From NCBI RefSeq assembly GCF_018977255.1, contig NW_024704751.1, positions 8,432,001-8,496,000 on the forward strand: a stretch of DNA of 64,000 bases, given 5' to 3'. A model generated the notes under the pieces. That model worked only from the letters and a program-made list of their open reading frames with translations. It made no database searches and was not told the origin of the DNA. The number at the start of each line of letters is the position of its first letter. The first letter of the stretch is position 1. Positions 1-64,000 of the stretch are shown here, piece by piece. Position numbers and translations under genes: made by a program. The stretch is from Callorhinchus milii (lineage: Eukaryota).

Positions 1-318
1 CCCACAAAATACACAGTCAATTCACTTTACAGTGTGTTCTGTGAAGCGCTTTGGGACGTCCTCCCGACATGAAAAGCGCTATATCAAATGCAAGGATTAT
101 TATTATTATTATATTCTGTAAAGCACTTTGACATGTGTTGAAGCTGTGATAAGGCGCAAATGCAAGGATTATTATTATTATTCATAGTTAAATGAGTTAA
201 TTCAGTGTGATTCCTTAAAAGGACCACTTTTATTCTATGTTTGTGGTATGCCACTCCTTAGGAACTTTGACTTCACCTTTTAATTTGATAAATCTAATAC
301 TATCTTTTTGTTTTATAG

Positions 319-444
319 CTTAAGGCTGGGTTCGTTATGAACCTGGTGGGAGTGGTTTGCGTTACTGTATCCGTCAATACCTGGGGTTGGATGTTTTTCA
401 ATATGGACCAATTTCCTGCCTGGGCAAACACTACGAATTTATGA
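319..444 (+). CDS. Last coding exon of an upstream tandem SLC13 (SLC13A5-like) paralog; the rest of the gene lies left of the window
   Basis: Acceptor ttttatag, then [41 protein letters not shown]. Nearly identical to 9757-9882. AATAAA at ~1210. Confidence 0.85.
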   Translation, partial: LKAGFVMNLVGVVCVTVSVNTWGWMFFNMDQFPAWANTTNL

Positions 445-864
445 TGTGGCAAGCTGCTCAGAAAGTCACGTCCATACCTCGTATCAAACATTATTTGAGG
501 TTACTTACACGCCAAGAACACTGAAGCCTGCCAATCAGAATATACCATATGTTCAATGAACTCCAGAAAACAAAAAAACTCCACCAAACCAAGCTGTGAA
601 ACCCCTTTCCTCCTTCTACATTAGGGTCAATTATAGTACCTTACAACCTCTTCTATGTTATTCTTAATGGTGATATCCTGCAGTCAGGCAATGTTGGCAG
701 CAGTTATTGGAGTCCTGGTCCTTTCCCATTTATTGCTTATTTATTCTCATTAAAAGTGATTGTGGAATGGTGTTTAATGGCAGTTCCTCAGTTATGATTA
801 TTAAATGTATGTCTGTCCAACTACTGGGATTTTAATGATTTTTAATATATTGATAAGTTGACTC

Positions 865-1110
865 CACTCCCTACTCGAGTCTCCCCAATCCGAGTTCCGA
901 CCTGCCCACAGCACCAAGCCAGTGCGTGTCAAAGTTACAAATGACGTCCTCTCTCTGTGTGCCTCCCTCTGCCTCCTTGTCCTGCTGAACCTTTTCGCTG
1001 CTTTCAACAGTGTTGATCACGCCATCCTCCTCGACTGCCTCGCCTTCATCCACTTCAGTAGGATCGCACTGTCCTGGTTCGAGTTCTATGTGAGCTACCG
1101 CCATCACTAT
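865..1110 (+). mobile_element. Degenerate L2/CR1-clade LINE reverse-transcriptase fragment in the SLC13 3' UTR
   Basis: Translates to QSEFRPAHSTKPVRVKVTNDVL...LVLLNLFAAFNSVDHAILLDCL, resembling the L2 RT motif QSGFRxxHSTETALxKVxND...LLDLSAAFDTVDH. Duplicated at ~10303-10548. Confidence 0.8.
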
Positions 1111-2294
1111 GCCTCTGCAAAGATTCTGGAAGGGTTAATGGCCGGTATTCATTGTCAACCCACTGACAGACACGATGTGCAATGAAGCAACAATAGGGAC
1201 AATTGCAGTAATAAACTGAAAGAATTGTATTTATTTTGACTTTGAGTACACAGCAGGTTAAGCCTGACATTGATTGTATAATTAGAATGTACAGTATACT
1301 GTACTAAACACACGTAGTGAACATACACCTGGCAGTGATGAGTTCTTGTGAAGGCATTCCTGCCAGTGAATGTCCACCCGAACTATAAAAAAAAGTGCTG
1401 GATATTAATAATAATAATAATATTCTTGCATTTCATACAGTGCCTGATCACATCTCTGAGATGCCTCAAAGTGATTCACAGAATATACCATATAGCGAAT
1501 CGACTGTACATTTTGTAGGTGAAACACAATTGCACACAGCGATGTCCCACAAACAGTTGTGGATTGAATGACCAAATTATTATTATGATTATCTTTTTTN
1601 AAGGGATTTTTATACACAGACTGAGGTGGTTTAATGGATAGTGAAGATCAGACTGTAAAAGGCATGTGGTTTGTGCTCTCTTCCTCTGTCTCAAAATCAG
1701 CCTGACTTGGGGACACTTTTAGCTCTAATTTTGACAGCAATATGTTGGTGTAAGAGGTTTTTTCAGTTAAATGAATCATCCCTTTAATTTTCTCCTAAAG
1801 TTAGCTCAAACGTGAAGCATTTGCTGCCTGGTTCAGAGGGGTTTGGTGTCAATGAAAATGAATACCAAGACATTGGTGGGGCTGGGGGTGTGGGGGGTGG
1901 GGGTCTGAGCTGTGGTTCAGCATGACACTGCCCAGCTATTTACATGCTCTGTTTGTCTCTCTGTGCGCTCAGCTCATGCGCTTTTGACGCATCAAGTCCC
2001 AGCTCATGGTATCAATGTGATGTCGGTCACAGCTGAGGTTGGGACAGACTGAGCTGGAGTTGGGAGGGGAATGATCAGCAAGAAGACAATCAGCAAAACA
2101 GATCCCCCTGGACAGTCCCCCTGATCTCCAGACCCAGGTTGTGAACACAGGACAGGAGAGTCGGGGCAAAAGCCCCCAATCCATCTCTGGGACACACTGG
2201 GCTGATAGGGACACCCGCACACACCAGGTTCTCCATCTCTTCACTGCTGAGACTCACGCTGTGTGTGTGTGAGTGTGTGAGTGAGTGAGTGGGA

Positions 2295-5200
2295 ATGTTT
2301 GCAGACACATTGCTTCCCACCCTAAGGTTTCTCAGGGCCAACTGGAGCTATCTGGTTTTAATCCTGACGCCTATTATACTTTTGCCTTTACCCCTCCTGA
2401 TACCGAGCAAGGTGAGATCTTTAACATACTTTACTTCTACTCTAGTTATATACCCGTCCTCTGACAACCCCCCCCACCCCAATAGATCCATCCTACCTTC
2501 TTCTGCATCCATTGCACTCAGCCTCCAGGTGGAAGAGAGTTTAGTGGAAATCCAATGGAAATCCACAACAGCTCAATCAGTGTCTGCAGCAAACAAACTG
2601 GTTGATGTTTGGGGGTTGAGCCTTCAATCAGAATTGCAGTTGGGGCAGAGGTGCCAGACATAGAACCTCAGTGGGTGCCCAGTACAGGAAGTTTGAGCTG
2701 ATTCACTTTATCTTCTCCTTTGTCTCCTCCAGACCCTCCTCGTCAACCACGCTTTCGGTCACCCTCCTATACCCCTACCCTCCCTGCTGTCCACCCTTCC
2801 TGATCCCAGTCCCAACCCCCAGCTCGGGTCCAAATCCTTGACTGTCCAACGCCTTGGGACTTCTTCCTGATGTGATGTTGTTGTTACAGATAGCGACTTG
2901 TGGATACACCATTCTCCTCATGGCTGTGTTCTGGAGCACGGAAGTCATTCCTTTGGGCATCACATCGCTCATTCCCATAGTCCTCATCCCAATGTTTGGA
3001 ATCATGCCAAATGAAAAAGTGAGCAAGGTTCAGCCTAGTCAATCATCACGTCACAAATACCTCTCGACGCACACAGGCAGTGACAAAACATAAACATTCA
3101 CATCATTACTATTGTGTTGGCTTCACCACAATCGACAGGGCTTTCTGTCCAATGCCTACCATCTACATTCATGATGGCAGAGCTTCATTGGATAAGTAAG
3201 CACAGCACATCTGCTTTAACATTAGTCTTGAAAGATAAGAGATTGTATTGTGGGAGAGACGCCAGTAAATGGTGAGACACCTTAAGTTATAACATTTAGA
3301 ATTATCTGACATTTCATTATCCGACAATTTCACCCACAAAATATACAACCAATTCACTCTACAGTATATGCTGTGAAGGCACTATATCAAGTATTATTAT
3401 TGTTGGTTCAGATGGACATTCTTTACCCTATATAACACAGCAAATACACAGCTGGCAGCCTCAGTAACACAGTCACACCAATGAAATGCTACCATGTGGT
3501 TCTTTGTGTTCTAGGTGGCTTTGCAGTACATGAAGGATACGACCATGCTCTTTGTTGGCGGTTTAATGGTAGCTATCGCCATTGAAGAATGGAACCTCCA
3601 CAAACGTATTGCATTGAGGGTGCTCTTGTATGTTGGAGTCAAGCCGGCTTGGTAACAATGACCTACATTGATATAGCGCCCTTCACGCGCATTAGTGTGC
3701 TAGAGCACTTGACAGTGGCGGTGTCTGACACTGAGCCAGGGGGGAGAGTGAGGTGGTGGGGAGGTGACCCTAAGCATGATCAAAACGGAAGGTCTTTAGG
3801 CGGGATTTGAAAGCAGCAAGGGAAGGGGCCAAGGCGGAAGGATTGAGGCAGAGAGTTTTACAGTTTTGGGGCGTAGGGACTGAAGGCACGGTCATCGATG
3901 GTGGAGCAGAGGGGACGAGGGACAAACAGGAGGCCGGAACCAGAAGAGCGGAGACAGCGGGTGGAGGAGAGGGTTGGGGGTGTGTGAACAGATCGGAGAG
4001 GTAGGGAGATGCGAGGGCATGAAGGGATTTGAAAACGATTGAGAGGATCTTGAAATCGATCCTGGACTACAATACATCCAGAAAGAGCTCCCTCTCTTTC
4101 GGAGTGTAGTAGCTGAGAATGAGAGGGAGCAGAAGGGAGAGCCTCTCTCAACCTCTTACATCTTGTGGGCTTGTGGAGTCCTGTAGCTCAGTGGTTAGAG
4201 CACTCGCTTTGCAAGCGAGAGACCTGGGTTCAATTCCCAGCAGGGTGAAACCTTGGGCAAGTTTCCTTACTCCACACGCCTGATAATCCCTCCAAAAAAA
4301 ATAATAATAAAAAATTGGTCACTTCAATCCACAACTGTTTGTGGGACACTGGTGTGTGCAATCGGCTGCAGCATTTTGCCCACAAATGTACAGTCAATTC
4401 ACTTTACAGTCTATTCTGAGAAGCACTTTGAGACGTCTAGAAGACGTGAAAAGCGCTGTATCAAATGCAAGGATTATTATTATTATTATTATAGGCAAAT
4501 TGTTAAAGTTCTTGTTGCTCGCAGGTTAACACTGGGACTGATGGGGGTGACAGCATTCCTCTCCATGTGGATCAGCAACACGGCCACCACTGCAATGATG
4601 GTCCCCATCGCACAAGCCGTGTTGGATCAGCTCAGTCTGAGCGAGGATAGGTTTGAAGAGACAATTGAAGAGGAGTTGCAAGCAAAACAATCACTTAACC
4701 TGCTACCCGAAGAAATACCAGTCTTGAAAATATTTCCAGGTAACAGTCATAAAACAGCTTGCAAGACTTGTTTGACTTTGAAATGCATTTCTTCTTCTAT
4801 AGTTTGCCCTCAATAACAACAATTTCATGCGGTGCCTTTCACGTCAGGAGGACTGGCACTAACAGGAGGAGGGAGGAAGTGGTTGGTGATGGAAACAGAA
4901 GCCTCGGGATGCTCCGGGATGTAAGGGGATCCGAGACACTATCCCGTGTGAAGGGTGTTGTACGAGTTCAGATTGTTTTTGTAGGGTTGACTTTGGCCTT
5001 CAGGATGATTGTGCAGCTACCAGTGTCCTGTCTGAGCTCCTATCAGTGGTTTGGTTATTTTCTGACACACTCACTCCACGTTAAAATTGAAATGGGAATG
5101 TTTCAACAGATAATGAAAAGGCAACCAGAGCGAGAAGGAATCTCTACAAGCTGGTCACTCTGTGCATCTGTTACTCCGCCAGCATCGGTGGCACAGCGAC

Positions 5201-8200
5201 CCTGACCGGCACAGGACCCAACCTGGTGTTGGAGGGACAGTTTAACCAGTGAGTGCTGCCGTTTCTATTGCTCACACAGCTACTCTCAGTGGCTCAATCT
5301 ACGTGAAAGTGTTGAAGCTACCTAAACTCTATCCCAGGCTGTGAATTACTGCCCAAACTGTCCACTAACATTCTCTGCCCTGTGAGAATATTAGCTGAGG
5401 TTCTCACCCGCCTCCCATCAGAAATATTGCTCTCATTCCCTCTTGTGCTTCATTGTAAATAGTCAGAATCCAGAGCGCCCACTCTGGATAACATTACTCT
5501 GTGATGCACACAGCCATTCTGTTATATAAACCCTAATAGAATACCGGTGCAGATAAAACCAGTATCAGGCTTAGAGTTGGTGGGTTAAACACTCCCTGAC
5601 ACCTTCACGTAAACACATGCATTTGTAGCCGAGATTCTTTGCATGTTCTCTTCATTTGTCTGATTCGAAGGATTTGGAACTTATGTTCTAATAAGGTAAA
5701 CCCAATGAATCTCATTTTTTAGTCTCCTCTGCCTCTAATGCTTCTTTTAGTTGATCTCAACTGTCTTTCCGAAGCCTCCTGGATTCTCACTGCTTGTGTT
5801 CCTTGTCTATTTCTGTGTCTAACATATTTGTGTTTATTTAAAAAGGTTATTCCCAGAAAATGGGGGCGTAATTACTTTTAGTTCGTGGTTTGTGTACGCT
5901 TTCCCCAACATGCTGATCATGCTGTTTCTCTGCTGGATATGGCTGCAGATATATTTTCTGGGATTTAAGTAAGTATCATATCTTATATAAATGTAAGTTG
6001 TTGTTATAATATTGAAAGAATGTTTTGTGGTTATGATTTGCATTTTTTGATATGTCCCTTTCCATTTTTCTTAGCTCCCCTAATCTCTTGTTTGACCTCT
6101 TCTGTACAGTCTGGTTTGTATTCAGCCCAAGGGTCAATCTCTCCTTTCTCCCTACACACTTTATAAACCTTCCTTTTCTTCATCTCCCTTTGTATTTTAC
6201 TATTTATCCAAGCTAAGGCTTAGGGACGCCGGAGTGTGTGTTGGGAGTTCTGCTGGAGTTTAACCAGCCCAAACCCTCGCCCCCCCTCCACCCCAATCTT
6301 TTGGGCTTTGTCTTGCATGGTGAACAAGAGGAAAAATGGAAGAGTCCCTCCTTCCATGACTGGTCTGTCATCAGCAACCAAACTACTCAGACCACCACAG
6401 AGACATGTCGCTATTCCGACATTCTATTGCCAAGCATATCTCTTTGAGCCTAGTTCAGCCTCAAGGAGACCAAATAGCTTATCTCTCCCCCAAGAAGGAT
6501 AGCCACGAGTTAGTCAGTTGATATCTACCTCGGTTTGAGCCCTCATTAGCTGAATGGCAGCTTCCAGGAACTTCCTGTGAGCGATCTGGTGAACAGCACA
6601 GCTCAGCATGAAATGCCAAAGGGCACTGCCACCAGCCTCCTGGCACAGTTCAGACACATACCTTTCCTTCTACAATGTGTCATTACATAATATGGCAGTG
6701 GATAAAGCACCTTTCATGTCAGGAGAATATTTCAAAGAGCTTCATAGAGTTTACAGTGACTGTGTACTTTTGGGCAAATTGAAGTGCATTCTGAGATGGA
6801 TCTTGTTCCAACAGTTTCAAAATATTGTGGGGCTGTGGATTATTGAAAACGTGGAAGGAGATAGCAGCCTACCAGGTCATCAAAGAGGAGTACAAGAAGT
6901 TGGGCAAGATGTCCTTTGCTGAAATCCTTGTTCTCATCCTCTTCATCTTCCTGGTGCTTCTGTGGTTCACTCGGAATCCTGGATTCATGCCTGGCTGGGC
7001 TACAGTGATCTTCGGCAAAAGCAAAAAGTAAGTTCTGTATTTTAATCTTCAAACAAATGAGGCAAACGTGGTGTTGGGTTGCATTAGCAGAGAGATTAGC
7101 ACACCCAACAAAATAAGTGGGGGGTTTTTAATTGAGAAAAACAACAACAAATTACATTTATGTAGCACCTTTCACGTCGGGAGGACAATGCAAGGCTGTG
7201 GACAGTCAGGGATTTGGAGAAGCCTGTATGGATGGTCATGAACATGGCCTGCATGAACAGCGGCTCTCCTCCTGCACCACTACTGAATGCCGAAAAGACA
7301 GAGGCTCTCCTGCTTGGCTCCCATCATTTGCCTACACCCCTCAGACGCTGGTCACACCAAACTGCATGGATGGTCAATCCATCTGGCGCAGATACTGTGG
7401 AATCCCGGTGCTTGTTTGAGGTACTCCCTGCACTCAGCACTAGCGTGCTTCATGTCCCCTCTGATCCGCTTCACCATTGCTGGGCCAACTTTCAGGCATT
7501 CTGCTGGGTGAAGCGCTTTTTGAGATGTCCTCCTGACGTGAAAGGCGCCATATAAATGCAAATTGTTCTTCACAGTCCATTCTTCACTGCTTTTTTTCAG
7601 ATATATTTCTGATGGTACAACCGTAATGTTCATTGCGCTCCTCATGTACATTCTGCCATCAAAGAGACCACGATTGGAAAGCTTGTTTAAAGACAAATCC
7701 AGCACTGAGCAGCACATACAAGGTGTGTATCCAGGTTACGATCCTCCTCCCAGCAGTTGACACACACAGTACCTGTAACCAGTCTGTAAGGTTGCCCTGT
7801 TTGATGTGATAAGGCACAATACACTGCTGTGTGTAATTGGCTGCCGCATTTCACCCACAAAATACACAGTCAATCCACTTTTCCAGATATCCTGTGAAGC
7901 ACTTTGAGATGTCTCAACGTGATAAGGCGCTATATCAAATGCAAGGATTATTATTATTATTAATAATAGAAATGTAAGTTAGGTCTTTCTCCCTCATCAG
8001 CAGTGGAAGGCTAACCAGAAGTTATTAAAATGTCAACGTGTGATTTTCAAAGCTGGTTTATTGTTGTATTTCTTTATTAAATGCTGAACAGATGAAAAGC
8101 CTTCAACACTGTTGGATTGGGAAGTCGTGCAACGTAAACTACCGTGGAATGTGGTGCTGTTATTGGGAGGAGGCTTTGCCTTGGCAAAGAGCTGTGAGGT

Positions 8201-9882
8201 AATTGTAAATGCTTATCCGTCCACCTCCACAAGCAGAAATGGCTGCATGACACTTGCTCAGCGACACTTTGTGTGTAGTAACCCAAACAGTCCTGTCTAA
8301 AAGAGAACCCTCTACATCAAGATCTGAAAAAAGAACTTGTTCGGGTGAACTCATTGATTGTATTTGAATCCAGTCTGGACTTCCAAAGAGCCATTTTACA
8401 GGAGCTCAACCCTTTCTAATCCCAAAGCCAAATCTGTTCAACTTTCGGTCCCGATCTCCTCATTCAGTGAAAACCTTGTCTCACACAAATCAAACTCTCA
8501 CCCATGGTGGTGGTTTTCCCATCTTCATAGATGATGACTGACTGATGTCAAGCAGTTGGGTTGGATTGGTCATTCTTCTTGTTGCATCCGGAGACAGGAG
8601 CCAGACAGATTTCCCACAGAATTAGAAGCTCTGACCCTGGTATTGTGACATGATTCTGTTCTACTTTCAGGCATCAGGTCTGTCCAGATGGTTGGGTAAC
8701 CAGCTCAACCCACTGAAGACCATCCCACACTGGGGCATCGTGATTATATTATGCTTACTGATATCCATCTTTACAGAGTGCACCAGCAACATTGCCACTG
8801 CCACTCTCTTCCTCCCCATCCTGGCTTCACTGGTAAGCAGGGCCTCTTTTCATTTGTTTCACAAGTTGTCTCTTGCTCAAGTCTACATCATATAAGATGC
8901 ATGGTAAGACGGAAACCATTCAGGGTTCAATGTGAGTTTTCCCAGTTCAATTTGTCTTCAATATAAGCGTTTAGGTGGGCTTTAAAGCGATCACCTCTCC
9001 CTCATTCAGTGTCCGACCTGCCACAGTACAGCACCTCAAGACGTGAGGAGCATTGTATAAATGTAAGTCATTGTCTCAAAGTAAAAGATATCTGTTGCTA
9101 ACTAATTTCTTTTCTGCTTATCATTCCAGGCTGTAAAGCTTAAGATCAACCCTCTGTATGTAATGATTCCTTCCACTATAACGACTTCCTTTTCCTTCAT
9201 GTTGCCTGTAGCAACTCCTCCCAATGCCATAGTTTTCTCCTATGGGCACTTGACAGTCATGGACATGGTAAGTAGTACAAAGAGTTGCAAGTGAGAGGAT
9301 CCGAGTTCGATTCCCGGGCAGGGTGAAACGTTAGGCAAGTTTCCTTACTCCACATGTCTCTGCTTCCCTGGCAGTAAATAACAACTTGTTTGTTAGTTGA
9401 TTGGCAGATCGCTTTCCGGGGGTAATAATCCGTTTTTTAAAAATAATGATGTTGTCACTCAATCCACGATCGTTTGTGGACACTGCTGTGCGCAATTGGC
9501 TGCTGCGTTTCGCCCACAAAATACACAGTCAATTCACTTTACAATATATTCTGTAAAGTAGTTTGACATGTGTTGAAGTTGTGATAAGGCGCAATATCAA
9601 ATGCAAGGATTATTATTCATTGTTATTAAATGAGTTAATTCAGTATGATTCCTTAAAAGGACCACTTTTATTCTATGTTTGTGGTATGCCACTCCTTTGG
9701 AACTTTGACTTCGCCTTTTAATTTGAAAAATCTAATACTATCTTTTTCTTTTATAGGTTAAGGCTGGGTTCGTTATGAACCTGGTGGGAGTGGTTTGCGT
9801 TACTGTATCCGTCAATACCTGGGGTTGGATGTTTTTCAATATGGACCAATTTCCTGCCTGGGCAAACACTACAAATTTATGA
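2295..9882 (+). CDS. SLC13A5: SLC13 family Na+-coupled di/tricarboxylate transporter, SLC13A5 (NaCT)-like; 12 exons, ~575 aa
   Basis: Exons 2295-2411, 2890-3018, 3515-3651, 4525-4739, 5110-5248, 5846-5968, 6815-7027, 7601-7722, 8092-8198, 8671-8832, 9130-9267, 9757-9882. All GT-AG, total 1728 nt in frame. Motifs [77 protein letters not shown]5 rather than A2 is chosen from linkage to MED31; sequence alone is ambiguous. Confidence 0.85.
3700..4085 (-). mobile_element. Degenerate L2-type LINE 3' fragment
   Basis: Minus strand shows remnants of the L2 ORF2 C-terminus ([11 protein letters not shown]), as in the better copy at 48177-48790. Confidence 0.55.
4175..4492 (+). mobile_element. tRNA-derived SINE (Ala-like head, central body, L2-like tail with (TAT)n)
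   Basis: Head gtagctcagtggttagagcactcgctttgcaagcgagagacctgggttcaattccc has A and B boxes and a TGC anticodon-like loop. Body matches the family motif gctgtgtgcaattggctgc...cccacaaa. Tail aagcgctgtatcaaatgcaaggattattatt. Dozens of partial copies occur in the window. Confidence 0.85.
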
Positions 9883-10778
9883 TGTGGCAAGCTGCTCAGA
9901 AAGTCACGTCCATACCTCGTATCAAACATTATTTGAGGTTACTTACACGCTAAGAACACTGAAGCCTGCCAATCAGAATATACCATATGTTCAATGAACT
10001 CCAGAAAACAAAAAAACTCCACCAAACCAAGCTGTGAAACCCCTTCCCTCCTTCTACATTAGGGTCAATTATAGTACCTTACAACCTCTTCTATGTTATT
10101 CTTAATGGTGATATCCTGCAGTCAGGCAATGTTGGCAGCAGTTATTGGAGTCCTGGTCCTTTCCCATTTATTGCTTATTTATTCTCATTAAAAGTGATTG
10201 TGGAATGGTGTTTAATGGCAGTTCCTCAGTTATGATTATTAAATGTATGTCTGTCCAACTACTGGGATTTTAATGATTTTTAATATATTGATAAGTTGAC
10301 TCCACTCCCTACTCGAGTCTCCCCAATCCGAGTTCCGACCTGCCCACAGCACCAAGCCAGTGCGTGTCAAAGTTACAAATGACGTCCTCTCTCTGTGTGC
10401 CTCCCTCTGCCTCCTTGTCCTGCTGAACCTTTTCGCTGCTTTCAACAGTGTTGATCACGCCATCCTCCTCGACTGCCTCGCCTTCATCCACTTCAGTAGG
10501 ATCGCACTGTCCTGGTTCGAGTTCTATGTGAGCTACCGCCATCACTATGCCTCTGCAAAGATTCTGGAAGGGTTAGTGGCCGGTATTCATTGTCAACCCA
10601 CTGACAGACACGATGTGCAATGAAGCAACAATAGGGACAATTGCAGTAATAAACTGAAAGAATTGTATTTATTTTGACTTTGAGTACACAGCAGGTTAAG
10701 CCTGACATTGATTGTATAATTAGAATGTACAGTATACTGTACTAAACACACGTAGTGAACATACACCTGGCAGTGATG
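9547..10778 (+). repeat. Direct segmental duplication, copy 2
   Basis: Matches ~111-1340 at offset 9438. Confidence 0.95.
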
Positions 10779-11769
10779 CTTTCCGAAGCAAACGGATTGA
10801 GGCAGGAACACAAAAGAAGGAAAAACTCACTCCAGAGAGGTGAATACACCGAGGGTCTAGGGTGGGTGGAAAGAAAAGAAGAATTGTTCTGGTTTCTATA
10901 CAATTGATGATGCTACATTTCAGTTAACTTCGCACGATTCCTTGATTCACAAGGCATCGAATTGTACCTGCCATCTTTCAGGGGGAAAAAAATCCTCACC
11001 CATCAAAACCGAAGAGCAGATTTGGGTCATAACCATCCAGTTGATGTTCAAATACAAACTGCTACAGACTGCATTCAAACAAGCTGTAGAGTCATCTGTA
11101 AATCACACCACTGATATTCTCAAATCAAATGCCTCCTATCGTAGAACCAAGTATAAGAATTAATCTAATTTTCCAGCAAGCATAATTCAGCAAAGTTGAG
11201 AGAAAGGCAGATATTTACGATATCCTGCTCAGGTGCAGAATTCCAATTTACCATTCCCATTGATCCTCCATTACCAGGAATCCCATGGGATTGAACACAC
11301 AAAGACAATCACAGTAGTAATCCTTGCATTTGATATATATTAATATTATCCTTGCATTTATAACACCTTATTGTTTCTTTGAGAGAAGTGCTTCACATGA
11401 TTTTACTTTGAAGTGCAGTGTCTGTATTTGTAGATGTATTTGCGCACAACCCATCATGAAGTGAGAAACCAATTTTATTTAGGGTTCTTTTTTTTGGCCA
11501 GGACACCAGGAGACAGAAACTCACGTCTCTTTTCGAATAGAGCCATGGGATCTTTAACAGCTACCTAAACATCCAGATGGGACATCAGTTCCAATGTCTT
11601 ATCCAGCGCTTCCAACAAAAAAGCATACCCCCAGCAATCCATTGGTGTGTCAACCTGGACTGTGAGTTCAAAGTCCTGATGTATGGCTTGAACCCACAAC
11701 CTTCTGACTCAGAGGTGAGAGTACTAAAACTTGAGACAGGCTGACACCGAATCATACTGTTTAGCACAA

Positions 11770-13751
11770 TTAAATCTGAGCCCTGAACTGAGGCTCCAAC
11801 AGATAACCCCACATTGCATTATAGGGGTGAACAAGGATTGTTGGCTGATTCTTGCCATCAACCATCAACTTCCTCTCATTGGCCCATTTCACCAATCCCC
11901 CCTCCATATTATATACCTTCAATAGTCCTTGCAAGCTCTGGCCAGAATTGATGGCTAAATATTGATTGAGCTTTTGGGCCACTTTTGAGGAACGGTATCC
12001 CACGGTACAGTAGCAGACAAGGTCCTTGTTCTCTTTATTGTCTGAAACACAAAATAAAACCAGAATAAATCAAAGAGCAGACTGGGTGAGATGAATAAGC
12101 TACTATTTTAAATGCCTGTTGATTCTAAGAGGAAGGGAAGACAAGGGAAGGTGTGGAGTTCTGGGCTTGAAAGAACATTGGCAAATTGAAGATGGCGCTA
12201 TGAGTTTTGAACTCAACACAAGTGAGAACGCAGGACATAGGAACAGTGTGTAGGACGAAAAATTTAGAACTTAGATGGCACAAGAGAGGAAAGTTCATCG
12301 GAGTATTGACAATGACAATTGTCCTTACACTTGATCACTTTAAAACATTTTAAAGCACTTCACTGATTTTTCTGGAGTGACTGCAAATATAAAGCTTCAG
12401 TTAAACAGAGGAAGACAAGCAGTTACAACAGAGATAAAGAAGCAAGAACTATAATGGCTTTATTTGAGGATCCAGCTGATAGATTTTCCCCTTACTTAAC
12501 TACACTTTGCTTTCCTGGTAAATGCTTCACTAATATTCTATTTATTATGTTGTCTTATTCTCGACATGAATGATACAGCAACTAATAAAACAATCATATA
12601 ATGAATTAATACAATATAACACAATCTACCTGCCAGGTCCAGACTTTGGACCACTTCATCCATATTGACGGTGTCTGGATCAACGTGTACAGCGCCTTCT
12701 AGGTGACTGACCTCATATTCAGCTAAACTCCGAGTGTCCTGAAGAGAAAAAGGATGTTCAAAACTGTAAGTCCTTTGTCATTCCGGTGTCTTATTAGCTA
12801 ACAGAACATGACCGCCAGAAAAACGGAACGATTCCCATTCTCCCTGAAGAAGGTTCAATAGAAAGTTTCCTAATTCACATTCAAGAAGGAGCCACACATT
12901 CAATTAAACTCAATGGAACATTACTCACGGACACTGAACAGATCCCAGTTGAGCCAACTCGTGCTCAGCAGAGCAGTTCACATCACACATTCAAGAGAGA
13001 CTTTTTGAAGCAGAGCCCCAATTCTCAAATATTCAAGAGACGACCAGTCATTGTACAGATGTCAGACTCAGTTAGCTCAGTCGGCTCCGCCATTGCATCT
13101 CCCCTAAGGCTGCCGAGACCCTCATCCACGCATTCATCCCATCCAGGCTTCATTATGCTAGCTCCCTGCTTTCCAGTTCGTTCAGGTTCTCTGCAGATCC
13201 TTTGTTAGGAAGAAGGAGTATGTTTTCCAAGATATTTTGGGCAGTCCATGGTTTACTCTGATAAAGGTTTCAGAGAAAGATCTGTTGGAAAATTCCCAAA
13301 CTCTCAGCAGGTCCGTGCATAATTAACTAAGGTTGAAACCTTTCCGGGAAACCCAAAGTACAGGCTTTGTGTGAGTGTAATTGCTGGTCTATGCCGAAAT
13401 ATATCTAAGTCTATATATATCTATATATAAGTCCATGCAGTTAAGCAGTGCTTATTCTTACTAAATACTATTTTCAAATGTACATAATCCCTCCCTCACT
13501 AGTCTGAACATTTTAATACAGTTCTAAATTTACCAGAGTGGAGAAGCCTGTCTCAATGACGTGATAAGGTGCCATATCAAATGTAAGGATTATTATTATT
13601 GCTGTTGCATGGCAGTGCTGCCACAGTAAACGCTCACCAGCAGCACCAGCTGATCTCTCTCGGCCTCCAGCAAATCCCGAACCGTGTCGGTCGAAACTGC
13701 TTCCACCCCCTGAGAAGAGTGACGAACAAACGCGCTCACTTGTTTCAGCAT
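11770..13751 (-). CDS. Single-domain rhodanese-like (sulfurtransferase) protein A; 3 exons, 164 aa
   Basis: Exons 13751-13638, 12738-12630, 12041-11770 (GT-AG, phases 0 and 1, 495 nt). MLKQVSAFVRHSSQGVEAVSTDTVRDLLEAERDQLVLL/DTRSLAEYEVSHLEGAVHVDPD...DLVCYCTVGYRSSKVAQKL...VYNMEGGLVKWANERKLMVDGKNQPTILVHPYNAMWGYLLEPQFRAQI. Rhodanese hallmarks: LLDxR, EYxxSHLxGA, YCxxGxRS, YNLEGGxxxW. Confidence 0.88.
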
Positions 13752-13799
13752 AGTGAGCCCGAGGTGCTACCCGTTCATTCCGGACCAGGGTGGGCACGT

Positions 13800-14800
13800 A
13801 TCGTCAGCGAAATCCGCGAACCTGTTCAGAGGAGCGTGAGGGAGCTGCATTAACGCACGCACGCGCGCAAATCCGCACGCACGCACGCGTGTAAATCCAC
13901 ACGCACGCACGCGCGCACGCACGACCGGGCGCGCCGGTGAGTCAGGTGAGCCCTGACCGATCCCTCAGCTCGAGCTTTGCCGATCCGATCAGCCAGAAGA
14001 CAACCGTCGGCGCGCGGGACGCCGGCCGCCCTGCGCGACCGGCCGGCGCGCTTGGCCCGCGCGGTCTACAGCCGCCGGGGCTTTGCGGCGCAGTCCGCGG
14101 AGCGGCTCAGAGGCGTCTCGGAGACGTGATGACGACGATACCGACAACGACGACGACCGCAATAATAATAAAAAAAGCCCCTCATCGCGTCTCCGAGACG
14201 TCTCCCGAGCGCTTCGCGGGATACGCCGTGAAGCGAATTGACTGCGTACTTTGGTGCTGATGTCAAAAACAAGGATTATTATTGTTTATTGTGATTATTA
14301 TGATTATTAGTGTTGGGTCTGGGTGGGGGGGGGGGGGGGGGAGTGGGGGGAGGGGGGGGGCGCTGCAGGACCTGCCGCCGCTCCGCCAGTCCAGGGGGCG
14401 CTGTGGCGGCAGAGAGACGCTCGCCTTGAGCGGCGCGCGCATCCCTTCCCCAACCAGTTGTCGGTTGGTGGTGGCGGCGGCGCGAGCGCCCGCGCGGCGG
14501 TGGAGTCGTCCCGGTTAAGACGCGGTACATATCTAAAAAAAAACGCTTCCTCACGCGAGTGAGTGAGTGAGTGAGCGAACGAACGGACGGCGCCGTCGTC
14601 GTCTTACTCGTGTGGAACGGCCGCGGTGAGTGACGGAGGCGCGCGATGGCCGCTGCCGTCAACACCGTCGAAACAGGTACTGAGCGGGCGACGGCCGGAA
14701 GTGGGGCCGCAGCGGGGGGCGGAAGTGGGGCAGCAGCCGCCGCAGCGCGGGGCGGAAGTGGGGCAGCAGCCGCAGCAGCGGGGCGGAAGTGGGGCAGTTG
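13800..14800. promoter_or_regulatory. CpG island / bidirectional promoter between rhodanese A and MED31
   Basis: Very CpG-rich, between divergent ATGs at 13751 (-) and 14646 (+). Confidence 0.75.
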
Positions 14801-17800
14801 GGGTGACAGCTGGCCAGTGAGGAGAACTGGGTCTGTGGGTAACCCCGTTGTTGTTATTTTAATGATAGCCACATAATCAGCAGCAAGTCTTGCTCTTCGC
14901 CCCCTTCAAGGTGCTGAGTCACCCGACAGTCACCGGCCACCCTGTGGTGCTCAGGAGCTTCTGGAACTCTCTCCCTCCCTCGATCCCTCCGCCTTGACCC
15001 CTCGATCCCTCCGCCTTGACCCCTCGCTCCCCACTTTCAAATCCCGCTGAAAGGTCTTCCTTTTTGATCCATGCTTGCGGCCGCCCTCTTCCCTTTTCCC
15101 CTGGTCAGTGTCTTGACTCCGCCAGCGTCAAGCGCTACGGGACGCCACCCGGCGTGAAGGGCGCGCTATGTAAACGCAAGTTGTTGTGGTGGAGCCTGAG
15201 CCCAGCCTGATTTTCCCTGATTCCCTATCTCAAGCCGGGCATCCTGGCTAAGTTAATGCTACAGTAAAACTTGCAAAAGTCTTACCTTCATCAACCGTAT
15301 AATCGCCCAAGTCGGACATACACCCAAGTCCTGTTCAGTTTCTTTTCGAAACCACTTAGATTTCTTTGCTCTACTCGTATTTATCATTTAACATGTAACA
15401 CCGCTCCCCTATCCTCCATTACTCCCGCACTTACCAATTATATTGACAGACCACAGTCACTGTGAAGCATGTTCATGCAGGAACCCGGAGGATCTTTCTT
15501 TACTGTGTTGTTTATGAAACCTAAGAACATTTTTCATTGATCCTGTTTGACAGGAATTAGGATTGCTAGTCCTGCTTCTCATGTGTCCTGTCCATGTCAA
15601 GGTATCATGGCTTTGATTAGATCATACTACGTGATTGGTTTGTGTCGTTAATGCACCCACATGGGCCTTTAGAGTATTACTCAGTATTGGAATGTGAAGC
15701 ATATAGAAAATGAGCAAATTAAATCTTTTTTTTCCTTCTGTTTAGAGGAGCAGTCAAAGCTGCGTTTCCAGGTAGAATTGGAGTTTGTTCAGTGTCTGGC
15801 AAATCCAAACTACTTGAACTGTAAGTACTGCTTGCATTATAATAATAATGATAATAATGATAATAATACTTGCATTTGAGATAGCGCTTTTCACGTCTTC
15901 GAGATGTCTCAAAGCGCTTCACAGAATATACTGTAAAGTGAATTGACTGTACATTTGTGGGCGAAATGCAGCAGCCAATTGCGCACAGCAGTGTCCCCAC
16001 AAACAGTCATGGATTGAAATGACCAATTTATTATTGTGTTTTTTTTTGGAGAGATTATTATTAGGCGTATGGAGTAAGGAAACTTGCCCAAGGTTTCACC
16101 CTGCCGGGAATCAAACCCAGGTCTCTCGCTTGCAAAGCAAGTGCTCTAACCACTGAGCTACAGGACTCCTCAAAGCATTAAGCTATGGTTAGGGGTTAAA
16201 ATCTTCAGCTGCTGAAGTCTATTGCAGTCTTCCCGAGGCTTCAGATAGATCGCATTGTTTACTTACCAGACAGTGAGTAACACATGTAGCATAAAGTCTT
16301 CCAATACCAGCCCCTGAGATTGTCAGTTTAATTTTGGCCAGATTTTCAGTTGGGCCACTAAGGGCTTGGGATGAGAACGCCCAAATTCATTTCACATAAG
16401 CAGGCAGCAGAGGAAGGAGACTTTCAGCCCAGATCCTGCAGGTGAAAGGTCAGTGTGCTCACCAGCTGTAACAATCACTGAGGATCTTCAGGAAATGAGA
16501 AATCAGAACAATCAAACAAAACAATCATCATAATTTTACTGCTGCCTGAACAGTCAGGGTCAATTTGCTCTATTATTAACAATATTGTAAGCCACTTAAA
16601 TAGTGGCTTAATAAGCCACGAAACCGAGATCCCATCCTAGTCAAAAGCCAGAGGCACTACTTAATTCATCTTTATCTTAATTGCCCCCAAAATATATCTC
16701 AGACCAAGGGAGCTTGAATGAACAATTGTGTACTTCAAAGTATCATCTATCTCCTTTATCATCTGTCTGCACATTACAGTACAATAGAGTATATTTCCTT
16801 TGTGAACCCTGCTTTAGTATAATTTGTACATTGCACAATTCTCACGTTACCACGCCTGTGTTAGAAAAGGCCCCATCTTCATTGCTGTGTTTACATTCTT
16901 TAAAAAGGAACACATTGTCCCAATATATTCTCCTGAGACAAGCAAACCAAACACTAACTGCTTTGTAGTTGCGACAGCTGCAGGCTGCAGTTCACTGGAG
17001 GTTTCAGGAAAGTCACAGCAGAAGCTGACTAGGCTAGAAAAACAAACTGAGCGCTTCCATGTAAAGAGTAAATCTGGGTCCTGCATTCCACTACTGAAGT
17101 AAAAGCAGTAACACACTTAATACTGATGGTTCAAATCTGGAAATCGTGCAGTCACTGAATTTCTATTGGTGCAGTCAGTGTTCTCGCACTTATATGACAA
17201 TGTAATTTACACTTACACAGCCCCATTCACGTCGTGAAGATGTCTCAAGCCACTTCACAGTGCTGGCTGGACATCTGAGCTGGGGGTGGGGAGGGGAAAG
17301 ATGACCGAAAGCGTGGTCAAAGACAAGTCTTGAAGCGGTCTTTGAGCATGGGGAGGGACGGGACTGGGACATGTAGCAAGCCAGTATTCACTGAGTGAGA
17401 GGCTGAAGGAGGTGCCAGAGGCAGGGTGAGGAGAGTCCATGGAGGGATTTTAAAGTAACAAGGATCTTGAAGTTGATCAGTAGAAATGCATGACGGTGAG
17501 GCAGCAGAAACACAACACTCGTGCTTTGCCTGCGGTTCGATGGTGTTTGCGGTGTTCACCCTCGTATCTGCACTTACATTGTTTATTTCTCCATCCACCA
17601 GTTCTGGCTCAGCGCGGATTCTTCAGGGACAAGACCTTTGTGAATTATCTCAAGTACCTGCTCTACTGGAAGGAACCAGAATATGCCAAGTACTTGAAGT
17701 AAGCACACGGGTCCTAATCCCTCACTGTTCAGCGCCTTGGGACGTCCTCCCGACGTGAAAGGCGCTTTACAGATGTAATTTTGTATGGTATTGTGTATTT

Positions 17801-18111
17801 CCCCACCCAACTGGACTGCTAGATGGTGGGGTGGGTGGGGGGGGTGTATTGGAGACTGTGACTGATTGAATACACTTAACTCTCTGGTCCTCCTCCCTCT
17901 ATCTCTCTCTGGCTGTAGGTATCCCCAGTGCCTGCACATGCTGGAGTTGCTACAGTACGAGCACTTCCGGAAGGAGCTGGTGAACGCCCAGTGCGCCAAG
18001 TTCATTGACGAGCAGCAGCTGCTGCACTGGCAGCATTACTCCAGGAAGCGAATGAGGCTGCAGCAAGCCCTGGCTGAGCAGCAGCAGCAGAACAATGCGT
18101 CCAGCAAGTGA
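14646..18111 (+). CDS. MED31: Mediator complex subunit 31; 4 exons, 131 aa
   Basis: Exons 14646-14676, 15746-15820, 17602-17698, 17919-18111 (396 nt). Peptides RFQVELEFVQCLANPNYLNFLAQRG, NYLKYLLYWKEPEYAKYLKYPQCLHMLELLQYEHFRKELVNAQCAKFIDEQQLLHWQHYSRKRMRL. AATAAA at ~19051. Confidence 0.97.
14695..14796 (+). promoter_or_regulatory. Four tandem ETS/GABP-like CGGAAGTG motifs at the start of MED31 intron 1
   Basis: cggaagtgggg occurs four times within a ~30 bp GC-rich unit. Confidence 0.5.
15840..16169 (-). mobile_element. tRNA-derived SINE, near full length
   Basis: Reverse complement of the 4175-4492 element: head at ~16090-16169, (AAT)n tail at ~15840. Confidence 0.8.
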
Positions 18112-19346
18112 GGGCTCAGAGGCTGGCGGTAGAGAAGCTCAGAAGATGGACAGATAGAATGATGATGATGGGGTTGGAGTTTAACAGACAGTGTGTGAAA
18201 CACTGCCACCATATAGAGCACCGATATTATTAACTGGACAAAGCTTTGGGGAACTCTCCAGCCATTTGTACTTAAGAAAGGACCAATAGAACTGTTGTAA
18301 GAGGAGTTTTGCTCCTGTGGGAGCGAGCGACTGAAGGGCTTGAATTGGTGTTGACCTCTCCCCTCTCTTCCTCCTCCTCCTCCCGTCTTGTGTCGGATGA
18401 AAATGTCCTGAAGTTGCTCAGGGGCAGCAGAGACTATCGTCAGGAATGCAGCAAAGTTCACAGAAGTCATGGGAATAAATCCTGACCAAGCGGACAAGAT
18501 TTGGGACTGGCCCCTGGAGAGCCATGTGTCCCTGAAGTTCCATTTGGTCCATTTGTTTGTGGGGGTAAAACTGTTGTAGTGAGCAATAAGCCTACTAAAA
18601 TAACATCACAGTTGTTTATTACACATGACAGCCTGTGAAAATGATTTTCTCTCTTTGTGTTGGTGATTGTCAACTTGTGGTCGTCACCAAAGGGCAAGGT
18701 TGAGAGTGATATTTACTGGGTTAAAGAAGTTTGCGTTTCTAGAACCGTCGAGTTTACAGCCAGAATCCGGCCATTCGTGTCTGTGGTGGCTCTATGAATG
18801 AGCGATCCATTCAGACCCATTTACTTGCCTTTCCCCAAACTGTTCTAATCTGCTTTTTTTATGGAGAAGAGCTAAGAGAATTGGGTTAAATGGATTGCAA
18901 GCTCGGGTACAGTGGGCCAAATGACCTCCAGGTCTGTAAATTTCTATGCTTTGTTTATTATACTATGGTTATCTCTCGTGCATGATTGAATCGGTGCCTT
19001 GGGACGTACTCCTGAAGCGAAAGGCGGTGCATTGTTGTTGAATCTTTATAAATAAACCAATTGACTTCTGAAGTCACTGGGTCATACTGCGGTATCGGGA
19101 CCTGCTACACTCTTGAGAGGTGTCTGGCCTAATATGAGGTTGGTGTGCAAGCTGATGGTTGATAGAGACGGGAACTCTCTGTCAATTCCAGATTCTCTGA
19201 GCCTCTGCTGAGGGACATTACATTTTTGAAACGTCAGAATACAACACCAATCTGTCTGTAGACTATTACTTGTTAGATTGCACATCCTCCCGACTACTGA
19301 CGTAAAGCACCCTCCTGTCCGCACACACTGGTTAGCTAGAGCAAGA

Positions 19347-19455
19347 GTTAGAGACCGAGTAAAGCTCCCTCTATACTGTCCGTCCACACGCCCAGGTCAG
19401 GGTTAGAGACAAGAGTAAAGTTCCCTCTACACTGTCCGTCCACACTCCCGGGTCA
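19347..19455. repeat. ~55-bp minisatellite (gttagagacN..agtaaagctccctctacactgt..cacactcccaggtca), 2 units plus a third at ~19545
   Basis: Direct repeat with period 55. The same unit recurs at 56565-56693. Confidence 0.75.
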
Positions 19456-19703
19456 CCGACAGTCTGGGTTAGGTACAATGACAACAATAACAAATTGCAT
19501 TTATATAGCACCTTTCATGTCTGGAGGACTTCTCGAGGCAGTGGTACAGAGAAAAGCTCCCTCTACACTGTGCACCCAGGACTCCCAGGTCAAGTACGCA
19601 TCTTACTTCTCCCCAAGAATATTTCTCTGGGGAAGATATGCAATAGTATGTTACATCCAGCGAGTGGCAGTGCACTCCTTCCAGTTTAACTGATCCATTT
19701 AAT

Positions 19704-20010
19704 GACACAAAGCAGAGGAGGCTGAGCACAAAGTCCTGTAGCAGTTTGTTCACGGTCACGTGCAGTTTACGCTTCCAATCCAACTGTAATAACCGGTCTG
19801 ACTGCAGAACAGGCAGCAGTTTTCAGGCTGAAACCTTGTCGTCCGGGGCCTCGAGTCTTGGCCATGCTGAAGCCCGTGAGCGAGTGGATTAAGCACAGTT
19901 TCCAGACGGTGGAGAATGTGTCTTCGGACTCGCTGGAGCAGCTGCTGAAGGAGGACAGGGATCGGGTGGTGCTGGTGGTGAGTCAGGCACACGCTGGGCA
20001 GGAGCAACAA
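19704..20010 (+). repeat. Inverted repeat, arm 1 (arm 2 at ~24107-24410), containing exon 1 of rhodanese B
   Basis: Reverse complement of ~24107-24410. The 114-nt coding exon is identical in both arms. Confidence 0.93.
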
Positions 20011-21712
20011 CAAGTTACATTTGTATAGTGCCTTTCACGTCGTGCAGGAGCAGCTCAGCCAGAGAGACGCTCCTCTGACAGCCCGAGGCTCAGATAGAAA
20101 GGAAAAGATCAGACTGAAGGGAGCAATGTGGAAGCAATCCATAGCAAATCTGCAGGACACATGAGGTTAGGACCTAACACCGAGAGACAGCCACCCCAAT
20201 GACGAGCAACTGGAATAGAGACTTGTGCTCGATTAACATTAAAACCTCCAATGTTCAGAACTGCTTGGAGACCACCCTCACACAGCCACCTCCCCCCCCC
20301 ACCTCCCGATGCCTGGGCACACTTGTGTTTTGCACCAACTTGTCCGTGTTAATGTGTTCTTGGGCACAGCTTCACTGAGCTGTGCTTGAATGGGGATTGA
20401 CACACTGAGCACCGGTGAATGTCAATAGGCATTAAACCCTGACCTGTGGGACTCTGGTGCATTGACCACAGTGACTTATGTGAGACAGCACAGATCCGTC
20501 AGACCCTGAGTAAATAGTTACCGATCAACTGAGGCCTGCTGGTTGCGTTGAATTGAGCCTTATTCTCAGTGTGGCTTATTCAAACAAAACAAACTTTTAT
20601 TTTAGGACGTACGGAGCCCTGGCGAGTTCGAGGTCAGTCACTTACAAGGAGCTGTTCGTGTTGAACCAGACAACACTGCCATGGACAGCGTGATCCAGCA
20701 ATTGGACTTGGGGCTGGCAGGTACAGAGCATTTAGATGTGTTTCTATCAGTTGTCGGGTCTATCTCCATGGTTAACCAGCGTACACACAGTATCTGACAC
20801 ACAGACCACAAACAGCCCAAACTCCAGCAAAACCCTGGTTGGGTTTTCGGTTAACTTTCTGACTCTGAAATAAAAACGATCGATTTGAAACAAACGATCT
20901 ATTGTACGGAATCATTTAGTTTAGTTTGCCACAACGATAGTAATAATAATACTTACATTTGATATAGCACCTTATCACGTCTTCGAGACGTCTCAAAGGG
21001 CTTCACAGAATATACCATAAAGTGAATTGACTGTATATTTTGTGGCCGAAATGTAGCAGCCAATTGCACACAGCACAATTGGCCACAAAAACAGTCGTGG
21101 ATTGAGTGATGAAATTACTATTTTTTTGGGAAGGGATTATTACCCCCAGAAAAGTGAGCCTCCAATCGACTTAACAACCAGGTTCCTACTTGCTACTGGG
21201 TAAACAGAGGTGTGTGTGTGTGGAGCATGGAAATTTGCCTAAGGTTTCGCCCTGCCGGGGAATCGAACCCAGGTCCTCTCGCTTGCGAGGAGAGTGCTCT
21301 AACCACTTTGCTGCGGGTCTCCACATATATTTCCTTAAAACGACTATTCGGGTTGCAGGTGGTCAGTGACAGAGTGTTCCGCGGGTGGCGACCTCCTACT
21401 GTGATCTGCCCCGCGTGGTTGTTCTGGTTTTGTTCTTCAGGTGGTGAGGAACTGAGAGAGATCATCTGCTACTGCACCACTGGCTATCAGGCTGCACATC
21501 TGGCTCAGAACCTCAACACCTTTTTGGAAAGTGAATGCGGTCGAGGCTTGCGTGGACAGCTGAAAGTTTCTAACCTGGAAGGCGGGTTCCTGAAATGGAC
21601 CAGAGAGAACAGGGCTATAGTGGACAGCAGCAACCAGCCCACGACCTTGGTTCACCCCTATAATGAGCTGTGGGTAGAGCTGCTAAAGGCTGAATTTAAG
21701 GCTCCTGTCTAA
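19864..21712 (+). CDS. Single-domain rhodanese-like protein B; 3 exons, 166 aa
   Basis: Exons 19864-19977, 20606-20720, 21441-21712 (501 nt). MLKPVSEWIKHSFQTVENVSSDSLEQLLKEDRDRVVLV/DVRSPGEFEVSHLQGAVRVEPD...EIICYCTTGYQAAHLAQNL...VSNLEGGFLKWTRENRAIVDSSNQPTTLVHPYNELWVELLKAEFKAPV. Confidence 0.87.
20938..21322 (-). mobile_element. Full-length tRNA-derived SINE (~380 bp) in intron 2 of rhodanese B
   Basis: tRNA-like head at ~21240-21322 (ggaatcgaacccagg...ctctaaccact), central body and (AAT)n tail. Confidence 0.8.
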
Positions 21713-23151
21713 CCCCGGGAGCGGAACGAGAATAACATGTGTTTATACCGAGCCCATCATGTAACTTTCAGCGACTCAAAGCGCTTTATAATATAATTGA
21801 TTCAAAATGAAGTGAAATTAATTCTACAGGCAAACACAGCTGCTAACCTGTCGATCACAAACCGCGATGAAGTGAATGGTTATTTTTTTTTCTGGGGGAA
21901 TTGTTGGCCACGACTTTGGGAGAGAGAAAAACTCCCTTCTCTTTTCAAGTAGTGTTGCGGGATCTTTAGCGTCCACCTGAACAGGCAGACTGGACTTCGG
22001 TTAACTGCAGTGTTCCGCCTCAGCACCTCACCAGAGTGTCAGCCTGGACTTTGAGTTCATAATCCCACAACTTTGCTTTCTGATTACAAAAAGAAACATG
22101 CCACAAGATAAATCAGATAGCTAAGTGCTGATTTACTGTCATAAAAGACCGAGCACATAAATGACTATTAACAGCCTATGATAGATCGCATTGACATTGA
22201 TTAATCAAACTTAAGTCTGTTTGCCAACGATCAATTTAAGTCTCTGAGACACATGGAGAGTTCACCTGTCTCCACGACAGAATAGGTCAATGCTCTTGTT
22301 AACCTGATCTGCATTGTTGAGTATGGTGATGGTGGAATATTGTAGCCTCTTTGTAAACCAAGGTCAGTTTAACTCATTCTGACATGAGCTGTAGGAACAC
22401 ACCCAGCGATCCGGTCTGCCCGACTTTGCAGATCTTTATAGTTTATAGAGAGATTTATCTCTTGTGTTATTGAGAAACAAGGTGAAATGTGAGGGTCTGT
22501 GGAGCAGTACACCACCAAGGTTGAAATGAGTAGCAGGGAAAAACAAGTCTTACAAAGACCTACATATACTTTGCAGTATATTCTGTGATGTGGTTTGAGA
22601 CTTCCTTTGGACTTGAAAGAGCGCTATATCCAATTGCAAGGACTGTTGTTATTTTGCAATGAGTTTTGAGTCCTTGAAAGGTTCGTGCCTCATCTGATGT
22701 CATTCTGCATTTGCTAACACACAATCCACTGTGGTGAGAGAACTGAGAATATTTGTGTTTATTTTGATTATTGCAAACATCATTGACTGAGGTCAGTGCA
22801 GCTGCACTGTTTGAACGCACTCTAAACACAGTATCTGAGAACGATTGCGCACACGAAGTTAGGAACAATATCTCACCACAACCGGCCATCAGGAATATTG
22901 TAAGAGGAACAGCAATGACTCACTACAGAGGAGTAAATACACCAATCTCACGAAAACATCCATCCCCTGAGGGTGCGGAGTGCAGGGGAGGCAGTAACCT
23001 TAGCCAGTAGCCATTGCCCCTTTTCACTAACACTCTGACTAAACTGCTGCAAACCAGTAATGCTGTGGCTCGTTGGTGCTGTTGATCTTGATCTCCAGTG
23101 GTTCAGAAATCCAGCCTGGCAGCTCCTGAACATTTTCATTCAGCAGAACAA

Positions 23152-24252
23152 TCAGAAAGAGGCCCTGAGCTCGGGCTCTAACAGCTGGCCCCACACCTGG
23201 TTATAAGGGTGGACCAGGGCGGTGGGTTTATTCCTGCCGTCAACGATCTCCTTCCTCTCGTTGGCCCATTTCACCAAGCCGCCCTCCAGGTTGTACACCC
23301 TCGGCAAGACCTCCTCGTGCCGGCCAGAACCATTGGCGAGAAAGCCGCTGAGTTTCTGAGCCATCTGCGAGCCGTGGTACCCGACTGTACAGTAACACAC
23401 CACCGTTTTATTCTCCTTCTGAACGTCTGAAAACACAAACAGGCAACAAACAGTCCAAGTCAGACTCCTGGGCCTTTGGTGACCCGGTCAGCTGTTCCGC
23501 CAGTAAATCACAGCAATCGACAAGTCCCTACCTGGCAGGCCCAGCTGCTGGACCACATTGTCCATGTTGCTGGCGTCCGGGTCGACCCGAACGGCTCCTT
23601 CTATGTGACTGACCTCGTACTCCGCCTGACTCCGAGCGTCCTGAGATGGAAAGGGGGAAAGTTACCAACTTTGGTGTGTTCAGGACAGTGTTGTACAGCA
23701 TCACTCACTCCCTGCCCCAGGAGTGCTGAGGTCAGGCATAAACCCTGCACTGAGGGGCAGTGCTTCAACTAACAGTAGAACTCCATGGCCAGAAGTGGAG
23801 AGTGGATCCCATCCCACGCAGTAGATCCAAGGCCAGGGAGCTTCCCAAATGCCCCTGCAAATTGTCCCAAGTGCGAATGGCTCCCTTCATGCCTCGCGCC
23901 AGCCTAGTTCCAATTAAGCCCATCAAATGAGCAGATTCCAACACGCCTTTGGTCACTCTCCTACCTCTACCCTCCCTGCTCTCCACCCTTTTCCTGATCC
24001 CCCCCACCGCCCACCCCCCCAGCTTGATCCTCGATTGTCCAGCGCCTTGGGACGTCCTCCCGAAGTGAAAAGACGCTGCGTAAATATAATTTGTTGTTAT
24101 TGTCGTCGTTGCTCCTGCCCAGCGTGTGCCTGACTCACCACCAGCACCACCCGATCCCTGTCCTCCTTCAGCAGCTGCTCCAGCGAGTCCGAAGACACAT
24201 TCTCCACCGTCTGGAAACTGTGCTTAATCCACTCGCTCACGGGCTTCAGCAT
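23152..24252 (-). CDS. Single-domain rhodanese-like protein C; 3 exons, 165 aa
   Basis: Exons 24252-24139, 23640-23532, 23426-23152 (498 nt). Exon 1 is identical to gene B, then DARSQAEYEVSHIEGAVRVDPD...TVVCYCTVGYHGSQMAQKL...VYNLEGGLVKWANERKEIVDGRNKPTALVHPYNQVWGQLLEPELRASF. Confidence 0.88.
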
Positions 24253-24410
24253 GGCCAAGACTCGAGGCCCCGGACGACAAGGTTTCAGCCTGAAAACTGC
24301 TGCCCGTCCTGCAGTCAGACCGGTTATCGCAGTCGGATTGGAAGCGTAAACTGCACGTGACCGTGAGCGAACTGCTACAGGACTTTGTGCTCAGCCTCTG
24401 CTCTGTGCCA
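24107..24410 (-). repeat. Inverted repeat, arm 2, containing exon 1 of rhodanese C
   Basis: Reverse complement of ~19704-20010. Confidence 0.93.
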
Positions 24411-25665
24411 GCACCGAAGTCTCACACAGTCACTGGCTGCCAAGGATTAACGCACTGTGCCACTGTGCCAGGGTTTCGCAATAAAAACGTGCACTGATCA
24501 GTGTTTTGCACACCAGTCAATTCACTTTACAGTGTGTCCCTGTGAAGCGCTTTGAGGCGTCTCGGAGACACGATAAGGCGCTGTATCAGACGCCAGGATT
24601 ATTATGATTATTATTATTTCTTTCTTGGCAGCAAAGATTGGGGCCACTTGGAGGTCGCTCAGCTCCGTGCTGCTCCTCCCTTCAATAATAATCCTTGCCG
24701 TTTTCACAGCCCCCATCAAGCCTGGAGGACGTCTCAAAGCGCTTCACGGTGATTCACACTGAAGTGTAGTGACTGCGTATTTTCTAGGCGAACGCAGCGG
24801 CCGACTTACGAGCAGCAATTTCCCACGGGTGGCACGGAGCGAGTGATCGATTGTAATTGCGGGATTGTCAGCCGGGACACCGGGAGAAACTCTCTTCTCT
24901 TTCCGATCTGTGCCACGAGATCCTTGGGAAGGAGCAGGCTTGATGAACCAACCATGGGCTGATTGGGAGAGACACAGGCACAAGGAACACCCTGCGGGTT
25001 AGTGAGTGCAAACAGCAGAACCAAGCGAGTGAGTACCGAATCCATGTCACTGACTGTGGAGTCGGCGGTAACCCAATTCCATTCACCGACACTTTATATT
25101 AATGGTTACTTTTTAGGGACCAAGATATATAAACCTCGGGTGATATAGAGCATGGGCACCGTGTGTCCGATTAAAGACTGTGGGACGCTGCTGTGCGCAA
25201 TTGGCTGCTGTGTTTCGCCCACAAAATACACAGTCGATTCACTTTAACAGTATATCCTATGAAGAGCTTTGAGACGTCTCAACGGCATGATAAGGCGCTA
25301 CTTCGAAAGCAAGGATTATTATTATTATTAATACTGTTAATAAAAGTATGATTCAAGCTGGTTCTCTTTCTGTCTCTCCGTGTGACAGACGCAGTGTTTT
25401 CACGCTCTCTCCTGAGCACTCTTTGTTTCTGGTGTTTGAACAGAAGGAACTCAGCCAACCCTCCCCTCACTTCCGCAGGAAAGAGCGGCGTTTCCTGGGG
25501 AGGAAATGGGAGCTGAGGGCAGGGATCGAGCCATCTCCCAGTCGAGGGACTGACTTGGAGCTCAGGGCTGCTCCGAAACCGAACCAAGTCGTCGGCGGAC
25601 ACCGGTTAACGCTGAGACTGAAAGACGTTGATCGGAGGCACCGGGGTCCTGCTCTCTGATGCAGT

Positions 25666-28600
25666 ATGGAATCACTGCTCCTCTTGGTCAGCTCAGCCCT
25701 GATCCACGCCTCTCACACCCAGCAACTGCAGCCCAATGGTACCAATGTCTGCCGCTCGCCAAGGTAACTCCACATGACCTCTCCCTTTCACCATCTCTGT
25801 CTCTCCATGTGTCCGTCTTTCCCTGTGTCTGACTCTCTCCCTTTCTATCTCTCCCTATCTATCTCTCCCCGTCTGTCTCTCCTCTGTTTCTATATTTCCC
25901 CCCCTCTCTCTGTATCTCCCTCTCCCTCTCTATTTCTGNNNNNNNNNNNNNNNNNNNNNNNNNNNNNNNNNNNNNNNNNNNNNNNNNNNNNNNNNNNNNN
26001 NNNNNNNNNNNNNNNNNNNNNNNNNNNNNNNNNNNNNNNNNNNNNNNNNNNNNNNNNNNNNNNNNNNNNNNNNNNNNNNNNNNNNNNNNNNNNNNNNNNN
26101 NNNNNNNNNNNNNNNNNNNNNNNNNNNNNNNNNNNNNNNNNNNNNNNNNNNNNNNNNNNNNNNNNNNNNNNNNNNNNNNNNNNNNNNNNNNNNNNNNNNN
26201 NNNNNNNNNNTCCCACTCTATCTCTGTGTTTGTCTCTCCCTATCTCCATGTCGCGATCTGTCTGTATACCTCAATGCCTGGTTCTTCTTTACCATCTCTG
26301 AGTCTGTTGCTGGATCTGTCCCTGTCTGTCTCTGTGTCCATCTTTCCAAAAGAAAAAAAATAATAATTTAGTCACTCAACCCACGCCTGTTTGTGGGGCG
26401 CTGCTGTGCGCAATTGGCTGCCGCGTTTCGCCCACAAAATACACAGTCAATTCACTCTACAGTATATCCTGTGTAGCGCCTTGAGACGTCTCGATGACCT
26501 GATAAGGCGCTATATCAAATGCGAGGTTTATTATCATTATTATTCCTTCTCTATCTCTACGTCTGTCTCGGTCCATGCCTCTCCCTGTCTGTTTCTCCCT
26601 GTCCTTGTCTTTCATTGTGTGTCTCCCTGTAGATTTCTGTCTGTGAAAGGTTCCCCCAGCTTCCCTTCCACCCCCCCGACCGACCCCGCAACCCCACCCC
26701 CCACCGTACGCTCCCTCTTTAAGTATCATGTTGTCCATGTGGACCCCAAGTCCAGGGTTGTCTTGACCCATTGTGTAGCTGTGACTAAACTTCCAACCTC
26801 CGCACTTTGTTTGCCCGTATCTGTGATTATGTGACGCACACTAAGGCTCGCCACATTGGCGTGAAAGCAGAGGAAACCTTGGGAATTATCATTGTCCATT
26901 AAAAATATTTCATCACTGGGGTGGGAGAAGGGGACATGAATAATAACTCATGGGTAACGTGGGACTTTGGTCACAGCGAGGATGAAACAATAGCTGAGAG
27001 ATGGCGTTGTATGTGCAAAGGCTGACCTGCCCCTCTTTGTGTCTACATTTTGTTCACTTCCTTTCTGCCTGTGGCTGAGAGAGCATTTGTTTGCTCATGT
27101 AATGGTGGTGCAATGGTTCTGTCCAGTGCAATATTGTTCTGACACACAGGGAAACGCACAGACAAATTGAGATCCACACAGACACACAGAACACTCGCTG
27201 CCAAATTACACAGTCACCACACTTCACAGTGAATGCTCTGAAGCACTTTTGAGACATCCTCCCGACTTGAAAGGCGTCATCTCAAACGCAAGGATTGTTA
27301 TATTCTCGTTCTATGTGGATTTAGTGCATTTTTTGTGACCTCAAAAGGGAACATTTGCTTCTTAAAGCCCTTGGTTGCAGTTTGGCAGATGCCTGGAGGA
27401 AGCCCTCCCATCGTGCTCTGTGTGTGCCTCTATAAATAATAATAATCTGCTCACTCCATCCCTGAGCCAGGCTGACGCACAGAGAAACACTGACCAGGTC
27501 CTTAGGCTGTTATCCCTTCTAATAATAATAATTATAATAATTATAATAATTATAATAATCCTCGCATTTGATATATTATTATTATATAGCGCCTTATCAC
27601 GTCTTCAAGACGCCTCAAAGCGCTTCTGATGCTATATCTCAACCCAATGAATTGTGTTGAGCTACACAAGGGAAGGGAACATGAGGGCTCTACGTGGTAG
27701 GGGTCAGTGCTTGAGCCCACCCATAGCTGACAGCACCACAGTAACGGGGCGATTTGCGATCTGATGTTAAGCCCTTTGTTGAAGAGTCTCAGTCATCTCA
27801 ACGTTTCCTGTTCTCACCAGCGATCCTCCCACACTCATCTGCTGTCCGGGGTGGAAACCGAGAGGACACGACTGCACCATCGGTAGGTGTTTGAGAGCCA
27901 AGGCTTTCTGTTAATGCTTACTCTAAAACCTGCTAAAGATAGTGTGCTGGGCTAAGTGTAGATCTGGAGGTGTGTGTGTGTGTGTTTGTGTGTATGTGAC
28001 CTGTAATCTCTTTGCTTCGTGCGGTTGGGATGCGCTGTCTGGATGCCGGTCATTGTGTGACTAACTCGAGGACATTGGCAGACGTGTTGGCTTCAGTTAT
28101 CGGCAGCTTTGTGTGAGATTGAGAGCACTGCGCCTCTGCACTGAACCAACTGTGTTTTACCCACAAAATCCACCCAGCTGTTTGTGGGACACTGCTGTGC
28201 GCAATCGGCTGCCGGATTTTGCCCACAAAATCCTGTGAAGTGCTTTCAGATGTCTCAACAACATGATAATTCGCTAGATCAAACGCAAGGATTATTATTG
28301 TTATTACCATCATTATTACTGAGCGTCTATGGACCGTGGAGAGTAACCCTGGCCAACCGTTCAGTCTGTTCCTTGGCTCAATGTCCAAATGATCCCCGGT
28401 CACACAGGGCGTCTCCGCTTAACACTTGTACATTTTGCAATCACTTGCAGCTGTCTGTGAGGAGCCAAACACCTGCCGTCTCGAGGAGATCTGCATCCGG
28501 CCCGGAGTTTGCCGCTGCCCACACGGGTACTATGGAGCCCAGTGCATCACCAGTGAGTACAGTATCTTCTATTACAACAACAACTTTCCTTTGCACAGCG

Positions 28601-31600
28601 CACCCCTCGCGCAGACGGTGGCGGAGCGAGCACGCACGATCGCTAGCACTGTGCCTCCGGACGGAGCGATTGCGGACTGTGTTTCACCCGCAAAGCGCAC
28701 GTCACTACACTTTACAGTGCACCGCGTGCGAAGCGCTGTGAGACGTCTCGCCCACAAATTCACATTCACTACACTTTGCAATATATTCTGCGGAGCGCTT
28801 AGAGACATCTCGACTGTATCAAATGCAAGGACTATTATCATTATTAATATTATCATGATTATTATTATGTGTCGTGTTCTTGAAATGATAATTATTATAG
28901 TTATGTCTGTCTGCTTGTTCCCCAGGATGCCCCGACCAGTTCTGGGGGCCAGACTGCAGGGAACTGTGCCCTTGTTATCCCAACGGCAAGTGCCACGGTG
29001 TGACTGGCGCCTGTACCTGTCGCCGAGGACACTGGGGAGTCAACTGTGCCAGGACTTGCCGATGCCAGCGAGGAAAGTGCAACCCTGTCACGGGGCAGTG
29101 CGAGTGCCAGGCCGGCTGGTGGGGCTCTGACTGCAGCCAGGCCTGCGGCTGTCACAACGCCGGGCCCCAGTGTGACCAGGCCAGCGGGAGGTGCACCTGT
29201 TTGCCGGGGTTCTTGGGCAAGAAGTGCCTTTACCGCTGCTCCTGTAACCATTCCCCGTGCCACCAGGTCACGGCCGTGTGCGACTGCAATGCGGGCTGGT
29301 GGGGCCAGGGGTGTGACAAGCGGTGCATGTGCGAGCACGGGACCTGCATCCTGGCCAACGGGATTTGTGTGTGTGACCTTGGCTTCCAGGGGAAAGAGTG
29401 CAGTGAGCCCTGCCAGGCTGGATACTATGGAGAAGGCTGCCAGCACAGGTATGAGCATTCCCAAAGCTCGGCACATCCCAGATCGACCGTTCTGGCTTCC
29501 CCCTGTTAGCCTCACTGCACTGATAGGCGGGAAGTTCCTCTCCCTCTAATCCTGGTCCCCTTACTCTTATTTTACTCTTTCCCAGGAGCTAAAGCCTCTA
29601 CACATTTCCTCCCACCCTCAATCTCCCCTTAAGGACATAAGAACGTAAGACTTTCCTCGGCGAAAGAAGACCAAGGTTCATCTCGTTCGCCTTCCACCAC
29701 CCCTGGCTTGACATGTAGTGTCCCCAACTTTATACTGTATTATTTTCTAGCAGAAATCTATCTAATTTGTTCTTGAAACAAACGACAACCTTCTCCCCGT
29801 AACCTGCAATGATTTAGCCCCCAAACTCAGCCTCGCTGATCCCTCATGTCCCTTCCTCTCCGCTCCCCCTGTCTCTACAAGCCTCTTCAATCTGGTTTCT
29901 TCCCCACGAGCCCAGACCCCTGACATGGCTTTCTTTCCCCACTTCACAGATGTGGCCGCTGTAAGGATGGTCCCTGCTCCTCCACCGACGGCTCCTGTGC
30001 GGCCTGTGTCCCGGGCTGGAATGGCACTCGCTGCAACCAGTCCTGCGCCCCGGGATTCCACGGGGAAAACTGCCGGGAAAGCTGCCCCCTGTGCAGAGCC
30101 GGGGAGGTCTGCGATGTGGAGACGGGGGTCTGCGGTTCCTGCGATCCAGGCTGGAATGGCTCCAGGTATGGCAGTCAGTACAACAGCGCTTTCTCTGTCT
30201 CTCTCTCCGTCTCTCTCTCTCTCTCTCTCGCAACGCTGCCACTCACCACTCTACTCTCCCCACTCCGCTACCCGCTGCCTCCCCTTGGCTGGCTCCGGCC
30301 TCCTGGCCCGGCCCTCGGCCCCTCCGCTCCGCCATCGGTGGCCACACTTTCAGCCGCTCCTTAAGAACATAACAAGAATTTGCTGGGCAAAAGAAGACCA
30401 AGGTCCCATCTGGTTCGCCTTCCACCATCCTGGCAGTCACTTGTCATGTCATGTCCCCAAACTATATTCTGTATTATCCCCAGATATTATTTTCTAATAA
30501 CTATGCCCCAAAACTTTGAAACTCTCTCCCCCAATCCCTCCGCCTCGCTCCTTCCTCCTTCCCCTCTTTTAAACCGTGACTGAGGATCTTCCTCTTTGAC
30601 CGTGGTTACGGTCACCTCCTCCCTCCCCTCCCCCCTGACTCGGGGTCAGACTCGCCACTGTCAAGCGCTCCGAGAGCCTGCCCCGCGTGAAGGGCGCAGT
30701 GTAAATGCAAGCTGTTGGGGGCCTCATGTTGTCATTTAGTGAGGCGCTGGTTAAACATTGGCACCGTAGGACTTTGTATATTAGACGGTGCCCGCTGCTG
30801 TGTGGAGCTGCTGTGTGGAGCTGTTGGCAGGTGGGCAGAACTGGCACTAACCTGTGACTTGGCCCCAGGTGTGATTCTCACTGTCCAGCTGGAACCTTTG
30901 GGGATGGCTGCCGATTCACCTGTCCTGACTGCTCCCATGGTAACTGCCACCATATCACAGGAGAATGCCTATGTGATCCAGGCTATACTGGAGACAGGTG
31001 AGGAGACAGCCACACACGCGCGCGCGCACACACACACACACACACGTACAATCACAGCCATGTCACCCATACACAGGCGTTCGATATATAAGACACACAC
31101 AGCACTGAGAGACCGGAGTCACAGTGATACTCACACACACGCACACACACCATCCCACAGTCCCGTCACCTCGTCCCCTCCCTTGCCTCCTTCAAGGCCC
31201 GTCTCAAGAACTTCCTCTTCGACCACACGTTCGGTCACCCTCCTAACCCTAACCCTCCCTGGCCTCCACCCCTCCTGATCCCAACGCCCAGCTCGGGTAC
31301 AAATCCTTGACTGTGTTCCAGTTGCCTTGAAACATCCTCCCGAAGTGAAAGGCGCAGTGTAAATGTAATTTATTGTTGTTGTTGTTGTGTAGCTGTAACC
31401 ATACGTGCCCTGAAGGATATCACGGGGCGAACTGTTCTACGACCTGTCACTGTTTGGGGACTTCCTGCGATCACGTGTCTGGCTTGTGTGAGTTCAGTAA
31501 GTATCTCTCACCTATCACACAGTGTCGTTGTGTCCACAATATTGAGTGACGTTGATGTTGTCCACTGTCTGAGACCATTGTTGCCGCTGGCTTTTCACAC

Positions 31601-34600
31601 CAGCTCTGATGATCCTAGTTGCCTTTTGACCCAACTTGGTGCCAATTTGTGCCCAAACTGTGCTGCTCCTGCTGGCAATTGGTCATATTGCTGATTGATA
31701 AATAATAATAATAATAATCCTTGCGTTTGATACAGTGCCTTATCACATCTTGTCCAGCGACTTGAGACGTCCTCCCGACCTGAAAGGCGCTATACAAATG
31801 TAATTTTGTTGTTGTCTTCATGACGTCTCAAAGTGCTTCGGAGAATATACCGTAAAGTGAATTGACTGTGTATTTTTGTGGGCAAATAAATATATTGATT
31901 GTGGGGTCACGACAGTGTTTAGGGCCAGAGTAAAGCCCTGGTCCCCACTGTTACCCCACTCACAGGAAAGAAGCCCAGACAGACACACAGTGTGATGCTT
32001 TCGTTCCTCACGTTGGTTGTCCTTTTGACCCCCTTTGGACAATTTTTGCCAAACCGTGTTGTTTATTGCGCAGAGCAAATTGGCTGCCACGTTTGCCTAC
32101 AAAACAGACAATTACTGCACTTTACGCTAAATCTGGGACGCTTCCCAGGGTGAGGGGCGCTGTGTAAATACAAGTTGTTGTTGTAAATCCCATGAAGTGC
32201 TTTGAGACGGGATAGCGAAGGATTTGCTTAATGCTGGGACTCAGCCATTTTGGCCTCCCACAACATTAGGGTTTGCTGATGTTGTGTTGAGGCCAAAGTG
32301 GTTGAGTCCTTCTGGTGAAGTGTCAGTGCCAGACTCGGTGGGGGGGCTGAGGTCTAGCTCACGGTGGCTTTAGTTGGAGCTTCTGTATGTTGTACCCTGA
32401 CTTGATGGCTTCCTCCCTGGAACAGGTAGAAAGGGCGCTGTGATTGCTGGTGTCCTGGTCACCCTCGTGGTCCTGTTAGTCTGTATCCTGTGCTGCTGTT
32501 GTTGTGGAGCCGATGAGAACGACCCCAAGAACAGGTAAACAGTTAATGTTCATTTATTTTGCAATCTACAGGAGAAAGGGGGGTGGGGGATGGGATTTGG
32601 GGGTCTTATACTCATCGGAGCGAGAGATATCAGTACACTGGTTTGGTACTTGTCATCGTGTTTGCTATCCAACACCAAGTGAAACACCAAGTATCCCCAG
32701 GTTACAGTCTGAGTGAAGCTTTAATCCAACCTCACAATAGCATCTTCCATAGGATGGGGGCTGAAGGCCAGCATAACATACCCTATCTGACAACCTTGCC
32801 GTGTCTCTTTGCTCAGGGCGGTAGACGAAGGCAGGGGTCCGATGGCGAGGATGAAGCATCATGTCCAAGGGGTCCTGGCAAACCTCAGCTCCACCAGCTT
32901 CTCCTTCGGCAATCAGAAGTTGCCTAAGATCACCGGTAAAAAAAACATTACCCAAAACTCAGCTCTTTACTCATTACTCATTCCTCGGTTTTATCTTAAT
33001 CAGCGGAGCACACGGAGGTTCACAGGGTTTTCCAGTAAATAATAGTAATAAATAATAATAATCCTTGTATTTGATTCAGCGTCTTATCACATCTTCGAGA
33101 CGTCTCGAAACGCTTCACGGAATAGACTGTGAAGTGAATTGACGGGTATATTTTGTGGGCGAAACGCGGCAGCCAATTGCGCACAACAGCGTCCCCACGA
33201 ACAGTCGTGGACTGAGCGACCAAATTATTTTTTTTTGAAGGGATTATCAACCCCCGTCAGCTTTATCCTGTACCTGACTCCGCCAGCAGATGACGATATT
33301 GCTCTGGTGTTCTGACGTTCGTTTCAGAGACGTCTGTGCAGCAGGCTATTAAAAATGCTCTCCTGTCCTGAAGGCACTGCCGCATTCATACCGGGCTTTG
33401 TTTTTTTGGCCGGCCGGGTGTCTGACACACGCGGAAACCCACCACCGTGCTTAAAAGTATCCAAACCAAGCTGAGAATCCCACCTGCACAGAGATAAATC
33501 GCTCAAAGCGCTTGACAGAATAGACCGTAAAGCGATTTGACTGTATATTTTGTGGGCGAAACGCAGCAGGCAATTAATTCCACGTTATGTCTGTTTGTGG
33601 GAAGCTGGTGCGTGGAGATTGGTTGTCGCGTTCACCTACAAAATACACACGGTCCATATCTACTCTGCAGTGAATCCTGTGAATCACTTTGTGGTATTTC
33701 GAAAGCGCGATGAACCGTTTCAAAATGCGTTACGTTAATGCAATGCAGCACCTTGTTTGTGTGTTTTATCCCGCAGCCCCTCCGACTCGCCCCCTCCCTT
33801 GCTTCGTTTCAAGACCCTCCTCCTCGACCATGTTTTCGATCGCCCTGCCTCCCCTCCCTCTGCCCTCCACCCTCCCCGACCCCGACCCCCAGCTTGGGTC
33901 CGAAACTCAGTCTGTCCAGCGCTTTGGGACCTTCTCCCGACGCGAAAGGCGCTTTACAAATGTAGTTTTGTTGTTGTTGTTGTTGTATTTGGGTTGGAAG
34001 CTTACGTTGAACACTGTTGGCTTTGTGTGAGCGGTTGATTGTCTGCATCGCATGCTGGTGAATGCAGGCGCCATGAGTGAGTGTGTCACACAGTAGTGAA
34101 TGTGTTGTGTGATTGATGCTGGCAGAGTCGTGTAAAACTAGGTCTTTCTGCCTCGCAGTTTCGCACCACGATGCCGATGTCACCTTTAACTGCAGCTTCA
34201 TTGACTCGCCGTCCGCTGGCTGGGACTCAGCCTCGTTCTCCTCTTTCGAGGCAGACGAAGAAGGTCCAGTGTATTGTGTTCCTCCTCGGGAAGGTAAGGG
34301 CGAAAAGCAAGGCAGGAACGCCTGAGAATCCACAGTCACACGCGGCTGTATCAGCACATGTGCTTGACACCATCTCAACCTCCTATTAAAGAGTGAGGTG
34401 TTTGGCCAACCACTGTAGAAGGAGGGTCCAGATAATAATGATAATCCTTGTGTTTGATACAGAGCCTCATCACGTCTTCGAGACGTCTCAAAGCGCTTCA
34501 CAGGAGATACTGTAAAGTGGAGTGACTGTGGATTTTGTGGACGAAACGCGGCAGCCACTTGCGCAGCGCAATAAATCATACATCTGCACAAGTCTCGTTC

Positions 34601-35821
34601 AAGGCTTTACATTCCATGCAAGTTTGACATACTTTGCATAAGTCGTATTAAATGACTGGTTCCATCGGATACAACGTATGTGGGGTTTACAGTGGTGTGT
34701 GGAGCTCTCTAATGTGACCACCCTTTATTCTGGTCTCCTTCTTACTTCCAGGAAATGGTTTCATCGCGGTGGGAGAGGGGTTTCAGGAGATGAGCTCCAG
34801 GTGTAACTATCTCCCAGCAGAGAATTCCGAGTTTAACAGTGTCGAGGGCCTGGAGTCCTTCTCCATACCGAGAACCTCCAGCATCGTCAAGGCCAAGCGT
34901 CCCTCAGTCTCATTCGCGGAAGGGACCAAGTTTGGCCCAGAGGAACGGAGAGGCTCAATGCCCGAGAGCAAGGTGGAGCCCAGTAACAACAGCCAGAGGA
35001 AGCGAAAACTCTCCTGGACCCTGAGTAAACTACCCCCCATCCAGTCCGCCTCCGCACCCAGCGATCTCCATCTGCCAGTTTGTGAGCCCTATGAGTACAC
35101 TGAGCTCCCCATAAGTTGCCAGGAGTCGGAAACAGAGAGCAGGTCCTCCCCACCAGCCGGGGCAGGGGACCACAGGCGGACTTTGTCCAACGCCAAGAGA
35201 GGTCCTCAGGATGTGGTGGAATGTGCCGAAATCAGCTCTGTTTCTGGCGATACCGAACCAGGTGCCAATGAGCAAAAAGTGACTACAGTTTATGTCATGG
35301 TGAGCAGGCCTCAGAGAGCCTCCAAGATTGGGGGCATTCAGGCAGAAGGAAGTGGGAAAGTTCAAGCAATGCTCAAAAGGTTTGGTAGTTTCCAGAGACA
35401 GAGGTCGAGCCCCAGAGAGGGGCGAAGACCCATCGCAAGGGGAGAAGGTGTCTCCAAGGCACGTCAAAAGTTTATCGCTTTGGACAAGAACAACAGGCAC
35501 CAGGTGTCAGAGCCTGTGGGGAGCTCAGTAGTGGAACTGAAGACGGCCAAGGGAGCTTCACTCCCCAGATATTCCCGCACGCCCACCATTGGCCAGCCTC
35601 AGGCAACGGGGTCTCCCAGCTCGACCATGACCAAGAAGGCCCTCATCCCCACCACCTCCATCCTTAGGAAACTGGTAGCAAACGTGGAGGGCACTGAGGA
35701 GAGGCTGGAGATGATACACGGTTCCATTCACAGAGACACCCACAGTGACCAGGACAGCAGAGACCGTGAGCGAGGCCACCAGCAGGAGAAACTCGCTGGC
35801 CAAGCAGGAAGTGAAAACTGA
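25666..35821 (+). CDS. SCARF1: Scavenger receptor class F member 1 (SREC-I); 11 exons, ~888 aa
   Basis: Exons 25666-25763, 27821-27882, 28451-28552, 28926-29448, 29950-30165, 30869-30997, 31393-31496, 32426-32534, 32817-32935, 34159-34293, 34752-35821 (2667 nt, in frame). Signal peptide [23 protein letters not shown], many EGF-like repeats, [20 protein letters not shown], cytoplasmic [43 protein letters not shown]. Lies upstream of SLC43A2 as in human. Confidence 0.9.
25939..26210. other. Assembly gap (N run) within a CT-rich repeat
   Basis: Run of n. Confidence 0.99.
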
Positions 35822-37439
35822 CTGTGAGACTGTCCATGACAGAACGCAGGGCACTGCAGCGTTACAATGTGAGCACTGCTCTCGACAGACACGTAGTCAA
35901 GGCACGGATCCTGCTCAGCTCAGCCAAGTTTCCTTCCCCGCCCCTCCCTCCCTCCCTCCATCCCTGCAATTCCCAGTCCACGCTCTTGAGTTCGAACATT
36001 CCCGTGTTTTTCCCCAAAAAAATTGGGGGGTTGGTGGGCGGGAAAATTAACCCCTCAAACAAACTTTGGTGAGATGCACTAATCTTGCAGTCTGGGTTAA
36101 CAAATCCTTTCGAGACATTAGATTTTGACACATTTTTGATAAAAGATGCGAATAAGACATCGTTTAATGTGGGAGGAAGAGAGTCTGAATATAAGAACAA
36201 CCAGGTGTGTTCCTGGGTTCTACTTTCCATTAGAAAATAATGTCTCGGGGCACTGATATGTATAGTTTGGGGTCACGACATGGCGAGCGACTGCCAGGGT
36301 GGTGGAAGGCAAACAAGATGAACCTTAGACTTCTTTCGCCTAGCAAATTCTTATGCTGTTATCTGCTTACTTTTAGCGCGTCAGCCCGGCTCAGTTGGTG
36401 GCGCTCTCGCCTCCTGAGTCGCGGAGGTTGTGGGTTCAAGCTCCATTTGGCTCACTGTCTAGACGGGCGCTCCCTCCAGTGCAGTGCCGGGGGAACTCTG
36501 GGTGTCAGAGGTATTGTCCTTCGGATGAGATGTTAATTTGAAGTTGATAAAGATCCCACAAAGCTAGTGGAAAAGAGAAGAGAATGCCTCCTGAAACCCC
36601 CCCCCGGCCATCCATCCCCCAGAGAAAAACTGGCCATTCACTGCATGGCTGCGTGTGGGACTTGGCTGCACACAAATCGGCTGCTGCATTTGCCTGCAAA
36701 TACCACATTTTACAAGAAAAGCCCTGGAAGTGGTTTGAGACAATCCAGTGTTCTTGGCACTGCATCAAATACTGCACCAGCATCGTGGTATGGTAGCTCG
36801 GAGTGAAGTTTTATAATTACCCAATAGCTTCATAAATAATGCTGCAGCCTTCAGTTTGTGTCTGGTAATCAGTTGTGGACAGTGTCTTGTCTTCCATCCA
36901 CACACTCTTACGAACATACACATGCTCACACTCACACACTCACACCTACACACACACATATACACCCACACACACCCTTCCCAAGGGGATGCCTACTAGT
37001 TGTTGGACGCGAGGTGGGATGCAGCTGTTTCCTCTCATCTCTTGTTGATGTGTGGAGGTCTCTGATGCACACACACACACACTCCCACACGCGACACATG
37101 AGCAATGCTGAGATTAGCAGAGATTCCAGGAACTCAGTACAAGTCCACCAAAAGACACTCACTCACACTCTTCCTCCTTCCCACACCTCAGATTTACACA
37201 GACCACAAGTCATGGCTGACACACCACTGTCCAGCTCTTGAGAACTCATACAAATTTCCCAGATTCTTTGTTGTCACGTCTTCCTCTCGTGGCAAAACCT
37301 CCTCACAGATCAAGACATCGAACACAGTAGGTTCCCTGTCCCCTGCTCACATCAAAACCGTCCTTCGTCAACAACAACAACTTGCATTTATATAGCATCC
37401 CTTACACAGCGCAGAGTCCCAGAGCCTTCAACTGGTTTC

Positions 37440-37850
37440 AACAACAACAACAACAACTTGGATCTATATAGCACCCTCCATGCCGGACGGCGTCTCAGAG
37501 TGCTTCACAGTAACGGATCCCAGGGCCGAGCCAGGGGAAGGGGGGAGCGTGGGGGGAGGGGGAGGAAGGTGACCAAAGGCGCAGTCGAAAAGAAAGGTCT
37601 TCAGCAGAGACCTGAAAATAGGAAGAGAGGGAGCGAGACGAAGGGAGTGAGGAAGGGAGTTCCAGAGCCTCGGGGCGTAGTGGCTGAAGGCACAGCCGCC
37701 GAGGGTGGAGCGGAGGACTCGGGGGATGAGGAGGAGGCCAGACCCGGAGGAACAAAGGCAACGGGTACTGTTTTGAGGAGAGAGGAGGTCAGAGAGGTCG
37801 GGGGGTGCAGAGGAGTGAAGGGATTTGAGGACAAGGGTGAGGATCTTGAA
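37440..37850 (-). mobile_element. L2-type LINE 3' fragment with (CAA)n tail
   Basis: Same layout as 48177-48790: caacaacaac tail followed by degenerate ORF2 C-terminal sequence. Confidence 0.65.
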
Positions 37851-40800
37851 GGTTTGTGCCTAAAAGACCAAATAACAACAACGTCAACATATTAGATAGA
37901 TTTCTGCCAGAAAATAATATCTGGGGATACAGTACAGAGTATGTTTCGCCTGCCCAATTCTTAAATTATAAATGACACTTGTCTAGCGCCTTTCACGTCC
38001 ATGGCGCTGGACAGTCAGGGATTTAAAGGGATTTAAAAAAATAAAGCATCATTAAAAAATGATGCTAAGGGGAAAGGGACAGAGGCATTGTCCGAGTTGC
38101 CATGCTTCGGATGAGATGTGAAACATCTGCCTGTTCAGGTGGATAGACCCAAAGCTCTATCCCAAATGGGCAAAGAGATTCTCCTGGTGTCCTAACCCCA
38201 GCCAACAATCTCCCAGGTAAAATTGGTCATTTCATGGTTAGCTGTGGAATTCTGCTGGGTGCAAATGTGCTTCCAAAAAAGAAAAAAACACCCTCGCAAT
38301 TTGATCGCTCCTTTCACATCACATGGCCCTTTCAAAGCGCTTCACGGGATTTGCTGTCACGTGGACCGACTGTATATTTTGTAGGTGAACCCAGCCACCA
38401 ATTTGTGCACAGAAATGTCCTCCCCAAGCAGCTATGAAGTGAATGAGTGATTTTATCTAGGGATTGTCAGCCAGGACACCAGGAGAATACACAGTCACTA
38501 CACCTAAGAGCAATCTCCAGTGAGATATTATTGGGGCGAGATCAAAAGCAGGGATTATTATCTGTATATATACATACACATTAAACTTAGTGGGACATTG
38601 CTGTTCGCAAACTAGCGTCCGCATTTGCCCACAAAACATACAGTGAAATACTTGGAGATGCCTCCATCATGTGCTCAGGTGCTGTATCAACTGCAAGGAT
38701 TATTGTTATTCTGAATAATATTCTTATTATTAATAGTAATAAATAACCTTTTAAATCTTTACGTCGCAAACTGTAAACTTTTATTCTTTTCCACCAGATA
38801 TTCAATAAGCTCTTCTTCAGTTTCTCCCGTCTGAGGAAATTACAGGGCAAATCTTCCTGCATCAGAGTGTTACTAAAAATAATTCCCCCTTTTACCAGCC
38901 TGTGGCTGAGACCTGAGACTTGAGTTCTCTGATGTAAGACAGAGCAACAGATACATTTGGTTTTGCAGGGAAACATCAACTGAGATCCCCTACTGACAAA
39001 AAAAAACACCTTGAAATGAGTAGGAGAGAGAGTGACACCAATTTAGTAGTGCTTATCTTACATGAATCCAAAAAAGACATGAGTTTCGTTATCTCCTGTT
39101 TCTGAAGCTTTTATAATCATTTTCAGTGCATTGTATTGTGCTGTATTGCGCGATCTGTGGCTGGACAGTCGCAGTAAGTCCTGTCGTGTAGTGGTTGGCG
39201 AGCTCGCCTCTTATAAGGCACTATATCAGATGCAATGATTATTATTATTATATTATTATCCGCTGCAGGGCATGTATACCAGACGGTGACCTCCAGAATC
39301 TCCCGCAATGTAAAGGGTGAAATTTTGGGGGAAAATAAAACCGAACTCAATAATAATAATCCTTGCATTCGATACTGCGCCTTATCATGTCATTGAGATG
39401 TCTCAAAGCGTTTCGTAGAATATCCTGTGACGTAGATTGATTGACTGTGTATTTTGTGGGAAAAATAAAAAATGCCTTTTTTTTAAGAAACTCTCCAATT
39501 AGTCATTTGCAACTTGTGCTGATTTATTTTAACTACCTGTTTGCTGGTGTGTTCTTTTACAATAAATCGGCGTCATGAAGAAAGCAGAATAGTCCAGCTT
39601 GTGTTGACAGGGGAAGACACTCTCAGCGGAGATTATGCAATGAGTTGCAAATAAAGAGGAACTTTGAGCTCAACATCACTCAGAGTGGGATCCAGAAGAG
39701 CAGAAATAGGAGGCAATCCAAAATAAACAGGGGTGATCCGGGGAAATCCTACCCGGTACCAGGTTTCCTTACAATCAAATACCATACAATAAATAACAGT
39801 CAGAAGGAGAAAGGATTCTAAAATCCCTTTCTCACTAAAACTAGCTCAGACTCACATCTTTACAAACGCATAGCCGTGGACTTTACGTTAAAACCAGCGT
39901 GTTCTGAGAAATCAGTCGTTTTCTGTGGGAAAGGCGAGTGGGGGAGGGGGGAATTGTCACGGGGGATTTTTGATGGGTGGAAGCAGAGTTGCAAGGAGTG
40001 AAAATAATAATAATAACTCCTCGCATTTGATATAGTGCTGTATCGCGTCTTCAAGACGTCTCAAAGCGCTTCACAGGATATACCGTAAAGCGAGCTGCCT
40101 GCGTATTTTGTGGGCGAAACGTGGCAGGCGTCCACATTGCTAAATACACTGAACAACTTTACTCTCTGTGACTTCTAGTGTATCTCTAAAGACACCTGGC
40201 TCAATGCGACAGTTCATTTACTACCTGAGTATAGCGCCTCTAGTCCCAGTGGCCTGTCCCCGTTTACTGCCCCCGGTTTGTCCGTTATCTTTTTATCAGT
40301 GAGACCTGATTTATTTCCTCATCTCAACCCCAAATGCAATCTCTGTGATGGAATCCCAGCTTTGGCTTCCTTTGAGGACCCTGAGCTGAACCCATCGTTG
40401 AGTAGATCCTCCCTTCTCTGTTCACTCCCATCTCGTCCTCCATTGAGACCTTTTAGCGTATCCACTGCCCACTGCAAGTCGAACACAGCAGAGGAGGGTT
40501 CCACTAAGCGATGCCTTTTGGATTAGATATTAAACCGAAATGTCTACCTGTTCAGGTGGACATTAAAGATCAATAAGAAAGGCAAGCAATCCCTCAGACA
40601 ACATCAGTCGTTCACTTCATGGCAGTTTGTGGGACATTGTTGTGCGTAAATTTTCTACTGCGCTGCCTACAAATACACAGTTACTACTCTTGACAGGAAT
40701 TTTCTCCTTTGAGACACTGTAGGCACGGTATCAAATAGGTGATCCTCCTGATGTGAGAAGTGTATCATATAACCAAATGCAAGGATCATCATTATTACTA

Positions 40801-42189
40801 TTATTATAAGTAAGGAATATTTCCTGCAACCTTCAGCCCATGTTTCACTTTGCTCTCACCCGTCACCAGTCTCTTCAGCTCCCGAGAAAATCTCCCGACC
40901 CAAGGCAAAAGCAACATTGGTTTGTGTGTTACCTGGTCAACCGTACAGATCATTGCAACAACCATAAAACCACTCTGTGGCTGTCACCAGTGGTGGTGCA
41001 CCGTGTGTTCCTCTTATGGAGGCAATCTCCATAAGAGGATGGATGGAGGCAATCTCCATACAACAACAACAACTTATATTTATATAGAGACCCTCACACA
41101 GGGTAGGGTCCCAGAGCTCTATACTAGGAGCGGTTTGAACCCTTCTAAAAGCTTTCTGTCAGTCTCGCCATTCAGGCGGACACCCTGCTAACACTACTTC
41201 AAAGCAACCTGGAGTCATTCTCCCAGTTTATCCTGATTTACGTCCACTCCTCATTCAAATTTTCACCCCCACCCCAAAAGAGGAGAGAGGATCTCTGTCT
41301 CAATGTCCTGGCTAACCATCTCCCAGTTCAAATTGGACATTCACTTCATGGCTGTTTACGGATCCCAAATTGGCCACTGTGTTCAGCTACAAAATGCACA
41401 GTCGTCGCACTTTACAATAAATAGAAAAGGAAAACGAAAATAAATAAATAGTTTCGTTCACAAAATATACAGTGAATCCACTTTACAATATGTTCTGTGA
41501 AGAGCTTTGCGACGTCTCAAAGACGTGATAAGGCGCCGTATCAAATGCAAGGATTATTAAAAGGAATCATTCTGAATGTAATATGTTTAATTAAATATTT
41601 GCCTTAGTTTTGATATACGTTTGCTTGAAGATATGAGTAGGTTCAAACAGCTGATTCCTGTATGTTACTTCAATCCACGGCTGTTTGTGGGGACGCTGCT
41701 GTGCGCAATTGGCTGCCACGTTTCGCCCATAAATATACAGTTCAATTCAATTCAATTCACTTTGCAGTATATTCTCTGACGAGCTTTGAGACGTCGAGAA
41801 GACATGATAAGGCGCTATATCAAATGCAAGGATTATTATTATACTGTAAAGCCATTTGGGATCTCCTATTGATGTGTAAATATTATTGTTGTTGTTTAAG
41901 GGATGTAGCTGTGGTAGATTGGTTAGGTAGGATGCTAAAACGACCCCCAAAATGTTCATTTCGCAGTAAAACGTGCTACATAAAAGCGAGTGACAAATGG
42001 TGAGCGTGACCTGCGATAGGTAGGCAAACATACTGGGGAGCCTGGTATCATTTTATGTTTGAATCAATAAACAATCTACAAATCAAACTGTGCGATTCTG
42101 AGAGACCTGAGGTATTGAAAACAAGAAGTAAAACTTGAGGTTTGGGGAAAATTTTAAAAATAATGACTTTCGTATGTGGGTTGAATGTT

Positions 42190-42328
42190 CTAATAAAAGC
42201 GAGGAGGCAACCCTCGGAATCAAAGCAAAGCCAGCAACCAGAGGGATCCACAGCTTTTACTCACACGCCAATCCGGGCAGAAAACGCAAAGCGAAGAAAT
42301 CTTCGAACCTCAGACACCAGCTGCGAAG
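42190..42328 (+). promoter_or_regulatory. Putative promoter and non-coding first exon of the cytokine gene
   Basis: TATA-like taataaaag at ~42191, an ATG-free stretch ending at a strong donor AAG|gtaagg (42328/42329), and a matching acceptor ttcttacag at 43452, 11 nt before the ATG. Confidence 0.45.
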
Positions 42329-43463
42329 GTAAGGCGATGTAACAGTTCAGTGCTGGGCAAGTGATGGTCACGTCTGCCTGTGTCCTGGCGACTCTTCAGG
42401 ATGGTATAAAGAAGTTCTTTAAGAGCAAACACGTTGATTGAGTAATTAAGTCATTAAATTAGGAAGGAGTGAGCTGGATATTCAAGAGGATTAACCAAAC
42501 CTCACAAGTGGAGAATTCTCCGTAGCTAGCAAAGCGACCCATCTCAGGATGGGCAACAAGAGGCAAGTTTATCCAGGAACAGATTAGTATTGCGATGGGA
42601 AGGCGTGACCTGTTGGGAGCGAGCATCTTTCGATTGTGTTTGTCACTACGGCTCTATCTGCTGTTGTCCCCTGTGTGTTTGTAGATATCCCATCTCCCTC
42701 TGTAGACTAGAGAGCCCAGGTTTACCACTGACCACAGGGAGACCAAGTGTATGCTTGCGAAAAGGGTTTCTAAGAAAATCTGATTCAAAGTCCTTATAGT
42801 AAATTAGTCCTGATCCTTCAGATTGGAGATTTAAACCAACGGTGGAAACCATTGTCTTTGCAAAGCTAAGGAGCTCTGCGTGTTTATTCACTTGCAGGTG
42901 GGCAAGACCCACACTTTGTGTTTCTATTCAGAATGATTTCTTTCCTCTGGTCTCTTTGTTGGGAACTTTTCACTCCACAGTTCAGAGGCACCAATATATA
43001 CAAAAAGATATTGTTGCTGTTGTTCCCCCCCTTTTCTCCTCGCTCTCTCTCATCCCCATCCCTCTCAGAGAGAGAAATCTGAACAAAATGGTGATGTTGG
43101 GCAAGTTTCATTACTCCACACGCCTCTGATTACCGAGCAGTAAGTAGGAACCCAGTTGTTAGTCGATTAGGGGATCGCTTTTCTGGGGGTAATGATCCTT
43201 CCAAAGAAATTATAATTTGGTCACTCAATCCATGACTGTTTGTGGGACGCTGCTGTGTGCAATTGGCTGCCGCATTTCAGCCACAAAAAATACAATCGAT
43301 TCGCTTTACAGTATATTTGTGAAGGGCTTTGAGACGTCTCGAAGACGTGATAAGGCGCTGTAGCAAATGCAAGGATTATTATTATTATTTTTATGATGAT
43401 GATGATGTGGCCTCTACTGAAATGATATATCAAGTGATTTGGTTTCTTACAGATTACACAATA

Positions 43464-45082
43464 ATGGCCGTCTTCTTCTTACTTCTCCTGTCTCTCACTG
43501 AGCTGGTCCTCAGTGCTCCTACTGACCCCAACGCCCTCAACCTTTCCTTCCACCAGAGCCTGAATCTCTCCAGGAAAATCTTGCAGGATGTTCAACATCT
43601 GCTTCTGAAATACGTAAGAGTCGTCTATTTCTCTTCAATCCATTGTTAAAATGAAATGTTGAGGCACATGGTTTAAAGAAAATAAAGAGGCTAACACGTC
43701 ACAAGATGAGGTTTAAAGGTGGTCCCTTCACACTGAAAGGCAGATGTCCATCAGATAGCCAATGAGGAAACTCTGAGGCTTAGGACATCAGCTGCCAGCA
43801 GGTGCTACCTGGAGTCCAGGTTCATGAACACATGTTCATATAGTACTTGGAATCCACCTTGATTGGTTTGCAAAGAGATAAATAGCTGGTGCTCAAACTC
43901 TGCACCTCCAACTGGTGGAATCATGGCTCGCTGGGAAGAGACACTTACTGACTACAAACCTGACCGTTGTTTAGTATTTATACGTAGGGTTTTGCATTTT
44001 GCTTTTCAGAAACAAGAGAAGATTGGAAACCCTTCTTTTGAAGATTATAACCTCATGTTGGGAAGTCTACCGTCCTGCCAGGTTGATTACAGGAGCTGGT
44101 TGGAACAACAGGTAACAAACAACTCACCCACTCACCCCTCGCCTCGCTCCCCCTCTCTCCCCTCTGCCCAATATCCCACGTATTCTCCACAACCTCCTGG
44201 GTACCAACCTAAAACCTATCTGCTCTCTGTTAGGATGAGGAGAGACTGCTGCTGAATTGTCGGGATCTCCAGGTGTTTTGGATGCACGTAGACACCAAAC
44301 GGGTCCATGAGCTCGGGCAGAGCCAGGATTCAGCATTGCTGGAATCTATGGAAGCCATTTCGTTGGACCTCAGAGATCTGATATCTCAACTCAACTCCCA
44401 GGTACCCATTGAGCTGTGGATCTGATGTCAGGGCGCGGAGAGCTGGGATGTGTGGATGCAATTAATAAAAAGTAGTGGAATGTGTGAACTCTTCAAACCT
44501 AACCGAGGCCAAAAGATTAGCAAACTGGAGTCTTTGTTACCAACTGGTCTAAACTTCACACATCGTCCGGGCGCTTTGGAAAACAACAGCAAACAACGTT
44601 TGTATGGGGCCTTTCACGTCGGGAGGACGTCCCAAGGCACTGGACAGTCAGGGATTTGGCCCAAGCTGGGGCGGGGGTGGGGGGGAGGGATCAGGAGGGG
44701 TGGAGGACAGGGAGGATGGAAAAAGGAGAGGGAAGAAGGCGCAGTCGAAGAGGAAAGTCTTGAGAGGGAGGGGGAGCGGTGAAGGGCCTGTGGGATGGAA
44801 AAGAGGATCAAGAGTTGTGTCTTTTGGAAGAAACTTGCTTTGGTAGTTGTGCGTCTGATCATTCAGTGCCTGGATCCACGGTCTCTCTCTCTCTCTCCTG
44901 TGTTGCAGATCTCAGCCCTGAACGGTTCCTCTCCCGACACCTCGACCCTGACTCTCCCCAATGACGTGCTGAACCCACTGTACGACTGGCACAGCAGGTT
45001 GCAGGGTTACATCATCTTCAGAGACCTGGAGGTCTATCTGAACAAGGTGGTCCGGGACTTCACTGTCTTGAAGAAACACTGA
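43464..45082 (+). CDS. Secreted long-chain four-helix cytokine of the IL-6/IL-12 family, most like IL-27 alpha (p28); 4 coding exons, 197 aa
   Basis: Exons 43464-43613, 44010-44111, 44234-44401, 44909-45082, all phase 0. Signal peptide MAVFFLLLLSLTELVLS/APT. Helix A SFHQSLNLSRKILQDVQHLLLKY; LPSCQVDYRSWLEQQDEERL; MEAISLDLRDLISQLNSQ; helix D WHSRLQGYIIFRDLEVYLNKVVRDFTVL. These parallel recalled human p28 segments (SLHLARKLLSEV, LPDVSLTFQAWRRLSDPERL, AMRLDLRDLQRHL, LELVLSRAVRELLLL). Confidence 0.85.
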
Positions 45083-45289
45083 GAAGGAATGAGGACGGGT
45101 GCACAATCCTATCAGTGTCACTGCCAATCGCTTCCTCCCCCCCCCCCCCCCCCAAAACCCCTCCACCATGATTCTTGTGGCTGTCTCCCTGAAGGTCACT
45201 CACTGATTTTTTTTCTGACCTCATGTGTTCACGGTGCTTACAGCTCTTGTGTTGAATTCCACTTGCTGCCCGAGCTGATTGTGATAAAT

Positions 45290-45370
45290 TAATCTATTTA
45301 AAGATACGAGATATTATGTATCTGACATATTTATGAATTTTGTAACTAAATTATTTTATTTAAATAAACA
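45290..45370 (+). promoter_or_regulatory. AU-rich elements and polyadenylation signal in the cytokine 3' UTR
   Basis: ATTTA at ~45296, ~45329 and ~45358; AATAAA at ~45363. Confidence 0.6.
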
Positions 45371-48176
45371 GTTTGCATTTTATGTTCTGGATGACGAGTC
45401 TTGTTTTTTCGTAGCTTTGGTCTGGTTCAAACCCTCGTGTTTCAGTAGAGCCTGAAAGCTCTGTTGTCCCTCATCTCAGCTTTGCATTCGCCCACAAAAT
45501 ACGCAGTCACTTCACAGTATATCTTGTGACGCGCTTTGGGACGTCTCGAAGACCTGATAAGGTGCTGTATTAAATGCAAGGATTATTATGTCTTCTGACA
45601 GAACTGAATTTTTTTAAGCGTAAAGCCTCTGAGAAGAGATATACCAATGAAAACATCTCAAAGCGCTTCACAGGGAATTACTGTTTCAAACGCAGTTTTT
45701 CCACAGGAGATCCCATAAACAGCCATAGGGTGAATGAGCAATTTATTTGGGGGACTACTAGCTGGGACACTTGGAGAACCTCCCTTTTCTTTTCCAATCA
45801 TGCTAAGTTTGCCTTCAAACACACAGTCATTACATTTCACATATGAAGAATTCTCAGTTTGGTTTGCATACTCTTAAGCACAGTGATGGATGGGTTTTGC
45901 AAGTATCAGACACCTGTCTGACCAAAGAAAACACCTCACACTAAAATTCCTGTGAAGTGCTTTGAGGCGTTTATGACGAAGTGATAAGGCATTTCATCAA
46001 ACACAAGGATTGTTACTATGGTGTCACGGATTATAATAGGAGATTAATTCCAAGATCCATTTCCTATTCTAGATCTGGGGCTCAGTGTGTTAGGGACACA
46101 CAAAGAGGAAGATGTTCCATCTGTCCTCTCATACCGTTGAGGCGATCAGACAGCAGTGTGTCCGTCAGAGGAAAGCCAAAGATTGTGGAAAGAGCACACC
46201 AGAGCTCACTGGTTTGAATCAAGCCATTCAGTATTAATCACATAATCCTGACATTTGATAGAGGATTTACTGTAAAGTGTAGTGATCGGGTACTTGTAGG
46301 CAAATGCAGCGGTCAGTTTAATCCGTGAAGTGAATGACCAATTTTATCTGGGGGAGAATAACTTTATGAGTAGGGCATTGAGATCTTTAACTTCACCTCT
46401 ATCTTTGGTGTTGGTTGAATGACAATGGTGCACTCCCCCAGCACAGCACAGCGGGGTCAGTGTGGACTTCTGTGAGTTCAAAGACCCCAATGTGGGGGCT
46501 TGAACCCACAACCTTCAGGTTCAGAGGGTATAATGTTACCAACTGAGCCTGGCTACCTCCCAACGGGTCCAGGTAAAGCAAGTGGTTTCAGTGGGAGAAA
46601 CTTACTTTCCCTTCACCAAGCCAAGCAAAGATCTCAAATCCTACACAGAACAGTCCAAAGGAAGTCTACAGGAAAAACATGAATGCTCAGTAACATGATA
46701 CATATTTCTTTTCAAAAAGAAAACCGTGTGACTGATTACAAGCAATATGGAGATCGCCAGAGATACAGCGCAGAACGGAGAAGAAATTGGTTTAAAGATG
46801 TGAAAAAGGAAGTGAGAGAAGATGCGGGGTCAGGCTCTGCCCGGACACCAACAAATAAGTTATCGCTAGTGACAAAGGCAGAAGTTCTCGCGGTTAAATC
46901 TATTTTGCTGCTCTGGTTGGAAAGTGGCTGATGTCAACATCTTTTGTTTGGAACAAGATGGTTTCTGGACTTTCTCTCGGTGGGAAGTGTTGTTATTATT
47001 GATTAAGCAAAAACACCACTCGTTGATACAAAAATGTAAGAGGCAGTTTCGAGTGGTCAAAGGAAAAGACTCTTATATTTCAAAACAAAAATACATTTAA
47101 AAAATAATAATAATAATAATAATGGTAATAATTTGGTCACGCAATCAACAACTGTTTGTGGGACACTGCTGTGCGCAATTGGCTGCCGCATTCCGCCAAT
47201 CGACTAACAACTGTGCTCCTACTTACTGCTGGATTAAACAGAGGTGTGGGGAGTAAGGAACCTTGCCTAAGGTTTCGCCCCGCTCAGGAATCGAACCCGG
47301 GTCCTCTCGCTTGCAAGACGAGTGTGATAAACACTACGCTACAGGACTTCGCGAAAAGGCGCAATATCCAACGCAAGGATCATTATTATAAATATGTTTA
47401 TTATTATTATAATTTCGGCTCTTGTTGAGGTCTGTGATGTTTCTTTACCCAGGTTCCCTGCTGGTTTCAGATGAAAAGCCGGGGAAAAGTGTTCAGTCAA
47501 ACCGCTTCCTGTGCGACGCGAGATGGTGACTCAATGTGAGACAGAATGGTGATTGAATTGAGTTGGGTGACGTTACTCTGCTCCAGTTTCGGGCACACAT
47601 ACCACACCACCCTGGCAAAACACCCAGTGCGGAGAGTCTCTGAGCTGCATCGATCTCAGTCTGGATATGAGCAGTAGATTCCAGGTCATTTCGAAGAGGA
47701 AGCGAAGAAACAGTTGAAATACCAGGGTCAGTGTATCAGCGTTTAATGTGAGATTCGGGAATATTAGGGGGGGTTTAACCGTTAATTTCACAGAGTGTTA
47801 TTGCGACTGAAATATTGCAACTTCTGTTGCGACTAAAAACAGAAGTCGCCGGGAACACGAAAGGCCATCGACCCGAAACGTGAACTCACTTTCCTCTCTC
47901 TATTGATGCTGCCTGACCCGCTGAGCATTCCCAGCGACTTCTGTTATTTTATTATTATTATCCATTAGGGCTTTGGCTTGCAGGGTTAACGGGAGCTGAG
48001 TGGGAAAAGTCTGTGGCCCCAATTGACTGGTCGATGAGCCAGGTTGGGCTGGTCTGTCATCAGCAATGAATGCCCTGGAATACTGTGGCCCCTCCTGAAA
48101 CCGAACTGCAGACCGTCACAGAGATTTGACTCAATCGCTGTTAGTGGGAAAGGGAGTGGGGGCGGGGTTCAGAAAC

Positions 48177-48790
48177 AACAACAACAACAACAACAAGATT
48201 AAATTTGTATAGCGCCTTTCACGTCGGGAGGATGCCCCAAGGCGCTGGGCAGAGTACTTTCAGACCCGAGCTGGGGTCAGGGGGGGAGAAGGGAGGGGAG
48301 GGGAAGGGGGGTTGGCCGATGGCGTGGTCGGAGAGGAGGGTCTTGAGGCGGGACTTGAAGGAGGCTAAGGAGGGGGTGAGGCGGAGTGATTGGGGGAAGG
48401 AATTCCACAGGTTGGGGGCAGAGTGGCTGAAGGCTCTCCCACCAATAGTGGGGCGGGTGGGTTGGGGGACGTGGAGCGGGCCGGAGCCGGCTGAGCGGGC
48501 GGGTTGGTAGGGGGTTAGGAGGTCACAGAGGTAGGGTGGGGCGAGGCCAAGGAGGGCTTTGTAGGTGAGGACCAGGATCTTGAAGGATAAGGAGCCAATG
48601 GAGTCGGGCGAGAGTGGGGGAGATGGGGAGTTTGGTGCGGGAGAGGACACGAGCTGCAGAGTTCTGGATTATCTGCAGCCTGCGGAGGGAGGAGTTGGGA
48701 AGGCCGACAAGCCGGGCGTTTGCGCAGTCGAGCCTGGAGGTGATGAAGGCGTGAACAAGAAAAGCACGGACGCGAACCACTGGTAGGTGG
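48177..48790 (-). mobile_element. L2-clade LINE 3' fragment (ORF2 C-terminus, 3' UTR, (TTG)n tail)
   Basis: Minus-strand peptides LVHAFITSRLDCANARLVGLPNSSLRRLQIIQNSAARV and FKILVLTYKALLGLAPPYLCDLLTPYQPARS...GGRAFSHSAPNLWNS...FKSRLKTLL are typical of L2 ORF2. Frameshifted. Confidence 0.9.
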
Positions 48791-50666
48791 TGTGAGGATA
48801 CAGCCGCAGTACCCTGTGGACGCTGACCGGATTTTTACCAGTGACCCGCCGCCGCATGTTCGGTCAGCGTAAGATAATGTCACGAAAGTGGCTTGGGTTT
48901 CGGCGGTGAGCCGTCATGGCCACCAGGGGACGCCTGGTCCGAGCCGGGCGGGCATTAGGTTCACTTTAATTGAACAAGACTTTGTGTTTGTCAAAGTTAC
49001 TGTCCGCCAGATCCCCAGTGAAACTCATCCCAACAATCCAACAAAGCAGCTCTGTGACTCCAGTACACAGCTCAGATCCAGTGTCCTCAAAGGGGAGCTT
49101 CTCCCCCTGTGTCCTGGCCCACAATCCAACACATAATAGTAATAATAATAATAATTAATAATAATAATAATTAATAACCCTTGCATTCGATATAGTGACT
49201 TGTCACATCTTTGCGACGTCTCAAAGCGCATCGCAGAAATAGACTGTGAAGCGTAGTGACCGTGTACGTTTTTTTTTTTGAAAGTTCAGCCGTTCGCCTC
49301 CCGGTGCGGTGATGATCACGGAGACCGTCTGAAATCGTCTTATTTTAAAACGTTACTGTGTCTAATTGTTTTCTCATTTCCTGACCACTTACGTGTTATC
49401 TGGGGGCCAATTCCACAGGCTGTCGTCCACCGATGTCCTGGGGTGAAAGCTGCAGCTTTCTCGACCGCACCATCGCACCATCGCACCATCGGGCCTGAAA
49501 CTGCAACTTTACATCCGATACAGCATCCTTAACTTTGAAATATTGCAAAGTACGTCGCAGGGAATTGATGTAAACTGTGTGTTGCAGGCGGACGCCATTT
49601 GCGCGCAAGCGATAGTATAAAGCGGGCAACAAATTTCACCTGGGGGAGCATTGGCCAGGACACCAGGGGAAACTCCCTCTTCTTTTCCAATAGCTCCGCT
49701 GGATCTTTAATGTCCACCTGGCAGTTTGTCATCCTCTCTGAAAGCAGACACCTCGGCAATGCTCCTCTCAACCTAGAATCTCAATCTCGACTGTGAGCAC
49801 AAAGCCCCCAATATTCGCCTGCAAAAATACACAGCCACTACCCTTCACACCATATCCCGTGAAGCGCTCTGAGAGGTGCTCCTGACGTCAAATGTCAGGA
49901 TTATTATGATTATTACTGGCGGGCGTCCAGGGGTGGTGGGGAGCAGGTGGTGGGAGCGGGGAACCTTTTGCAGAGAGACTTGAAGCGCGGGAAAGAGATA
50001 ATATTGAGAAAGCTAAGCCGGTGCTAGAGCAGTCAGAGATATTCGCTGGCGTCTCTAAACCTTGTTTGGAATAACACTGCTCGCAAGCGTGACCTAGAAC
50101 AGCGAAACACAAGATAACACAGCAAGCGATCCAAGCTGAAGGCTTCTCTCTCGCTGCCGTGAGCCAGCAAAGCTCTGACACCAGGCAATGGACAGCGGGG
50201 GTGAGAGCTCACCTGGATCAGTCACTCACACTCTGGGTCAGGAGATCGGAAGGGGTTTGGTGGGGGGGGAGGCATGAGTTCAAGCCCCCATGTCGGGGGC
50301 TTTGAGCTCACAGGCCAGGCGATGCTCCAGCCAGTATTAAGGGGGAAGCGCTGCATTGGCGGAGGTGTTAAACCATGGTCCCGGTCTCACCTGCCAGGTG
50401 CAGGTTAAAGATGCCTTAACACTGTTGGAAAAGAGGAACAAATTTCTCCTGATGTCCTGGTCAATTATCCAACAGATAAATCAATCATTCACCTCGTGGG
50501 TGTTAGTGAGTGAGGTGTTGCCGTGTGCAAATTGTCCGGGGGATTTGCTTTTACGCAAAGTCACAACAGGGAGACGGCAAAGTTGCTGTGAGTCCTTTGA
50601 GAGGTTACGCTGACGATTACTTTCTGCGTGGGGAGGAGATCGATGTTATCTGGGGACTTGCTCTTT

Positions 50667-51135
50667 GTGTGTGAGTGTGGTTACACTCTGTGTGTGAGTA
50701 CACTGTGTGCATGTGTGTGAGTACAGTGTGTGTGTGTGAGTGTGATAACACTGTGTGTGGGAGTACAGTGTGTGTGTGTGAGTGTGGTTACACTGTGCTG
50801 TGTGTGAGTGTGATAACACTGTGTGTGTGAGTACACTGTGTGTGTGTGAGTGTGGTCACACTGTGCTGTGTGTGAGTGTGATAACACTGTGTGTGTGAGT
50901 ACACTGTGTGTGTGTGAGTGTGGTCACACTGTGCTGTGTGTGAGTGCGATAACACTGTGTGTGTGAGTACACTGTGTGAGTGTGAGTGTGGTCACACTGT
51001 GTGCGTGTGAGTGTGGTCACACTGTGTGAGTGTGGTGACACTGTATGAGTGTGAGTGTGGTCACACTGTGTGCGTGTGAGTGTGGTCACACTGTGTGAGT
51101 GTGAGTGTGGTGACACTGTGTGAGTGTGGTTACAC
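50667..51135. repeat. GT-rich minisatellite (gtgtgagtgtggtcacactgt-like units)
   Basis: Visible tandem repetition. Confidence 0.9.
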
Positions 51136-51699
51136 GGCGCTGGAGCTGTGAATCTTTTAACCCACGGCCTCGATCCTCCTGCTGTGGATGGACCACTTCC
51201 CTTCAGCCGCTCTCTGCCTCATTACATTCTCTGGGAATAACAATCGTGTGCGAGAACCGCCTTTTGCTCAGATCTGCAAAACAGGTTCCGAGCTTCCTTC
51301 TCAATGTTCCTTTTCTTTCTCTCACTCTCACTCTCTCTCTCTTTCTCTCGCTCCCTCCCTCCCTCCGTGACACGACCCCCATGTGAAGGGCGCTATATAA
51401 ATGCAAGTTGTTGTTGTTCCCTCTCTCTCTCTCTCTCTCTCCTTCAAACCTCAACGTAACTGGGAATAACCCACGGGATCAATAACATTGTGTGGGGTGG
51501 GGGTGGGGGGGGGTGGGGGGGGGGGAACAACAGCAAATCTTGAACATGTTTGTGGGTATCCACAGGGCCTGAGATCCGGGACATAGTTTAACATCGGATC
51601 CTGAAAAGCTGTAGATCCGGGGATATCCGAGAGCGGTGGATGCTCTGTGTGTGTGTGTGTGGGGGGGGGGGGGAGGGGGGGGTTGGGGGGGTGCGAGCG

Positions 51700-54230
51700 T
51701 GGGCTCTCGGGGTGTGTTGTGTGTTTGTATGCTCCCCAGGTGTGTGTGTTCCTCCCCAGGTGTGCTGTGTGTCTGTGCTCTGTGTGTGTCTGTGCTGTGT
51801 GTGTCTGTCTGTGCTGTGTGTGTCTGTCCGCGCTGTGTGTGTCTGCGCGGTGTGTGTGTCTGTCTGCGCTGTGTGTCTTCGCTGTGTGTGTGTCTGTCTG
51901 CGCTGTGTGTCTGTCTGTGCTGTGTGTCTGTCTATGCTGCGTGTGTCTGTGCTGTGTCCGTCTGTGCTGTGTGTGTGCGTGTGTGTCTGTGCTGTGTGTG
52001 TCTGTGCTGTGTATGTCTGTGCTGCGTCTGTGCTGTGTGTGTGTCTGTGCTGTGTCTGTGTGTCTGTGCTGTGTCTCTGTGCTGTGTCTATNNNNNNNNN
52101 NNNNNNNNNNNNNNNNNNNNNNNNNNNNNNNNNNNNNNNNNNNNNNNNNNNNNNNNNNNNNNNNNNNNNNNNNNNNNNNNNNNNNNNNNNNNNNNNNNNN
52201 NNNNNNNNNNNNNNNNNNNNNNNNNNNNNNNNNNNNNNNNNNNNNNNNNNNNNNNNNNNNNNNNNNNNNNNNNNNNNNNNNNNNNNNNNNNNNNNNNNNN
52301 NNNNNNNNNNNNNNNNNNNNNNNNNNNNNNNNNNNNNNNNNNNNNNNNNNNNNNNNNNNNNNNNNNNNNNNNNNNNNNNNNNNNNNNNNNNNNNNNNNNN
52401 NNNNNNNNNNNNNNNNNNNNNNNNNNNNNNNNNNNNNNNNNNNNNNNNNNNNNNNNNNNNNNNNNNNNNNNNNNNNNNNNNNNNNNNNNNNNNNNNNNGT
52501 CTGTTTTTTTTTTGTGTTGTCTGTCTGTCTGTGTGTGTGTGTGTGTGTGGGATCTGTCCGATGCTGTAAACCCGAGTTGTTTTTCTCTCTCCCTCTGTCT
52601 CAGCCTCTTATATATATATCTCTCTCTCTGTGTGTCGCTGTGTCCATTGGTCGGAGTTTGTCGCTACCGCATCTTCCATTGGCGCTGGACCCGCTCCAGC
52701 AGCGATTCGAGGATTGCACATCACAGGGCAGAGAATTGGGAACCAAAGAGGGGAATAAAAAGCCGAGACGAAGGAGGGAGAGAAAGAGAGAGAGAGAGAG
52801 AGAACAGACACAGAGCATCCAACACCCAGCACCCAGCACCCAGCACCCAGCACCCAGCACCCAACACCCAGCCCCCCCCCCCCAACCCCACCCCCTCAGC
52901 CCCACTCTCTCCTCCAACACAGACAGCCGAGAGCTGAGAGAGNNNNNNNNNNNNNNNNNNNNNNNNNNNNNNNNNNNNNNNNNNNNNNNNNNNNNNNNNN
53001 NNNNNNNNNNNNNNNNNNNNNNNNNNNNNNNNNNNNNNNNNNNNNNNNNNNNNNNNNNNNNNNNNNNNNNNNNNNNNNNNNGACGTTTCAATGCAGTGTG
53101 ACCCTCTGCACAGTTGGGGGGGAGGGAGGGGGGAGGGGGGGAGAGGGGGAAATGAACCCCATCGCCTCTCCCTGGACACTGCCTTTGCAGCACAACATGG
53201 GATTTAATGCTTAAATATCAGACCATTTGTTTACGTTGATTCTGTTTGTGTTGAGATTGTGACATGAAAGTGAGAGCTGCCATCAGCTGTGCTGTGTCTT
53301 TACCTCTCCCCTCCCTCCCTCCCTCCCTCCCCTCCATCACCATCCCTCCCTCCCTCCATCACCATCCCTCCCCTCCCTCCATCACCATCCCTCCCTCCTC
53401 CCTCCATCACCATCCCTCCTCCCTCCCTCCCTCCATCACCATCCCTCCCTCCTCCCTCCATCACCATCCCCCTCCCTCCCTCCCTCACCATCCCTCCCTC
53501 ACTCCCTCCCTCACCATCCCTCCCTCCTCCCTCCCTCACCATCCCTCCCTCCCTCCCTCCATCACCATCCCTCCCTCCCTCCCCATCACCATCCCTCCCT
53601 CCATCACCATCCCTCCCTCCCTCCATCACCATCCCTCCATCTCTCTCACTCTCTCTCTCTGAATATCTCTGTCTCGCTCCCTCTCCCATCCCCCTCTCTG
53701 CGAATCTTCCCCTCCCTCCCTCTCCCCTCCCTCCCTCTCCCTCTCTCCCTGTCTCTCTCTCCCTCTCCCCTCCCTCTCTCTCCCCCTCCCTCTCCCTCTC
53801 TCCCCGTCTCTCTCTCAGCTGTTCCCCACCTTTAATTGCTGTTTGGTGTTGGTGTGTTGTAGCGGAGAGGGAGAGGGAGAGGAGATGTTCAGCGCAGAGA
53901 CAAAACACAGAAAGGGAAATGTGTGTGTGTGTATATCTATGTACAGTGTGTGGGTATATATGTACAGTGTGTGTATATATGTGTAGTGTGTGTGTATATA
54001 TGTGTACAGTGTGTGGGTATATATGTGTACAGTGTGTGTATATATATGTGTAGTGTGTATATATATGTGTACAGTGTGTGTATATATGTGTAGTGTGTGT
54101 ATATATATGTGTACAGTGTGTATGTATATATGTACTGTGTATATATATGTACTGTGTGTGTATATATATATGTACAGTGTGTGTATATATGTACTGTGTG
54201 TGTGTATATGTGTGTGTATATATATATATA
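51700..54230. repeat. Low-complexity block: (TG/CTG)-rich repeat, N gaps at 52092-52498 and 52943-53081, (CAGCACC)n, (CCCTCCATCACCAT)n and a TA/TG-rich repeat
   Basis: Visible tandem repeats. The long ORFs here are repeat artefacts. Confidence 0.9.
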
Positions 54231-56564
54231 TGATAGGAGAAAACCAGGTAGAAAGGGAGTCAAGGCTGGGAGGTGGTTTGTGTGTGTGTGTGTGTGTGGG
54301 GGGGGTGGGGTGGGGGGGTGGGGGGTGTTCTCTGCCCAGGACAGTGATGGGGGGGGATTTGCTGCTGTTGATCCCCGCTTGTTGCCTGGTGTGCTGGGGT
54401 GGGGGCAGTGTAGCTCCGAGAAGCATTCAATAATTAACTGCGCTTTAAATGCAATGCGGCAAGTTGAGGGGACGGTGTGTGTGGGTGTGTATGTGTGAGG
54501 TGTATGGGGGGGGGAATGAGAGAGAGCCTTGCACTGTTGTGTGTGTGTGTGGGGGGATGGGGAGGGGTATGTGTGTGGGGGATGGGGAGGGGTGTGTGCG
54601 TGTGTGGGGGGGGGGGGTGGGAACCCAGAGATGAGGGTCCTGAGGCCAGACAGCTCTGAGCGTGACCTCGAATAGTCCCACCGTTTCCACCCCTTTATCT
54701 CCTGCCGTCGTTTGGCACAGTTTCTGCTGTAAAATGCACTCCAAACCATCTCTTCGACCGCGCCTTCGGTCTTCTTCGCACTCCCCCCCCCCCCCCTTTA
54801 CCCCCAACCTACCCCCCCACCCCTGGCTGGTCTTAGCCCCCATCTCGGGTGCAAACCTTTCACTGTCCAACACCTTGGGACGTCCTCCCGATGTGAAAGG
54901 CGCTGTGTAATGGCACGTTGGTGTTGTTGAAACTGGACCGAAACCGGGAGCAATTGTAGGGTTTTCTGTACAGTTATTGCCCTGTGCATCAGGTGTTACC
55001 TTGTCCACTGGTACCCAGCGCGCTGTTGGCACTAACGGGGGATGGTTTAGTTGTTCCTCAACCAAATACATCTCCAACCCAAACGTCCTCCCTCTCCTCG
55101 TGTGTGGCGATTGCTGATCGGGATTAGTCGCCTGCTCAGCAGTCACTACACTTACACAGCTCACCGTGTGCCAAGAGCAGCGGGGCAATAATAATGTGAT
55201 TTCATGCGTTTTATCCGTTTTGCCACAAAATACACAGTCCAAAAACTTTACAGTTTATTCTCTGAAGTGCTTTTAGACACTGACTTGATAAGGCGCTGTA
55301 TCAAACGCAAGTATTATTATTATTATTATGATTAATATGCCATTCTTCGGATAAGGCGTTAAGAAGAGGCGTTAAGAAGAGATCCCACCTGACTGTTCAG
55401 GTGGATGTTAAAGATCCCATGGCGCTATTTGAAAAGAGAAGGGAATTTCTCTCTCCTGGTGTCCTGGCCAACAATCCCCTAAATAAAATTTGTCACTCAC
55501 TCCACGGCTGTTTGCGGGATGCTGCTGTGCGCAACTGGCTGCCCGGGTTCACCCACAAAACACAGTCACTAGACGTTACGGTGTATCCTGTGAAGCACTT
55601 TGAGAGGTCTCAATGACGTGATCAGGCTCGATTATCAAATGCAAGGCTTCTTTATTAATTATTATTATCACGTTATCGGCATCTCAAAGTGCTTCACGGG
55701 AATTACCACTCGCAAGCGAGGGCAGCAGTCAATTTGCGCACAGCAACGTCCCACAAAGCGGCCACGTGGCTAATTTTATCCCGAGGATTGTCGGCCAGGA
55801 CGCGGGGAGAAACTCCAGCCTCTTTTCCGCTTGTGCACCCGGGACCTTTAACAACTGCCCGAGGACAGGCACAGACGGTTTAACATTCTCGTCCCAAGGA
55901 TGGCTTGACAGACAGCGTAGAGGGAGCTTTACCATGTTTATCACGGCCTGAACATGGCAGGAGTGAAATTCTAGCTAATATACACGGGTTTAGAGGGTAG
56001 AGTTTTACAAAGGACTTTTTACACCTTGTAGAACGTCGGTGAGGGTAAAGCCTGATCTGAACTTTGGGTTAATTCATCGACCAGGAATTGTTCGGAACCG
56101 GGCAAAGTCTGGGTACGAGGGAGACCTGATACAAATTCGCAAGTGAAGCAAATCTCAGAAATGAGTCAACAGTACAAGTCTCCTTGAACCTTAAACTGTA
56201 ATATCAGCACTGTAGGCTATAAACTGCAATTAGTGGGAATCAGTAATTTAAATGAGCTGTAACTTTATGTCGCCTGCAAGTCTCTCTTCTCCAGTATCTG
56301 TCAGCCCGAGAGAGATTAGTGGGGAGATTTAGGGACGGGGGAGTATTGGAGAGATTACTGCCAGGGCATCGATGTGTACAGCATCTCAAGCTTTCTGGGA
56401 CGCTATCCCGTGTGGGGGCCGCTATTATAAATGCAGGTTGTTGTTGTTGTTGTATCTCATTCCTTCCTTCCTGCAACATCTCATTAACTTCAAGTTAAAG
56501 GGAGGTCACGAGGGCAAGACATTGCCACTTTCAACAGCCTGTGTGGGCACCAGCCACGACACAG

Positions 56565-56693
56565 GTTAGAGACACAGTAAAGCTCCCTCTACACTGTGCG
56601 TCCACACTCCCAGGTCAGGGTTAGAGACACAGTAAAGCTCCTCTACACTGTGCGACCACACTCCCAGGTCAAGGTTAGAGACACAGTAAAGCT
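56565..56693. repeat. ~55-bp minisatellite, ~2.4 units
   Basis: gttagagacacagtaaagctc at 56565, 56620 and 56674. Confidence 0.8.
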
Positions 56694-56719
56694 CTGTCTG
56701 TACTGGTCCTGGCGGGTGG

Positions 56720-57012
56720 GTCGGTAACCCGAGGACACAGATTTAAAATAGTTGTTAGAAGAAACAGAGGGGAGGAGAATTTTTTTCACACAGCGAGTTG
56801 TTGGGATCTGGAATGCATTGCCGAAAAGACTGGTGGAAGCCGATTCGATAACGGCTTTTAAGAAAGAAGTAGATAATTATTTGGGGACGACAAGTTTGCA
56901 GGACTGTGGGGAGAGAGCGGGGGGAGTGGGATTTAATTGGATAGCTTGTTTCAAAGAGCCGGCACAGAAAAGATGGGCCGAATGGCCTCCTTCTGTGCCG
57001 TATAATTCTATG
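56720..57012 (+). mobile_element. CR1 LINE 3' end
   Basis: RRIFFTQRVVGIWNALPKRLVEADSITAFKKEVDNYL is the CR1 ORF2 C-terminus, followed by the gatgggccgaatggcctccttctg...ttctatg 3' UTR. Confidence 0.85.
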
Positions 57013-60000
57013 ATAACCTCAGAAAAAGTCTCCCCTGTGCACCATTGCGATATTTCCATCTCCCGCTCGGGCAGTGAGTTTGGCCTGGCTGACGCAGTGG
57101 ATGTGAACGAAGGTTTAAACACGTCGTGTGACTGAGGGGAAGCTGTGGTCTGCATCAGTTCTCATTATGATGGGTTTCCGCAGAAATCTGCAGCAACGCG
57201 CATTCTGACACCCTGAAATAACACTTCAATCATGACTGGAGTTTGCATAACAAACTGAATCAAAGTGCTGGCGGGGATGATGTGTGGCAGCCAATTTTCA
57301 CACAGCAACGTCCCACAAACAGCCACGGAGCGAGTGACCAATTTTATTTGGGGGATCGTTAGCCAGGACACCGGTGGGGGGGGAGAGAAATTCCTTTCTC
57401 TTTTCAAGGAGCGCCGTGGGATCTTTAACATCCTCCTGAACAGGCAGTTGGGACCTCGGTTTAGTGTCTCATCTGAAGCATTGCACTTCCGTTAATGTGT
57501 GCCACACCCACACACTCACACGCTCAGCAGGGCATTGGAGTGTCCGCCTCGCTCCATGACCCAAAGTGGGGCTTAATCTTGTAACCTTAGTAAAATCCTT
57601 GGCCTCCCGCTCTATCATTCAGTCTAATCTGGTCCTGAACAGCAATTCAAGAGGTTTAATGGGATGATGCTTCTTTCATTTTCTCTCTCTCTCTCGCCCT
57701 TTTATTATCTCTATCTTTCTTTCTCGAGTTTTTATCTCTCCCCCTCTCTCTCTCACTCTCTGAATTTCTTTCTTTCTGACTCTCACAATCTCTCTCTGAC
57801 TCTTTCAGTCTCTCTCTCTCTCTCTCTCTCCCTCTCTGCACCAAATATGGTATCAACATTTACAAAGCCTCAACTCCTTGTTAACTCGGAGTCGCTACCC
57901 CCGGGTGAAGGGCGCCGTGTAAATGCAAGCTGTTGTTGTTGTCATAGACTCGCGTTGTCTCATTGCACTTGCAGCGGTTGTGCAAGTCTTCTTTCTGCCT
58001 CTTCTCCTCCCACCAACCAAAGCCATTTGTCAGTTGCTGAAGAAGGTTGTCTCTTGGCCAAGAATCCTCCAGATAGTCAGATTGATCATTCCTCTCCTGC
58101 CTGTCTGTGGGGCATCGCTGTGTGCAAATTGCCTCCGCCTTGTTCTACAAATTAGACGACAGTTCAGAGTAAATCCTGTGAAGGCCTTTGAGACATTTCA
58201 ATTGTCGTAAGTGCTATAACAAATGCAAGGATTGTTATTACAGTAAAGTACAGATAACTCGACCCTGACTTAAACTTGTCACTACTGTACCACTTAAGTA
58301 ATCATGCTGTCAATATTCCCGGCTGCATTTACTTATGTATTTATACACACGACTAACTCACCACTCCAGGTACTGGTCACTGAACCCTTTTCCCTTTGGT
58401 GTTGACCAGTTATCAAGATCCTCCTCTTCGGACACCCTCCTACCCCCCCCACCCTCCCTGACCTCCACGCCTCCCCAAGCCCCGGCTCGGGTCCAAATCC
58501 CTGACTGTCCAACACCTTGGGACGTCCTCCTGACGTGAAATGTGCTGTGTAAATGTAATTAGTGGCTGCTGTTGTTTTTGTTGTCGCAGGGCCATGTGCC
58601 GGGGGTCATGGGGGGGGAACAGAGGGGGAAAAAAAGGTAGCAGGAGATCATACGGGGAGGGAAACGGAGAGAAAAAGGAAGCAACGGGGTCAGCAAGCCA
58701 GAGCCTGGCGATCTCACACAGCATCTCCCCACCCCCCCACCACCCCTGGTCTGCAGAATGGGGAGGGATAGAGGGAGGAAATCCCCAAAAAGGAGAGGTG
58801 ACGGTGTGGACGAGGGAGGGGTGGGGAGATGAAGGAGGTAGATTGAAAGTGAGCAGCACAGGCAGGGCAGACCTCCAGCTGTCCTGAGATCATTAAACGA
58901 AAGGTCACGGAGAAGTGGCCCCCAATAAAGCTTGTGAAATAAGACAATGATTGGAGCGTGGCATTGGGCTGTAACTGTCCATGTGCCCAGGGCAGAAATC
59001 TCCCAGCACACGCGCAGTCCCGGGCGCACACGCACACGCAGACGCACGAGTACATGCGTGCACACGCGCCAAACCAGGCCACTGCGGGGTGTTTACCCCA
59101 AGCTTGTTTCGAAAAAAATCGTGACCTTCAGACACCACTTCTCTCCCTCCCTCCCTCCCTCTCCCTCCCCTCTTCACGGAAAGATTCCACCACCGTCGCC
59201 TTATGGAAGCCAAAACTCCCAGCAGCGGATAAAAGCTAACGAGAGCAAGTGTCTGAGCTGCATCTTGTGCCGTTACTAATAAGGCCACTTCGCCTCTCAG
59301 TTTGGCTTCCTGCCTCCGAGCATCAACCCCAATTATAGATCCTGGAACATTCGTCTGTTCTCCCTGCACTGGTCGGAGCAGAGTGAATAACATTTAGCAG
59401 AAGCGTCTTAGCTGAGTTAAGCATTTACTAGTGAAGTGCGTTCCAAGCATAGCCTAGACTTGTTTTTCCTTGTGCTACTTTCCTCTCCTCCTCGTCCTCG
59501 TCTGACAGCTCCCCAGGCTCCCTCTCCCTCTCCCTCTCCCAATGGTTCCAGAATGTACCCAGTTCAAGGAATTCGCTGCACGGAAAGAGACAAATTCGAT
59601 TCAGTCAAGCCAAACCTGCTGCCAAATCAATCTCCACCACAGCTATCGTCAACAAGGGCAGCTCGCACTTACACATCCCCTTTCGCACCGTAAATGTACC
59701 GTTAATAAGAGTCCTCGCGTTCGATACGGCGCTTTATCACGTCTTCGAGGCGTCTCAAAGCGCTTCGCAGAACGGATTGCGAAGCGGAGTGTGTGTTTTG
59801 TGGGCCAAACGCGGCGGCCAATTGCGCACGGCAAACGGTCGTGGATTGAGGGACTCAAGTTTTTTTCGGAGATGGTTGTGGGGGGGGGAAAAGGGCGAGG
59901 GGAAGGGATTATTACCCCCGGAAAATGATCCACCGATCGACTAACAACCGGGTTCGTCCTGCCGAACCCAGGTCCTCTCACTCTCTTGCCAGGTGAATGC

Positions 60001-60198
60001 CCTAACCAATACTCTACAGAAATGCACGGATAACAACAACAGCTTGCATTTACGCGGGGTAGTGTCCCGGAACGCTTGTATGATTGCACTTGCTCGGGTA
60101 GGGGGTGGGAAAGCGCTGATCTCTAAACTCACCCGTGTCTCTGCGTTGACAGGTTTTTCCGCAGAGCAGCCCAGCCGTCTCCTGGATCATCGCTCGCC

Positions 60199-60358
60199 AT
60201 GGCTCCCACGTTGGCCACCGCTCACAGGCGACGATGGTGGATGGCCTGCACGGCCGTGTTGGAAAACCTGCTCTTCTCCGCCGTGCTGCTGGGCTGGGGC
60301 TCGCTGCTCCTCATGTTGAAGTCCGAGGGCTTCTACTCTTACCTCTGCGTGGACCCGG
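60199..60358 (+). CDS. SLC43A2: Large neutral amino acid transporter LAT4, first coding exon (gene continues beyond the window)
   Basis: [53 protein letters not shown] then G|gtgag. Nearly identical to the recalled human SLC43A2 N-terminus. Acceptor upstream at ~60152. Confidence 0.93.
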
Positions 60359-61654
60359 GTGAGGAGACCTGCTCAGCATCGTCACCATCGCTTCACTCAA
60401 TCCAACCGCAACAAACAGCCACTTACATTTACAACGACAAGTGATACTTACACAGCGCCTTTCACGTCGGGAGGACGTCCCAAGGCGCTGGACGAGTCAG
60501 GGATTTGGACCCGAGCAGGGGGTTAGGATCGGGTGGGGTGGGGGGTGTGGAGGGCAGGGAGGGTAGGGGTAGGAGGATGGCCGAAGGCGCGATCGAAGAG
60601 GAGGGTCTTGAACAGTGCCCTTCACAAGGTGCCATCCTCAGCAGATCCTGGGACTGCCCTTTGCCCGGGATCCTGTTGTGCTGGGAGCCTGTTGATATCC
60701 ACACAAGCCTTCACTTCAAGGAAGACATTGTGAAAGTAACTCAGTGCGGCAATCAGTGCTGACATGCTTAATTTCAGCATTTTGGCAAGTTCTTATCTCA
60801 CTCAGTACTTTACATACTCAGCACTCACTCAGGTCATCAGAGCCACCTTTGCCCTGGGCTTGGTGTTCGAGGCTTGAGGTACAAGTCCCAGCTCAAGGGC
60901 AGCTCAGATACACAGCGGCCAATGTAAAGGGCGGGTTTCAGCATCGCAGGGGGTATCAAGTAACCCTTTAGCTCTCGCGCTGACTTTCACATCTCTCAGG
61001 AGCAGGAACGCAACAGATGCTCAGTCGGTCACTGACTTGTGAGTTGTGAAAGGTTGCGAGTTTAGGCAAGTCCCACGTCACGTCAGGACATCAATAATTT
61101 GGTCAATTCGCTTTTCGGTATATTCTGTGAAGCGCTTTGAGGTATCTCAGCGACGTGATGAGGCGCTGTATCACATGCGAGGATTATTTTTATTATTATC
61201 TCCCTCTTTTCGCATCGGCTTTCTTTCCCTCCTGTCACAATGTCTCTTTCTTTTCTGTCGACTCTTTCCGTTCCTTCCTCTCTTTGTGTCCCCGCTTCCT
61301 CTTTCTCTTCGCGTATCTGTCTGGAGAGCTCAGGAAAACTGTTCTGCAAGAGAGACGCCTTCGGTGACAAGAGCTTTGCTTGAACTGCTCATCCCTGGGT
61401 GACGTTCCGTAACCTGTCATGACATTCCCAGTGACCCAATAACCTTCATCGCATTCTATTCCTCACACACATCGTCGCCATCAACCAGACCTGTTTTGAA
61501 TAAACCACTGGTTTTGTTTAGTACGTTGAGGTGTATATATTGTACACCTTGTGTGACTGCGACACTGGCCATCCTGCTTGTTTCTGGAACACTTTCTGTC
61601 CCGTTGAGTGACAAAAATTATTATTGTGTGATCATAATAATAATCCTTACATAC

Positions 61655-61932
61655 GCGATTGAAGGAAAGTAAATTCAGAACCAATCTGCGGAAACACTGC
61701 TTCAGTGAGCGAGGAATAGATTTATGGGACAGGCTCCCTAGGGAGACGGACCTTGGAAGCAGAGAATGTTGTTTGTTTCAAGAACGAGCGAGATAGATTT
61801 CTGCTGGAAAATAATATCTCGGGAAGACAGTACGTAGTTGGGGACACGACATGTCAAGCGACTGCCAGGATGGTGGCAGGGGAACGGGATGGGCCTTGGT
61901 CTTCTTTCGCCAGCAAATCCTTATGTCCTTAC
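61655..61932 (+). mobile_element. Degenerate CR1-type LINE 3' end
   Basis: Remnant KFRTNLRKHCFSERGIDLWDRLP...EAENVVCFKNERDRFL plus 3' UTR. Related pieces at ~29635-29765 (-), ~30360-30500 (-) and ~36150-36370. Confidence 0.7.
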
Positions 61933-62339
61933 GAGGCATCTTTAATGTCAGGAAGGTGTCTCAAAAGAGCTTCCCAGTAAAGTGTAGTGACTGTATTTTG
62001 TAGGCGAATGCAGACAGTTTGGACACAGCATTGTCCAATATCCCACAAACAGCCATAAACTGAATGATTCATTTTATTTGTGGGGATTGTTGGCCAGGAC
62101 ACCGGGAGAGAGAAACTCCCTTGTCGTTTCGAATAGCACCACGGGATCTTTAACGTCCGCCTGAACAGGCCGACGAGACCCCGGTTTAACACCTCAAGCG
62201 AAGGACGGCCCTCACGATAATTCAGCGCTGTTGCATCAGACCAGGATGTTAGTTCAATGCCCCGACGTGACATGGGGCTTCAACTTACAACAATGTGGCC
62301 CAGAGGGGAGACAGAGCCTGAGCCAGACCGACACCTACT

Positions 62340-62820
62340 TTGTGTGTTTCTGGGTGTGTGTGCGTCTATGTGTGTGTGTGTGTGTGTGTGTGAGAGCATG
62401 TCGGGGGTGTGTGTGTTTGCGTGTGTGNNNNNNNNNNNNNNNNNNNNNNNNNNNNNNNNNNNNNNNNNNNNNNNNNNNNNNNNNNNNNNNNNNNNNNNNN
62501 NNNNNNNNNNNNNNNNNNNNNNNNNNNNNNNNNNNNNNNNNNNNNNNNNNNNNNNNNNNNNNNNNNNNNNNNNNNNNNNNNNNNNNNNNNNNNNNNNNNN
62601 NNNNNNNNNNNNNNNNNNNNNNNNNNNNNNNNNNNNNNNNNNNNNNNNNNNNNNNNNNNNNNNNNNNNNTGTGTGTGCATCTATGTGTGTGTGTGAGAGC
62701 GTGTCGGGGGTGTGTGTGTGTGTGTGTTTGCGTGTGTGTTGTGTGTTTCTGGGTGTGTGTGCATCTGTGTGTGTGAGTGTGTCGGGGGGGGGGGGTGTGG
62801 GGTTGTGTGTGAGCGTGTAA
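62340..62820. repeat. GT-rich simple repeat with assembly gap 62428-62669
   Basis: Visible repeat and N run. Confidence 0.9.
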
Positions 62821-64000
62821 GGTGGTCCCCGCCCAGTGCGATCAGCCCCGACCCTGAGCAGTCGATGGCTCGAGTCCTCACTCCTCTCCCGTTCTCCCTC
62901 ACCATCGCTTGTTGTCTTGTCCCTATTTATACCAGTTGCCGCAGTAACGGGTCTGCACAGAGCCGGTACTCACAGCGCAGTGCTCATCTAAACACAAACC
63001 GCCTCCAAGCCATTTTACAAACTCTTTTAACTGCCGAGGAATTAAGTGAAGCAAACCCCGGCTTCTAATCTCCGCTGGTAAACAACAGTCAGACGAGGAT
63101 CTGGGGATGAATTGGGGTGACTTGGAGGGAGGGGGGGGGGGGTGGGGGGCGGTAAATTTAGACCGGTACAGGGTGCGGCAGCTGTCTGCCAGCCTCCGCT
63201 ACTCGATCCACGTGCCCTGAACTCACAGCAAGAAACCCAAACTCTCCCAAGATGTTCGCTGCAATCTCTTGTCTTAGGACCAGCCCCGTCTCTCTCTATC
63301 TGCTCGAGGGAGGGACTGGGTTGGTTGGTATCGAGTGTTGACTGACCCACTTTTTTCCGATGGCATCGTGCCCAGATCAGGGCTGACGACGACCGACACT
63401 CCTGGCATCCAATTACCTTATGCAACTTGCTTTTCTCTGCTGATCTTGTCTCTCCCTCGCTTGCCCCCTAACACTCCCCCCACCGCCCCCCGGGGTCAGG
63501 CTCCAGGCTCCACGCTGAGCGCGCTGTCCAGGCTGGAATTGTTGGCAGTGCCAGCGTTCGGGTGTGACAATCTGGAGGGACATTTGGACTCACTCTGACT
63601 TTGATCCACACCCTCACCCCCCCACTCGTCCCCCTGACACTCCCCCCCCCCGCCCTCCCCCTCACTCCCCTGATGCCAATCAGGTGGATATTCCTCTGCC
63701 CGAGTGAGCTCTTGTCGCTGTTGTTGTCGCTGTTATCGTTGCAGCGCCTTGGGACGTCCTCCCGACGTGAAAGGCGCTGCACACGTGTACGCTGCTGCTG
63801 CTGTTGTCTCGGCCGAGGTGGGGTTGGTCACTGGGACCGGTTGATGAGACGAGTTGTTTTTATTCTGAACGAGAAAAACAGGAGAATTCACCTCAATCAT
63901 CAGCCGACACAGTGTGTGGTGCGTGTGCGTGCGCGCGTGGGGTGGGGGTGGGGGTGGGGGGGGTCATTCACTCACGCGCACAGATAATGCTCCCCCATCC

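What the first reader, a model, noticed from the sequence alone, without database searches (positions are those of the whole stretch)
11770..24252. Cluster of three intact single-domain rhodanese genes of a type not recognisable as a mammalian sulfurtransferase
Seen: three paralogs (164-166 aa) with the same 3-exon structure, open frames, canonical splice sites and a catalytic-position Cys, arranged around MED31. All carry a C-terminal extension, consensus KWxxExxxxVDxxNxPTxLVHPYNxxWxxLL. Knowledge: this does not match what I recall of TST/MPST, TSTD1/2/3, MOCS3 or CDC25. I recall a similar WANE...VHPY..WG.LL tail from standalone bacterial rhodaneses, but this is unverified. Inference: an uncharacterised animal sulfurtransferase family, either ancient and lost in mammals or acquired horizontally long ago and intronised, and expanded here. 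Cyanide, sulfide, persulfide or arsenic chemistry are candidate roles.
Basis: partly seen in the sequence, partly recalled or inferred. Interest (0 to 1): 0.82.

Follow-up and report, generated by a model that had tools for sequence, protein, structure and literature searches.

The report
Ancient rhodanese gene trio beside MED31
Three intact copies of a little-studied sulfur-transfer enzyme gene sit around MED31 in the elephant shark. The family runs from corals to platypus, was not found in other mammals, and I found no study of what it does.

Summary
The window matches Callorhinchus milii database proteins. It holds three intact three-exon genes around MED31: A (-, 164 codons), B (+, 166) and C (-, 165), all with GT-AG introns. 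Each encodes one rhodanese domain with a Cys at the start of a six-residue loop, plus an N-terminal helix and a 35-residue C-terminal tail.

Spliced contigs from two studies show both introns of B and intron 2 of C exactly as modelled.

The proteins are already in public databases under automatic names only. Five literature searches found no paper on the family.

The family is old and vertically inherited. It occurs in corals, molluscs, annelids, echinoderms, cartilaginous fishes, coelacanth, amphibians, reptiles, ratite birds and platypus. No therian, teleost or neognath appeared among the listed hits. Bacterial relatives (NCBIfam NF045521) share the helix and tail. Horizontal transfer is not supported.

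A, B and C are ancient paralogues: the B and C clades each contain chimaera and elasmobranch genes. A keeps the family's loop-end Arg. C has His (11 of 11). B has His, Tyr or Gln (8 of 8).

My best reading is that A is a thiosulfate/persulfide sulfurtransferase, and that B and C keep the Cys but use a different sulfur donor. This is untested.

The scan's two other notes on rhodanese describe this same stretch, not other DNA.

The parts
13638..13751 (-). Gene A, exon 1 (ATG at 13751; 38 codons; N-terminal helix)
   Evidence: Matches residues 1-38 of P0015 at 100%.
12630..12738 (-). Gene A, exon 2 (36 codons plus 1 nt; first half of the rhodanese domain)
   Evidence: AG acceptor and GT donor.
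11770..12041 (-). Gene A, exon 3 with stop TAA (active-site loop, end of the domain, tail)
11992..12009 (-). Gene A active-site loop, CTVGYR (the family's usual form)
11773..11877 (-). Gene A, 35-residue C-terminal tail beyond the Pfam rhodanese match
   Evidence: Pfam match ends at exon-3 residue 54; NF045521 covers the tail.
19864..19977 (+). Gene B, exon 1 (identical in 114 of 114 nt to exon 1 of C)
   Evidence: RNA joint 19976>20605 (cut +1) in 3 of 4 runs.
20606..20720 (+). Gene B, exon 2 (38 codons plus 1 nt)
   Evidence: RNA joints on both sides.
21441..21712 (+). Gene B, exon 3 with stop TAA
   Evidence: RNA joint 20717>21438 (cut +3) in 4 of 4 runs.
21473..21490 (+). Gene B active-site loop, CTTGYQ (loop-end Arg replaced)
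21605..21709 (+). Gene B, C-terminal tail
24139..24252 (-). Gene C, exon 1 (ATG at 24252)
   Evidence: A contig piece lies on 24138-24326 in run X3.
23532..23640 (-). Gene C, exon 2
23152..23426 (-). Gene C, exon 3 with stop TGA
   Evidence: RNA joint 23426>23532 (skips 105 nt; CT..AC on the + strand) in 4 of 4 runs.
23374..23391 (-). Gene C active-site loop, CTVGYH (loop-end Arg replaced by His)
23155..23259 (-). Gene C, C-terminal tail
19718..20011 (+). Arm 1 of the 294-nt, 97% inverted repeat: proximal upstream region, exon 1 and 34 nt of intron 1 of B
24105..24398 (-). Arm 2 of the inverted repeat: the same parts of C

Best explanation
These are three expressed, ancient paralogues of one distinct subfamily of single-domain rhodanese. 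The subfamily has an N-terminal helix, a rhodanese core with a catalytic-type Cys in a six-residue loop, and a conserved 35-residue C-terminal tail. It is shared by bacteria and many animals, was inherited vertically in Metazoa, and was not found in therian mammals.

What is shown: the gene structures; splicing of B and C; family membership; the phylogenetic spread; the age of the paralogues; and the fixed differences in the loop.

What is inferred: A keeps the loop C-T-V-G-Y-R found across the whole family. It most likely works like other single-domain sulfurtransferases, by a ping-pong mechanism. The loop Cys takes a sulfane sulfur from thiosulfate or a persulfide, forming Cys-SSH, and passes it to a thiol or other acceptor. 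B and C keep the Cys and every other family-conserved position, but they replaced the loop-end Arg (by Gln in B and His in C) and the next residue (Ser to Ala in B, Ser to Gly in C). They probably still carry persulfide sulfur, but with a different donor or acceptor preference and poor use of thiosulfate.

The tail and the N-terminal helix are structural parts of the domain. Their role (a partner or substrate site) is unknown.
For: **Gene models.**

**Public proteins equal to the models.**
- P0008 is named Callorhinchus milii and equals C except for one missing Glu.
- P0018 equals B except for one residue.
- P0015 is a C. milii isoform and equals A up to a donor inside exon 3.

**Splicing.** Contigs of 4 runs from 2 studies carry the junctions:
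- B exon 1-2 in 3 of 4 runs.
- B exon 2-3 in 4 of 4 runs.
- C exon 2-3 in 4 of 4 runs.

**Family.**
- Pfam Rhodanese matches.
- NF045521 is the best NCBIfam family for 6 of 6 exon translations and 3 of 3 full proteins, and its alignment covers the tail.

**Fold.** The AlphaFold2 model of the A-type orthologue P0001 has pLDDT 95.3 and pTM 0.90. The helix and tail have block means of 94-98. It is a rhodanese fold with Z up to 14.7, and 51 chains score Z >= 8.

**Spread.** Named hits come from cartilaginous fishes, coelacanth, a caecilian, a newt, turtles, a crocodile, three palaeognath birds, squamates, platypus, molluscs, a brachiopod, corals, a lobster, a nemertean, an annelid, echinoderms and a foraminifer. 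In bacteria, 595 of 600 candidate stretches were confirmed.

**Tree of the exon-3 part** (68 rows, 89 columns), support as ultrafast bootstrap/SH-aLRT:
- Vertebrates 99/95.
- Invertebrates 97/90.
- Bacteria outside.
- B clade 99/88 (8 rows).
- C clade 99/96 (11 rows).
- B+C together 98/89.

**Loop-end residue**:
- Arg in 15 of 15 A-type, 17 of 17 sarcopterygian, 9 of 9 invertebrate and 8 of 8 bacterial rows.
- His in 11 of 11 C rows.
- His 6, Tyr 1 and Gln 1 in the 8 B rows.
- The Cys is kept in all 68 rows.

**Role of the loop.** The six-residue loop starting with Cys defines rhodaneses. In yeast RDL2 the loop-end Arg is needed to form the persulfide from thiosulfate (passages of PMC8533005).
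Against: - No activity was measured for any member of the subfamily, here or in any paper I could find.
- B and C lack the loop-end Arg/Thr/Ser that PMC8533005 reports as critical. They might not be sulfurtransferases at all.
- The family was not found in therians, teleosts or neognath birds. The platypus copy sits on a long branch (1.14) and has HPG in place of HPY. So the function is dispensable in many vertebrates.
- Bacterial neighbours are glycosyltransferases, DUF547 and a thioesterase, and the ESM Atlas shows a fatty-acid-hydroxylase fusion. None of these is a sulfur-metabolism gene.
- The tool only guesses that the four runs are RNA. Their spliced joints argue for RNA, but whether the joined forms also exist as DNA was not reported (table 5b).
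- Expression of A was not checked with reads.
- The C exon 1-2 joint was not among the 15 joints shown; 11 more were hidden.
- The structure model is of the Heptranchias orthologue, not the window's protein. Its coordinates were not returned, so I could not measure whether the tail touches the active site.
Confidence: 0.7

Rival explanations
1. B and C (or all three) are non-catalytic rhodanese-like modules. They would act as binding or regulatory proteins, as inactive rhodanese domains do in some phosphatases and ubiquitin hydrolases.
For: The loop-end Arg is lost in 19 of 19 B and C rows, and the next residue changes from Ser to Ala or Gly. B evolves fastest: the median exon-3 identity of the window's copy to its elasmobranch orthologues is 45%, against 66% for A.
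Against: The loop Cys, the loop length and all other family-conserved positions (D38, R40, E44, S48, Y84, G88, N118, G121, W126, H145, P146) are kept in the B and C clades. Inactive rhodanese domains usually lack the Cys (recalled, not tested here). E. coli GlpE is active with a loop that does not end in Arg (recalled).
Confidence: 0.15
2. The genes entered a cartilaginous-fish ancestor from bacteria by horizontal transfer and later gained introns.
For: The closest curated family is bacterial (NF045521). Bacterial proteins share the helix and tail and are 39-45% identical to P0001.
Against: The family is present in cnidarians, lophotrochozoans, an arthropod, echinoderms and many vertebrate classes. 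Animals form one clade and vertebrates another (99/95), with sarcopterygians branching in species-tree order and bacteria outside.
Confidence: 0.02
3. They are arsenate reductases or phosphatases of the Cdc25/ACR2 type.
For: The best structural match is the Leishmania As/Sb reductase 2j6p (Z 14.7, rmsd 1.9, 121 residues aligned). Cdc25A and Cdc25B score Z 13.1 and 12.5, and Ygr203w scores 13.7.
Against: Seven further structures (ranks 2-8), sulfurtransferases among them, lie within 1.6 Z of the top match, so the fold does not tell the classes apart. The loop is C-X4-R with six residues, not the seven-residue CX5R of Cdc25/ACR2 (the rule is recalled).
Confidence: 0.05
4. They are tRNA uridine(34) hydroxylases (TrhO/TSTD2-like) or MOCS3-like enzymes, as the automatic NCBI names say.
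For: NCBI names include 'tRNA uridine(34) hydroxylase-like' and 'MOCS3-like'. There are weak NCBIfam matches to TrhO and to MoeB/MoeZ. TrhO structures align over model residues 1-163 at Z 11.2 and 10.5.
Against: The scores are far below the curated cut-offs: TrhO 35.6, 41.4 and 32.3 bits against 170; MoeB/MoeZ at most 34.1 bits against 449-647. Proteins of 164-166 residues have no room for the N-terminal TrhO domain or for an E1-like adenylation domain.
Confidence: 0.03

Closest known systems
NCBIfam NF045521 'rhoda_near_glyco' (bacterial rhodanese-homology subfamily with no assigned function)
   Same: It is the best-scoring curated family. The alignment runs from the N-terminal helix region through the loop to the tail (P0008 residues 14-157 on profile positions 15-138 of 144). 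The loop YC(S/T)VGYRS, the NLEG(S/G) and W.NE motifs and the HPY motif are shared.
   Different: The shark proteins score 90-100 bits, below the 145-bit cut-off. Animal proteins carry an insert of about 10-20 residues between the helix after the loop and the next strand. By eye, 10 of 18 bacterial representatives have an N-terminal hydrophobic segment that the shark proteins lack.
Characterised single-domain sulfurtransferases: E. coli GlpE, yeast RDL1/RDL2, human TSTD1
   Same: All have one rhodanese domain with a six-residue loop starting with Cys. The loop-end Arg of A matches that of RDL2. Structural Z is 11-12 (1gn0 12.0, 6bev 11.2, 3d1p 11.1).
   Different: Sequence similarity is weak. 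Only RDL1 (3d1p) is hit, at 2.5e-6 over query residues 12-98. TSTD1 and GlpE are not hit at E <= 0.01. None of them aligns with the model beyond residue 139, so none covers the rest of the tail.
Rhodanese domain of TrhO / UPF0176 (the TSTD2 family)
   Same: This is the second-best NCBIfam match for P0001 and P0008, and third for P0011. The solved structures span model residues 1-163.
   Different: The scores are 32-41 bits against a cut-off of 170. There is no N-terminal TrhO domain.
Cdc25 phosphatases and ACR2 arsenate reductases
   Same: They give the top structural scores (2j6p Z 14.7). Cdc25B and Ygr203w align as far as model residues 161-163.
   Different: Their loop has seven residues (CX5R; recalled), against six here. 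Sequence identity is 12-16%.
Rhodanese-like domain of MOCS3/Uba4
   Same: Structural Z is 13.4 (3i2v) and 12.7 (6yub). There are weak NCBIfam matches.
   Different: There is no adenylyltransferase domain, and the scores are far below the cut-offs.

Membership tests
Rhodanese homology domain (Pfam PF00581) | Profile match above the gathering score | tested here: met
   The exon-3 translations score 26.0, 23.1 and 25.9 bits against 22.2. PF00581 is precomputed for 15 of 15 hits.
Rhodanese homology domain (Pfam PF00581) | Alpha/beta rhodanese fold | tested here: met
   The AF2 model of orthologue P0001 has pLDDT 95.3. 51 solved chains score Z >= 8, and all 50 listed entries are rhodanese-type. 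The window's own proteins were not modelled.
Catalytic (sulfurtransferase-type) rhodanese | Cys at the start of a six-residue active-site loop | tested here: met
   The loops are CTVGYR, CTTGYQ and CTVGYH. The Cys is kept in 68 of 68 aligned rows. The definition comes from passages of PMC8533005.
Catalytic (sulfurtransferase-type) rhodanese | Loop-end Arg, Thr or Ser: gene A | tested here: met
   Arg in A and in 15 of 15 A-type rows.
Catalytic (sulfurtransferase-type) rhodanese | Loop-end Arg, Thr or Ser: genes B and C | tested here: not met
   The window's B has Gln and C has His. His in 11 of 11 C rows; His 6, Tyr 1 and Gln 1 in the 8 B rows.
Catalytic (sulfurtransferase-type) rhodanese | Sulfur-transfer activity through a Cys persulfide | not testable with these tools
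   This needs an enzyme assay.
NCBIfam NF045521 rhoda_near_glyco | Whole-protein score at or above the curated cut-off of 145 bits | tested here: not met
   100.4, 96.0 and 90.1 bits for P0001, P0008 and P0011.
NCBIfam NF045521 rhoda_near_glyco | Match covers the region before the core and the C-terminal tail | tested here: met
   P0008 residues 14-157 align to profile positions 15-138 of 144. Exon 3 alone reaches profile position 138-139.
TrhO / UPF0176 (TSTD2) | Score at or above 170 bits (NF001133), plus an N-terminal TrhO domain | tested here: not met
   35.6, 41.4 and 32.3 bits. Proteins of 164-166 residues hold a single domain.
MOCS3 / MoeB / MoeZ | E1-like adenylyltransferase domain; cut-offs 449-647 bits | tested here: not met
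   At most 34.1 bits. The Pfam scan of the exon translations found no second domain.
Cdc25 / ACR2 | Seven-residue CX5R loop | tested here: not met
   The loop is C-X4-R/H/Q. The CX5R rule is recalled, not read here.
TST / MPST | Two tandem rhodanese domains | tested here: not met
   There is one domain in 164-166 residues. PMC8533005 calls TST 'tandem-domain type'.
TSTD1 / GlpE type | Significant sequence match to a characterised member | tested here: not met
   The PDB sequence search at E <= 0.01 gave 3 hits: yeast YOR285W, a Francisella protein and TrhO. TSTD1 and GlpE were not among them.
Allochromatium vinosum Alvin_2599 (Rhd_2599) | Orthology to the named protein | not tested
   The name 'Alvin_2599-like' is an automatic NCBI label.

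The most novel reading that the evidence does not exclude
The trio is a division of labour inside one persulfide relay. A, with the Arg loop, loads sulfane sulfur from thiosulfate. B and C, with the His/Gln loops, act as dedicated carriers or acceptors. The family-specific tail and N-terminal helix form the docking surface. If so, this would be a vertebrate sulfur-trafficking system with no counterpart in human, mouse or zebrafish. It would have been kept for over 400 million years in cartilaginous fishes, while gene conversion keeps the 5' halves of B and C alike and selection keeps their active-site halves apart.
Probability: 0.12. Interest if true: 0.65.

Novelty: new member of a known kind. 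Interest (0 to 1): 0.4.

Why it matters
Work on vertebrate sulfurtransferases rests on the human and mouse set: TST, MPST, TSTD1-3 and MOCS3. This is a further conserved lineage. It occurs in sharks, reptiles, ratite birds, platypus and many invertebrates, but did not appear in therians or teleosts in my searches. That may be why I found no study of it.

It offers a natural experiment on the rhodanese active-site loop. Arg is kept in every lineage sampled except two old paralogue clades, where His is fixed or predominates.

It also shows mosaic concerted evolution between neighbouring genes.

It does not change any established picture, and its function is unknown.

Tried and rejected
**Bacterial gene neighbourhoods.** I called ORFs myself in 80 loci and clustered them.
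- No partner is universal.
- A PMT_2 glycosyltransferase is nearby in 16 of 80 loci, all Verrucomicrobiota.
- GT2 is nearby in 14 of 80 loci, 10 of them Cyanobacteriota.
- DUF547 is nearby in 13 of 80 loci, across three phyla plus one unassigned locus.
- A thioesterase is nearby in 14 of 80 loci.
- One cyanobacterial locus read in full (L003) has none of these next to the gene.
- This fits the NCBIfam nickname but gives no mechanism, and I do not carry it over to animals.

**Solved structures.** By sequence there are 3 weak hits, none covering the tail. Foldseek gives generic rhodaneses with TMq at most 0.61. VIA-align wide gives many tied rhodanese folds. No solved relative shows the tail.

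**Tail geometry.** No model coordinates are returned (one search checked the files on hand). I could not measure the distance from the tail to the Cys.

**Synteny in other vertebrates, and Pfam-annotated bacterial neighbours.** Whether the gene sits beside MED31 in other species was not tested.

**dN/dS.** I did not compute it. No coding DNA of the orthologues was available, and the window's paralogues are too old for a meaningful dS.

**Literature.** The searches were Alvin_2599, rhodanese with elephant shark, rhodanese with TSTD and phylogeny terms, rhodanese with DUF547 (0 papers), and rhodanese with gene-loss terms. For all of these I saw search listings only, and none deals with this family. 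Of PMC8533005 I saw 12 passages, including the abstract. I asked for no supplementary files.

**Tree rows.** I used 65 named or clearly bacterial proteins plus 3 window rows. I left out:
- unnamed metagenome and Logan proteins;
- fragments (P0016, P0017, P0021, P0210);
- a second Hemitrygon isoform (P0028);
- P0012 and P0204;
- the gecko record flagged UNVERIFIED_CONTAM (P0022).

I assigned the A/B/C labels by eye from the N-terminus and loop before building the tree. The two or three loop columns are among the 89 columns used.

Full report
**Observation.** I read the exons from the sequence and checked them one by one.
- A (- strand): 13751..13638, 12738..12630, 12041..11773, stop ending at 11770; 164 codons.
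- B (+ strand): 19864..19977, 20606..20720, 21441..21709, stop ending at 21712; 166 codons.
- C (- strand): 24252..24139, 23640..23532, 23426..23155, stop ending at 23152; 165 codons.

All 6 of 6 introns are GT..AG, in phases 0 and 1, at the same positions in the three genes. A tblastn search of seven family proteins against the whole window found only these nine exons. MED31 lies between A and B on the + strand; three ORFs match Pfam Med31. The layout is A (-), then MED31 (+), then B (+), then C (-).

**Source genome and public models.** I searched the exons separately and never joined them.
- Exon 3 of A found 15 proteins, all from cartilaginous fishes.
- P0008, named Callorhinchus milii, equals C except for one missing Glu.
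- P0015, a C. milii 'isoform X2', equals A through exons 1 and 2 and into exon 3. It then uses a donor inside exon 3 and ends in nine residues encoded at 10856..10830.
- P0018, from the representative library, equals B except for one residue.

So the window is elephant shark, and all three spliced models already exist as predicted proteins. Their names are automatic and disagree with each other: 'sulfurtransferase Alvin_2599-like', 'tRNA uridine(34) hydroxylase-like', 'GlpE-like', 'MOCS3-like', 'uncharacterized'.

**Transcripts.** I laid contigs from four runs of two studies on 19700-24400. The tool only guesses that these runs are RNA.
- B exon 1-2: joint 19976>20605, readable one place to the right, in 3 of 4 runs.
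- B exon 2-3: joint 20717>21438, readable three places to the right, in 4 of 4 runs.
- C exon 2-3: joint 23426>23532 in 4 of 4 runs.

All three joints sit on my predicted exon borders. The C exon 1-2 joint was not among the 15 joints shown (11 were hidden). One contig piece ends at 24138 beside the exon-1 border, and one contig has 25 unplaced letters ahead of exon 2.

Both differences between the window and the public proteins appear in these contigs. T>C at 21648 (Leu to Ser in B) is in 4 of 4 runs. A 3-nt deletion at 23310 (one Glu fewer in C) is in 1 of 4 runs.

**What the proteins are.**
- Pfam finds the rhodanese domain on exons 2 and 3, and nothing on exon 1 or on the last 35 residues.
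- The best curated family is the bacterial NCBIfam NF045521. Its profile aligns from before the core to position 138 of 144, which includes the tail. The scores are 90-100 bits against a cut-off of 145.
- An AlphaFold2 model of the A-type orthologue P0001, built from 150 aligned sequences, has pLDDT 95.3 and pTM 0.90. The N-terminal helix and the tail are as confident as the core.
- Fold searches return only generic rhodanese and Cdc25 folds. The Foldseek TM-score on the query is at most 0.61. By VIA-align, seven further structures lie within 1.6 Z of the top hit, the Leishmania reductase at 14.7.
- No solved structure matched by sequence covers the tail.

**Distribution and descent.** Searching exon 3 of A against 1.84 billion representatives gave 1527 proteins at E <= 0.001 and 130 at E <= 1e-10.

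Names recovered for a sample place the family in the following groups:
- many sharks, rays and the chimaera;
- coelacanth, a caecilian and a newt;
- turtles, a crocodile, squamates;
- emu, tinamou and ostrich;
- platypus;
- molluscs, a brachiopod, corals, a lobster, a nemertean, an annelid, a brittle star and sea urchins;
- a foraminifer.

No therian, teleost or neognath bird is among the best 120 of 347 profile hits. A search with the platypus protein gave 13 hits among 141 candidates. The best hit besides platypus itself is a turtle at 51% identity, and there is no other mammal. These are searches of predicted proteins, so an unannotated gene or a relic would be missed.

In bacteria, 595 of 600 candidate stretches were confirmed. 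They come mostly from Verrucomicrobiota, Cyanobacteriota, Rhodothermota and Gemmatimonadota.

A maximum-likelihood tree of the exon-3 part (68 rows, 89 columns) puts bacteria outside. Invertebrates form one group (97/90) and vertebrates another (99/95). Sarcopterygians branch in species order. This is vertical descent, not horizontal transfer into sharks.

**The three paralogues.**
- The window's B falls in a clade with seven elasmobranch genes (99/88).
- The window's C falls in a clade with ten elasmobranch genes (99/96).
- B and C together form a clade (98/89).
- A-type genes are unresolved at the base, beside the single-copy sarcopterygian genes.

So both duplications predate the chimaera-elasmobranch split, and A is the counterpart of the tetrapod gene.

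The loop-end residue is Arg in 49 of 49 rows outside B and C. It is His in 11 of 11 C rows, and His, Tyr or Gln in the 8 B rows. The next residue is Ser in all 15 A-type rows (and in most rows outside B and C), Ala in B (8 of 8) and Gly in C (11 of 11). The Cys and the other family-conserved positions are kept throughout.

The median exon-3 identity of the window's copies to their elasmobranch orthologues is 66% for A, 60% for C and 45% for B. All three copies are clearly conserved, and B has changed most.

**Mechanism (inferred).** Passages of PMC8533005 state that a six-residue loop starting with Cys is the signature of rhodaneses. They also state that catalysis is ping-pong through a Cys persulfide, and that the loop-end Arg of yeast RDL2 is needed to take sulfur from thiosulfate.

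On that basis, A is most likely an ordinary thiosulfate/persulfide sulfurtransferase. B and C keep the nucleophile but have changed the residue that handles thiosulfate. I expect them to carry persulfide sulfur with a different donor or acceptor.

The six-residue loop argues against Cdc25/ACR2-type chemistry (the seven-residue rule is recalled). The short length and the low scores argue against TrhO and MOCS3. The role of the tail is open.

**Bacterial context.** Neighbours differ by phylum:
- PMT_2 glycosyltransferase in 16 of 32 Verrucomicrobiota loci;
- GT2 in 10 of 17 cyanobacterial loci;
- DUF547 in 13 loci across three phyla plus one unassigned locus.

The ESM Atlas lists a cluster of fatty-acid hydroxylase fused to rhodanese, whose model aligns over the whole of C's Atlas model (TM 0.80). 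These point towards envelope or lipid chemistry rather than sulfur metabolism. I treat them as leads only.

**Novelty.** This is a known fold and a known kind of enzyme. The bacterial branch has a curated but unnamed profile, and the animal proteins sit in databases as predictions. Five literature searches found no paper on this subfamily. I rate it a new member of a known kind, of moderate interest.

**Limits.**
- No assay was done.
- No model coordinates were available.
- No codon-level selection test was possible.
- The tree has few columns.
- Absence in therians, teleosts and neognaths rests on protein databases only.

Noticed in passing
window 19718-20011 and 24105-24398: B and C are convergent genes whose proximal upstream region, exon 1 and first 34 intron bases form a 294-nt inverted repeat at 97% identity. 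Exon 1 is identical in 114 of 114 nt, and one run of 194 nt has no difference. Exon 2 is only 73% alike. I read this as gene conversion of the 5' end between paralogues that are otherwise very old.
   Followed up: yes
proteins P0180/P0187, P0010/P0198, P0011/P0185 and others (no window coordinates): Within elasmobranch species, the B and C proteins are 89-99% identical in the part matching exons 1-2 but only 47-56% identical in the exon-3 part: Hemitrygon 66 of 74, Heterodontus 72 of 74, Pristis 73 of 74. In Scyliorhinus the 36 residues matching exon 2 are identical in the A, B and C proteins. This is either recurrent conversion or shared 5' exons. I could not read the genomic loci.
   Followed up: partly
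window 21648 and 23310: The assembly differs from the transcripts in two places. T>C at 21648 (Leu to Ser just before the HPY motif of B) is in 4 of 4 runs and in P0018. A 3-nt deletion at 23310 (one Glu fewer in C) is in 1 of 4 runs and in P0008.
   Followed up: partly
window 13752-14645: The ATG of A (13751, - strand) and the likely ATG of MED31 (14646, + strand; the ORF begins MAAAVNTVET) are head to head and 895 nt apart. The stretch between them has 64% G+C and CpG observed/expected of 1.36. It looks like a shared bidirectional CpG-island promoter.
   Followed up: partly
window 16096-16167 (-), 21276-21325, 20956-21426: ARAGORN calls a tRNA-Ala-like sequence inside a MED31 intron. Part of it recurs at 80% identity in intron 2 of B (family D8). 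That part of B's intron has summed contig depths up to about 160,000 in the runs. This is probably a tRNA-derived SINE family that is abundant in transcripts.
   Followed up: no
window 10830-10856 and 11917: The public 'isoform X2' of A (P0015, 125 aa) leaves exon 3 at an internal GT after ...GLLK and ends in nine residues encoded at 10856..10830. It would lack the last strand of the domain and the whole tail. I did not check it with reads.
   Followed up: no
protein P0211 (platypus): The only mammalian member found sits on a long branch (1.14). It has HPG in place of the family's HPY, and Ala in place of Leu at family position 154. It may be decaying.
   Followed up: partly
window 22330-22644: A contig continuous with B exon 3 reaches 22581. 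A contig continuous with C exon 3 reaches down to 22644. Another contig covers 22330-23122. The 3' ends of the convergent genes may abut or overlap. Contigs carry no strand, so this is open. The only AATAAA on C's strand in that stretch is at 22758-22763.
   Followed up: no
bacterial proteins in alignment A1; loci L001-L080: By eye, 10 of 18 bacterial representatives begin with a hydrophobic segment (a signal peptide or membrane anchor) ahead of the conserved helix. The shark proteins start directly at that helix.
   Followed up: no
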